64,000 nucleotides of DNA from Oikopleura dioica (lineage: Eukaryota; Animalia; Chordata), in NCBI GenBank assembly GCA_907165135.1, contig OU015569.1:10540001-10604000 (forward strand), read 5' to 3'. The stretch's first letter is position 1. Each line of letters starts with the position of its first letter. The notes under the pieces were generated by a model. It was not told the DNA's origin. It saw nothing but the letters and a program-made list of their open reading frames with translations, and made no database searches. The position numbers and the translations under genes were made by a program. This document shows positions 1-64,000 of this stretch, piece after piece.

Positions 1-371
1 AGCGCTTACTACGAGCACTTTTACCCAAAGCTAGAGGCTTGGAAACACTTTATTCCGCTCAAAAGAGACTTGTCCGACATCGTCGAGAAGATCCAATGGG
101 CGAAAGAAAACGACGCCGAAGTAGCTGAAATAGCAAGAGCTGCTCATCGAGTTGTAGAGAAAGAAACTGAACCGGTTAGGGTTCTTTGGAGCTGGATATC
201 GCTGCTCAAGGTAAACTCGAAAACTTTAGAATTGCACTAGAACGTTTTGTTTAGCGCATTTCGGAGAAAATGACAGGAGAGGTCGAAATAAACGACGAAA
301 TGGAAGAAGTGCAGATCCCAGTATCTCATAGACCCTGCTCCTGTAGTAGTAGACAACACAACGAACTGTAA
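1..371 (+). CDS. POGLUT2: Protein O-glucosyltransferase 2/3 (KDELC-like), 3' end only
   Basis: Frame reads [40 protein letters not shown], then a GT-AG intron (~211-253), and ends [12 protein letters not shown] with an ER-retention-like HNEL. Matches the KDELC1/2 C-terminus as recalled. Confidence 0.85.
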
Positions 372-559
372 CTAGTAGAAGAACTGTCTACTAGAACTAA
401 AACTAGTGTAGTACTAATTCTTATAGCTTCTGACAATTTCTGTAAGGTTACTGACTGTGCCTCTCTGTGATAAACACTGTATTGAATTAAGTCTATTTTC
501 TTCATCAAATGGCAATTTTGTGATTCTACTTCTCGATTCTAGCGCTGATTTCTTTCAGA

Positions 560-1460
560 ATGAAAGTTGAGGATTTGCTGAAGAATAATGATAAGAAAGA
601 TATTGGAATTATTGTGCCAGATGATTGGCAATCCGTCAGCTACGACTGCGATCAGTTCGCTCTCCCCAATCATTACAAGAAGGTGAGCCACAGCCATTGA
701 GAGTTTCATCTAGTGAAATTTTGAATTGCAGTATCTCGATCGAGTAATCTTGCCGCGAGGACTCGTCCTTGATCGAACGGAAAAGCTTGGTAAGAAAAAG
801 AAAATCTAAACAGAACCTGATCTCGCTTCTAGTTCTGGATTTGTTTCACAGTCTCGACAGATCTGTGCCCGTCGTTGCTTTGTGCGTGCTCAAGGGTGGC
901 TTCCAGTACTTTGCGGATGTGTGCGACAATTTGAAGCGACACGCAGCGGCTCACTACCCAGAGGCGATTCAGTTCAACATGGATTTTATCCGACTCAAGT
1001 CCTACGAAGGTAGCTTTAAAGGCAAAACAGTCACTTATTTATCCATTTTACAGATGACCGTGCGAATGAGGAAGTGCAAGTAATTGGCGGTGACAACTTG
1101 GAGCATCTTCGTGGGAAGCAGGTGATCGTCGTTGAGGATATTGTCGACACTGGCAATACCATCCGAAAGCTGATGAATGTTCTTGCCAAGTATGATCCAA
1201 AGAGCGTCAAAGGTACCCCCTCTATCGTTGAAATGCGAGTTTATTCGATGATTCTAGTGGTGACGATGCTTTCAAAGCGAACGCCGCTGAATACCAGTGG
1301 CTATGTGGCTGACTTCTCGGCCTTCTCGATTCCCGTCTTTTTCGCTGTTGGATACGCCCTAGACTACAACGAGTACTTTAGAGATTTGAACCACGTCTGT
1401 GTGCTAAACGAAGAAGGCATCGAAAAATTCTCTGCCAAGAATCTTCCTACTCTTTCTTAA
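560..1460 (+). CDS. HPRT1: Hypoxanthine-guanine phosphoribosyltransferase
   Basis: Spliced exons give VLKGGFQYF, DFIRLKSY, the PRPP-binding motif VIVVEDIVDTG and FAVGYALDYNEYFRDL. Short GT-AG introns. Start after acceptor TTTCAG|AATG; an upstream ATG at ~509 is an alternative. Confidence 0.95.
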
Positions 1461-1726
1461 CATTTAAGTTCAAGCATCCAGACAATCCAGTGCATCTAGA
1501 CTCATTTTTATTCAAATAATTCTAGGTTAAAGTTAATATTTAATAAAAAAAAACTCATAAATGTGTCAACTCATAACTAAATATCTCATCCTGTCCAACT
1601 CAACAACAAACAGTAACTTACGCTCTTACTTAACTAAAAACACACCCAAAACTCACCAATTAACTTGTGCTTCGTTAGATTTGGGATAAGTCGTTGTCGT
1701 CTTCAAATACAAAATCAGAAAAAACA

Positions 1727-3493
1727 TGTCTGTGCCTGCCCTTGTGGATGAACTGCGCCAGATGTGCAAGAGCAGGCAGATAGAGGAATTTTGGAAAAGA
1801 TGCGGAGAGTTGAGCGCGATTTGGACAGAGGAGGGGAAAAGACCAGCTTCAGATCAAGTACGCTTCGTATTAATAATCGTTTTTGTAAAAAACTTTTAGG
1901 CTATTCACTCAGTTATCGGCCAGTTGGACTCGATCCTCGCTGAGAACAATGCAGACAACAGTTACTGCCTTGTAAGCCTGGCGATATTGATGATCAGAAG
2001 TAACCTCGAAAAAGATATAAAAGAAAAAGGCGATCATGAGAGGCAATTGCAATCCTGCGAGTTTTACCTAAACCAAATTGAATCATTTATCAACGGAAGT
2101 GCACAACTCGAAGGTTTTTCCCCTCCACTGAATCGACGAAAAGTAAGTTTACATCGTCGTTCTTGATTTCAAACGGATTTACAAGGCGATGGTGTCCAAT
2201 CTCAGCCTCTTACTGGAGCAAATCCGCGATCTTCTCTTCCTCAACATTGATAGGTCTCTGGAACTTGTTGAAAGAGCCCTAGAGTGGGCCCAGACGAACG
2301 CTAGCGAGATTACTCCCTTTCACACCCATCTCTGCGTCCTTTCACTCAAGGTACATTACTCGCAAGCAACTCGATAAACATAGATGATTAAGGGCGGCCG
2401 GTGGAGCGTGATCCTTCCACATCTTAAACACAGCCTCTTTGAAATCAGCGAAGGTTTCTCGAAACCAGAATCATTCATTTTATTCTTCTACTACGGCGCT
2501 ATCATATTCGGCGTGAACAGGCAATGGAAATCGATGGAACAGTACCTTATCAATGCGTTCGCCTGTCCGTTTAACCAACACAGCCACATCCTTATAGACG
2601 CTTTTAAAAAGTAACTGCAAAAGAATTCTCATCAACTAATGTCTTTCTAGGTACCTCCTTGTCGGATTAATTCTCAACCGAAAAGAAGACAAATTTGCCA
2701 CTTACATGCACAAAACACGAGCCCAGAACTCTCTTTTCGCGGAAAAGCAGCCCAAGCCAATGCGAAAAAAAGACCGACGTCGACCTAGCCACCAGCCGGC
2801 AGACGTTCTCTGCGCTGAATCACTTGAACAAGCGAATCGAATCAATCGCATTTGGCCGTACAATTACTTCGTCAAAGAATGCAGAAAAGACAACGAGCGA
2901 GAAGTGATGCAAAAGATGAAAAACGTATTTGAAGCGGATGGGAATCTTGGATTAGCAGAAGTGGCAGTTCAGACGCTTCAAGAAAGACGAGTGAAGAACT
3001 TGGCTGGCTTTTATGTTACAATTCCGCTTTCGAAAATCTACGGATACATTAATCTAGAATCAAATGAACAAACGAAAAATCTTATAGGAAAGGTTCATTT
3101 CATAAACGAAAGAGCTGTCTTTTCAGAAAACGGCTCCTTGATACTCTTCCTTTATTTCACTGAATCAAAAAATGAACCGATCAAAAAGAGCGTATGATAA
3201 GGGAAAACGAGCTGAAAGCCCGGCTTGATGGCGAGAATATTCATTTCTTCGAGCGCGACAAGAAAGAAGAACAGAAAGAGATGTTCGCCCGAATCTCCGA
3301 AAACTCACCCGTCCTATTGGATTTGAAAGAACGGCTTGACTCGCTGATGAACGAAAAGGAGCTTGACCCGTCGTATATCCAGGCGAAGATGAGCTATCAA
3401 GAGAGGGAGAGTGACTCGACTGCGAAGCCCTACACCTCGCCTGCTTTCAAAGAAATACTGAAAAAGCACCAAGAGCAAAAAGAAAAGTTATGA
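1727..3493 (+). CDS. COPS3: COP9 signalosome subunit 3 (PCI domain)
   Basis: YYGAIIFGVNRQW...AFACP...SHILIDAFKK|YLLVGLIL and the PCI segment VQTLQERRVKNLAGFYVTIPLSKI match CSN3. Multiple mini-introns, one of 33 nt at ~2351-2383. Confidence 0.85.
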
Positions 3494-3760
3494 AAGTTCA
3501 AACTTCTTCACCCTTCACTTGTTGAACCTGCCCTGATTACCTGTATTATTGTACAGATATAAATAAAGAACAGTAATTCAGACCAAAGCAACTATTTTCA
3601 TTTTTCATTCCTTTCGCTTTCAATGAAAAACGATTTGTCTCATTTATTCGCATAAGCGTAAATCGGCATATAAAAAAGCATCATTTCCAGAGCAGTTTCT
3701 GTTTCGGCCTAACCAGTGAGTCTGAAATTCGCCCGGGGCGCTGTTCTTGTTTTCGCACCG

Positions 3761-3772
3761 CTGATTGGTCAG
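3761..3772. promoter_or_regulatory. CCAAT (NF-Y-type) box CTGATTGGTCAG upstream of the OB-fold gene
   Basis: An ATTGG core lies ~60 nt upstream of the ATG at 3830. The identical 12-mer recurs at 63451-63462. Function is inferred. Confidence 0.4.
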
Positions 3773-3829
3773 AACTGGCCTGAGCGCGTGAACATTTTTT
3801 CTTTTGTGTCAATTTTAGAAAGAGAAGAG

Positions 3830-5756
3830 ATGGTCGTTCGACAGTTCTGGAAATCGGAAACCTGTCCAGTTTTGACTCTTTCGGAAGCGATAAAAATGAG
3901 TGACGATTAGGGCTCTAGAATTTTCGCTTTGTAAATATTTGCTCAAGAAGGATTTTCTTCTTGAATTTAGAATAAATCAAGAGTCCTTCGAAGACAGAGG
4001 CTGCAGTAATGTGCAGTGCAATCTCATCGCAGTCGTCGGAAACGTCACTGGTCCGAACCACAAAAACAAAACCGGATTCAAAGTCGAGTAAGTCAAAGTT
4101 AGATTTCTAACCCATTCATCTTCTTTCTCTAGCGTTGAGCTTTTCGACCGACTGCCAAATGGCGAGATCATCAAGGGCGCGATTAACTTCTGGTCGAACG
4201 TTGAAGATAAAGCTTGTTCCTGGCTGTCTCCAGCAGTCAAGGGTGGCGATATCGTTGTTCTCATTGGAGTGTCGGTGCAAATTATCGGCACGAGAATGGG
4301 CCCATTCGGCAAAATTCAATACTTCGGTAAGCAAGAAAGCCAGACCGTCAGAGAGACAATTACTAAATTAAGGTTCGAACAGACGACGACATGTGTTGGT
4401 CTACCCGATGGAGAATCTCATGACAAAAGATGCCACCGCTTTCAAGCTTGGCTCCGCGACGATCTTTGATCCCCATCATCCCGTTTTAAATTTCAGAAAC
4501 TTTGCGAGAGAAGAAAAATTTGAGAGTGAGATTTCCAGCCGATTGGAGAAACTTGTGAAGACGCATGGAGAACAAATGAGATCAGCGAGGAAGAAATTCG
4601 TAGTCGGAATCGTGGAAGAAGTCATCTACAAAAAGGCAAGTTCACTTTTGGTATCAAGGAAAAGGAAACTCTATTTCTAGGATGAATTGAACGTTCCATG
4701 TCTTATCCGCATCAAGACGAAGGACTTGACCTCGAAAATCTTCAAAAAAGATGCACCGGAAACTATCAACCATTTCGAGCAAGAAATTTGGGCGGCGAAG
4801 ATGCAAGAATCCCTCCGCAAACGAAACTGTCGAGTGGAAACTTCAGCTTCGAAGAAGACCAAGATGATAACTGGGCAAATCTTTTACGTGACTTTGTCGG
4901 ATTTGGCAAAAGAAGCGATTCCAGCTCTGAAAGGTAACTTTTGGAGCGATCGAAGATTGATCAAGTTTTTTAAGAAAAGCTGAAGCCTGACAATTGCATC
5001 ATCCTCAACCGCGATCGCATCGAGGCGATGGCTGGCGGAAACATGATCGAGTACAAGATGCGATGGGATAACTACTCCTTTCCGGAGGGAGCAATTCAAA
5101 CAGCTGCCCTCAACGAAATTTCTTTCACTGCTGGTTAGATTTCCAGTCTTCCTGAAAAGCAAAATAGATAACTCCACAAATTTCACTGTCAAACATTTTC
5201 CTGCACTTATCATCACTGTCAAAAACTGTAATACACATTTTTAATGATAATTCAATGTTCCCCGAAGTTATTCTACGCTAAGAACTTTGAATTTGTAGCT
5301 TTTTGGAAGGCAATTATTTATGTATGCAATTGGTTTTTGTTCGCGAGAAAAAGCTGTAACCTTTAGCAGGATGTTTTGCATGTTCATTGAAGATCGTTTA
5401 TTTTGGGACAAGAACTCAATTTCGATCATGCAAGCATTCGAAAGCAATTGATCAGAATTATTTATTCTCCGACAAATATAAGCAGCATCACTTCGATTGA
5501 AACCGTCGAATTGAACCTTATCTCAGTCTTTGATCATGAATTTTTTTATCTTTTTGAGCTTTGCAGTCACCGCCCAAGCTTTCACGGGTTAGTACTGATT
5601 GAATACAGAGATGGAGACTCCTATCCTTAACAAGCCCAAACGCTGTCATAAACAACTTATCCCCCTTTAGCGAGCAAAGAAGACGCTGAGCTGATGAGCT
5701 TTCTTGAGCAAATGGACGCTCAGATCAAAGAAGATTCCTTTGGATTTTTTCGATAA
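3830..5756 (+). CDS. Uncharacterised multi-exon protein with a probable N-terminal OB-fold (POT1/SHLD2/RADX-like pattern)
   Basis: Spliced frame CNLIAVVGNVTGP..GFKVE|VELFDRL...INFW...SWLSPAVKGGDIVVLIGVSVQ. Further exons run to EDSFGFFR*. Internal exon boundaries are uncertain. Confidence 0.55.
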
Positions 5757-6185
5757 CAAAAATATAAAAGATTGCTTCGATGATGTTTGATGAATAAAAA
5801 GAAACCAAAAACATGTTGAATTGTCAATAGCAACATACCTATATAAACGCTATTTGTAATAACATTTTTCTACATCTGTCTCGATCCAAATTGGCAGAGG
5901 AACTCGAGATTGATAGACACGTGTCCCAAAGGTTGAATTTGAATTCGTTGAACGACTCATTAGAGATATGCTTATGCAAATGACGATTCACGTTGAGCAA
6001 CCGCAGAAGACATCGTTTGAGCATAATCTTCCGAACAGGGGTTGAATAAGTTCCATTAAGATTCACTTGTCAAGGTCATCTTTCTTTTTCTTTTGAAAAC
6101 AAATCTTTTAGCTAAATAAAACTCATTTTTATTAAAGAAATTTGTAGGATTTGCAGAAGGTTTTTTTGTGAATCCAGAAGGGATC

Positions 6186-6843
6186 TTAGTGAAGCTGATG
6201 CCAATTCTGAGCGAGCATACAGCACGGCAGATACCAGTAGGTGCAGTAATCCCCGCAGAAGCTAACCTGCTGGATGTTGTATCGCTCACGAATCTGCCAT
6301 CGCTGAGCCATAACGAAACAGAAACCAGCCTGAATACCGCACCAAAATCCCAAACACCAGTGATCGCAGTAGTTGTGTCCAAGCTTCTCGCCGATTTCTC
6401 CGAAAATGCAAGGAGTGCAGCTAATAATTACTCTCACCAAGAATCAATTGAGCTATTCTTACCACCAAGCATACCAGCACATCTTGTCACAGCAAAGGTC
6501 GCATACATTCGGGTACTTCCAGCTGCCTTTAGATTGCTCTTGAAGCACCATTGGAGCGGTTACAATTGGCGCGGCCATCATCGGTGTCACCATCGGTTGA
6601 ACAATACTCATTCGTGGTTGCTTTTGACGGATTTTTTTATAGCTCATGTATAAGAGAAAACCCTAATTCTCAAAAATATTCCCGTTCCTCATGATAGCCA
6701 TGCTGGAGGGCAACAGGTTGAGTTTGAATAACTGGTTGTTGCATCGGCGCTGGCGCGACTTGATTCACCTGCACCGGAGCTGAAGGTGGGGGAGCATAAG
6801 TTGGAGGTTCTTTCTCCAATTCTTCGGTTTTGCCAAGATCCAT
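6186..6843 (-). CDS. PLAC8/cornifelin family Cys-rich protein
   Basis: P/Q-rich N-terminus (MDLGKTEELEKEPPTYAPPP), then WKYPNVCDLCCDKMCWYAWW|CTPCIFGEIGEKLG...RWQIRERYNI...CGDYCTYWYLPCCMLAQ, a typical PLAC8 motif. Confidence 0.85.
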
Positions 6844-7513
6844 TTTTGAAAATTTCCTGTCTCTTGAGCGCGTTGAGATTTCAAACTGCGATTTTTTAGA
6901 GTCCCATGTCTGCCTGTAGCGTTAGACTAGCACAAGAGGCTATTCTTTTGAGGAATAAAGATGAAATAAAATTATATAGCAGAAAACGTAACTGTGGGAA
7001 ACTCATTCCCGAGGAATTTTATAAGCTCAGTTCTTTTTGAGCATTCCAATCATTTTAAAATTTGATAACACAATTTTGAATTAGAGAGAAATTAAAATGA
7101 TGAAACTCACAACTAACACCACCATATTATGCTCTTATAAAAGCGGAAGGGACCTTCTAAAGTTGAAAATGATAATTCGCTGTCAATTCTGCAACGTCAT
7201 AAATTTGCATTTCTGATGGACGCTAAAAATCAGCGTTGAACTCTAAATTTATCCATTCGCGTAAATAATGGAGCAACTTGTGGCTCATCAATCAAGTTTG
7301 TTTACTCGCCATTGCAAAAGACTTAGTGGCGTTTTGGCATTAGGCCGTATTGATTGATCGCTCCGTAAAATCGGCAGAAAAATTAAAAAAAAAGAAAAAC
7401 GCGCAAAAATCGGCGCACGCGAGCACCTTCTCAACCCTCTGCGCCGAGCGGAAGAAATTCCAAGATTTAAAAAAATATTAATTAAAAAAAAATAAGAATT
7501 TAAAAAAAGAAGG

Positions 7514-8692
7514 ATGAAAAGTTCAATATTCTATTTACTTTATTTCGGACGCAACTTTGGGGATGGAAGACAGGTTAGAGACTACGACTTTGAAGATATT
7601 TCAGAGCAAGAAAAAGAGCAAGAACTGGAGGAGTTAGTTGATTCTTTTCAAATGAGGCTGAAATCTGCTGGAAATCCGCGAGAACAAATCATGAACAATA
7701 TGCTAGGTAGGTTGAGGGGGACGAGACAATGACCCGAAGTTAGAGTTCCTAACCCTTCAATGTGTTTCATTTCTTAAATTAATAAAAATGATGGTATCAT
7801 AATAGTAATAACTTATCCAAGCGTACTCATTACGAAGCAGGGGACTGCTCGAACTTGTTTCTGTGACAGATCTAACAAACTACGGCTGCTGGTGCACAAA
7901 AGTTCCCATTGATCGGCACGGTCCTCCTCTCGATGATATAGATCACGCTTGCCGTAGTAGACATTACTGCGAAAAGAAAGGGTTCTTGATTAAAAAACGT
8001 TTAAGATTTCAAGATTTTTTATGCGGTTTTCTGATGACAGGATTTCCTATAATTAGTTTCTAATTTTTCGCCTTTTGAATCTGACCAGTGCGTGACATTA
8101 GATTCCGCCTCTAATTCCTGTGACCCGGAAGCAACATATTCGGTAACAATCGACGCCAAAAACAAAACACTTAGTTGTGAGCACAAGGACAATGATCAAC
8201 AATGCGCCAAGAAATTCTGCGAGGTGAGAAAAAATTAATTTCAATGGATAAGAAATGATTTATATTTAAAAAAGTGTGACTTGGATTACGTCAAAAATGT
8301 GGTCCAACACGTCGCTGATGAGAAATTTTATCCATTCTACTCGCGAAACGTTCTTGATTTTCAACGATTTTGCTCAAACAAGGAAAGAAACTTTTGGGGC
8401 GATTATGGGGACTACTCAGGGAATAAAGGAAAGTCTCAATTTTAGATGATTTCGTCAAACATTCTCTGATCTCTCGAGAACTCCTAAAGATAATTCAATC
8501 GTGGACGCGTTTTCTATGACCATCGGCAGAATGAAATCGCCGGAAACAACGCTAGAACAATGCTGCGGTGTCCATCCAAACCGATTTCCTTTCCAAGTGG
8601 CCGGAAATAGATCTTGTTGCGGTTCGAAGACATACGATCCAGAAGTGTTTGACTGCTGCCAAGACGAAATCAAAGCTATTGGAGAGTGCTGA
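7514..8692 (+). CDS. Secreted phospholipase A2-like protein with altered catalytic residues and a C-terminal Cys-rich module
   Basis: Signal-like N-terminus, LTNYGCWC Ca-loop, GPPLDDIDHAC, KKFCECD, and a C-terminal CCGVHPNRFPF...CCGSKTYDPEVFDCC module. Confidence 0.8.
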
Positions 8693-8902
8693 GCTGCAAA
8701 TCTGACTGTAAATAAAAGTATAATCAGTAATTTTTTGTTTATTTTTTGATCATTTGATAAGGTCATTTATTGTCATTTCCCCATGCGAAAATAGCTGCGA
8801 GGGTCAAATAGTCCAGGAAGAGGCATGAACGGTGTATAAAAAGAAAGAACTGATTAATTTTTTTTAAAGAGGTATCAAAGATATAAAACATGAAAACGGT
8901 GG

Positions 8903-11900
8903 CTAAAACAAAAGAACAGCAGCTAGAATAGTGACAATCGAGGCCATGAACTTCGATTCGCTGGAATTAACTTCTTCAACTGTAGGAGCTCCGTCGAGAA
9001 GGTCTGAATTTTCGGAAGCTTCTGTTGCGACTTCAGTGACCTTAATTGCCAGTGTTTTAATTTTTAGCGCTTGAGAATTCTATCTTACCGCTTGTTTAAT
9101 GGCGGCCTCGTCGGTAGAGTCGGACTCTCCCTCGATGTCGATATCAGCTTCAATATCATCTCCAGCTTGTCTGCGCTTTCGTCCAGAGACGACGACCTGG
9201 CGGAAACTACGGACAACAACGTTCGTGATTGTCATTGTTCGAACACCTAAGAATATAATGGATCTTAATAAATTTAAGTCGTCTTACTTGCAACGGCAGT
9301 GGAGCTCATGTAAGCAGCCCTAACCACAGCAGCTTGTGCTTCGAATAGTGCAGATGAAGTATCAGCGAGATCAGCGGACCAGGCGACAGAGAGGACGACT
9401 TTTTGAACCACAGAGACAGTGAAGGAAGTTCTAACAGTGAGTTCAACATACTGCACAACAGTAACAGAGCTAATGGTGGTAAAGGTTGCCAAAGTCGCCG
9501 AGACCTAAGAAGTAAAAATCAACCTGAAGGAAATTGATTATTACCTCAGTGATAACAGTTTCGACGCTCTCTGTGCTAGTAATACTTATGACGACGGAAC
9601 ATGTTGTGCTGACGAGATCAGTGGTAGTGAAAGAAATGGTTTCAATAAAGACAGACTCGTATGAAACAAAGTATGTCTCCACAAGGGCAACTGCTTCAAG
9701 GTATTCTGCCGATCCAGTGATGAGGAGGTTGTTGGTGAAAGTAATCTCAGTAAGAACAAAGCTGATCGATAAAGCAACTCGGGGAACTTCAACTGAACTG
9801 GTTGCTTTCTTGTTTTCAATCAAAAAATATTGAATAGAATACAAATGAATACAACGATTAAAAATACGCAATACTTTCCATGATAAATGCAGCCATTCCT
9901 GTAGCAATTTCTGTGGCAGTTTCTGTAGACGTAGTGGGCGTCGTAGTTGTCGTTGTTGTCGTAGTAGTCGTTGTTGTCGTAGTTGTCGTAGTTGTCGTTG
10001 TTGTCGTTGTTGTCGTTGTTGTCGTTGTTGTTGTTGTTGTAGTGGTAGTAGTAGTGGTAGTAGTAGAAGTAGTAGTGGTTGTCGTAGTTGTCGTTGTAGT
10101 TGTAGTAGTAGTCGTAGTTGTGGTAGTTGTGGTAGTAGTCGTAGTTGTCGTGGTTGTTGTTGTCGTTGTAGTAGTCGTAGTTGTCATAGTTGTTGTTGTT
10201 GTCGTAATTGTTGTTGTTGTCGTTGTTGTCGTTGTTGTGGTAGTAGTCGTAGTAGTCGTAGTTGTTGTTGTAGTCGTAGTAGTCGTAGTTGTTGTTGTTG
10301 TCGTAGTTGTCGTTGTTGTCGTAGTAGTCGTAGTAGTCGTAGTTGTTGTTGTAGTCGTAGTAGTCGTAGTTGTTGTTGTAGTCGTAGTAGTCGTAGTTGT
10401 TGTTGTAGTCGTAGTAGTCGTAGTTGTTGTTGTTGTTGTCGTTGTCGTAGTAGTCGTTGTTGTCGTAGTAGTAGTAGTAGTCGTAGTTGTTGTTGTAGTC
10501 GTAGTAGTCGTAGTTGTTGTTGTAGTCGTAGTAGTGGTGGTAGTAGTAGTTGTGGTGGTGGTGGTGGTAGTTGTTGTCTAAGAGGGGATACCGACATTTA
10601 ACAATAAAAGGGAGCTCCGGGTGAGTATTTAGAGATGAGAATTAATATGCGAGAGAATGACAGTGATAGAACGCGTTTCAGAGTGGGTATACGAAATCAA
10701 AGATTTGAGTAGAGTCAGTCAGAGTACAGCGATTGAGCATTATGGTTCCATCATGAGCATTATCATTATAACAACTGATTCAGTCGAGGTTCACCGTCGA
10801 CAAAGATCAATTTATCCACAAAACATGCTTTTTAGAGCTTGGATTCCAAGCTAAGGAGCATAAGTTCACATTCATATAAGTTTTCAGATAAATTTCGGGA
10901 CCCCTAGTCTCAATGTCGAGGATCTCAACTTCTACTTTGAGAGCTTCAATGAGGACATCAATTTCCATGTAAGATTCGAAAACAGCATCAACAGTGCAGA
11001 TAACGACTCCATCACGCTCAGAGAAGATCAAAGTTGAGAACTCATAGCTGAATCCGCCAATAAGAACGAGAACAGCGTCTTGTTCAACAAGGTAGAGGGC
11101 AGATGTGGCGTCTTCAAGGTCCGCGCTCCATTGAATATCCAGAGTGAAAACAAGCTCCAAAGAGTAAGTTTGGAGTTCTAAAGCAGTGGCAGCAACAGTT
11201 AGACCAGTAAACTCAGTCTCGAGCTGGGCAATCAAAGCAGCTTCTTCAAAAGCCGTGTAGAACTCCAGCGAGAAAGAACAAGAGACCACACTTCCAGTTT
11301 GAATAAATTCAAAGGAAATTATCTTGAACTCGTATGAGCTAAATCCGGCAAGAGCGATCGCCTGCTGTTCGAGATACAAGGAGCTTTCCAAGTCCAACAA
11401 GGCGACGTCCCAGGTGATGTCAAGATCGAAAGAAAGGTCGAGCGCAAAGAAGCTGAATTCAACCTCGACTGCAGTGATTCCAAGTTCAAGTTCAAGAGCA
11501 GCATCAAGGTCAGCTGAAGAAAACGCGGACTGGAATTCAAAGACTGCGTTGACGCTGGCAAATCCGCCGGATTCGACAAACTCGAAAGCAATGACGGTGA
11601 ATTTGAAGGCGGAGAATTGAAGCAAAAAGGCGTCATATTGTTGCACATAGAGGGCTGATCCGACAGTGAGGAGTTCCGCATTCCATGCGAAAGTAGTTGT
11701 CTGCGAGAAGCTCTTGGCGAAGACAGCGAGGACGGTTTCGGTGACGACGGCGCCAGGCACAGTTGCGACTACTTTTTCTGTGAGAGTTTCGACGCTCAAA
11801 GCAGTCTGGAACTCGAAGACGGTAAGGCACATAATACTTCCGTCGGCTTGAAGTTCGAAAACGAGAGAAACAATTTTGAAAGCGCCGAAAGAGGCAAAGT

Positions 11901-13321
11901 CGGCTTCTGCTTTCGCATATTGTTCCAAATAGTAGGCAGATGTGACGTCGAGGAGGCTTTCATTCCATTCGATGTCGACGACAATATCAACATTCAGAGT
12001 GACAGCGGTTTCGACGACGACAGTTACTTCAGAAGTCATCTTAAGCGCAAAGGACGAGACGTCAATAAGATGAAGTTCGAGGTAATCGTAGCCAAGGATG
12101 GTTTCGAAGTTGAGCTGGAAGGAGCACATAACAAGATCACCTTCCAAATAAAATTCCATAGACATAAACGAGAAACTGTAGTCGGCAAAAACGGCCAAAA
12201 TCAGTTCCTATTAGCGAGTTAAAAGCAGGTACTAGAGTGTGAATAATTAGGCTAAGCAATTGAGGTCGTTTACGAGCCGGCAAATTAACCGTGCATCTTT
12301 ACTGCTTATTCAACTCTCTCCTTTTTCTCGGTGTAAATTTCGGAGTCAACAACTAAAAGACTAGCATCCCATTCAAAAGTGCATTCGGCTTGGAACTCTA
12401 CAGCAACAATTTCGACTTCTGGGACAAAGCACTCCCAGCAGAGGGAGAATGGAGAAGCAACACCCTTCTCTTCAACAGCAAGGGATACATCAAAGTCGTT
12501 GGTTTCGATGAAAGTGGCATTTTCCGACCACTCTTCAAGGGTCACGTTTCCAATAGTAATATTAGCTGAAAGATATATAATATATCATATATTATGTAAC
12601 CTGTCAGACAAAAGTATAATTAAAAGCTTATTTAACGAGCCGCTGTCTATTTTTTGGACAAACTATATATTTTATTACTTCAAAGCCCAAGCGATACGCT
12701 TTTATCAAGTTTAGCTGCTTAGCTACTGTAGCTTACCGAATTCTGGGAAATCATCAGTGCTGTTGAAGGTAACGTCAACACCAAAGCTGCAGTTGGTCTT
12801 GACCATCCAGAAAGTGTTGTAAAGACCATCGTCGGCCAAGCAGCCTTCGGTCTGGAGCTCTTTGCAAGTGTAGTTAAACGCGAATCCGTCGTCGTTTTCA
12901 CTGCTGTCCGAGGTAAACAAAACGGTGAAGTTAGCGCTCAAGTCGAGGGTGATGTTCTGCTCTCCGGTGTATTTCCAACTGATATTAGCGACATCATCTC
13001 GGATCAAAACAAAATCGTGGCCATCTTCGATTGCAAAAGAAGAGGATGTCAGTTCAACGGTGTCACAGGTAGTTGCGACGCACCATTCTACTTTGTGGTG
13101 GTCTGGGTATTCAGTCAATTCAATAAGTCCCTAATATATCATTAGTTTTGATCTCTTAGTCTTCGCTGTCTTTACTTTTGAAAAAAATATATATAATATC
13201 TCTCATATATAAGCATAGTTCTCTCTCCTCCAGATACACTTACTTCATCCTCTGTAAGTTCGTGATGAACTCCATTGGCAAGGATAGTACCGAGCAAAAA
13301 CGAGAAAATCTGGGTCCTCAT
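8903..13321 (-). CDS. GPI-anchored mucin-like glycoprotein: signal peptide, CUB, SEA-like repeats, poly-Thr, SEA-like repeats, RKRR, GPI signal
   Basis: Starts MRTQIFSFLLGTILA. CUB-like exon (12.7-13.1 kb: FAIEDGHDFV, FTSDSSENDDGF). Acidic repeats with W..L...S..Y/F. Thr exon 9.9-10.58 kb. Ends NSSESKFMASIVTILAAVLLF* (stop at 8903-8905). Confidence 0.8.
9940..10578 (-). repeat. Coding ACN trinucleotide repeat giving ~210 almost uninterrupted Thr codons, with 27-nt higher-order subunits
   Basis: The plus strand is continuous GTN. The minus frame ACA/ACT/ACG/ACC starts at acceptor CTCTTAG|ACA. The unit GTAGTCGTAGTAGTCGTAGTTGTTGTT repeats in tandem at ~10240-10520. Confidence 0.95.
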
Positions 13322-13656
13322 CTTCGTTGTCGATGAGAACTCGGCTATCTGAGGTCCTCAAGAAGCATCGCATGTTGAGAAGAGTACTTTACGACTAAGA
13401 AGGAATTTTTATGCACCCTCTCGCAATTAAACCATCGGCTTTTTTTGTAGAAAACGATCTTCATAAAAATGTTTGCGACGTCCTTTATGGTTCAAGTTTG
13501 AAAACTAACGAATCATCAATTCACGAATATACATTGTAGGTGTCCACCAGGGATGGAACTATTGCCGATAAAGTCGTCGATATTAATTCACGCATAAATA
13601 TCTTAATGTATTCAAAATGTATGTACAGTTGATTTACAAATGAGTTAAATCGGCAA

Positions 13657-16600
13657 TCAACACATAGGACGGGAGAGGTGAATTGCCGCTGGGAATGCTC
13701 GAGCTCCGTGTTTCACTTTTTGGGAGTTCAGAATATTTTTTAAAGAAAAGTATCGTCTATATAAAACAGACTATATACAAATAAACGTTCAATTCAAAAA
13801 AATATGAAATTTTTGAACTGTTTCCTGAAAGGGTTTCTGTCTGGTTATTTCTGTAAATTTGCACTGGCGAGAAAGTGAAGCCGTCTCCGACGATAAATAT
13901 TCCTCCATTAGGAAGTGCAACAGATGCATGATGCGAGCGTGCACGCATCAATGGTGGCATCGTTGACCACTTTTCCGCATCTTTTCCTAGCATGTAAACC
14001 TGTGGCGACTGGCCCATCACTCCAAGGTCAGCGTTAGAGCCGCCGATCACGAAAATATCGCCGTTAACATCATGAGCAGAATGACTTGAAATTCTTTCTG
14101 GCAGAGACGGACCTGCTGTCCAAGCGCCATTCTACAGTTCACTCATCAAATAAGCTGTTTTTATCTAAGTCATCTTAACCTGATAGTGCTCGACTTTGTT
14201 ATTTCTTCCTTCTTTTGGTGAAATGCCACCAAGAAGAGTGAGGCCTCGTTGATTATGAACCATGGCGGCGTACGAATGTGGGAAAAGCGTGTATCCTTCA
14301 TCCTTCATATTGAAATCTTCGTCGTAGCTCTCGCAGCTGAAAGGATCGTCGCGTGAGCCGCATACCCAGATTCGATCGTCTCGTACTGCACAACTAAGAT
14401 AACCAAATTTTTATAGAGAGTAAATTGGCCTTTGAGTACCTGTGAACACGATATCTCTTCTCCAAGCGGACTCGGACGGGGATTATGTCACAGCCACGAA
14501 TTTCAAACACTTGGTTCATCGTGTTCCAACCACCAATCACGAAGATGCGGTTGTTGAAGGGAACCACACAATGAGCAGTCAGAGATAGAAAAAGGTCAAA
14601 ATATTTTAAATATCTTTCTATTTTTGTATCTTTGTAACTATCTATTTATCTACTTGTAACGTGAAATGACCATTTTGACCCAAAACTGGCATTCGAACAC
14701 GCGTGCCCAAATCGATCTCCTGTTCGAAGTCGTTCTCGTAGTCGATCAAAGAGACGTTAAGCTTGTGACCATTGCCGCCCAGAACCATAACTTTAATTAT
14801 TTGCACTCAAAAGCTGTAATTATTATCGCGTTCATTTACCGCAGTTGCACTGTTCGCGCTCATAATAATCTCCCGGGCAGCCTGAGCCGTCGCACTCTCG
14901 GAATCGTTCTTTGATTCCGCAAGCCTAAAACATCGTTTCAAATTTTGAGCTTCTTTTGGAAAATACAAGTACCTTTTGTTCTTTCGTGTCCTCGTCAATG
15001 CAAGATGACCAGCTTGACCACTCAAGCCAGGATGAACAGGAATTTGTGTTGCATTCTTGAACTTGGATGTTATCTCCTGGTCCACAATCACCGTCACAAG
15101 ATCGAGTTCTATGGTAAAATTAGATACAATAAACGACTCGTGAAGAAAAGTCCACCTTATCTGTCTTCCACCTTCGCACGAAGCATCACAAGTAGACCAG
15201 CTGCTCCAGTTTGTCCAGGTTGGTTTGCCCCAGCAAGTGAGTGGTCCAAGCGCGATTCTCAGTTGATTAGAACTAGCAATTTCCGTCGCACGAAGCGCTT
15301 TCATAGGAAGTGCTCTTTTGTTCGTGATGGTACCTTCGTCTTCTCCTTCGGAAACGGCATCGCAGTTGCACAAGAAGCCCCCAGAGCACGAGTTTGTCTC
15401 GCCCAAAGCACATTCGCACCCAGAACCAGAATCACCAGAAAAGTACTTGTTTAGCGAACCATCACTTCCATACCACGAAAGTCTGTCAGAGACGGAGGAG
15501 GAAGAGCATTTCATGAAAATCACCTGCTCACAGCTTCCAAAAGTTGTCTCAGATGGAGTCATTAAAATTTCTATATAAATTGCACTAAGAAAAATCAGGA
15601 TTTCGATTAAAATTTAAGATATTTGGAGAATATTATTTTTGCATTTTTGATTCCTTGACTGAATAGAGTCGATTTCTCTGTCCGAAAAACCATATGTAAC
15701 ATTTTTAGGCAAACATGGACTATTGTCTTCTCCGCCACAAGTATCAGCGTTGATAACAAGCGGTTCAAATCCTGCTTCTGCAAATGGAAAGATGGTCTTC
15801 CCACTTGCAAAATCACAGTAGACACCAATAGTGTTCTCTGAGTTCTCAAGTCGAATCAGGTATTTGCCAGAATCATCTTCCGATAAACCTCTTGCTTGGA
15901 GCTCGTCGCAGCTCGTGGGCAACTGCCACATGACTTTAGCTATGTTCGTGAATTCCCTCTGCGGCATAAAGTCCATCTCTACTTCTGCAGCTGGAGCATT
16001 TGAAATCGAAGATCTAGCGAGGCCGAACACTTTTTCTAAGACAGGTCCGATCGTGTCTGAAAGCGATCGTGGTGGAGAAGACTTCTTCGTCGAGGAAATT
16101 TTTCGTTCCAAGAAGTTGTACTTGTTCTCCATTTGATTGATTGCATTCCTTTGAAGGGTGAGGATGGACTTTTGCTGCGCTCTGAACTGGTTGAACTCTT
16201 CTCTAACTCTTCGCATGTGACTATCGCGCGCTTGAAAAGCACTCTCAACGCCTTCCAAAGCGTTGTTATGCGTCGACAACTGGTCCATCATGATAAGGAC
16301 GCCTTCTTCTAACTTTGCTACTCTCTCCGAGTTTTCTTCCATCAAACTTGTGTCAATAAACCTTGTCTGAACCTGTACAGGCGCTTCAGTAGTTGTAGTC
16401 GTCGTTGAACTCGTGGTAGTCGAGGTCGTTTCTTCAGTCGTTGTTTGCACCACCGCGACCTCCGTCGAAGCCATCTCTGTGAGCTCATCGACGGCTTCCT
16501 CTAATAATGCGACGCGCTCGGAGAGCTCTTGGTTTTCTTGAATAACTCTGTTTACGCGTCGTTTTATCAAAAGATTTTCTTCCATGATTTCACGAATCAG

Positions 16601-16847
16601 GTTTCCTACATCTTCCAGGCTTTCGAACTCTTCGAAATCTGAGATTGCATCGTCCTTCAAGATTATTATAAAGCACATAAATACTCTCACGGATAATATT
16701 TAAAAAGATATAAAATAATTCAAAAATAATCAAAATTAATAATTTTGCTAATACATATTAGATCACCTGTATTCTTCTATTTCTGTCCTTCCTATCTCTT
16801 TGCCCAGCTGTTCCGAGAATCAAATAAAAGAGCAAAAACAGTCGCAT
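13657..16847 (-). CDS. Secreted mosaic protein: coiled coil, Thr linker, fibrinogen-like/Caspr-type module, TSP1 repeats, Kelch repeats
   Basis: Exon 1 MRLFLLFYLILGTAG splices in phase 0 to DDAISDF. Then LPTSCDEL..VYCDF, CECALGETNSC...CNCDA...LGPLTCWG, WSSWSTCDASCEGGRQ.R, and in-frame short introns into Kelch blades (IFVIGG, IFVIGGS, RSHHASVAL). Ends AIHLSRPMC*. Confidence 0.75.
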
Positions 16848-18653
16848 CTCTTAATCTTCTGCGTCTCTGCCTTTCTCTCGCAAGCTGGAAAATTTCCTCT
16901 TGCTCTTTTTAGAGAAAAATGTTAAGCTGCAATATGGGATAGAAATCACCATTCGGTCATCAACAAAAACGCGCACGGTGGCGCTACATCTCGTCGCGAG
17001 TTATCGCGACCCGTGGGCTCAAAAGCGAACACCATTTTTAACTGCTCTTTTACTGATTTCATAGTCTGACGTCTATGCTTTCACGAAAAAGAAAAATGCA
17101 TTGAAGAAATATATCAATTTTGCTCTGTACTACTTATTTTGTACACAAGGCAATCACCACGTGATGTTTGTCTTCAATAAATTTTAAATATGAAAAAATA
17201 CCTTCTTTTATGATCGTATGATTATTTATATACATTATAAGAATATAATATATAAATTATATAATATTATACGCGATCCTCAGGTTGAAATACATTCGAA
17301 CAAGAATTATACATAGAATGGCTCGCTGCAACTTATACTTGTAACGATTGCACACCATTACCTCAAACAGTCTCAACTTCACTACAGTTGTAGTGTTGTT
17401 TATTTTTAGTTTTTTGCCGTAGACTTTTAGGGAGGAAAAATCTCAAAGGTGGCAAAAAGGAAGAAAAGGTCGAGTTAACTTGTGAGCAAATATTATTTCT
17501 TATTCTAATTATGATAAATATTGCGTGTTGCTTGCCTCTCGAAAACCACAGAAAGGCTCGGTGGAATAGAAGCTCGCTCCATTTTGCCACTTCCTCGGCG
17601 ACCACATGAAATAAACTTTTGCCTAAATAACCTCTTACTCGTAAACCTAACGTTGTCTAACTATAACTCTAAATGCGAATTTAATACCATAAACTAAACA
17701 AAAAACGAATAAGCGGCCACAAAGATTTGTTAGTTTTTGAAAAGGAGATCGAGTTCAAACATCCGCTTTCTGTCTACTCCCGTCAAAGAATCCCCGCTTT
17801 TTTCATCAAGTCTTGATCTCTAAACATTTTCCTTAGGGGATGTGGGAATAAAAAATGAGGTTGAAAAGTACGGGATACATTTCCAGCGCTGCGGGTGATC
17901 TACTTTTGACAGGTTTGCTATTTTGCTCTGACCACAAAATAGTCTCGTCGCAAATCTGCTAATGAAGTAATGTGTCCATCATCCAACCGAATTAGAGCTT
18001 AACCTTAGACTCCAACTCATGTTTTAGTTTAGATGGTTTTTGGGGGGTCTTTTTTCGAGAAAATCAAGTTTAGATTTTCAATTTCTTCTCAATAATGACT
18101 AGAGCACTGAAAGCATCTGTTTCCGTATCATACTATTTAAAAACTAATATTCAACAAAGATTTTATACTTAAAATCGACAGTCACGGTCAGTGTCGCGAT
18201 TTGATAAGTGCGTGACTTATCTATTGAGGAACTATGCGTTTGGCCTTTTGAACGGTTGTACCGCCCTTCATGGCCAACATTTTAATATTTTCGGTGGCGA
18301 AATCTGCACAAGGATTAGCCGCTTCCCAACTGAAAGCGTTGACGTAAGCGTGACCGCTCTTTAGAGGTTAAACCCTGGTCAACAAATCAAAAAAGAAAGT
18401 AAACTGACAACTGGGAGACCGATTCGCGCAACCCGCAAATATCAACGGAAATGAAAATTGAACAGTTTGGAGCGGAAACTTTCTCAGACTAGACCTATCC
18501 TTTCAGACATGCTCATTTCTCGCATATTGCCAAACTATTTTAATTTGTGGTAGTTTTTATTACAGACAGTGTGTATTTTTCTAAGCAGAGGAAACTTTTC
18601 AACAGAAATTTTCAAGTTTGCTTTTCTTCGTTTTCAAATTGTAAGTGGGCGTT

Positions 18654-19601
18654 TTAGTCAAAGCCGTTCATGTCGGTGTCGACGAGGACTCGGTTGCCGT
18701 TGCTATCAGTGCGATAGGTGCGGTAGACGTTCTGGACAACGGGTTGGACAGTTTGAGGCTCACATGGGACGCGTGGCTGGTTCATCATCATGTAGAAAAT
18801 GAGGTTGTCGTTGGAGGACTCGTTGGAGATCAAAAATAAAGGCAGGATTTGATCGGTCGTGAACGTCGTTCCTGGCGCCTGTGACTGCATCGCCATCATG
18901 ATGATCAGCAAGTCTCTGTCCATAAAGGAGTTGTCGCTGCTGCTGGTGGAAGTAGTGGAGGAGTCATCGTTGAAATTGTCGAGGAGGAGGAGAGGCAAGA
19001 GCATGTTAAAGTTGTTGTCGAATGCTTGCGCGCTATCGAGACCGCCGGTCATTGTGTTGAGCAGCACCATCATCATGATCATTTCGCTGTCATCATCTCC
19101 AGTGCTGTCGTCGTCGATGAGGAGCATGAGTGGGAGAACAGCGTCCATTTGCACAGAGGCCCGTCCCATTGTCTGGAACATGAGGAGCATGAGAAGATTC
19201 TGCTTGCGCGATTTAGCACTGCCGCTGTCGTTGAGCATCAAAAGCGGCAGCATCGTTTGCAACTGGTTGTTCGTGTTGATTGTGCAGGTCTTTTGGACCA
19301 TCGAGGTGTAGAGGAAGAGAGTAGTCATATCGAGCGCGGTGCCATTGGTGTTACTGTCGTCGTCAAGGAGCAAAAGTGGAAGGATGGAAGTGCTGTCCGC
19401 CAAGTTGCCTCCTTGCATCATCATCAACATCAGCATTTCCGAGTTTTGAAGGGAAGTGTTGTCGTTGAGAAGCAAAATGGGAAGCAGTTGGTTCATCTGC
19501 GTCTGTTGCTGCGGATTGTTTGCCTGGTTGGCGATCATGATTGCCAGAAGATTCTCATCGAGCGCAGTCGCTAAGGCGAAAAAAGCGCTAAAAACTTTCA
19601 T
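18654..19601 (-). CDS. Intronless secreted Met/Leu-rich repeat protein (315 aa)
   Basis: Single ORF with signal peptide MKVFSAFFALATA and six LP(L/I)(L/M/F)L motifs alternating with Asp/Ser linkers and Met-rich segments. No recognisable family. Confidence 0.85.
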   Translation of the reverse strand: MKVFSAFFALATALDENLLAIMIANQANNPQQQTQMNQLLPILLLNDNTSLQNSEMLMLMMMQGGNLADSTSILPLLLLDDDSNTNGTALDMTTLFLYTSMVQKTCTINTNNQLQTMLPLLMLNDSGSAKSRKQNLLMLLMFQTMGRASVQMDAVLPLMLLIDDDSTGDDDSEMIMMMVLLNTMTGGLDSAQAFDNNFNMLLPLLLLDNFNDDSSTTSTSSSDNSFMDRDLLIIMMAMQSQAPGTTFTTDQILPLFLISNESSNDNLIFYMMMNQPRVPCEPQTVQPVVQNVYRTYRTDSNGNRVLVDTDMNGFD

Positions 19602-20347
19602 TCTTTTTGCTGATTTTTGGTGTTTTTCTCTCTAAGCTCAAGTCTTATTGAAAATGAGATGAGGAGAAACAGTGTCAAGTGGGTTTTATATGAAGGGATT
19701 CTAGTGCTGCCATGTAGTGGCCGTAGCTATCCGGCTGGAAAGTTTTAACTAGATGTTTTGGGAGACTTTGAAAATTCGATTATCCTAAGAAAACAAATAT
19801 CGGTTTTGATATGGGCTGTTGAGCAGACGGCTTCAGTTCCAAGGAAGATGCTTATTTTCGTTTGTTGCAAAACAGGTTTCGTGAACCAAACTATCCATGC
19901 ATGAAATCAAGTGTTCACCCGAATTTGCGAATTTAGAAATTCTCATGGATATACTTTACCTAGCTTGGTATCGGTAGGAAAAATGATGCTTCCAACTGAC
20001 CTAAATTTCAGTTGTTTGAAAAGAAAAGCACGTGGCCACTTTTTTGATAGAGTACTTTTGATGGAGTGTGCGCCTAATTCGGTTGTTATCAGCACGAGTC
20101 TAACCAGACCTCGAAACAGAGCTAGGCACTCTTTCACTTTCAGATCCTTTTTGACCGAGTTAGAGCCATCTTCTAGGGATGGATTTAAATCTCGCTGAAT
20201 CTGGCCAGAACATTAGAGGTGATATTTCACAAAATAACTTTTCAGTAACGAAGTAAATTAGAGAATGGATGCGATTACTATTCGGAAAATGCAGAGTCCT
20301 GGCAACTGTCTGGAAGAACTCTCCCGCCAATTTTGAGCTTTTCAAAC

Positions 20348-20917
20348 ATGCTTCGTGAAAACGAGCTTGAAAATACCAACCAGGTAACTTTTGAAAAGAA
20401 CAGCTCCCACGATGGGAATACTAGAATTACATTTCCATCTTCAAAAAAGAAAAACTAATTTAGTCAAAATTAACTTTTGCCAATGAAAAATTTCAGATAA
20501 GCTGTCAAAGCCAGATCCAGTACCAGTACAGTATTCCAAATTGCGGCTACCAGCCCCACTGGAATGGTGAGCCGTACCATGCACCTGATGAACAGATGAT
20601 CGAACTTGTACCAGTGGTGGACGACGGCGTTTTGCATCAAATGATTCAAATGGAGCGCACTCAAGTCAACAAGAGCAAACGAAGCAAGGAACGAAGAACC
20701 GCTTCTATTAACTCTGGTAACTTTTCGGAGATAATAAATGTTTAACCAAAGCATTGTAGCTTACAATATTCTCAGAAGCCACATTCCGAACGTCCCTGCC
20801 GAAACAAAGCTGTCCAAAATCAAGACCTTGCGCTACGCTGCGAGTTACATCAAGTACCTCATGGACATTTTAAAAAACGACGATGCAGAGCCAGCTGAAT
20901 TCTCGCCTTCCGACTGA
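20348..20917 (+). CDS. HAND: Hand-family bHLH transcription factor
   Basis: Three exons (introns ~20383-20497 and ~20717-20758) give [63 protein letters not shown] is diagnostic of Hand. Confidence 0.85.
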
Positions 20918-21076
20918 CCCAAATATAAAATCCAAATAAAGTAAACATTTACAAAAGCTTCTTCATTCAATTGCGCGAAATCATGGAAGAGAACTTCGTT
21001 TTTGAAGAGTTTCTAAAAGAAAACTCAATCAGGTGTTTTTGAGTTTGTGGGTGTTTTCAAAAAATCAAGAGCATAC

Positions 21077-21515
21077 GAATCACATGATTGAATCTCTAGA
21101 ACATGTGATCCCATCTTGTGTTTTTCACTTTTTTGTCATTAGTCTCCAACGCCAGTTAGGGGAAAGGAGGGTCCGAAAGCGCAAGAATTACAGGTAATTT
21201 TCGCGATTTTTTAACAAACAAGGTTTTAACTGTATTTTCTTTTCAGATCATGGAGCTGCCTAATGATCAGCAAGAAATCGAGCTCCAAAGAGGAACCCAA
21301 AAGGGGCTCGGGTTCAATATAAGTGGCCATCACGCCATCACCCGCCTCTTGACTCCAAATCGGAGATACCGACACGGAGAAACCAAACCAGAACTCAAAT
21401 TTTCTGTCAATACCTGAATAAAATCAATTTCTCATTCATTACTTTTTTGGAAGGTTCTAAAGAATTTTTCTCAGATTCGAAAGACCTTCCAAAATCTTGT
21501 TGTTTCTTTCTTCGA
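21077..21515 (+). repeat. Copy 1 (solo arm) of a spliced PDZ-fragment repeat unit
   Basis: Homologous to 42195-42620 (+) and 42912-43355 (-). Shares TCTAGA, exon 1, a GT-AG intron (21194-21246), GAAATCGAGCTCCAAAGAGGAAC, CCTGAATAAAATCAATTTC and the 3' tail. Confidence 0.9.
21250..21417 (+). CDS. Candidate 55-aa micropeptide with a PDZ betaA-GLGF fragment
   Basis: MELPNDQQEIELQRGTQKGLGFNISGHHAITRLLTPNRRYRHGETKPELKFSVNT*. The stop overlaps AATAAA. It falls below the 60-aa ORF-track cutoff. Expression is unknown. Confidence 0.4.
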   Translation: MELPNDQQEIELQRGTQKGLGFNISGHHAITRLLTPNRRYRHGETKPELKFSVNT

Positions 21516-22127
21516 TAACTTACAGTAGAATATTCTGAGTGAGTTATTCTTTCTGAGGGAGTAACTGCCTGTAGTCTGTCGGCAATAGAGGTTGAAGCTT
21601 TATCCTTTTTGAGCAGCGCGCGGCGTGGGAGATTTTTGTCCAATCGGCGGCCGTCTTTCTTCAATCCAGAAACTCTCCACTTCTACGTCGACTCCCTCTT
21701 CCCAGGTACAATCCCACTCAGCCTGCAACTGCCTGTAATTGCCATTCATTTCTCCTAAACTTAACAAATAGAGAAGGCTGATTCACGCTTCCATCCAAAT
21801 CAACTTCTATTCAATAATAATTAAACAGAGTCGTCAATTATAGAATATCAATTTTCGGTTGAATTCAATGATTTATCCGCCTTTTCATAAAGTAATCGCT
21901 CTTCAAATTAAGAATTTTTCAATAATTACAGAAAGATTCAAGAAGCATCCAGTAATATTCGATTTTCAGGGAGAATTAATCCTCATTCGGGAGTTTTTCT
22001 GACGATTTCGACTATTTCTTTCTTTCTTACTTGATTTCGACTTGAAAAACAACCCTTTCTCACCCCCATTTTCTTTATTTCCAACGTCTACTTTTCAGGA
22101 TCGACCAAAGAAACAAAGAAAAAGAAA

Positions 22128-24281
22128 ATGTTCACGCATCCAAGAATATCCACGTCTCCACATCCGCCAGATTCATACCCCAGAGGCTCCCTAAGGTGCA
22201 GTCCTTCTTCAGAGTTAATTCTGTAACTTTTGAATTCAGAATCGACGATTCCTTCTCGCCAAACTTCCCTGCGTGGGATAATCAGCCACGCAACCCGCCC
22301 AACGTAAGTTTCTTTCGACTTTTGTATTTTTCTCTAGAGCGCGGCGGAGAGACTGCTTGTTTTTCTCCCAGCCGCATTCTCTCTCTCTCTCCCGCACGCG
22401 CAAAGAAAAAGAGATAGAAGTACTAACATGGTTATCCAGTTTCTGTCGATGTCGGAGTCGGACTTTCCGGCGCTGGGGCAACGCAAGGCCGACACTTTTG
22501 CGCCCATGTCACGTGCGCCTAATAGCCCTAGCCAGCCAAGCAGACCTCACTCCATGTCCGACCACAACCAGGGCCCTGGCGTCTTAGAAGTAAGTCTTTA
22601 AATCATTTGTGGAAACACAACTGTAGAATTCTAGGCCTAGATTATCCCCTAAAGCTTTAGTTTCGCCGTTTAGTCAGAAATAGAAGCAAGTTTTGAATCG
22701 CATAAAATATCATAGTTTCCGCTGGAATCGCCCTTCCCGCCGCAACTGAACCTCCCCACGCATCGCGCCTATGTCGGCTCGTTGTCGACGAAGAACGACG
22801 AGCGGCCGAGCGAGTTCCAGCTTGACAAGAACGATTTCCCAACGCTCGACCGAGGTAACTCAAGAACCCCACAAGACTCAAGACCACACTCTATTCAAGG
22901 CGCGCCCGCCGCCGACATCAGAACCAAACTTCCGGGCAGCTCCGCTCTGGATGATGATTCCAACAGGTAAAAGACGCAAGAGCGGTTTAAATTTTGGCAA
23001 GCAAGCCACAAAGTTCTCCAAGAGGGAGATCTTCAAGATGTAAAATCTTATGTTTTAGAGGCACATTTGAAACGACTCCCTTCGACAGCCGGATGCCAGG
23101 ACTCGTCCCCGGCCTGTCCATCGAAAAAGACACTAAAGCTGATGAAAGATATCGAAATCGTTAGTGCCAACTTACCTTATCTCAATTTAATTGATGTTTA
23201 GTTGTGAATCAACGGCCCGCTGTCAATTCAGGAACGTCGATACAATACGATCCCAATACTCAAACCTTGAGTAACGTCCCCAGTTCCATGCTCGCCGATA
23301 AACACTCCTTCCTGGGTTGTACAAAGATTTTAAGAGAAGTGTTAGGAGATAAGCAACAAGCAAGAAGTTTACAAGCATTTGACCTCGATAAGGAACGGAT
23401 ACGAATAGTAACTACTAGATTCCACCTTCTTCTCAATTCTCAAATGCTCAGTTTTCGTTCGTCAAGAAATTCTTTGTATCCGAATTCGAGAATCTAACAG
23501 ATATGGGATTAGCCTTTGTGAAAGGTAACTCGAATCGTCTGATTTACCGCTTCCAGTCGCCCTTCGCGGAGATGCCCTGCCGTGTCCAGGATATCGACAT
23601 GTTCGTGCCCAACGAGTACTTAACGAACATCCACATACGCGAAAAACTCGCCGATATCAAGGTACTACTCTCTCAAAACAGCTGTACTCAAAACAGAGCA
23701 GCTTCAGACAGACAAGTACAGCGAGGAGCTTCTGTTTTGGATATTCTACTCGAACCCCAACGACCACATGCAAATGATGGCCGCCCACGAGTTGTACAAA
23801 AGATTATGGAAATATCACATCGAAGAGAAGATTTGGCTCACCCGTCCCCGCAACATTGATGTAAGTTGATACAATACTGTATTGCTTAAGTCTTCGGGTT
23901 AGCAAATGACAGCGGAGCTCCCTTTTTAGAGTAGGTCAATGCTAGAGCCTCTAGGGTAAAGTTCTAGGGAAAGTATGCCCCTAAAGTTACCATGGATAAC
24001 CGATAATAACAGCTTTGACAGTTGCTTTACTCTATATATTCAGGCGCGAGTGAAGAATCAGACGTACGAAGAAGGGACCTTCATGGTCTGGGACACTGAA
24101 AACTGGAAGAAAGTAGCTAGAGACTTGAAAGTCGAGTACTCGAAACTGCACCCGTCCGAATACCCCCCTGTAAGTGCCCATTAGACCGATCATCCTCTGA
24201 CTGTATTTCTTTGTTTTACAGGCACAGCACAGACCAACGTACGCCGAGCCGTCCTTAGGCTCCATCGCCAGGCCACTTTGA
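22128..24281 (+). CDS. CNOT2: CCR4-NOT complex subunit 2
   Basis: DFPTL motif, NLTDMGLAF, FQSPFAEMPCRVQDIDMFVPNEYLTNIHIREKLADIK, and NOT-box LLFWIFYSNPND..QMMAAHELYKRLWKYHIEEKIWLTR. Confidence 0.9.
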
Positions 24282-25660
24282 CGAGGATCACTTTTGAATA
24301 TTTTTCAATTCTTCTAAAAGTATTGCTACTAAACAAGCCGTTTTTTCGTCAAAACAAAAAAACAAATAATGTTGTTCCTGTGCAAATGCAACCCTTTCTT
24401 CTACGCGACTTTTCACCTGTAGCCTCTTAAAACTGGCTACTTCCAGTTCTTTTTGTTTAAATCGTAACAAACTCAAAAGTTGTTTCTCTTTTGGCCATTT
24501 CTCTAAGTTCAAGAAAAAACGCTCATCCTCCCTACAGAGTGAGCATGTACCTAAAAAGTAACAAGCCGAGCAGCAGAAAGAAGTCTAGAGTCTCACAAAA
24601 AATTTAAATTCCTCTTTTCTCATCATTTGGAACGAACGATCATGATTCATGACGCTCTAGAACTCTTTCTGCTCGGCTGTTTCACTGACCACTGTGCCCT
24701 AAGTATAACAACTAGAAGCCCTCTTTCCTCCAAATTATTCCAAATTTCGGTAAATTTTTATCTTTTACCCTGGATTTTACAATTTGCATTCGATTCTCGT
24801 CGCCTAATTTAAGTAACAACAATGTTTTTTTATAAAAAAACTCCCTTCAATTAAAAATAAGAACCGAAAATTTAATACTACAAAAAATATACACACACAC
24901 TTACACTTGAATAGCTGTCTCATCAACTCTCAACCCTAGAAAGACAACAAACAAACAAAAAAAGACGCCCACTCGTTTTTCTTCGGTGTGTTTTTTTATC
25001 AACTGCCAAGCAACTGCCGCTTTCCTTCTTTCTCGTATTTGAAATTTCTGAAAATGTGCGCTTCCGTGCGAGATTTTGCTAGATTTTTCTAACCGGCGCG
25101 CAGACAAGAGCTTCAGTCACTCTCTCTGTAGTAGAGCTGGTCCCTTAATTCTGCCAGAGCTTTGCAAGAGTCGCCACCTTTTTTGACTTCAATACATCAT
25201 GAAAACATATTCCATCACGATCTTGAAAGGGTTAAATGATTGTTAAAACATGACGCAGTTCAAGTTGAAAGTCTCCACTAAATCTTATCAATTTTTCGAA
25301 TTCTAAATTAATTAAAAATATTTAAAAACTGGAGCTACTTTCGTGCTCCAAATTTGAACTATGAGCTAAGTTAAACTTATCCTTTTATTTCAATTCTAAA
25401 ATTCGAGCTCTTCAATACTTTGATGGAAATTTGGTTCTCTGAAATTACGATCCGCACGTTACGACTGAAAATTCTTACAAAAAATACTTTTTACAAAACA
25501 AAAAAATAACTGGACAGAGTGTTCCGGCACTCGTGACAATCCGTGTTTTATTCTTCTGTTATTTGCATTTTTGTTGTTCTATTCGTAAAATGATAAAAAA
25601 GACGAACTTCAACATATATCACAAAACAGCCAAATAAATTCAACATACAAATTCAGCAAG

Positions 25661-28600
25661 ATGAGATCGCTAAGATTATGTCGTTTATGCGTTAACAAAC
25701 TACCGGAACTAGAAAAGGAAAGCATCACAAAAATTATATCATCAGATCAGAATGTGGCCATTGCAACCACCGAAGGAAGGTGTAAGTCATAAGTTCCGGT
25801 TGTGGAAGATTGTTATTAGCCAGAGCTCTGATAATGCTTTAGTATTTATGTCTGACAATGGCGGGGCAGAATTCGAAGAAATACCCACAGGAGATCCCAG
25901 TGGCATTGTAGACATCCACTTTTTGTTCGACGGGTCGCTTTGGGTAGCGAATGAAATGGGCCAAGTGTTCACAGTGAACGGCGTGGATAGACGATTCGAG
26001 GAGATCGGTTTTCAAGAGACGGGCATCAGTGCAGCCAGATGGTCACCAGATGGCGAGTTGTTGGTCATTATTAGTCTTCCTTTGGAGAATGAAGACGCGC
26101 TGCAAGTACTGACAGCAGACTTTGAGCCAATTGCCGTACAAGCAGCAGTTACTACTCAGCCAGGGGAGCAGGTCATGGTTAATGTTGGCTGGGGCTCGCG
26201 CTCGACCCAGTTCATGGGACAAGCGGGGAAGGAATCGCGCGAAATTGAGCTGAAAGCAGCGACAAAGCTGAGCGACCGAGACAATCTTCAAATCGGGTTG
26301 TGCTGGCGAGGCGATGCTGAGCTCTTCTGTACATCCGTTCCTTGTTCTTCCGGGCGCCGCACGCGAATCTACAACCGGGAAGGCGTCCATCTTTCTACCA
26401 CGGATTCGCCTTCGATATTCCTCGGTCCGATTTCCTGGCGCGCATCTAGCTTGCTTTCTACAGTTGCCGAGTCTATATCCGGACAACTGATCGTCGCGCA
26501 AATCGAACGAAACGGACTTGAGCATGGCCAAATCGACTTAATCCTCCAAGATCAACCAGTCACGAAAATCGCTTGGAACGCATCAGGCGTCCTCCTTCTC
26601 GTCCAGTACTCTGATTACTTCGAGCTGTGGCGTCAAGAAAATTACCACTGGTATCGACAAGTTCTTCAAAAAATCAATAACGATGGTACAACTTTCATCT
26701 TCTGGGATGACTGCGATGCCAATATTCTGCATGTATCTTCCGGTGGAATTCTCAGCAAATATCACATCGAAGCATTCGTTAACGTTTACCAAAGCTCCAA
26801 AATACTCGTTGCTGATGGAAAATTTAACAATTTCACAGATTACGAAAAAGCGATCATCCCCCCGCCAATGTTTCAGTCTCAGTTTGACTCGTTACGTTCA
26901 AAACCCGCCGTAGTTACAGAAGATGGAGCGCTTATCGTGACGGATAAAGCGATCGTTAATGCACAAGATCAGTCTACTGTGATGGAAGGGGAGTTTTCTG
27001 ATGTGAACCAGATATTCGCTCTAGGAAAGAAGGCTGTTTTCTTGGTTCATGATACATTGGAGGGAAGTGAACTTGAATACGTTACGCCGGAGACGTCCAT
27101 CAGGGAGAAGACCTTAATTCAGCCATGTTGGATCACTCATTTCGCTCGAGTCAACGACAATACATTTTTTGTCTCCATGCTCAATCAAGAAGGAGACTAC
27201 GAGCTAGTCAAAGTTCAAGTAGAAAAGGGAGGACTGCATTACACTCCTTTGGATATAACTCCTTCCACTCATATGTATCGAAGTCTTTTTTGTTCCCAAG
27301 GAGAGCCAGTTTATATCTGCAAGAATCAACCATATTTTGGCTGTGATAAACTTCCACTGAAGAACGGAGAAACAGTTTTGTCCCTAGCAGCGAACGACGA
27401 GTTTATCGCGGCAACGACGACGTGCCACGAGCTCTTGATCTGGGATCTTTCAAAAGCCGGTCAAGCAAAAGGAGCCGCTGGAATCCAAAGCTGGCAGCCT
27501 GTGCGCCGTGGATGCGAGCGTGGAGCTAGTATCGTCACCCTCTTCGGCACCAAGGTCGTCTTGCAAATGCCAAGAGGGAATATTGAAACCGTCGAGCCAA
27601 GAGCGATGCTTTTCAAGCAATTAGGATCACTTTTGGATAATGAAAAGGTTGAATGGAAACAGCTATTCAAGATGTGCAGAAGGCAACGAGTCAATCTTAA
27701 CCTCCTCGTTGATCATTCAGGTGATTTTTCAACTTGTGTTCATTTTTCGATCGATTTTCTAAGGATACAAGAAGTTCCCAGCAAGCGAATTCTTCATCGA
27801 GTTACTTCCTAAGACAGCTGGAAAAAATGAAGTCGATGCGTTCCTCAATTTCATTTACGAACTAAGCGAGCAGAACTGCACCCATCCCGGAGGCCTGTAC
27901 CACGAAATTTATAGAGAGCGTTCAGAAAGGTCGCCAAAGGAGGCTGAAAAAGTTAAGCTCATTTGCAACACAATCGCCGAAAAAGCACGAGAAGATGGAG
28001 AAAGACTTTCGCTCTTTTTGAAGATCTATCTGCATTGTCGATTGAAGGTGGTGGGAATGGAGAAGACCTTGGTAGCAATGGCAGAGCTTCGGCAGCAGAA
28101 ACAGGTCCCAGTGGAGAAGCTATCGGAAGGAATCAAGTTCTTAGCAATCATGCAACAAGGTTATTTTCCATTTGATAAACGCTTTCACTTACTTTACGAC
28201 TAAGGTGACCATGATTTGTATCATTTCTCGCTGAAGACATTCGACCTTGAGCTGGCGCTAATTGCCGCCCAAGCGATAGAACTCGACCCGAAAGAGTATC
28301 TGGCCAATCTCAATAAATTAGACAAGCTTGAAGCCAATTTCCGCAAATATGTGATCCTCGATCAATTAGAATGCTACTCCGAAGCGCTCCTTCAATTAAT
28401 CCACTTGCACAACTTAAAAGATGATGTCGAGCGAAATATTCCCACGGTAGAAGACTACGTCAATAAGCATAATTTGTTCAACTTCGTTATTCGCCTCCCA
28501 AATCTATCAAAACAATTCAAAAAAGACGTCTGTCGAGCATGGGCCGACAAAATGAAGGATAGCAGTCATGATTTGCAGGCAGCAATTCTGTATAAACAGA

Positions 28601-29913
28601 GCGGAGATGAGGCTCTAAGGAAATGGTGAAGCACGACGACTAGGTAATTTTCGGGATCAGGCTTGAGGATTTTAACTTCTTGCTCTTCTTAGAAAGTCTT
28701 AGGGCCTAAGTTCTTAGGCTACGATATCATCCAATTAACAGAAGCAAAAATATCTGAAATGCTAAATAATTCCGAAAGTCCGTCTTCACCAGAATTAAAG
28801 TTCAACTCTTTTCTCGAAGCGCCAGCGATGGCGTTTAGCTTCTGACCAGAAGGCGCTACGAAGCGATTTCGACGAGCGTCTGGCCTCCATCCCGACGCAA
28901 GACGCGGGCCATGCCTCCTGGGGAGTCAACAGAGACCCCGAAGAGTCCGTCCGTTTGTTTGTTGAAGCAAACCAGTTTGAGGTGAGTGTCATCGCTTTTC
29001 GCACTTTGAATTGTGTGTGATGTCAAATTTGACGACTAAAAAGCTGATAAACTCAAGTTCTTTATTCAAGAACGCGCTGATGGTCTGCAACTCGACTGGC
29101 CGCGCCGACTTGTTACAAACAGACATACAGCCAGCTGTCAAATCCCACGCTCTGTCGATTCTAGAGCAGTTGAAAGAAATTGTCAAGGCTTGGTCAGAGA
29201 GACTTTTGAGGTTAGAAGAATGCAAAGCGAATCAACTCAGGAAAATTCAAATAATGAACGAGGGTTACGACGAGGACCAGGTAAAAGAACCATCTTCTTT
29301 TACTGTCGGTAAAAAACAAAATAAGGGAGACTTCGATGATTTGGTTTCGGACTTGGGAAGTGTTCGGACAGGCAGCTCTAGGGTGTCCCGAAGTTCAAGG
29401 TCGACGGCAAAGAGTGCCAAATCGAGGAGAAAGAATGAAAGAAAAAAGTTTTCGACAAGAAAGGGATCGCCAACGGAGCATTTGGGCTTGCTAGAAGAGG
29501 CCAAGTGAGTAGAAACTACCGAATCTGCCTTTTTCATTAAAAAACGAAACGAAGTTCAATATCCCTTCATCTTTAGATCATCTGTTGGCAAGTTTCAAAA
29601 GATCGTCGATGAGTTGGGAAGCTTTTTCGTTGTGCTTGGTTACTGTGGAGAATTTATCCTCGGAGCAGAAATTCAAGATCTCGTGAAGAGATTTATCAAT
29701 GATTTGGAGCATGAGATCCACAAGATTTGGTACATTTTCTTCTAACGCATTGATTGTTGAAATGTTCTTTTATCTAGGCCTCGGGACGATGAAGGTTTGG
29801 TGCTGTTGGAGAACTTCCAAAAAGAAGGCACTTTGAGGGATTTGAGAGACTTGAGCGTTCTCGCTCCGCCGGAGATTCCAAAGCGATTCCATAACTTTTC
29901 CATTTTTGACTGA
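25661..29913 (+). CDS. ELP1: Elongator complex protein 1 (IKAP)
   Basis: MRSLRL start, ARWSPDGELL, VNVGWGSRSTQFMG, CWRGDAELF, ERNGLEHG, ENYHWY, LQMPRGNIETVEPR, AQAIELDPKEYL, and a C-terminal basic segment KSRRKNERKKFSTRKGSPTE. Splicing at ~28620-28800 is unresolved. Confidence 0.95.
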
Positions 29914-29973
29914 GAATCACTTTTCCGGCGTTAAATTATATTTTCTCATCGTTTATCTCTTATAGAATATAGA

Positions 29974-30448
29974 ATGTCGAAAGGAACGAAAAGAGGTTGT
30001 CTATTCTGTGGAATTATTGCGGGAACAGAGCCCGGAAGAATACGAGCAAGCCGGGAGTTGTATACAGTTATCGACGATCTTTGTATGTACCGAGTGAATG
30101 CTTGAAATAAAAATGTTTTCGGTAGATCCAGATCACAATCACACACTCGCCCTGCCCAACAAGCACATCGAGAACGCCTCGATTTTGACGAAAGAACACA
30201 TTCCACTTCTTCTTGAGATGGCGGAAGCGTCGCTTGATGTCCTCCGAGCCACGTACGGGACCGCTCTCGATGAATCCCAAGTCGTCATGGGTTACCACTG
30301 GCCACCCTTTAACTCCCAGTCCCACTTGCATCTCCACTTGCTTTATCCTTACAGCGAATTTTCTTTTCTTTACAAACTGCGCTTCCTACCTCGCTCTCCT
30401 TGGTTCATTAGACATTCAGATCTGATATCCCGTCTTCAAAAAAGCTAG
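29974..30448 (+). CDS. HINT3: Histidine triad nucleotide-binding protein 3-like
   Basis: CLFCGII N-terminus, one intron, and GYHWPPFNSQSHLHLHLLYP (HIT motif in HINT3-type context). Confidence 0.85.
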
Positions 30449-30533
30449 CAATCAAAAATTTCGAGAAAAGAATCAACTTTACCCTAACCGAAAAACAAAA
30501 TATCCTTTATTCTTCACAGTAAGGGTTAATTAA

Positions 30534-30588
30534 TTAACCCGTGCGCGCATATCAATCAAAAGTTGATAATTGTGCGCGCATGGGTTAA
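30534..30588. repeat. Near-perfect intergenic inverted repeat overlapping an 18-bp palindrome
   Basis: TTAACCCGTGCGCGCA pairs with TGCGCGCATGGGTTAA (16 bp, one G-T) plus an inner TATCAA/TTGATA stem. Palindrome GGGTTAATTAATTAACCC lies at 30523-30540. Confidence 0.85.
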
Positions 30589-30715
30589 AATAAAAATGAG
30601 CCTATTTTTACAGAATAACCCTATCGTTAAAAACAAGCCCTAGAATCTATCTATCTTTCAACTGTACTATACGTCTCTTTTGGTTACCGGATCATCTTTC
30701 TGTAAAAAAAACAGC

Positions 30716-33079
30716 ATGAGCGTCAGATTTGACGCTCGAGTGATTTGAGAATTGTTTCCGCTCAATTTAAAATCGACTTCTTCAGATGAGAAATGATAGC
30801 GGCTTGAAGCTACGTGAAACTGCAGACGATTTGATTTTGGATATTCAGTTCGACCATTATGGCACTTCTTATGCCACTGCCTCCGCCGACCACTACCTCA
30901 GAGTAAGAAGCCAGCACTAAACCTTATCTTCCCAAAGCCTGAGGGTTCTGTAGTGTAGAGAAGGATGCTTCAATTTTTCCAAGCATAAGGCGGTTTCCAA
31001 TGGCCATAAGCCCTTTTGTTTGCCCGGGCAATAACTTATCAGAATGACTATTTGAATTGTTTGAGCATTATAACTGAGTCATTTCCCGTCATTATGGCGG
31101 TTTTTAGCATCTTTGGGAGCTTTTTTGGCCGCGGGCCACGGCGAATTTCGTGGCCACGCCAATCAGACGAACCTCTCAGCCTATTTTTCCTCTGACTCTT
31201 CCTCTAATTTTGACATTGCACTTATTGAAATAGTGACTCACTCGCCCGAGATCTACTCATGCAAAGATTGCCTTACCTTTTACTCCTACATCGGCCCGGG
31301 CTAGACGCGTCAGAGAGCTCCCTTTCCGACTAACAGACAAGACGTTTAATTATGCAAAAAGAATAGGAAGAACTAGAGGTTGAGAACAAGGAAAAATGAA
31401 TACTTGAGTTCGTTTCTTCAAGGCATAAAACACACTAACGATTTGATTCGATTCTGTCACTTTTCTGGTAAATTTCTCCCTCAGAAGACGTTCTATAGAA
31501 CTTAATCTGACTTAATTTCAAAAAGAAATATGCTACTTTTATGTTCTTTATCGAACAGTTCCTCCATCAGCATTTGTTTCAGATCTACAAGAAAGACCAA
31601 AATGGCCAGTACGTCTTTACCGCGGGTTGGATGGCCCATTCAGCAGCGATCTGGCACCTCGATTGGGCCCATCCCCGCCACGGCACCGTCCTAGCAAGTT
31701 GCTCCTTCGACAAGCAAGTGAAATTCTGGCTGCCCCCTGCAATGATCCGAAGCGCTTCTGGTAATTCCATTTTATTGACGCTGACATTCAATTTTCCGCT
31801 CTTGAAGAAGCAAAGAAGTCAACGGATTGGGTTTGCTTTGACTCGCACGGGGTTGATAAGCGAGGCTCGGTCACAGACGTTCGTTTCTCGCCAGAGTGGT
31901 TCATGGCCGATCACGGAGAGCCGAATCCCAAAAGCGGATCCAAAGTCTACGTCGCTTGCTGCACTTCTGACGGACAGGTTAGATAAGAAGAGAATCCCTA
32001 CTCCGTAAAATCATCAATTTGAGACTTTCCCTTGCTCCCCCTTTTAGTAAGAGAAAAAAGATTCATCCGGGCTGAAAATGACTAATTAATTTATATTTGC
32101 TTCTCATCTAAAATCATTTTTAATGACGGCACGGGGCGCGAAATAATCGCAATGAACAATGAGCTTTTTCTCTCTTCAGTGAAGCTGTTTCTTTAGTGAC
32201 TCAGCCACGGAACAGACAACTCTTATTCACCACTGGCTTCCTCTTTTATTCCTTCTGTTTCTTAAGCTTTTCTGTTTAGGCAAAAGTTTATTACGCTGAG
32301 AGCCCTGTGAACAAAAGGACCCAGTTCAAGGAGCTGCGCCCGTACATTATTATCAATAGCAACAACAGCAGCTTTCGATGCACCAGCCTCGACTGGAGCA
32401 GGGTAATTATCCCAACTCATAAATTTTTACTTGCTCCCGCTTCATGCGAAATCAAAGAAAGAGAAAGAGAGAAACTCCTCTTCTAGTTACGCAGGAAGTC
32501 GCAGTTGATTGCCATCGGTGCCGAAGTCAACGAAAAGAGCACACAGGCCCAGCAAGGAGCTGGAGCAGTGCAAGAAACTGGCAACTTTAGGCTGTACAGA
32601 TACATGCAAAAATCACCGTCGGAAATCGAAGGGGGACAAGAAGGGGAAAGAGCATGCTGGGACTTACTAGGTAAGCATCAAGCGGAGAATGATTGGTCTA
32701 AGCTTTGAACTAGAGGGAAGCTCGTATGCTCCTTGGGTCGACAAAATAGAAGGGACGATCAATTTGATCCGATTCGCGAACATCTTCGGCGGGAATAGCC
32801 ACACATGTGCAATAGCAGCCAACAACCTCGTCATTATCTCCATACATCCTGATACGTTTCAAGTGACGCCGATGCAGATCGTTCTTCCGGACGGTCTTGC
32901 ACTCGAAAAGACATGGGTTTGTACTCCTTCAAGTAGGTTAACCCCTGTAAAGTGATGTTTAGCGATTGGCTTGGGATAAATCCGGGCGCGTCTGTACCGT
33001 GCACAACGAAAGAACGCTCCAGTGGACGCGTACGTATTCCAACGACGATAAACTTTGCTGGATAGGCAAGGCGATCTAA
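30716..33079 (+). CDS. SEH1L: Nucleoporin SEH1 (WD40)
   Basis: DLILDIQFDHYGTSYATASAD, HSAAIWHLDWAHPRHGTVLASCSFDKQV, VTDVRFSP, and last exon W|RLAWDKSG. Contains a ~670-nt second intron. Confidence 0.85.
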
Positions 33080-33119
33080 CCAAGTTCATCCGTTTTAACA
33101 CCACTTCCCTTCTTCGTGA

Positions 33120-34853
<1,734 letters not shown>

Positions 34854-36335
34854 GCCCGAAGCAACCAAAAAAGGCACACACTGACGTACTGACCTCCTCT
34901 CCTCTCTCCCGCCCAGTGGGTCAGTGTCCCCAACAAAAAAAATACAAAACAAAAAATTCGATTCTCGAGGTCGCGAGTTTTCTTTTTCTGTTCATTATTA
35001 ATATTATTTACCATCTGTCAAAAACAACCAAAAGATTGTACTTCTCAGCATTCTTTCTTGACAAAAACCATTCTACAAAAAAAAAGACTATTCGATATAA
35101 CTTATTTAATAATTTCAATTTCATTCTCTTTCCTCCAGAGCAATCTCAATTATTCAATATAATAACATTCATGCACATCATCATCACCATCATATTATTC
35201 ACGATTTTCGCATCTTTCGCGCTTTCTTCAAGTTTAAGACCTTTATAGTGACCTTACAGAGTCCTTCGCATTTTTGAAAATTCTAGACAGCAGCAAAAAT
35301 ATTTCAATCAAAGCTTACTACGGCAAGACTCAATTAATCAGCCGGTAATACATTAGCTCCGGTAAATAAGCACATTTCCCTTAATTCTTTTAGAAACGGG
35401 AAGGAAAAACGACCTTACTTGTAGTGGATACTTGCGTTTTCGGGACAAGATTAAAGATTTCAAACTGCGATCCAAGAAAATATAATCCTATGATGTAATG
35501 TAATCAATTTTTAAAGGCGATCGATTTCTACTATTTTCGTCGTTATTTGACATTTTTCTGTGGATGAAGCCCCAGGGCTCGTGATTCAGAAGGCAAAAAC
35601 CAACCAACGCAGCATTCGTGTGAACTTCCTCCTTCTCCCATTTACTACTACTATTCCGCTAGTTCAAAATCAAGAGAGAAAAAAGAACAGACTCCGTTGA
35701 TTCACCAGGTCACTCTAGGCTTTCTCCCCCTTCTCTTTCATTTATTTTCTATCTCAATACATCACTTCGAGAAAACAGCTCCTCTCTCTCTCAACCTCCT
35801 TAAACATCCTTAAAATTTCCGGAAGTGCAAGTGCAATCTGTTTTTTAGATTTCATTTTTGATTAAATTTTAAAATAAACAAAAAAAGTTCATCTTTCAGT
35901 TACATCTTCCAATTAATGGGAAAAGGCTGGGTTTTGCCTTTTGTTATGGACAGGGAAAACTGATTCTAGCCGCATAAGAATTAGATAAAGTTCATTTTTT
36001 ATCGATTTCTTCCACATAGCTACTGGATTTCGCACGGGATTCATAGTAGCTATATAATGAAAATTTAGAGCAATCTTAAAAATTGGCCCTATATTGTAAA
36101 AAGCAAATTTCGCAAAAAGAGAATTGCGGTACACTGACGCGCGGGTGCTTTAACTTTAATCATCCCCCCGTTTTAAATAAATCATCGGAGTGCACTTTTC
36201 TCTCGAGTAATTGGCTGCCGACTTTTCGGGCGATGATGATGATTAACGCTTCTTTGATTTTCAGATGATTTGATACAAGAAAGATTCGATATTTGATCGC
36301 GGAAGAGAGAAATTCGGTATTCTAGAGCGAGCCAC

Positions 36336-37415
36336 ATGCCGCACCATGGCGCGGTGCAAGTTTATAGAGGCCGAACGGTGGAAGTATCAACCTGCACCAA
36401 ATATTTTCTATTCGGCTTCAACACTCTATTCTGGGTTAGTCTTCCTCGTTTCAAATGAATACGAATTTTGATCGTTTTTCTTTCAGCTCGTTGGCCTAGC
36501 TCTTCTCGTTATTGGCTTCTGGGCGTGGACGGAAAAAGGTTTCTTCGACAACATTAGTGAAGTATCCGACATTCCCTTCGACCCAGTCGTCCTCATCATT
36601 TCCATCGGCATCATTATGTTTACCCTTTCTTTTACGGGCTGTGTCGGCTCGCTCCGAGAAAATATCTGCCTTCTCAAATTCGTAAGTCCCAACAAACGAC
36701 CTTTTCAACCACATTTTTGTGAAGTTTTCCACGATTTTGGGGATGATCTTTTTCGGAGAACTGGTCTGTGCCATCCTCACATTTGTCTACAAAGACTGGT
36801 TCAACCAAAAGTTCAATGACTTCATGGAAACGACGATTATCAAGTACCGCGATGATCCAGATCTCCAGAATATCATTGACTTCGGCCAAAGAAAGGTAAA
36901 TCCTCTATTTTAACATCAACATCATTCGTTTTATAGCTTCAATGCTGTGGGGGTGTTCAGGGCGCACAAGACTGGGAGAGCAACATTTACTTCAATTGCT
37001 CATCAAGCATCGAGCTCAACGGCATCGACTATCGCCCGGTCGAGTCGTGCGGTGTTCCCTTCTCCTGCTGCGCGCATGGTGACATCAATTACGACGAAAT
37101 TACGAATACGCAGTGCGGCTATGGCGTTCGCAGTAAGAAGGTGCTTTTTGTACTTTTCCTTCTAGTCGTATTCAAGAAATTCAGGAAGCCGACTGGGGCG
37201 AAGACATCTGGACTGATGGGTGCATTGAAAAATTCGAGCAGTTTCTGAGGAGAGAAGTTTACCTAGTCGCGGGCTTATTTATTGGCGTCGCTCTCTTACA
37301 GGTAGAAAGACCTCAAAATTCAGCAAGTTAAGAATTCTTTTAGATTGTGCCGATCTGCTTCGCGCAAAACATGATATCCGACATTGAAACCATCAAAGCA
37401 AGCTGGCATCGTTGA
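36336..37415 (+). CDS. TspanC8-type tetraspanin (TSPAN5/14/17-like)
   Basis: KYFLFGFNTLFW, GCVGSLRENICLLKF, YRDDPDLQNIIDF, CCG, GVPFSCC, NTQCGY, four TM segments; ends IETIKASWHR*. Confidence 0.92.
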
Positions 37416-37701
37416 AGCTACTGTATTCCCTTCAATCCATCGCCTTATCAATTTTTACAAGAAGATTCTTCACCTTTTCACTAACGCAAAAGTACCCGCA
37501 AATCTCCTGTACATAATTCTTATCCTTTTCCTTTCCTTTTTTACTTGAATCTTGACCTTTTTAACCTGCCGTTGCTCCCGTTATATTTCTTCCGAATCTG
37601 TACCAACACATCCTTATCTTTCCTACCCCGACGAATTGCAAATTAAATAACAACAACATTCAAAAAGACCAAAACTCCTTCTTCAGAAACAAAAGACATA
37701 A

Positions 37702-38136
37702 ATGAGCTCAAAAGTCTACATCGGCAACCTGGGCAGGGACCCCTTGCCCGAGAGCGACCTCGAGGAAGAGTTCGAAGATTTCGGACCGATCAAAGAAATA
37801 TTTGTTGCGCGTAATCCACCGGGCTTTGCGTATATAGGTACTGAACAAAGTTCTTCTACTTCTTTTAACGTCGCTAGATTTCATGTCCGAAAAAGACGCG
37901 AAGCAGGCAGTGCGCGAAATGAGCGGCAAGAAAAGATCTGCGGGCGCAGGTATGTGAGGGTCGAGATCTCCCACAAGTCGAGAAACAGGAGACAGAGAAA
38001 GAGAAGCATCAGCCCGGAGACGTACAGAAAGTATGGATCTCGAACGCCGTCTCCGGAGCTGCGCGAAGAGTCCAGATCCCGCTCCAGATCTCCGATCAGA
38101 GTCAAACCTTTGCCACGGGTTCAGCTAATAGATTAA
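37702..38136 (+). CDS. SRSF3/SRSF7-like SR protein with an apparent frameshift at ~37930
   Basis: KVYIGNL, FVARNPPGFAYI|DF...DAKQAVREMSGK, then ICGRRYVRVEIS and RS dipeptides in another frame. Could be an assembly error or a pseudogene. Confidence 0.75.
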   Translation: MSSKVYIGNLGRDPLPESDLEEEFEDFGPIKEIFVARNPPGFAYIGTEQSSSTSFNVARFHVRKRREAGSARNERQEKICGRRYVRVEISHKSRNRRQRKRSISPETYRKYGSRTPSPELREESRSRSRSPIRVKPLPRVQLID

Positions 38137-38146
38137 TCATTTGGAA

Positions 38147-38517
38147 ATGAGCGAGTCCATAGTGTTAAACCCTGAAAAGAAACCAAACAAGCCAAGAAAG
38201 AAGACTAAAAAGGAAAAGAAAGAAGAGCCCGCACGAAAGGCCTCGACCGACAGCGTGACGACTTCCAACTCGGAAGACGCCTTCGAAGTCGCCGTGGCAA
38301 AGGCGCTCGTCAAATCTGAGCCTGAGCGGGCTAAAAAGAGGTACAATCGCTGCCTCTTCTTTTCGATTTTTGATCAGTGTGTTTTAGGCGACCAAAGTCC
38401 AAAATCCAAAAAGTGTCCAAGAATTCCGAGTACCAGAATTATCGGATCACGATGGACATCACGCCGTTCAAGATCGAAGACAATGATGACGATCACGTCA
38501 TGGAAGAAGTCGACTGA
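38147..38517 (+). CDS. Small Lys-rich two-exon protein, or a 3' extension of the SR gene
   Basis: MSESIVLNPEKKPNKPRKK... joined by a GT-AG intron (~38341-38387) to RRPKSKIQK...HVMEEVD*. Starts only 10 nt after the SR-gene stop. Confidence 0.55.
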
Positions 38518-38648
38518 AATTATTTTTGGCTTTCTGTCTGTGTGTTTTGAAACACTGCCTTTTTTAACGTGACTACGACGCTAACAGAAGCATTTCGCGA
38601 TCTAAAAACAACGCGCGAAATGAAGAAGAGTTTATTTTTGCAAAAGAA

Positions 38649-40402
38649 CTATTTGCATGCAGGAGCAACTTTTGAAATGGAGATATTTTTCAACTTCGAA
38701 TTCGGTGGAAATTTTTCCTTTTCGAAAATATACTTACAATCGCCTCCGATGTCTTGTCGTCGAAAGCGTGGTAAATTACTGAAACGATTTTGGTGTTGAT
38801 AGTTCGAGATTTCGAGTTTCTTACGAATAGAGATGTTGGAGCTTAAATTAATGAGAAATGAAGCCAGATGGATTTTTCGATCGCTGCCCTGAATTTTTAA
38901 AAAATTACTGCTTCCAGAAAACGTAGCGAGTTTTGCACCATTGTGGTCTTGGTCGCGTACTGAGCAAGGATGACGAGCCAGGGCGTATTCTATTTTTGAG
39001 ACCTCAAAAAAAGGCACAAATTACATTTGATCGAATTTATGAGTCCCTTCCAAAAGGACTGTTGAGGCAAGGAATGTTGAAGAAAGCTGGATGTGTTTCT
39101 TTCCTCTGTTGCGAATGAAAACGGGGAAGATCAAAACGACCAGAAAAACGAAGCAAAAGTAAAAGATAAACGGCAGTTTGACGAACTGATCCATGTTCGC
39201 CCAAATGTGCGGGTCGATGTTGATAACCAACGGAGAAGTGAGGGCGTAGTAGATGTGGCATTGCCAGCGAGTGTGTCTTTTCGGTCTTGAGAGAGCATCG
39301 GAAAATAAAAACTCCTTGAAAGTTCAAGCGCTTCCTAAAAGGCCAAATGCTGATGATAAAGCACAACACCCACATGAGTCCGACAATGATCCGGGAGTCC
39401 TCTCTTCGGAACTTTTTCTTGTAGTAGTTTGGCGAAACGCAGGCGACATAAGAATCAAGCACCATTGAAATTATCAGGAATACGGAGACGATGCGAGAGA
39501 GGAAGACTTCAAATTGCGTTTTAAAACAAAGATAGCTCGTATTTTTTCCTTTTTAGTTTTAAAACAAACATAAAACAGCGAAAAAACAGTTCTCCGCAGT
39601 TTCCCAAAGACAAAGATGGCCCCGAAGTACAAGATAATTTTTCATAAGAATATGTGGTAGGCAAAGCACGCCATAAATAAAGTCTAAAGGAGCTTTAAAA
39701 AGGGACTTTTTAAAAAGAACTACCTGCAATGGCCATTGAAAATTTGATAAAGTTGCGGCTGTCGATCGGATTTACCTGGCTTACTCTCATTGTTGCAAAG
39801 AGAAGGACTTTTCTGAGGATTACGAGAAGGAACGATTAGTTGAGAATAAACTGATTAACTTTCAATCCCTAGCTACACTGACTACACACGTGATCAAGCA
39901 AGTGATGGAAAGGTAGAGCATGTAAGAAAGCGTTTCTAGTGGAATGGATCCGTCGCTCGGTGTTTCATACGTCCACCAAAAGCTCTGGTGAACATGATGT
40001 CCTCCGTTCATATCTTTGAGCATTTGATTTACATCTATGTTCCTACAGATATGAACAGTACTTGAATGAAGAGCTGCGCTAACCTGACTTCTTGCAAAAT
40101 ACTAACGACATTCATTTCAAAGTTTTTCGAAGCCTCTCTCGCCATCGTCAATAAAAATATATTGGTTTTAGTTAAGCTTTCTCTTTTTATACTGATTCGG
40201 CATTTTATAATCACGCTCATGAATACTTTAACTTCGACGCGATTCGTGCTGACAGTTTCTCGTCGCGCGCTCCTAAGCCGTTCCTTCCGCGTTCTCCCTT
40301 ATTGCTTCTCTTGGTACTGTAATACAAGGCTCTTCCTTGATCCCAACCGTCGTAGATGACAATCTTGGTTCGTTCGGTACTTGTGTCAAAAATTGTTTTC
40401 AT
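38649..40402 (-). CDS. Divergent class A (rhodopsin-like) GPCR; both ends approximate
   Basis: TM2 FSMAIA|DFIYGVLCLP, TM3 Cys (GHLC) and ISMVLDSYVACVSP (DRY to DSY), TM4 IVGLMWVLCFIISIWPF, ECL2 QCHIY, TM5 LPFIFYFCFVFLVVLIFP. Confidence 0.8.
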
Positions 40403-40449
40403 TCAAAGCTTGTTATTGTCCGCAGTTCAAAGATTCGTATTAGAGTAAA

Positions 40450-41771
40450 ATGGCTTTGCAATTTGAGTCCTATGACGGAGGCAACTTCATGGGAAATCTA
40501 TACATGGTAAGTGAAGACAGTTTATTAACTTTTATCAAAAAATCAAATAGAATATGCTTGTTGGAACTGCGGCTGAAGCTCTTGAAGCTGGTGATTTCAA
40601 TGAAGTTGATAGGTAAATATTTTTTATTACTAAAACACAGGTGATAATTAAATAGGGTAACTTCAATCATGTTGAAAGGAGATATTTCTTATCATGTGGC
40701 ATACAAATTGAAAGGAATTGCATTCCAGCGGATGAAGAGGGAGCTTGATGCTTTGGTCACGTTTGAGGACTGTCTCAAATACCATCCAGGGCCGGAATGA
40801 TAAGATTAAAAGATCCTCAATGATTTTCAATTATAAATTCCTAAAGAAGAAGACGATGAGCTGTGGGCGCTTCTTAATAAAAGTAGAATTGAAATAGCAT
40901 CAAGCGAAATGTTGGAGATGTTCATGAAGGACGAGCGTGTGAGAAAATACTACCAAGACCCAGTATTTTTGTTTACGAAAGGGCTGAAGTTTATTGCTGG
41001 TTGCAGAGCGAGTAACATTCGATCAATTGACGTTCCTATCTTCTCTAATTGTCGAAAATATGAGTTATCTCTTTCAGCATGAAGATTATCAAATATGGCG
41101 AGACACCACAGAAGTTATGCTGGGACGAAAACTGCCGGAGTTCAAGCGAGGCCAAGATATAATTGAAGAATTCGAACGGCTTTTTCAGGTAAGCTCCTAC
41201 TTTAATTCAGGTTAAACTGGTAGAACCCGTAGGACATAAACAACAGGAACATCGAAAGACGAATCGGCAACGCGTTTTTCAAAGCTCAACGGTATCAATA
41301 CGCAATCAAAAAGTACGAGGACGCGATTAAACATTTTGATGGTACGGATATCGCCGTGTACAATAACATCGCCATGTGCTACTACAAACTTGGACAGACA
41401 GAAGACGCCAGCAACAATTTCGATAAATGTCGAACAAAATGCATCAAGGTAAAATCCATTTACTAATCTCCTTTATGTCTTTAGGCACTTGTGATCGGAC
41501 AACAACACGGAGCTCAAAAGAAGGACATCTCTAAAGCAATGGCGAGAATCGGAATGTGCTACGAATGCGAAAAAGATTACGAAAAAGGTTTTGTTTCAAG
41601 AAATGCAATTTTGACATTGAATTCCAAATTAAGCCATTGAATGGTTTGAGAAGTCTGTTGCAGAACACCCGGACAAACATGTCAGCATTAATCTCGCGAA
41701 GGTGAGCGTGGCAGATTCAGTAAATTTAGTAAAAGTCAATATTTTAGCTCAAGAAACAGCATCAAAAATGA
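40450..41771 (+). CDS. Truncated HOP/STIP1-like TPR co-chaperone (TPR1, DP-like, TPR2A)
   Basis: AYKLKGIAFQRM TPR, EMFMKDERVRKYYQDP DP-like segment, IGNAFFKAQRYQYAIKKY, and ISKAMARIGMCYECEKDYEK|AIEWFEKSVAEH resembling HOP TPR2A. Stop follows shortly after. Confidence 0.7.
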
Positions 41772-42703
41772 AGGTCTACTAAACTTATATATTTCTTTCC
41801 CGTTCAATTATTATTTCGAATAAAACCAGAATTACTGATAAAGGCGTCTTGTTATCCCTTTGTTAATTATCAAAGAAGCCTGAAGGCCACCTGCTTCGTC
41901 AGGAAGTTCATCCTATCGTCATCGCGCGTTGAATTGAAGCAAGTTCTAAAGGCGAAATAGCGCTGCGGTGGCCTTGGTCTTTCGTCCTTCGCCAACTGTG
42001 ACAAATGCGTCAAACCGATAAAAAAGCATTCGAATAAATTGTCGACTGCGCAACTTCGGGCGAAGCGCCAGTCCCGCGCTATTTATTCTTTGGTGCCGCG
42101 AATGTCCAAGGAAGGGATTAACCGCTCTGAATCGCTCTAAATTAAACGTGCACTTTGTTTTTAAGTTAAAAAAAGAGGCTAAAAAGGAAAACATTCTCTA
42201 GAACACGGGATCCCATCTTTGTGTTTTTCACTTTTTGTCATTAGTCTCCAACGCTAGTTAGGAGAAAGGAGGGTCCGAAAGCGCAAGAATTACAGGTAAT
42301 TTCACGTTTTTTTTTGTGAATAAATTTTAACCCGGAGAATTTTCAGATCTCGAGGTCAAAGATCGCGAAATCGAGCTCCAAAGAGGAACTCAAAAGAGGG
42401 GCTCGGGTTCAATATCATCCTGGAAAGGACCGACAGAAAAAAGACAAGTCGAAAAAGTCCAAGAAAAGAAAAGCGAGGAAGTAATCCACGATCTGTCTCT
42501 CTCAAACCTGAATAAAATCAATTTCATCTATATTTTTTCAAATTTTGGAAAGATCTGAGGAAAAGTTTTCTAATTCAAAAGACTTTCCAAAATTCTCTTG
42601 ATTCTTTCTTTATTTCTGCATTGTTACTAGTAGTAGATGAGCTCTGCCGAAAGAAAATCGGTATAGTTCCCGGTTTTCCGCCGAAAAGGGGATGAAAAAA
42701 GTT

Positions 42704-42775
42704 TGCTGTAACCAGGATTCGAACCTGGGTTGTCACGGCCACAACGTGAAGTACTAACCACTATACGATTACAGC
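42704..42775 (-). tRNA. tRNA-His (GUG)
   Basis: GCTGTAATCGTATAGTGGTTAGTACTTCACGTTGTGGCCGTGACAACCCAGGTTCGAATCCTGGTTACAGCA: 72 nt, full cloverleaf, A and B boxes, T6 terminator at 42695-42700. Confidence 0.97.
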
Positions 42776-42783
42776 GGGGTATA

Positions 42784-42855
42784 TAGCAGAGGGAGGTTTC
42801 GATCCTCCGACCTCTGGGTTATGGGCCCAGCACGCTTCCGCTGCGCCACTCTGCT
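42784..42855 (-). tRNA. Initiator tRNA-Met (CAU)
   Basis: AGCAGAGTGGCGCAGCGGAAGCGTGCTGGGCCCATAACCCAGAGGTCGGAGGATCGAAACCTCCCTCTGCTA: A1-U72 pair, three G-C anticodon-stem pairs and A54, all eukaryotic iMet hallmarks. Confidence 0.98.
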
Positions 42856-44188
42856 GGAAGCGAAGGCGCAAAATTGACGATATGAAGTAAACCTACATAC
42901 GTTGCAATTTCCTGCAAAAAAAGAAGAAAGAAACAAGAGAGAATTTTGGAAAGTCTTTTGAATCAGAAAACTGTTCGTCAGATCTTTCCAAAATTTGAAA
43001 AAATAAAGGTGAAATTGATTTTATTCAGGTTGGGGAGAGACAGATCGTGGATTACTTCCTCGCTTTTCTTTTCTTGGACTTTTTCGACTTGTCTTTTTTC
43101 TGTCGGTCCTTTCCAGGATAATATTGAACCCGAGCCCCTCTTTTGAGTTCCTCTTTGGAGCTCGATTTCGCGATCTTTGACCTCCAAGATCTGAAAGTTA
43201 TACGGATTAAAACTTATTAACAAAAAAACGTGAAATTACCTGTAATTCTGGCGCTTTCGGACCCTCCTTTCTCCTAACTAGCGTTGGAGACTAATGAAAA
43301 AAGTGAAAAACATGAAGATGGGATCCCGTGTTCTAGAGATTCCATCACGTGATTCCGAAAGTAGAAAAAGGAAAAAGGAATAAAGATTCTGGAACATTCG
43401 AAAGGTGTTATCAATTTCTGAAATTGCTGAGTTTTGTGTTCGGCCTTACTCTAACCAACCGCTGTGGTATTTCGCCCGCCTCAATAGAGCCCATGATGAC
43501 GAGAGGATGAACTTCTCGAGTCACTCTAGCGCGGCGGCGAGCGTTTTTGAAGTGACGAGTTGAGGGATCGGCGGCTAACGGGGTTACTTGCATTCAGAAA
43601 TTTCGCCAAAGAGAAAAATCGGCTCACGAAAGTTCGAGCGTTTTTTCCTATTTCCGTGGAACTGGCGAGGCGCTAATCAGCGAAAATAGCGCGACCCAGC
43701 CACAAACATTTTCTAAAGCGATCAGCCAAACTTGATTCTTCGCGGAAGGAAATGAGGGTACACACAATGGCAATACGACGAAACACAAGTTACAGTAGTT
43801 GATCTTCATTATCGAAGCAGAGTTCAAAGAGCTTCAAAACTAGGCGGCTTTGCGGCTCTCACGTCCTCGAAACATGGTCGAAATTTCAAGAGAAGCTTGT
43901 TTCTTGAACAACTTGGCCTTGAATTATGTCAACTTACGCTCTATCATAAATACGAGTCAACGATCCTAGCGCAACTTTAAAACGGGCTTCTCGCCAGGCT
44001 GTGAACTCGGGGATCGAAAGAGGATCAGCTCAAGAAGCATGACCAAAAAAGAACCCTTCTCCTCCATAATCTTATTTTCTGCGACGTAGATGGCATATAA
44101 TACTTTCTTTTTTCCTTTTTTTTGACGCTTTTAGCCTCTGAAATACTGTAGAAGCGAGACTCTTAGATGGTGTCATTGACAATGGAAA

Positions 44189-44798
44189 ATGAAAGTACCA
44201 TTTTGGTGCCCTGACGATGAAGTTGATCCTTGCGGAGCAACAGAACAGCTCAATCTCACGGGAAAATACCCCGACTACTTGCTGGTCTCCAAATTTTATC
44301 AAAAGTCAAGAGTTGATGAAGACCACGCAGAATCAGACTTGGCGATTGCGAATGATAAAGTCAAAAGGATGAAGAAAAAACTAAATGAAGCAGAAAAGGC
44401 TCTCACGAAGGCAAAGGCAAGTGTCAAGGCAAAGAAACAATGGCGCAAAAAAGTTCAAGGAAGGCTCGTTTATGTGGTACAAAATTTGGTTGAAAATGAA
44501 AGTGAATCAGAAGACGGTAAGGATGAAGGAAATCTTCAACAAAAGCAGTTTAATAAGCTTTTCAGACTCCTCAGATGATGATGAGCCCCCGGAAAAGAAG
44601 GCGAAGAATGATGATGGGAACGAAAAGTCTCCATGCAAGGTCTGCTTCTTCCACTTCGACGACGAGCGCCCAGAAGCCTCCCTCACTTCCTGCGGACACA
44701 AGGCTTGCGTCCCCTGTCTCGATGCTCTCCAGCCGAAGACATGCCCAATCTGCCGTAAGGAATTCACTGAGGAGCAGATTCTCAAGCTTTTCGACTGA
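44189..44798 (+). CDS. Coiled-coil plus C-terminal RING-HC (C3HC4) protein
   Basis: Two exons joined by a GT-AG intron (~44518-44567). CKVC...TSCGHKACVPC...TCPICRKEF..EQILKLFD*. Confidence 0.85.
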
Positions 44799-45478
44799 CC
44801 GTTACCCTTCTCGTCTCCTACCAATAGAAATTTTGCACAATGTTCCGAGCCACTCTCGTCGAACAAATTTAAAAATAAATGAAAAAACAGACTTAAAATC
44901 TTATTTATTGCAGTTGATTTTGCAGCAAGCAGATTGAATTTGTCAAAAACAAATTTTCCATGTTTCCCACCACGTTTTTTTTAACAAAATCATCCTTTTT
45001 CTCACCTCAATTGAACTGGACTACGGAATCTAAGGTGATCTTTCTCGAAGCTCTAAGTTCCTAAAAGTCGTTTTCCTGCGTCTAATTGCATAAATCAGAA
45101 GATATTGAATGTTCCTGGCGCAGGAGGGCGGTTTGACCTTTCTTATCGGAATATTTCAAGCTGAGCGCGTCCATTCTCGTTCGTTTATCCAATTTAAGTA
45201 AAATCCGTCCCTCTGTGGTTTTCTTGCGGCGAGAGAACGAGACTGGAGTAGTGCGCCGCTGTGTGGCGCAGTGAAAAATATAATCAACCGTCCGGTGATT
45301 GGAGCCAAAAGAGCTGATTGAGTTAGCTTCTTCGGCTCGTCTTAAAAGAGAGCGCGCTCAGGAAGACACCACAGAGAATCATCTTATAGCGAAGGCTGAG
45401 AAAGCCAGTCGAAAAGATAGAAGAAAGCGGTGAACCTACAAAAATTAGCAATAGAAGATAGAGCAGAAAATCTAAAAC

Positions 45479-48400
45479 ATGAAGCTTTTCAATCCGTTGG
45501 TTTTACCGACGCTGATCGGTATACAAGCAGATTCATCGGTAAGCCTCCATAGTTTGATTTTTATTCTTCATTCTCCCGTCTTAGGTCGAAAATGAAGGCC
45601 ACAATGCGATCAACGCGCCTTACGAAGAGTCTGTCAAAATGTACGACGCTTTTGTTGCCAACTCGGCAAAAGCGTTTCTCAAATCTTCAAAACCAGGCAG
45701 CAAGCTTGAATTTACAGCGAAAAAGGGGATTTCGTTGCCAACGATGTTTATGGCTCGCGAGTTGAAGGAATCGGTTTGCGCTGATACCCAGCTAGTCCCT
45801 GAAGACACTTGCCCAGATGTCCGCTCACAACGGTAAATTGAAGTTTCAATAACTATCATTTTTTTATTGCACATTTTAGTTACCCAACAGTAGATGGCAG
45901 TTGCAACAATCGAATCGACATCAGCCGCGGAAAAGCTTTCCGCCCACTGAAGAGACTCGTTCCAGTACAGTATGATGACGGATTTGGCAGTATCCGAAGA
46001 AGTGTCTCTGGAGTAGATCTTCCATTAGCTCGTGAAGTCTCAAATGTGATCCAAAATCCAACTCCGTCCAAGGATGCCAAAGTCAATCACATGTTCACCC
46101 AGTGGGGGCAGTACATCGTTCACGATCTCGTCCACACGCCAGTGGTCGTCACTCCAGAGGGTGATCTTGACTGTAATTGTGAGAACCCCGCTGCCGAATG
46201 CATCAACATCCCAATCCCAGAAGACGACACTCAGTTCCTCAACGGCAACAAAACGTGTTTCTCGCTACCGCGCTCTATTCCAACGCCAAACTCAAAATGT
46301 CAGTTTTTCAACCGCGAGCAGATCAACCAGTTGAGCAGTTTCATCGATGCGACAACCGTTTACGGCGTAGATGACGAGCTTTTGTCTGATCTTCGAGATC
46401 CAGAGTCGGATGCAGGCGAGTTGAAGGTCAACACGAAATATAGCGGTGACTTCCACGGAGCGAATTTGCCTGCCGCATCTGATATGGAGAAATCAAAGAA
46501 GAAACCACGCTGTCCGGCAGCTCTTAATGTCGGAATGGAGTCCTGTCCTTTCGCTGGTGATAGAAGAGTCAACGAGAATGCGGGTTTGGTAGGAATGCAC
46601 ACGATCTTCCTCAGAGAACACAATCGAGTCGCCCGAGAGTTGAAGAAGGTCAACCCCGAGTGGAGCTCTGACACGATCTTCGAGGAGACACGGTTGATCA
46701 TCAACGCCATGCACCAGCTGATCACATACAAAGAGTACCTCCCTATTCTCCTCGGACCCAAGTTCGTCGACCGTTACGACTTAGGAATCACTCCCAATGG
46801 CTATTACTATGGTTACGATGCAACAATCGACGCGACAATTTCCAATGTATTCACGACCGCTGCCTTCCGATTTGGCCACAGTATGATTAACGATGAGTTC
46901 TCACGCTTTTCCGCCGACTGGGCTGACCTTGAAGGGACATTGCCACTTAGAAACTCGCAGTTCAACCCTGGTTCGTACCTCAACGATACCTCAAACTTGC
47001 TCAATCCAATCCTCCGAGGTTTGATGGAAGATCCCTCCTTCGCCATGGAAACTACTTTCCCAGACTCGATGCGAAATTTCCTCTTTGCGCAAGGAGACAA
47101 ATTTGGCAAGGATTTGCTCGCCATTAACATCCAGCGTGGACGAGAACACGGTTTAGGCACTTACAACGACTACCGTACATTCTTCGGTATGCAGCGTGCC
47201 CGTGACTTCAGCGAACTCAAGGAAATCCCGTACGAAATGCGAGAACGACTTCGATCCGTCTATGCTCACGTTGACGACATCGATGTCTATGTTGGAGGCC
47301 TTGCAGAAACGCACGTAGAAGGTGGACTTGTAGGACCGACTTTCGCACACATCATGGCTCTTCAGTTCCGGGAGCTCAAGGCTGGTGACCGATTCTACTT
47401 TGAACATGGCGCTTGCGAGACGATCTTTACCCCTCTTCAGCTAGATGAGCTGCGTAAATTCACCCTCTCTCACTTGATTTGTTCCTGCACTGATACCGAG
47501 TCCATCCAAAAGAATCCCTTTTTCGCCGTTTCCGAAGAGAACCCTCGAATTTCATGCGATGACGAGTTTTTCAAACTCGATTTGTCAGCATGGAAAGAAT
47601 CATTTGTTCACACTAAGTCGCACGAGGGCTTCATGGACACTGGAAAGTGGTCTGAATGGTTCCCACCAGTTTCTAAGCCAAAATCGCTCGACCTCGACGT
47701 CATCAACAAAGAACGTCCGGACGATGTTTGCCTAAACTCGATCGCTTCCGAACTTCGATTTGTCAATGACCAGCCTCAAATCCGATTTATTTGTCCCGCT
47801 GGCGAAATTTTATCTAATGACTTTCCCCCAGCCTGCATGGACCGGGGCAGATGGACCAGCTGGTTCGACCACTCCAATCCAAGCGGACACGACGGCGACG
47901 ACATTGAGGAACTTCGTGTTCTTAATCGAGAACGTCCTGGTGAAATCTGCGACAATCCACTTTTTATGCAGGTTACACTCGGCAATTATTTTTCTCAAAA
48001 ACTAACAAAACCTTATTCAAGGCTCAATCAACGGATGAAATTCCAGCTCGCGAAACTGGCGACGTTTTTGCCGTGTTCGATCCCCGACGAGGTCTCATCT
48101 GCCGCGGCGCCCATCAAGTCGACAAGAAATGTCACGATTACAGAGTCAGATTCTTCTGTCCTGAGGGATCGATTGAGCCGCCTTCCTCTCTTTCAAAGGA
48201 TCTGGAGGATGCAATCAACGAAGAATTCCTCGCCTGGACCGAGTGGTTCTCCGCTGATGAGCCGGACGAAAGTGGTGACATCGAATATCTTGTGGTAAGT
48301 TTCATTGTTTATCTTCTCAATAATGATAATCACTTATGCAGGCCGCACGGGAAATGATGCCAAGCATTTGCATCCATCCTCATGCGATCGAAGCTCGAGC

Positions 48401-48771
48401 CATTAGCGACAAGAAGCCTGCCCACGAAACTGGCGATGTTTTCAAAGTCTTCAATAAAGACAAGGGATTAGTCTGCCAAAATACCGACCAGGTGAGCATT
48501 GAGTGATTCTGTCTAAAATATATATCGTTCTCAGAGCGACGGCAAATGCGACGACTATCAAGTTCGATACTTGTGTCCCGCTTACGAAAACGACATGGAG
48601 GACTACTTTGAAGAGTTTGAGAGTATGAACTCTGAAGCGTTTAATCAATACCGAGTCGATGCAGGTAACTCTCCCGCCAAGAATTTGGCGCGCAAGCTCT
48701 GTCACGAGCACGACCTCTGCTGCAATGACGAACTTGGCGTATTGCGAGGCATGTCGTTTAGCGGAATCTAA
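45479..48771 (+). CDS. Secreted animal heme peroxidase fused to C-terminal mucin-type WxxW Cys domains
   Basis: Signal peptide, YPTVDGSCNN, QWGQYIVHD (distal His), LSSFIDAT, GDRRVNE, TAAFRFGHS (proximal His), NIQRGREHG. Then WSEWF (partial), WTSWFDHSNPSG..CHDYRVRFFCP and WTEWFSADEP..CDDYQVRYLCP. Confidence 0.93.
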
Positions 48772-49250
48772 AGTCTCCATCGGAGAGCTTTTCATTCCAA
48801 TTCGGTTTCATTGTAAATAAAAAAGCAATAACGGAGTAAGTAAGACCCTGTATTTGACAAAGTTCAGTTCATGATTTCTGCTGTATCATAAATTATCTCT
48901 CAGAAATAAAAATCTTCTAACCTAAAAAAAAGAGTTTTGTGTATACTTGCAGGATTACAGTTGCGAAGATGATTGAATCAGATGTTAAAGCTTGAATTGG
49001 CCGTCACAACAGCAGTGAATAATAGACTTGGCAGCTTATTAAAACTAACTGAGCTTTATTAGGAATTGGTAACTACGAATTAAGTCAAACTGTTTCTATT
49101 GTTTCCTCTTCCGGAGCTTTTTCGAAAAACCATAGTCACCGTGGAGACAAAAATTCCCGCCTATTTAATCGCCACAGTTCTCCACTTTTCTTCAGATTAA
49201 CTCTCAGATAACCAGATAGCGAAAAACCATCTCCAACACAAAAAAAAAGA

Positions 49251-50004
49251 ATGAAGTTGTTCACCGGTCTCGCTTTTGCCTCTGCGGCCTTTGCTGCCTA
49301 TTCCGATACCTGCATTGGTGTGGATTCCGCTAATTGCGATGGAACCTGCTCTGCTCAACTTGAGACCTGTGCTCCAGCAGGTGGACTTACTAGTTCTGAT
49401 TTGGTCAGTTTGATTAGTTTTTTCCTTTTTTATTCGAGAAATTATTAGGCCTGTTGCACCGCCGCTGATGCCGATTACGTCTGTGGCGCTAACTTGTGCG
49501 GCAATTTGCCATCTGCAAACTTTAACCAGAGTAAGTTTTAATAGAGACTGGCGAGTCATAGAATATCCACTTTTTAGTTGCTTGCTGCGCTGACTCTGCC
49601 GAGCCCGAGGTTCCCGGTATTCCAACTGACGCTCCAGTTGAGCCAACCGCCGATCCAAACGTCCCCACTGAGAGCTCAACCATTGATCCATCTCAACCAA
49701 CTCAACCCACCGATGCCGCCTCTTCCACTATGTCCCCAACAAGTGGTGCCACTGGAACAACAACAGGAAAGAGTTTTTTTTTTTTTGCTCTGAAACTTTA
49801 GTTTCCCCACAAAAAAACGCAAGAGTCAGAAATTTAAATTTTGTTTTTTTTTTCGAGATTTTCCCGATGGTAAAAAATCGTAAAATTACCATAACTGTAG
49901 TCAAACACAAAAAAACTCTTCAAAAAGAAACTACAACTGAATCTGGTGCCAGCTCCGTAGTTATGGCCTCTGTTCTCGCGCTTTTGGCTGTTTTCTACCA
50001 CTAA
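49251..50004 (+). CDS. Small GPI-anchored protein with a 10-Cys domain and Pro/Thr stalk
   Basis: MKLFTGLAFASAAFA signal, Cys-rich exons, PT-rich stalk, and last exon (49928-50004) TTTESGASSVVMASVLALLAVFYH*, a GPI-signal-like tail. Confidence 0.75.
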
Positions 50005-50133
50005 ATCACTTTTCTTGTTCTCCTGAGTTCTCCTGACTGTCAGACAGGAAATAAAATAATGACGACAGTTATCATCAAACTTGAAAATTATCATTTATAA
50101 GGCATTTATTGAAAGGGCTAGAGTTCGTTCAAT

Positions 50134-52630
50134 TCAAGCGTGAGTGGCAAATTCATCCGTTATGTGATGAATGACTACGTCTGTTCTCCAATACGTCTGA
50201 TTTTTGGAATAGCTTCTTGAATACTTTTTACGAAAAAGACATAGCAAACTATTCCATTCCAGAAAAGAAAGCGCGACGATAAGGGCGAAAATCGTCGCAT
50301 TCGCCAGCTGGGGCATCAGGTCGGAAAGAAGGGGCGATCGCTCGGGCTGAAATTGCTGAAAGAATCGCAAAAATAGAGGGAGTACTGTTGGAGGCTTCCA
50401 GTCAGTGTTGAAGTACAGAAATTGCAGATATGTTTGGATAGCAGCGACGAAGACAAGAATAAGGTAAATTATACGGAGTTCACTGAATCAAGTCTCGTTA
50501 AGTTTCGCTTATGGAAGGAAATGCAGCTATGAATAGTAAATACTTAGTTTCCCAGCTTTCTGGAGCGGGGCCAACATTTTATTATTTATAATTAAAAGTA
50601 TTGTTGTTGGCAAAGCGAATTCGCACAACAAAAAGTCAGATTCTGACTATTTCGAGTTGAAAGAATTAATATTTGATTGCTGATGGATGATGGAAATCAG
50701 ATGACGTCGGTAAAGAGACTTTCCTTGGCAGTATTTGTTGATCTTCTAAGTGCAGTTGCTGGGAGAACGTTCCCAAGACCATAAGATTCGTAAACAAGCA
50801 GAGCTTCACGAAATTTGTTATCATCGAGAGACCAAAGTCTTTCAATTTTGGAACACTCGTGCTGGATGATTCGGAACTGTGGATGCGCGAAAGGGGATGG
50901 AAAACGAATAGATTGAGGAGAGTTAGAAGACATATCTGACGAAAGCTCTTTTTGTCTCTTCCGGAAGTAGACCAGCTGAGCGACAACCAGGCGAACAGGG
51001 CGATGAGAAGTGAAGCAGCGATGATATAGATCGGGCACCAAAGAATCGCTATTAACTTGGCCGATTGGCTCCATGAAATCATTCCAGTTTTCGGCCGTAT
51101 TCTCAATTGCGCTAAAACACTGTTCGCGAGGTAGATAAATAAGAGCCCTAACCGAGTGCGATAAAGGTGAAGATCTGTAGACTCGTCAAGAAGGAGAAAA
51201 ATAATGCTTGAAGGAAGGAGGGCATGCTTCCTGAGATTTTTTCAAAGTAGTAAAATTCGTAAGTCGTCACTGTATAAATCAGAATAACCAACGAACAAGA
51301 TCAAGGTTCCATCTTGAGGGAGAGATTTGTAAATAAAATTAAGGGTTTTATTGGAACCTATCAGAAGGGTCCCGAATGGAAGAAGTCAATAAATAAATAA
51401 GTTTCTAATTGACTTAAAGAAGTGGACCCAATCTTGCCTGCAAACAGACGCGAATGGCATCCATTGACTGTAGTCGAATCTGTAAAATTGAATTTAGTTG
51501 AATACTGTACTTCTACTGTAATTGGCTTCTTACTGGTCGTGGTTGATATTCTGAAGTGCGGATTGAGTGCAGTCTTTTATTTCTATCGATGAATTCTCCG
51601 ACTGCGGCTCGTAATACCACCTGAAATGGCACTTCGACAAAAGAAAAGAAAAAGCTGAGGGATGACCTTGAAGCGTCTGCCAAATATCCACAGCCCAAGA
51701 TCACCTTGAGGTCGAGCTCAAGTAAAGATCTGCCGTGAAGAATTATTAATTCCGAATTTGTTCCTTCCATCATGGAAGTTCCATGGTTAAAATGCACGGA
51801 AATATTTAAGAGCTAGTCCTGAATTGAATCTTCGATCAAAACCATGTAAAGCTTGTGGTAAAGAATGGCGAAATCAGCGGATACCACGGCGTCTTCACGT
51901 GTTCCCTCTTCCGAGTCAGCTAGGTTCTTGCGGTCCAAGTACTTAAATATTCTTCGTTTTCTCTTGGAACGCGGTATTTTTAATCAGTTAATCAAATTTC
52001 TTATTCGTTAATTTAAGACTTCGTTATAAAGAAGGGAATTAATAAGGCCCGTAGGGAGCACTCACCTCAAGATACAGCTTTAGGCATCTAATTGTCAGCT
52101 GAAAAGTAAATTAATTTGGAGAGCTCGTGAATACTGCGCTAATGCGGTTTAGAAAACGAGGGAAATAGTCTTTACAAATGATGTTACCTTGATTGGCTCG
52201 AGCACAAGCTTAAACACGGCGAATAAAGTATGGAAGAAGCCGCCCGAGTGGCAAATGCAGAATACTAATTAACTGGGATGAGCATCAGCAGAGAGGGCGT
52301 AGACGCCGTAATTACTCGCTGGAGCTTCTCATCCCCGCCCATCGGCAGCAGGATCATCATCCCAGCGCCCGCCAGGCCATATAAGTTCCTCAAATATTCT
52401 GATACAGTATCATTCATACATGCGAATACAAGCTGACAGTAAGTGTCGCTATTGATGATCAAAATTGAGAAAGACAGGGACGTCAAATATCAGACTTGAA
52501 GAAAATACCTATAAAAGCAGCTAGATCTTAGGTGAAAGTATAAATTCACAATATCCATCGTTAGGTCCACAAGGGGAAAGATGATCCCAGATAAGACCAG
52601 GATGATTATGTATAAGAGCGGGGGCATCTG
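50134..52630 (-). CDS. Multi-pass membrane protein, possibly XK-related (Xkr/CED-8-like)
   Basis: Many hydrophobic exons. N-terminal IFPLVDLTMDIVNLYF resembles XK TM1 (DxxxD), and LIEDSIQ and VIPQLFL resemble the ESAPQL region. Probable 1-nt frameshift at ~52268. Family assignment is weak. Confidence 0.45.
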
Positions 52631-52959
52631 CCGTATCCGCGTTTTCGCCGCTTCTGGCCACTGGAAATTACCACGAGGCGAGCTTCTTCAGTTCAACTTT
52701 TTTGTTAAATTTTGAATTGGACTCGTCGAAAACTATGCACTAGAAAAACTGGGGGTATGCTTGTCTCCGATTTTCTATTCATTAATGACGAAAATAGCTA
52801 AGTCCTTTCATTATTATTTAATTTGTATTCTTGGGGCACAAAAGATTATCTTCTTAGTAGGGTTGGAATCAAGATTACACCCAGGAACCACTACTAGCAC
52901 ATTATAAATTAAATATACTGTTATAATAATAATTCGCATGAGCGTTCAATTATTTTTGG

Positions 52960-53394
52960 AAGACACTCATGAGGTCTTCCATACGCGAATAGACGAAGTA
53001 CTCTTTCCTAAGTACTTCCTAATAAAAAATGCAATTGCTGAACCGCTCCAAGTAGAAACCCGTCCTCGCTGATTGACATACGTGGCGACTGTCTCATGCC
53101 CCTCCTCCTTGATGTCATGAAAAATCATAAACAAGCGGTGCTAATTTATTAATCGCACAAGAGTACTATTCGATGCTTGCTCTATCCTTTTTTCGTTTTC
53201 TGTTTATCTCGAAAGTGAAGTGCAACAAGTTTCTTGCACTTCTTTAGTTTTAGGCACGCTGCGAGCTTGCGGGCGCCGCCGTCTTGCATTATATATTCAA
53301 AAATGCAGAAATCATTTAATAGTCGATTGAGTGGAACTGATTCTTCCTTTTTCAGGAAATAAATCATCCTATGGACATCACAAGAGGATCCCAA
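52960..53394 (-). CDS. Possible unknown coding exons
   Basis: Protein-like frames IYFLKKEESVPLNRLLNDFCIFEYIMQDGGARKLAACLKL and HDIKEEGHETVATYVNQRGRVSTW. No family recognised and gene boundaries unresolved. Confidence 0.3.
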
Positions 53395-53782
53395 TTAGGC
53401 ACACTAATAATCTTAGGATTTTAGGGCATAAAATAATTGAATTTGAAAGCGAGTTAATTTGAGCATAAAAAAGTGAGCAAAATATGCTTTAAAATTATAG
53501 AAATTTTAAAATTTGGAGACACGAATAGACAAAAACTCTTATTTTCTTATGAACCCTAGCTTATCTCCTCGGAAGATGCGTGCAATTAACAGATATGCTC
53601 CAGTTACGGATACGCTCTACTTTCCAATGGCAATAAAAGACACTTCAGCTAGCATGCTTGAGAGACTTCCAAAAATAACAAATGCTATCACAAACGAGCA
53701 ATAGACATGATCAGAGTTGAATTTGATTTTCTTTATTAAAAATTAATTACAGAGTTTGGAAAATTGAACAGGTGAGACGGGT

Positions 53783-55240
53783 TTAACCCTGGGCAGCGAG
53801 GAATGCTTCTCGGTTGAAAGTTCCTGGGCGCATTCCCATGCTTCGGGCGATTTGCTTGGAATTCTTCTTCGCTTTCTTGGCTGCTTTCTTGTGGTTCTTC
53901 TTGTTTTCTTTATCAGCTTTTTTGCCTTCCCGCTTATTTTTCTTGCCTTCCTTTTCCTGTCGCTTTTTATTTTTCTTGTTTTCCTTGTCGGCCTTCTTTT
54001 TGTTCTTCTTGTTTTCTGAGAGAATGTTAATCTACAAGTCTAATTTGTCTAATTCTAACCTTTTTCGCGTCTCTTGTCGGCCTTCTTGTCCTTCTTCGAT
54101 GGTTTTCCTCCCTTTTTCTTTGAGTCACCTTTTCCTCGCTCTTGTTCGTATCCGCCGTAAGTAGGCTCGGAATATGGCTCAGGTGCGTTGTAGCCAGAAT
54201 TGTAGCCTGAGGAGTATCCGGGGCTGGAGTTGTATCCGTTGTTGTAGCCGTTGCCGTAGCCATTGTTGGAGTAGGCAGGGTTCGCTTAACGGTTTTTGTA
54301 AACACTGAAACACTTAGAAAACCGGATCATGGATCAAAAACAGTCACGACCAGCCAAATATTGGACTGACCCGAGAAAAAGACGGGCCGAGGTGACGTGC
54401 TAACACTCGGGGAAACCGGTATATGGTTCGATCTTTTTCTCGACCGGGATGTGCCGCGTTTACCTTGATCGACCATGTGATCGAGCGGGTTGGAGACGAC
54501 TGAGGCTGCCTGGACGTCAAGAGCTTGTCCGTTGTAAGCTGATGTGCCTTCTTTGTAGGTCGAGCCGGCAGTGTGGATGTTTACCTCACCGACGTCACCG
54601 AAGGTCTCTCCATTGGCAACGCTGCCATTGTCGGAGTAGCCATTTGCCTGTTGATAGCCGCCAGCAGTTTGCATGTGATGGACTTGCTCGGAATAGTGAG
54701 TGTTCAAACCAGCAGGTACAAAGGCAGTAGCGGTGTACGAAGGGTCAGCATGGTTATCGTGGACGTTTGTATATCCACCATCAGATTGGTAAGCTGGTTG
54801 GTAAGCAGGGGCTTGGTAGTAAGTTCCTCGCTCTTCGAAAATCAGAGTTCGAAAATGAGCTAAGAATCAAGTCCATAGTTGTTAAGGGTTTCAAATTTGG
54901 AAAAATTCCCACTGTGTAAAATCTCACGGGCCGTGAGTTTGCACGGTGGAATTTTGTCACGTGCAGGGGAAGAAAATTTTTCAAGGTACTGGAAATCACG
55001 TGATGTGACTATCAAAGGAGATAATCTGTCAAATCAATCATAAATCAATCGCTGATCGATTTTACGCATCGCCGCGACCCAAATCATTTTCATGTCAAAG
55101 TTGATTTACTATAAATGACCAATGTCTGTGAATATTCTCGAACTCTTATCAGTCTCTGTTTCTGTCTCTGCTTCTTCCCGGCGGAATCGGCGTCCGGCGG
55201 TGACTGCTGAGAAAAGCGCAAATCCTGCGAAAAGCTTCAT
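53783..55240 (-). CDS. Secreted low-complexity protein with Tyr/Gly/Asn-rich region and Lys-rich tail
   Basis: MKLFAGFALFSAVTA|GRRFRR. Exons splice in phase 1: YYQAPAYQPAY..., NNGYGNGYNNGYNSSPGYSSGYNSGY, KKNKKKADKENKKNKKR..., ending EAFLAAQG*. Confidence 0.8.
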
Positions 55241-55684
55241 TTTCTCTTTTGAAAATTATCTTTCCTTTTCTTTAGTTAGTTGTCTGCAGAGTTCGATAGA
55301 CGATTTTATGTGTGCATTTTGTTTAGGTTAGACCGTTGTTAGATAAATTTGAGGGAAGCGTTGGGATCGGGGCCAGTTGATTCAAAAACGTGTATTATGT
55401 CATTTATTTAGCTCACTTTTTATGATTATCAGCATCTTTGGGCTTTCTAGGTAAATAAGGGAGTGTTTCTTAGGGACTTTCGTAGGGGGCTCCAACGGCC
55501 ATTTCCCTAGCTATACTAAAATAGCAAGATAAGAACTGAATCTCTCAACACGTAAAGGCATTGAAAAGAAAGTTTCTCATGGTGAGATCTAAAATGGCGG
55601 CTTAGTAAAAATCTGCGTTCGAAAGAAAGGAGGTAAAAATAAAAGTGACAGCTGAGATTTGAAGGCCAACTGTCAACAGGAGAA

Positions 55685-56329
55685 ATGACAGGACATCACT
55701 CGCCGAATTACCCACAGGATAGCCGCTTTTGGATTTCACGGCGGTGGAAGATTTTTTATCTAGATAGCGCTGCAGAAGCTGTACCTCAGCTGGCGCAATT
55801 GAACACGCTGTTTGGCGCCGGAAACAAAAACATAAGAAGTGCCGTGAATTTGAGTTTATCCAGAAATCAAAACAGTCACATAATTCGCGGACATCTATCT
55901 TTTTCGTGCCACACGGAGATCGAAATGCGACTTTACGAGATAAGCAGGCGAGAGATTGGAAGAAAGCTCTATCAGGTCGGATTCCTAACTCCTGGTAAAG
56001 AAACCAACAAGAAAATCGAGGAGCACATGAAGAAACTGGCGAAGATTGAGTACGAGCTGCAAGAAATTGAGAAAGACATTGAATACAACAGACGGAAGCT
56101 TCTGCTGTCAAGAAAGAAGGTGACGAAGCAACCATCGGCAAAGATTTTCTTTATGAAAGTGACGCTACGACAGGAAGAACAACAAAAAAGAATAAGGAAT
56201 CTCGATAAGCTACGCAAAGACAGAATTAAAAGAGAAAAATACAAAATTGTGGTTGAATCGAAGCTTTACAGACTCTTGACGACAACCGACACTGAATTGC
56301 TCCGAGAAAGTCCATTGAAATCAAATTAA
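55685..56329 (+). CDS. Uncharacterised 214-aa protein with a C-terminal coiled coil
   Basis: Single long ORF with heptad/charged segment KKLAKIEYELQEIEKDIEYNRRKL, followed by AATAAA. No family recognised. Confidence 0.6.
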   Translation: MTGHHSPNYPQDSRFWISRRWKIFYLDSAAEAVPQLAQLNTLFGAGNKNIRSAVNLSLSRNQNSHIIRGHLSFSCHTEIEMRLYEISRREIGRKLYQVGFLTPGKETNKKIEEHMKKLAKIEYELQEIEKDIEYNRRKLLLSRKKVTKQPSAKIFFMKVTLRQEEQQKRIRNLDKLRKDRIKREKYKIVVESKLYRLLTTTDTELLRESPLKSN

Positions 56330-56875
56330 AAAACCTTTCGTATCTGCCCTTAGATCCATGTAAATACTCTCTAGCTTCTTGAATTCTACAAACAATCCCT
56401 ACTGCCTAGAAATAAAATAAGACTGCAAAACTTGTGAAGTCATGAGTTGAGACAAATTGACTCTTGACGGCACTTTTTTCTGTGATGTGAATGTTTAATT
56501 AAATTTAAAGATAAAGTAAGAACAGAATGGTCTACTTAATTTCATCGGCAGTGGAGTGTATCTTAAGGATAATAAGCTACAGTGTTCCTAGTTTCCTGGA
56601 TCCAAGACCCCGCTTTATTCTCACGTTATACGGGCCATTACCATAAAATTTCACATATTATACTCGAACTTTACAGTGTTAAGTTCGCACTTTGGAATTT
56701 ACACTTTTTGAGCCGCGTATTTAGACATTTCACCGATTTGTTTTCGTAAAATTTTAAGATAAATAAATAAAGACGCAAATGAGACGGTTGCTTTTTATAT
56801 GTGTGGAAGTTTGATTGGCAGTCGATCGAGTGCACCAGTAAAACCGAACTAGTGAAAACTAGGAATAGAAACAGG

Positions 56876-56938
56876 GAGCGCTTAGTGGATCGGCACTGGA
56901 GATATTAAATCGCCTGGAGCTGATCCTCCACGCGCTCA
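56876..56938 (+). ncRNA. Minimal tRNA-like cloverleaf (63 nt), candidate small RNA
   Basis: Acceptor GAGCGC/GCGCTC, TA linker, D arm GTG/CAC, 5-bp arm GGAGA/TCGCC (one mismatch) with 7-nt loop TATTAAA, T-like arm TGGAG/CTCCA, discriminator A. A-box-like TAGTGGATCGG and a T5 run at 56963-56967. No B box. Confidence 0.45.
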
Positions 56939-57202
56939 TGTAGTGGAACTAACGAGCGAAGCTTTTTGGGCAGTTGGTCGAACCGGAACTAGTAACTTTC
57001 GTACTGAAGTATATATATATATAGAATGTGCTTCTTTTTGTGCTTGACTATAGGTGCTTTTTATCTAAAAGAATTGCTCTTAGGAAAAAGTATTAGAATT
57101 TAGCTTACCAGTGAATATTAGTGAGTATGAACATTTCGGCGAGCCACATTATTAGCCACTGGTCTGAAAACTACTGTCAATTGAAATATTTACCGGAGAA
57201 GT

Positions 57203-58255
57203 TTACCTGTTGTTTCGGGCATTTGAGAAATGCTTCTTGTGAAAGTTGGGTTGATAGAATTGGCCAGAGGACGAATTGTTTGGAATGATTGAAGGCGGGA
57301 GTTGATGATGATGAAACCGTGGCGGTTCGATGGGAATGGGCTTGTGCTGGTTGTGGAGCAGCGCATAGTTGCGATTCTGCAAACGCATCTGACGCAGACT
57401 TTCTTGCTTCAGATGATTGACTTCGTTTTCGCGACGCTAAATAAATCGGTTTAGTGTTTACGCCTTGATGTTGAAGATGGCAGACTTACAAGTTTCTCAG
57501 CGAATGGGTTCTTTTCCTCGGGTGTGGCGATTCGTACTTTCATGATAGACTCTTTGGGACTGGCCGGGTCGAAGGAGCTTTGATGGAAGAGCTCGATCGC
57601 GCTTCTTGCATCTTCCGAGTTATAGTAGGTGACTGTAGCGCAGCCTGTTTGTCGTTTTGTTCTTCTCTCTAAGAAGAGGAAGACCCGTTCGACGCCTATT
57701 TAAATATATCAGTTAACAAATAAATATTTACTGACTCGCTATGGATAATCTTTTAGCAAAGATTTTCTACCTTTGCTGACTTTGATGTTTCCTGCTTCTT
57801 TGAATCTGGAGATCAGCGCCTCCTTCGAGATATCTTCTGGTAGCCCTTGAATAAAGACACAGTCAGAGCAGTCTGTGGGAAGAAAAGAGTTGTTCCAAGG
57901 CTCCATAGGTTGAGGTGTCTCGATCACATGACCAGCATGTTCGAGAAAAGTGGGACCGAAGAAGGGACTCCCGTATCCCTGAATTGGACCAGAGTAGAAC
58001 ATATTTGGACTGAAATACTCGCCGCTCAAGCTGAAAGAAGATTTTTAGTCTTTGAAATCAAGGAGGACTCTCTTACCCGTATACTGTGCACTCATCTGTC
58101 GGAAAAGCCATGAGTGGTGGCGAGGGATGAAAGACGGGCGCAGTTATCGCAGTCGATTGGTCTGGAGAGATGTAAGCCAGGGGAAGTTGATCTAACGGCT
58201 GAATTTCATAGCAGCCAAAGGGCACGTGATGAAATCCCTGATTTCCAGGATTCAT
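57203..58255 (-). CDS. FET-family-like (EWSR1/FUS/TAF15-type) RRM protein lacking zinc finger and RGG
   Basis: P/G/Y/F-rich N-terminus. RRM CVFIQGLPEDISKEALISRFKEAGNIK...RTKRQTGCATVTY...ARSAIELF...MKVRIAT fits the FET RRM pattern. H/Q/P-rich tail. Confidence 0.65.
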
Positions 58256-58511
58256 CTAAATAGCTTTTTTTAGGTTATGCAATTGCATTTGGGTAACATC
58301 TAATGTAGGACTGTGTTCACAAGTAATAAAATAATCCCTTGAAGAATCTCAGAAGAGGTGTTAAGTATAATAAAGATGGCTTGAAGGATTTTAGGTTGGT
58401 TGGTGTTCAGGTGGATGCGGTACCTACTCAGTAATACGACAAATTGAATGGTAAAAGAGGTTAACAGTAAACAGAGAAGGCAAAGTTTCAACTAGTAGCG
58501 CCTCGTAGATC

Positions 58512-59521
58512 TTAGATCTTATTGAATGCGACGATGTCAACCGACTGGACCTAGAAAAATAGATGAGATCTAGAAAATTATGAGGTTTACTTACGAAGTC
58601 CTCAATCGCAGTGATTTCTTCTTCCAAAAGTCGGTTCCGACTTTGTCATCCTCAACGACGCAGCAGATTTGGAGCTTCTTGATTCCGTACCCGACAGGGA
58701 CGAGTTTGGCAGTTCCCCAGAGAAGCCCGTCCTTCTCGATGGCTCGGACAGCCTTCTCCATCTCGCCAAGGTCGGTCTCGTCATCCCAAGGCTTGACGTC
58801 GAGCAAAATGTTCGACTTCGCAATCAAGACACCTTTCTTATCCTCCTTTGCCTAGTAAAATATATAGGACGCAATTATTTTATTTTTCCTACCTTTTTCT
58901 TTTCATTGTAAGCGGCGATTCGCTCGGCCTTGAGTTTCTCTGCTTCTTCATTCTCATCTTCGTCATCGGATCCGAAGAGATCAATGTCATCATCTCCTTC
59001 GGCTTCTTTGGCGGCTTCTGGATTTGCATTGAGACGGGCCTCCAGTGCAGCAAAACGTGCTGTAATCTCTGAAGAAAAATATAGTCGTAATCGTAGCTTA
59101 TTAAAAGTTACGTTCGAGTTGCGATTTCAATCCTCTGTTCTCTGCTTCTATGAGAGCGATTCTATCTTCGAGGGCGGCCTGGGTGGTGTTGGTCTTGGCT
59201 CCCGCCGCGTTGGGATTTTCCAGAGCGACCTTGATCGAATCCCGGGCAGCGCCAATTCTTTCCACGATCTTTTCCGCAGCTGGAGCGGCTGTTGTATTTG
59301 CGGCAGCCTTTGTAACTGGGTTTGCTGTGGCAGGGGCTCCAGCCTTAAAAATGGTTATTATTCTCTTCCTTGATTTCAGTGCTTACAAGAGCTGTCTCGC
59401 CAAGAATCGACTCGCGCAACTGACGTGCTGAGTATTCATGAAACCGCTCAAGCGCCCTTTCATAGATCGGATGCTCGATCCACGCCTTCTCTGAGACAGT
59501 CAAGTTTTTGAACAGCTCCAT
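58512..59521 (-). CDS. EEF1D: Elongation factor 1-delta
   Basis: [20 protein letters not shown]-terminus, leucine zipper, [41 protein letters not shown]. One missing T in a homopolymer at ~58627 breaks DF-LEEEI. Confidence 0.93.
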
Positions 59522-59571
59522 AATCGAAAAGACCAATCTAAAAAAGGCCCAATTAAATCTTCTATTTTTGA

Positions 59572-62500
59572 TCACCAGTCGAAGGTTACACCTCTATTGT
59601 CAGATAAGTGAGGTAAGGAGTTGACTAAAAATTTGACGATGATAGAAACTTCTTCGTTCTTTGGCTGACTGTCTCCTTTTGGGCGCTCTAAAATCATTCC
59701 TGATGAGCCTTCACACATAGGTTTGAGTGGATCTGGCTGATCAGTCTCTTTCTTGTCTTCACGGAATCCTTTCGTTAAATAGATTTCCCTTACGGCAGGT
59801 TTTCTATCAATTACTAAAGACAAATAACCCAACTGAAAAGATGAGTCAACAGCGGAAATTGTTTATAATTCATAAAAACCCGCGCCTTGCCGTTCGTTCT
59901 TTCCACCCATCTCGCTCTATTTCCGCCCACCAAACTACTCCGGTGATGTCTCCAGGTCGAAGCTCACATTGGTTGCGGAACTGAACGCCTCTTTTCGTAA
60001 TGGACTGAGAATCAAGCGTGAAAACTCGATTGATAACTTCACTTCGCGGCTCAAGATACTTGTCCCAATCAACCTCCGGATAGAGTGGATAGCTTGTCAT
60101 TTGGAAGGTGTTTATAGCGTTTTCCATCTTCATACCCAATGGAAGATTAGCATCGCTATTAAAAATATTATTTTAATGGTTGAAATAGGAGGTGGTTTAT
60201 TCTTACCTTGCGATGGCGCGTTTTTCAATTTCGGCAGACTTCACCAGTTGGAAAAAGAAATTCACGTTGACTGGTTTATCTAGCTCTTTTCTAAGAAGAT
60301 CATCGACTCCGGAAAACAGCTCGCCGGAAAGATAAGATTGGAGTTTTTCCCAGTCGACGTGCGAGTTCACGTTCATGAACGGAATACACAACTTGACCAT
60401 ATTTAAGGAAGTGTCCTTTGGAAGAAGTTTTTGAGCGGCGCTGAGCGATTTCGCCACATTAACATTTTGAGCTTTAATTCCGGACTTGTCCATCGAGAAA
60501 CGCTCCATTGCCTGAACTGTATCTGACTTCGTGCTGCAGATGATTAATTCCGTCTTAGTCTGCATGGCTCCATAAAGAATGTCGAATTCTCGCTTATTGC
60601 TGCACAAGATCAGGATTTTCTTTTTGTTCATTTTCAGATGTTCATTTTTTAAGACAACCGATATAAAGAAGAAAATGTGCTTATGTTTAAAAATCTCTGA
60701 AAACTTGCCTTGTTGTCATCGAATAGTTTGAAAACGTGCTGTCTTCGGAGATCAGAGTTAAACTCGTAAACAAGTCTAGAATGCACCCAGAAAGGAGTAT
60801 CGTCTGGCTCATCTCCAATCTTTTCGAGAATGGCAGCGTCGTGTTCAAGGCGGAAGAGCGCCTGGAGTGGTTGTTCACACTCACCGTAGATCGGATAGAC
60901 GGCCTGCTCCCAGCACCCATTTGAGTCCACACTGTTGCTGATCTGGATCTTTCGATCTTCAGTTAGATCGAGTTCGAAGGTGACAACGATGGCGTTCATT
61001 TGTTTCTTTTTGTTTGCGAAGTTTACATTCAGGCGCTGAACATCCGACCCGCGGGCACGGTGTTTACGAAGAGAGTCAACGTCATTAAAATCGATTTCCA
61101 TCATAAGTTGCCGCTCCCCAAGTAAGGCAGGATCGTATCCTTTCAACATGTTTATTTTCTCGCCTTCGTACGGTTCCCACTTGTTCGGGCTCTTTGGCTT
61201 CTTACGAGCCATGAACGGGGCAGCGACAATGCGATCTGGGCGATCAGCTTCATCTCCAAAAAGAGCGAAGCTTTTTTTCTTGATTTCAAAGGAGTAGTAC
61301 TCCTGGCAGTAGAGGCGGGCGCGGGCAGGGATGACGGAATGTTCGGGTTTCAGTAAATTTTCCTATTGAGGGATCGAATGATTCTATCATTGATACAACG
61401 GAGATACTATTTCACAAAAATGTCCTACTCTAGAACTTGCAGTAAATCAATTCATCCCTTTCCTTTGCATGAAGAATGGAGTCAATGGCGCTCTCGCCAA
61501 GGAGACCACAGTCGAAAATCTCTGATATCAAAATATCGAATTGGGAAGACAATGCGAGTTTGTCAATCGAGGTTGATAACCTTGACTCGACTTTGACTTT
61601 GGCTTCGTTGTTATTGGCGATTTCGAAGGAAAGATCGGCGAGGGCTGATCGCACTCGATGCATTTTACTTCGCTTGCATCTATCAATCAAATATATCTCT
61701 AAAAAAAAGCTCTCGAACCTAGCTTGGCAGCGGCGATGCCCAAAGGCCAGTTCCGCTCCCGAGATCGAGAACTGAGTTACTTTTTTCTTTACTCTTCTCC
61801 ACGAGTATCGATTTAAGCGCGTTGACAAAAGCATGATTCCTCCCAGCATCGTTGATCATCAGTATGTGCCAGCTAAAGAATTAACGTAACTTTATTGATC
61901 CAAGCAATACGAAGCTTTAAAATTGTTTTTTTTTCTTTTCAAAATTTACCTGTCGCACAATTTGCCGGCACATCTTAACAAAGCGTTTCTGTAAAAGAAT
62001 TAGAGATGTGTTTTGAATAAACTCCTTGTTTTAAGTCTGCTAACTAAAGACTCAAGATCAAATATCTAGAATCTAGATCCTTTCCTGGAAGGGAGATAGC
62101 TGGAATCGATCATCAACGCCTTTCGCTGATGCCGGACCGCCACTTTGATGTACTTGTTCTTCTCAAGCCAGATTCCGTACACGTAGTGAATTTCGACACT
62201 TTCTCCATTGGGACAGATAGACGAGATCTGTCGATACGCATTTGCTCCGTTGTTTATACCGATTTGTCTATTTTCCATTCGTGTGTTTACTTCCAACCAT
62301 GAGTGAAAAATCGGAAGAATTTCTTTTTCAAAAGGTTAACTTTCTCGCCACTTCTAGCGAATATCATGGCCAATTTTTTGGCAAACGTTGGAAGACAAAG
62401 TTTGGCAAAGAGTTGGCCAAGATATCGCCAATGGGTTAAGAGGGTTAACCTTGCCTTTCTGGAGCTTGGTGTACAAATCCCTGCGCATGGTACAGAGCAT

Positions 62501-62650
62501 AAGATATGCAGCAAATCTGGTTCCAGCATCTCGATCGCTTTCGCGTGCCTAAACAAAATCTCTTGGTATGAAGCTGAAATTTTCGTAAAACGGAAATATT
62601 TTTTCCGGAAAAAAAACTCAGGCTTTCGTTACATTGCCCAACGGCGCAAA
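59572..62650 (-). CDS. PRMT9: Protein arginine methyltransferase 9 (TPR plus two MTase modules); 5' end approximate
   Basis: TPR-like N-terminus, WHILMINDAGRN, VLDLGSGTG, ILISEIFDCGLLGE and CWEQAVYP (PRMT9-type loop). Two 1-nt deficits at ~61743 and ~61645. Confidence 0.85.
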
Positions 62651-63560
62651 ATCGCACTTGGCTTGTAATCTTTAATTTTTTCTTTTTTCGAAGTTTGAAG
62701 GGACCTCCGAATAGCCTCGGGAACTATCACACTTCTCGGACATTCAAGTGCGCCGCAGATTCAAGAGCTGAGCTTCTATTTTACTTTGAACAAGGTCGCG
62801 CTCTTATTTTCTTTTTTGCAGCATATCTTTCTGCTTACTAAATTCCAATAAGAATTGTATAAAATAAACTATATAAAGTTCTAAGGCAACATATCCAAGT
62901 TGGAAATAAAAGTGTAAATAAAAAAAACACTTTAATAATATTTGAAAAAAAAACGATTTCCCTCGCAGTGATTGAACTTAAATCACATGAGAGTTTCGCC
63001 AAATTAGTGCTTGTTTTAAATTATTTTTCTTTGGCTGAAAATTATATCTCGAAATTAGCTAACAAGCTCGCTAAAATCAAGGCTTACCACCAAATTGGCT
63101 ACTACGTGGACGGGTGTTAATTGCTTTGACGCAATAAAAATACCATCATTAGTTCCTTTGAAAAATGGAAGATATTTAATTGATAAAAATTATTTGACAA
63201 AATTCAGACTTGAAAAATGATTGTTGAAGTTTTAAATTGGCGCCCCTTCGAGTTGAGCAAATTTGAGTAAAGAAATCAACAACGATCAACAAAGAAGGAG
63301 CTTACCATCGTCAGAGCCTGGATTTCACTCTGCGGAATTCGAGGCGACATATTTTCTCTTTCCGGCACGTTCTCTCTGACTCCCAGAATCGTCAGGAAAG
63401 ACGACTGCACGAATCTTCAATCAGGAGTGAGAGAAGAATCAACCAAGCGTCTGATTGGTCAGCGCTTGGAAAGCCTCATGGAAGGAGAATTTGACGACTC
63501 GCTCCTACCTTTTTCGACTCAGAATAATCACAATTTCACTATTTACTCCTGAACTATTCC

Positions 63561-64000
63561 TCAAATACCTAATACAGTCAACATGCCCTGAAACACTTGC
63601 TTGATATTGATAAATAAGCTGTTTTTAGTCCTTTTTGATTTCATTTTTGAGTTATTCAAGAAATGAATCGCGAAACTATTTGAATGTTTGAAAAATTTAT
63701 TTCTTTTTATCGAAAAGACTGAATAGCTGTCGAATGAAGACAGATTTTTGTAATGGCAGAGTATGAGTGAGGTATGAATCGTGTCAATTTTCTTGAAAAG
63801 TTCATGAAATATGCTTTTTTGGAATCTGGGCTCAATTTTGGAGTCACAATGATCCACAGTGGTGAGTTCCAGTTTAGTCTTCGTCGCCTTTTTCATGGTC
63901 ACTTTTTGATTAGAGTTTTTGCTTATGAAATTTTCAAAAAAGAATGAACGGTTCCTATGGCGTCGTAGTTTGGATTGTCATCTCCTTCTTCGAGAATTGG
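63561..64000 (-). CDS. Possible 3' part of an unidentified gene running off the window
   Basis: 113-aa ORF and an upstream open frame PILEEGDDNPNYDAIGTVH. No family recognised. Confidence 0.35.

Follow-up and report, generated by a model that had tools for sequence, protein, structure and literature searches.

Pack-MULE elements carry captured host fragments between TIRs, a 9-11-bp TSD directly abuts both TIRs, and the TIRs form multi-copy families whose terminal sequence is also that of an autonomous element. Foldback (FB) elements have arms made of tandem subrepeats, and the solo LTRs of tRNA-targeting retrotransposons have TG...CA ends, a 4-6-bp TSD and no intron; tRNA-proximal targeting is known for Ty3, Ty1 and the Dictyostelium TRE and DGLT-A elements. 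Loci that produce hpRNA or endo-siRNA make one transcript over both arms and yield small RNAs from the arms. Inverted duplications are also produced at inversion breakpoints, according to the staggered-break model reportedly described for Drosophila inversions by Ranz et al. in 2007. In Oikopleura dioica itself, the 5S rRNA/spliced-leader (5S/SL) units place Pol III genes in inverted repeats (PMC8008620). Thousands of small rearrangements separate the O. dioica lineages, of which those of Okinawa and Bergen lie ~25 My apart (PMC11067885).

The locus compared here with these systems lies in an X-specific region of O. dioica OKI2018_I69, within a 64-kb stretch (OU015569.1, 100% identical) that is called the window throughout. 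BLAST-type alignment of the window yields an inverted repeat (E 8e-151) between 42195-42620 and 42913-43339, which aligns over 430 columns with 93.5% identity and includes gap-free blocks of 247 nt (97%), 81 nt (98%) and 42 nt (95%); it encloses a spacer (42621-42912) of 292 bp of unique sequence. The palindrome of the preliminary description, with inverted arms around a spacer of ~290 bp, is thus real and now has these limits; of the features reported with it, the tRNAs and the arm layout were borne out and the TSD, the PDZ resemblance and a 'short exon' were not. Both arms read inward through TCTCTAGA, an exon, a GT-AG intron and an exon with AATAAA, as had been said (Table 1). What had been called the short exon is in fact, by the g16433 model discussed below, the tail of an intron or outron, with a pyrimidine tract and the acceptor CATTAG, after which comes an exon of 51 nt. 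The arms differ by ~28 substitutions and indels and also in their outer limits: a 17-20-nt 5' end is common to the right arm and a further, solo copy and is missing from the left arm. TRF found no subrepeats in the arms, just short A-rich runs at the arm edges, and Rfam at permissive E returned nothing credible on arms and flanks, both scans covering 41700-42700 and 42895 onward.

Table 1. Coordinates of features in the window
Feature	Position	Strand	Basis or remark
Third, solo U copy	21077-21513	+	~160 bp downstream of bHLH gene; BLAST/alignment
Outer element L	41856-42066		Bergen ortholog L' at L008 8310-8517, 70%
Left AAAAAGGAAAA	42181-42191	+	3 nt outside left arm
Left arm, copy of unit U	42195-42620	+	5'-truncated, without E-box segment; BLAST/alignment
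Left arm pyrimidine tract and CATTAG acceptor	to 42244	+	
Left arm exon, 51 nt	42245-42295	+	
Left arm GT-AG intron	42296-42346	+	
Left arm terminal exon	from 42347	+	
Left arm AATAAA	42511-42516	+	
Left arm 3' hairpin	42541-42594	+	
T6 run, sole Pol III terminator-like signal of the pair	42695-42700	-	read directly; 4 nt after tRNA-His
tRNA-His(GTG), probable second cistron	42704-42775	-	ARAGORN, Rfam
tRNA-Met(CAT), initiator-type, probable first cistron	42784-42855	-	ARAGORN, Rfam
Right arm, complete copy of unit U	42913-43358	-	alignment
Right arm 3' hairpin	42995-42942	-	
Right arm AATAAA	43025-43020	-	
Right arm terminal exon	from 43190	-	
Right arm intron	43239-43191	-	
Right arm exon, 51 nt	43290-43240	-	
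E-box segment GAATCACGTGATGGAA	43340-43358	-	common to right arm and solo copy, not left arm
Right AAAAAGGAAAA	43365-43375	+	25 nt outside inverted-repeat end, 6 nt outside unit U
Outer element R	43408-43753		71% to Bergen L008 8876-9190
AUGUSTUS model g16433 (CAG5099310.1, 135 aa)	42978-43593	-	public annotation

The arms are copies of U, an orphan, Pol II-type unit of ~440 bp. In order, it contains a promoter E-box, an AG acceptor preceded by a pyrimidine tract, an exon of 51 nt, a GT-AG intron of 49-55 nt and a terminal exon with AATAAA, and it has a conserved 3' hairpin. Three copies were found in the window by nhmmer, all within 22 kb; the third stands alone, 21 kb from the palindrome, and ARAGORN and Rfam place no tRNA or Rfam RNA gene near it. 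The solo copy has in common with the arms the 5' island, exon B, a 48-nt island of exon C, the poly(A) region and the hairpin; in its intron and in a patch of ~95 nt its sequence has no relation to theirs. A sister lineage carries its ortholog (L001, 87%), and this is a mosaic in which patches have been swapped among paralogs. Between paralogs the 5' island and exon B stand at 88-96% and the intron is saturated at 58-62%, with splice sites and AATAAA invariant; a small gene-like unit whose non-coding islands are kept at this level despite a saturated intron may merit follow-up in its own right. The position of the 3' end agrees within 10 nt across the three copies, and the 5' limit is common to two. 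So nearly identical a 3' limit would be expected of a discrete cassette, and equally of old duplicates trimmed to their constrained parts.

Known classes of element that were tried for U were set aside. As a solo LTR it lacks TG..CA ends and a TSD and contains a GT-AG intron with conserved splice sites; the homology runs 10 nt past the sole candidate TG, and the flanking pentamers differ. As a Helitron it lacks a CTRR end. Because U contains an intron it is not a retrocopy, and it shows no resemblance to what we take to be the SL sequence of SL RNA.

The right arm forms the 3' part of g16433, in which an exon outside the arm (exon A, 43593-43450) is joined to two arm exons. The U copies have no reading frame in common, g16433 contains no Pfam domain, and exact look-ups of the ORFs in and near the arms returned nothing on record. 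Among 1.84 billion representatives, phmmer matched g16433 to one relative, the L001 copy, and to no PDZ protein. The 'PDZ-like exon' reported earlier goes back to nothing but a GLGF tetrapeptide, whose frame in the arms differs from that of the preceding EIELQRG, and PDZ (PF00595) gave no Pfam match at E<=10 in the arm translations, in the intact 55-aa ORF of the third copy or in g16433. This model is an orphan, and probably either non-coding or mis-joined. The left arm has neither an ATG nor a gene model; being truncated at its 5' end, devoid of a start codon and of any upstream exon, and shifted in frame by an indel of 1 nt, it most likely represents a duplicate that is dead or non-coding.

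The two intact tRNA genes reported in the spacer, tRNA-His and tRNA-iMet, are found by both ARAGORN and Rfam, the latter with scores of 62 and 59 bits, and lie 84 bp and 58 bp from the arms, both of which point at them. Hallmarks of eukaryotic initiator tRNA-Met are an A1:U72 pair, an anticodon stem with three G:C pairs at its base, and A54 and A60 in the T-loop; read directly, the tRNA-Met of the spacer shows A1:U72, an anticodon stem closed by three G:C pairs and the T-loop AUCGAAA. Dicistronic tRNA genes are known, among them yeast tRNA-Arg/tRNA-Asp and S. pombe tRNA-Ser/tRNA-iMet, and we know of no described combination of iMet with His. Here tRNA-Met is separated from tRNA-His by 8 bp without a T-run, and given this gap and the absence of an internal terminator, the pair is probably expressed as one dicistronic precursor ending at the T6 run. 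It would work independently, by Pol III transcription from the minus strand.

Stretches of the window were compared by local BLAST with L001-L006 and with L007/L008, L008 being the orthologous Bergen locus. There tRNA-His and tRNA-Met occur in the same order, on the same strand and with a spacing of 7-8 bp, and the spacer core (42691-42889) is 92% identical over 200 bp to L008 7949-8148. A dicistronic-looking iMet-His pair whose spacing is conserved in two lineages, over ~25 My, may itself merit follow-up. A search for U through 23 kb of L008 found none by blastn, and the best nhmmer match had an E of 0.13. The presence of the same pair at the orthologous site without U identifies the tRNA genes as ancestral residents rather than cargo; the absence of U in Bergen could reflect loss there instead of gain in Okinawa. 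Outer element R, a peroxidase gene and the tRNA block are collinear between both lineages, and element L, compared with its Bergen ortholog, is flipped and lies on the opposite flank of the tRNAs. L is also an older inverted paralog of R (41903-41969 versus 43458-43515, 69%). Relatives of the peroxidase in Tara/ENA contigs (L002-L005) were rejected for comparison as too distant (64% nt), with no synteny and no tRNAs.

The palindrome is probably, if not securely, an inverted duplication peculiar to this lineage and linked to micro-inversions, in a genome that is heavily scrambled: a scar of local rearrangement around resident tRNAs. The locus consists of two inverted copies of local sequence about a unique spacer, as palindromic segmental duplications do, and local duplication fits the 93.5% identity of the arms, the uniqueness of the spacer, the solo paralog 21 kb away and the older inverted paralogy of L and R. 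Most likely, the arms would have arisen when the tRNA block underwent a micro-inversion with staggered breaks that duplicated sequence in inverted orientation; alternatively, duplication may have been followed by recombination between the arms. From a Bergen-like order tRNAs - L' - R, inversion of (tRNAs-L') could have been succeeded by a second inversion, of (tRNAs-U), that duplicated U: the orientation of the tRNAs would thereby be restored, L would lie flipped on the far side and the new arm would be the truncated one. This history of two inversions would fit all the orientations, as inferred from two genomes only.

It is unlikely that U is instead a low-copy mobile or copy-prone cassette, which landed independently on both sides of the Pol III pair with its 3' end toward the tRNAs, much as Ty3, Ty1 and the TRE/DGLT-A elements target the vicinity of tRNA genes. 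Such a cassette would explain why three copies have nearly one 3' limit and two have one 5' limit, why both arms are aimed at the tRNAs from so close by, and why the Bergen locus is without U. No copy, however, has TIRs, TG..CA ends or an abutting TSD; the solo copy lies away from any tRNA or Rfam RNA gene; two pattern searches of metagenomes for invariant words of exon B, of 20 and 26 nt, gave 0 matches; and U has an intron. The confinement of all three copies to 22 kb is what local duplication predicts.

The conservation within U invites a further reading, which we regard as rather improbable: that the U units are constrained ncRNAs, and that read-through would yield a hairpin with a ~425-bp stem (hpRNA/endo-siRNA) or would modulate the tRNA pair. 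The islands that outlast the saturated intron, the invariant splice sites and AATAAA, and the preserved 3' hairpin, with two compensatory pairs and z-scores from -2.5 to -4.1, speak for constraint. So does the greater divergence of the arm introns, which are 84% identical versus 93% for the rest of the arms (Fisher p=0.045) and hint that both arms may be constrained and neither dead. Gene conversion between the arms would keep them more alike than expected for their age; what bears on it here is this same disparity, together with the patch exchange among paralogs seen in the L001 mosaic, and such exchange can mimic constraint. The left arm, moreover, is without the E-box segment, and what separates the arms includes a canonical poly(A) signal, a hairpin and the two Pol III genes. 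A convergent Pol II pair able to make dsRNA or a long hairpin had been suggested from the first, and its anatomy is right: the right arm belongs to g16433, and the paralogs have kept the splice sites, the poly(A) signal and the hairpin. If transcribed, however, each arm would yield a spliced RNA with its 3' end at the arm's own AATAAA and hairpin, short of the tRNAs; the two units would give RNAs of like sense, not complementary ones, and for dsRNA or hairpin RNA a polymerase would have to read through AATAAA, the hairpin and both tRNA genes. None of the listed RNA runs contained words from the arms, a weak negative given that the runs are of a mismatched lineage, and the 8-9% of words matched by marine metagenomes and RNA sets are what the conserved tRNA part alone would give. 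It is a long shot that U represents an undescribed, selectively maintained spliced ncRNA gene of Okinawa-clade Oikopleura, the palindromic pair serving as a source of hairpin RNA, through transcription across a dicistronic tRNA gene, or as a recombination switch that flips the tRNAs; such a gene would, on its sequence, be marked by a conserved 5' island of ~100 nt, an exon island of 48 nt, the poly(A) region and, at its 3' end, a covarying hairpin.

That the locus is a composite foldback or Pack-MULE-like transposon which captured two tRNA genes and is flanked by an 11-bp TSD, as initially proposed, is hardly credible. Long inverted arms and an exact AAAAAGGAAAA on either side are indeed present, but the 11-mers do not abut the ends, from which they are offset by 3 and 25 nt, and the bases truly abutting the two repeat ends differ from each other. 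The right 11-mer lies inside a (GAAAAAG)x3 microsatellite at 43364-43385, the word occurs 6 times in the window, and words of at least 11 nt are common to A-rich flank pairs in ~3.5% of trials, so that the repeat amounts to no more than chance. The arms are unequal at their outer ends and have no subrepeats, and mobilization of the tRNAs is contradicted by the orthologous pair, which is in place in Bergen with no arms within 23 kb. Of the original interpretation, then, the convergent Pol II-type anatomy survives and the tRNA-moving element does not. Equally implausible is a foldback-chimeric read built into the scaffold, for although the assembly is Nanopore-based (PMC8008620), the arms carry ~28 differences and have unlike outer limits, the unique spacer is conserved between lineages, and 26-42% of the words sampled from the stretch are found again in DNA runs of three studies.

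The value of these observations is mainly corrective, in that what looks like a foldback transposon with tRNA cargo is better understood as the scar of a rearrangement around an older tRNA pair, and g16433, although annotated, is exposed as an orphan. They also illustrate, base by base, how breakpoint sequence beside Pol III genes can be duplicated through micro-inversions in the extremely scrambled genomes of O. dioica. The locus resembles Pack-MULE and FB elements in its long inverted arms, its host-gene-like sequence and the A-rich 11-mer on both sides. Unlike in Pack-MULEs, the gene-like sequence constitutes the arms and not the cargo, and the 'cargo' is ancestral at the site; unlike in either class, the direct repeat does not abut the ends, the arms are without subrepeats and there are only three U copies in the 64-kb window. 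The tRNA pair is arranged like known dicistronic tRNA genes, head to tail with a spacer of <10 nt and a single downstream T-run, though its co-transcription is read from sequence alone. With the 5S/SL inverted repeats the palindrome shares the embedding of Pol III-transcribed genes, in the same genome; in those repeats, however, the Pol III genes are the repeated unit, in tens of copies, whereas here the tRNAs form the unique spacer and the arms are of Pol II type. Staggered-break duplications differ in that the inner arm ends here fall just where the unit has its natural 3' terminus and that divergence is uneven between intron and exons, and the likeness to them involves a history inferred from two genomes only. 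As in staggered-break cases, a breakpoint-adjacent segment is present twice, in inverted orientation, flanking a small inverted block, with one copy truncated at an arbitrary point, and the host genome is one in which small inversions are very frequent.

Two copies of unit U, an orphan, intron-bearing, gene-like unit, face each other as the left and right arms and form a true inverted repeat, as the preliminary description, largely right in its observation, had proposed: a gapped alignment of 430 columns pairs 42195-42620 with 43339-42913 (93.5% identity, E 8e-151), including ungapped blocks of 247 nt (97%), 81 nt (98%), 42 nt (95%) and 42 nt (86%). The 292-bp spacer between them holds the tRNA-His and initiator tRNA-Met genes reported for the core, which were each detected by both ARAGORN and Rfam (62 and 59 bits) and are the sole tRNA genes of the 64-kb window. 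On direct reading, tRNA-Met shows the features of a eukaryotic initiator: A1:U72, an anticodon stem closed at its base by three G:C pairs, and the T-loop AUCGAAA. Because the two genes are separated by 8 bp with no T-run inside the gap, and a T6 run follows tRNA-His, the pair is taken as a putative dicistronic Pol III unit.

Features of the inverted repeat, the outer elements and unit U
Feature	Position or sequence	Strand	Identity, arms vs solo copy	Remarks
L, outer element	41856-42066
AAAAAGGAAAA, left copy	42181-42191			exact
Left arm	42195-42620	+
T6 run after tRNA-His	42695-42700	-		direct reading
tRNA-His(GTG)	42704-42775	-		ARAGORN + Rfam
tRNA-Met(CAT)	42784-42855	-		ARAGORN + Rfam
Right arm	42913-43358	-
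AAAAAGGAAAA, right copy	43365-43375			exact
R, outer element	43408-43753
Solo copy of U	21077-21513	+		no partner, no tRNA nearby
U E-box segment	GAATCAC[G/A]TGAT[G/T]GAA			right arm, solo copy, L001; absent from left arm
U 5' island			88-92%
U pyrimidine tract	CATTAG at its end
U exon 5' of intron			94-96%	51 nt
U intron			58-62%	GT-AG, 49-55 nt
U terminal exon				3' of intron
U poly(A) block			70-77%	with invariant 20 nt around AATAAA
U hairpin			72-74%	54 nt

The OKI2018_I69 locus (GCA_907165135.1, OU015569.1, X-specific region) is 100% identical to window 32978-53593, and the orthologous Bergen locus, L008, spans 23 kb (GCA_000209535.1, FN653027.1). The peroxidase gene is collinear between window and Bergen, element R corresponds to L008 8876-9190 (71% identity), and a 200-bp block containing both tRNAs (window 42691-42889, L008 7949-8148) is 92% identical, with the Bergen pair in the same strand and order and separated by 7 bp. 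U is absent from the whole 23-kb Bergen locus, both by blastn at word size 7 and by nhmmer with a profile of four U copies (best E 0.13). Since Bergen has the same pair, strand and order without U, the tRNA pair is, on this comparison, an ancestral resident of the locus, and the arms would represent either a gain on the Okinawa side or a loss in Bergen. The structure is best classed as a putative inverted duplication, specific to its lineage, that encloses an ancestral tRNA pair.

Several further observations concern the same interval. The head-to-tail tRNA-iMet and tRNA-His genes, with a 7-8-bp gap free of T-runs and a single downstream T-run, are common to Okinawa (42704-42855 (-)) and Bergen (L008 7962-8114 (-)). 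The Bergen spacer in which U would be expected, between R and L', the ortholog of L, harbours a 180-nt palindrome of its own (L008 8641-8820), which is imperfect (62% self-complementary) and GC-rich at its ends, GCCTTTGCGGGTAAA / TTTACCCGCAAGGGT. In Okinawa, R and the peroxidase gene are separated by a RING-finger gene (44189-44798 (+), annotated in OKI with 186 aa) that has no counterpart in the orthologous Bergen interval, L008 9190-9563. At 44036-44129 (-) Rfam gives a weak match, below threshold, to snoR31/Z110/Z27, a C/D snoRNA family (29 bits against a gathering score of 45, E 0.12), which overlaps a 60-nt island 75% conserved with L008 9351-9409 and in which obvious C/D boxes are not seen.

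Unit U was defined by aligning the two arms with the solo copy and with L001, a metagenome contig from ENA (874 bp) that is a sister-lineage ortholog of the solo-copy locus (87% identity, downstream of the same bHLH gene). Its parts run in the order E-box segment, pyrimidine tract, exon, intron, terminal exon, AATAAA block and hairpin, for a total of ~440 bp. The hairpin stem is kept via two compensatory changes (three sequences) and is more stable than shuffled controls (z -2.5 to -4.1). From the E-box, splice parts, AATAAA block and kept hairpin, U is judged to have the anatomy of a Pol II unit that is spliced and polyadenylated, and the inward-pointing spliced mini-genes described for the arms are borne out in their anatomy. 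The terminal exons of arms and solo copy are mostly unrelated, a 48-nt island excepted, and the two arms differ more in the intron (84% identity) than in the remainder (93%, p=0.045), a contrast that may hint at selection on both arms. L001 is a mosaic of a solo-type 5' half and intron with an arm-type 3' half, which indicates that U paralogs swap patches. Within the solo-copy terminal exon, ~95 nt (21310-21405 vs L001 725-815) are unrelated to the arms and to its own ortholog, L001 being arm-type there, which points to gene conversion or patch replacement among the paralogs. A small minus-strand ORF at 21600-21751 (about 50 aa, MNGNYRQLQAEW...) converges on the solo-copy 3' end.

To judge from its reading frames, U does not look protein-coding. 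The relevant arm exons have no ATG, a 1-nt indel where the terminal exon begins leaves the arms without a common frame, and the 55-aa ORF of the solo copy ends after 26 codons (standard code) in L001. The supposed PDZ-like exon had GLGF as its sole basis, and Pfam finds no PDZ domain at E<=10 in any frame or in the protein annotated on the right arm. In the public annotation, AUGUSTUS model g16433 (135 aa) links an exon beyond the arm (43593-43450) with both right-arm exons; a search of 1.84 billion representative proteins gave its protein a single match, the L001 ORF. The same annotation places no gene model on the left arm. Transcription of g16433 may take in the right arm, the left one is probably inert, and independent Pol III expression of the tRNA pair would be expected. 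The proposal of a convergent Pol II pair that could produce dsRNA has the unit anatomy of the arms right, but if both arms were transcribed, the RNAs would be like-sense and expected to end at the AATAAA and hairpin before the tRNAs; dsRNA would require read-through.

The evidence does not support a transposon. A tRNA-mobilising element would predict the opposite of what Bergen has, a tRNA pair in place without arms, and AAAAAGGAAAA, taken for an 11-bp target-site duplication, is 3 nt away from one repeat end and 25 nt away from the other rather than abutting them. The right copy falls within a (GAAAAAG)x3 microsatellite, the 64-kb window contains the 11-mer six times, and so long a match turns up in 0.2-0.4% of flank pairs drawn at random and in about 3.5% of pairs that are similarly A-rich. 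With an offset, low-complexity 11-mer and no tandem subrepeats found in the arms, Pack-MULE and foldback membership failed for every feature open to test.

Beyond the arms lies a pair of inverted paralogs, 41903-41969 and 43458-43515 (69%), apparently an older layer than the arms. L has its Bergen ortholog at L008 8310-8517 (70%), and both L and R show about 70% conservation between the Okinawa and Bergen lineages, which diverged some 25 My ago (PMC11067885), a level on par with adjoining coding sequence. Their sole stop-free conserved frame runs outward, antisense to g16433 exon A; neither has an Rfam match or a consistently open frame. Both share the motifs GATGACGA-N5-6-TGAACTT and GGTATTTCGCC-like.

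Bergen L' lies in opposite orientation on the other side of the tRNAs, in tandem with R, whereas Okinawa L and R are inverted around the tRNAs; L thus differs in position and orientation while tRNA orientation is unchanged. Two nested inversions would account for this difference. The first would invert the tRNAs and L'. The second would invert the tRNAs and U and leave the U next to the breakpoint duplicated, through staggered breaks or through an inverted duplication after which the arms recombined. Transfer RNA orientation would be restored, L flipped on the far side, and the new left arm a 5'-truncated copy, which matches the observed truncation. Thousands of short rearrangements distinguish the O. 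dioica lineages (PMC11067885), and the 5S/SL units of the OKI2018_I69 assembly are, like the present locus, inverted repeats around Pol III genes (PMC8008620).
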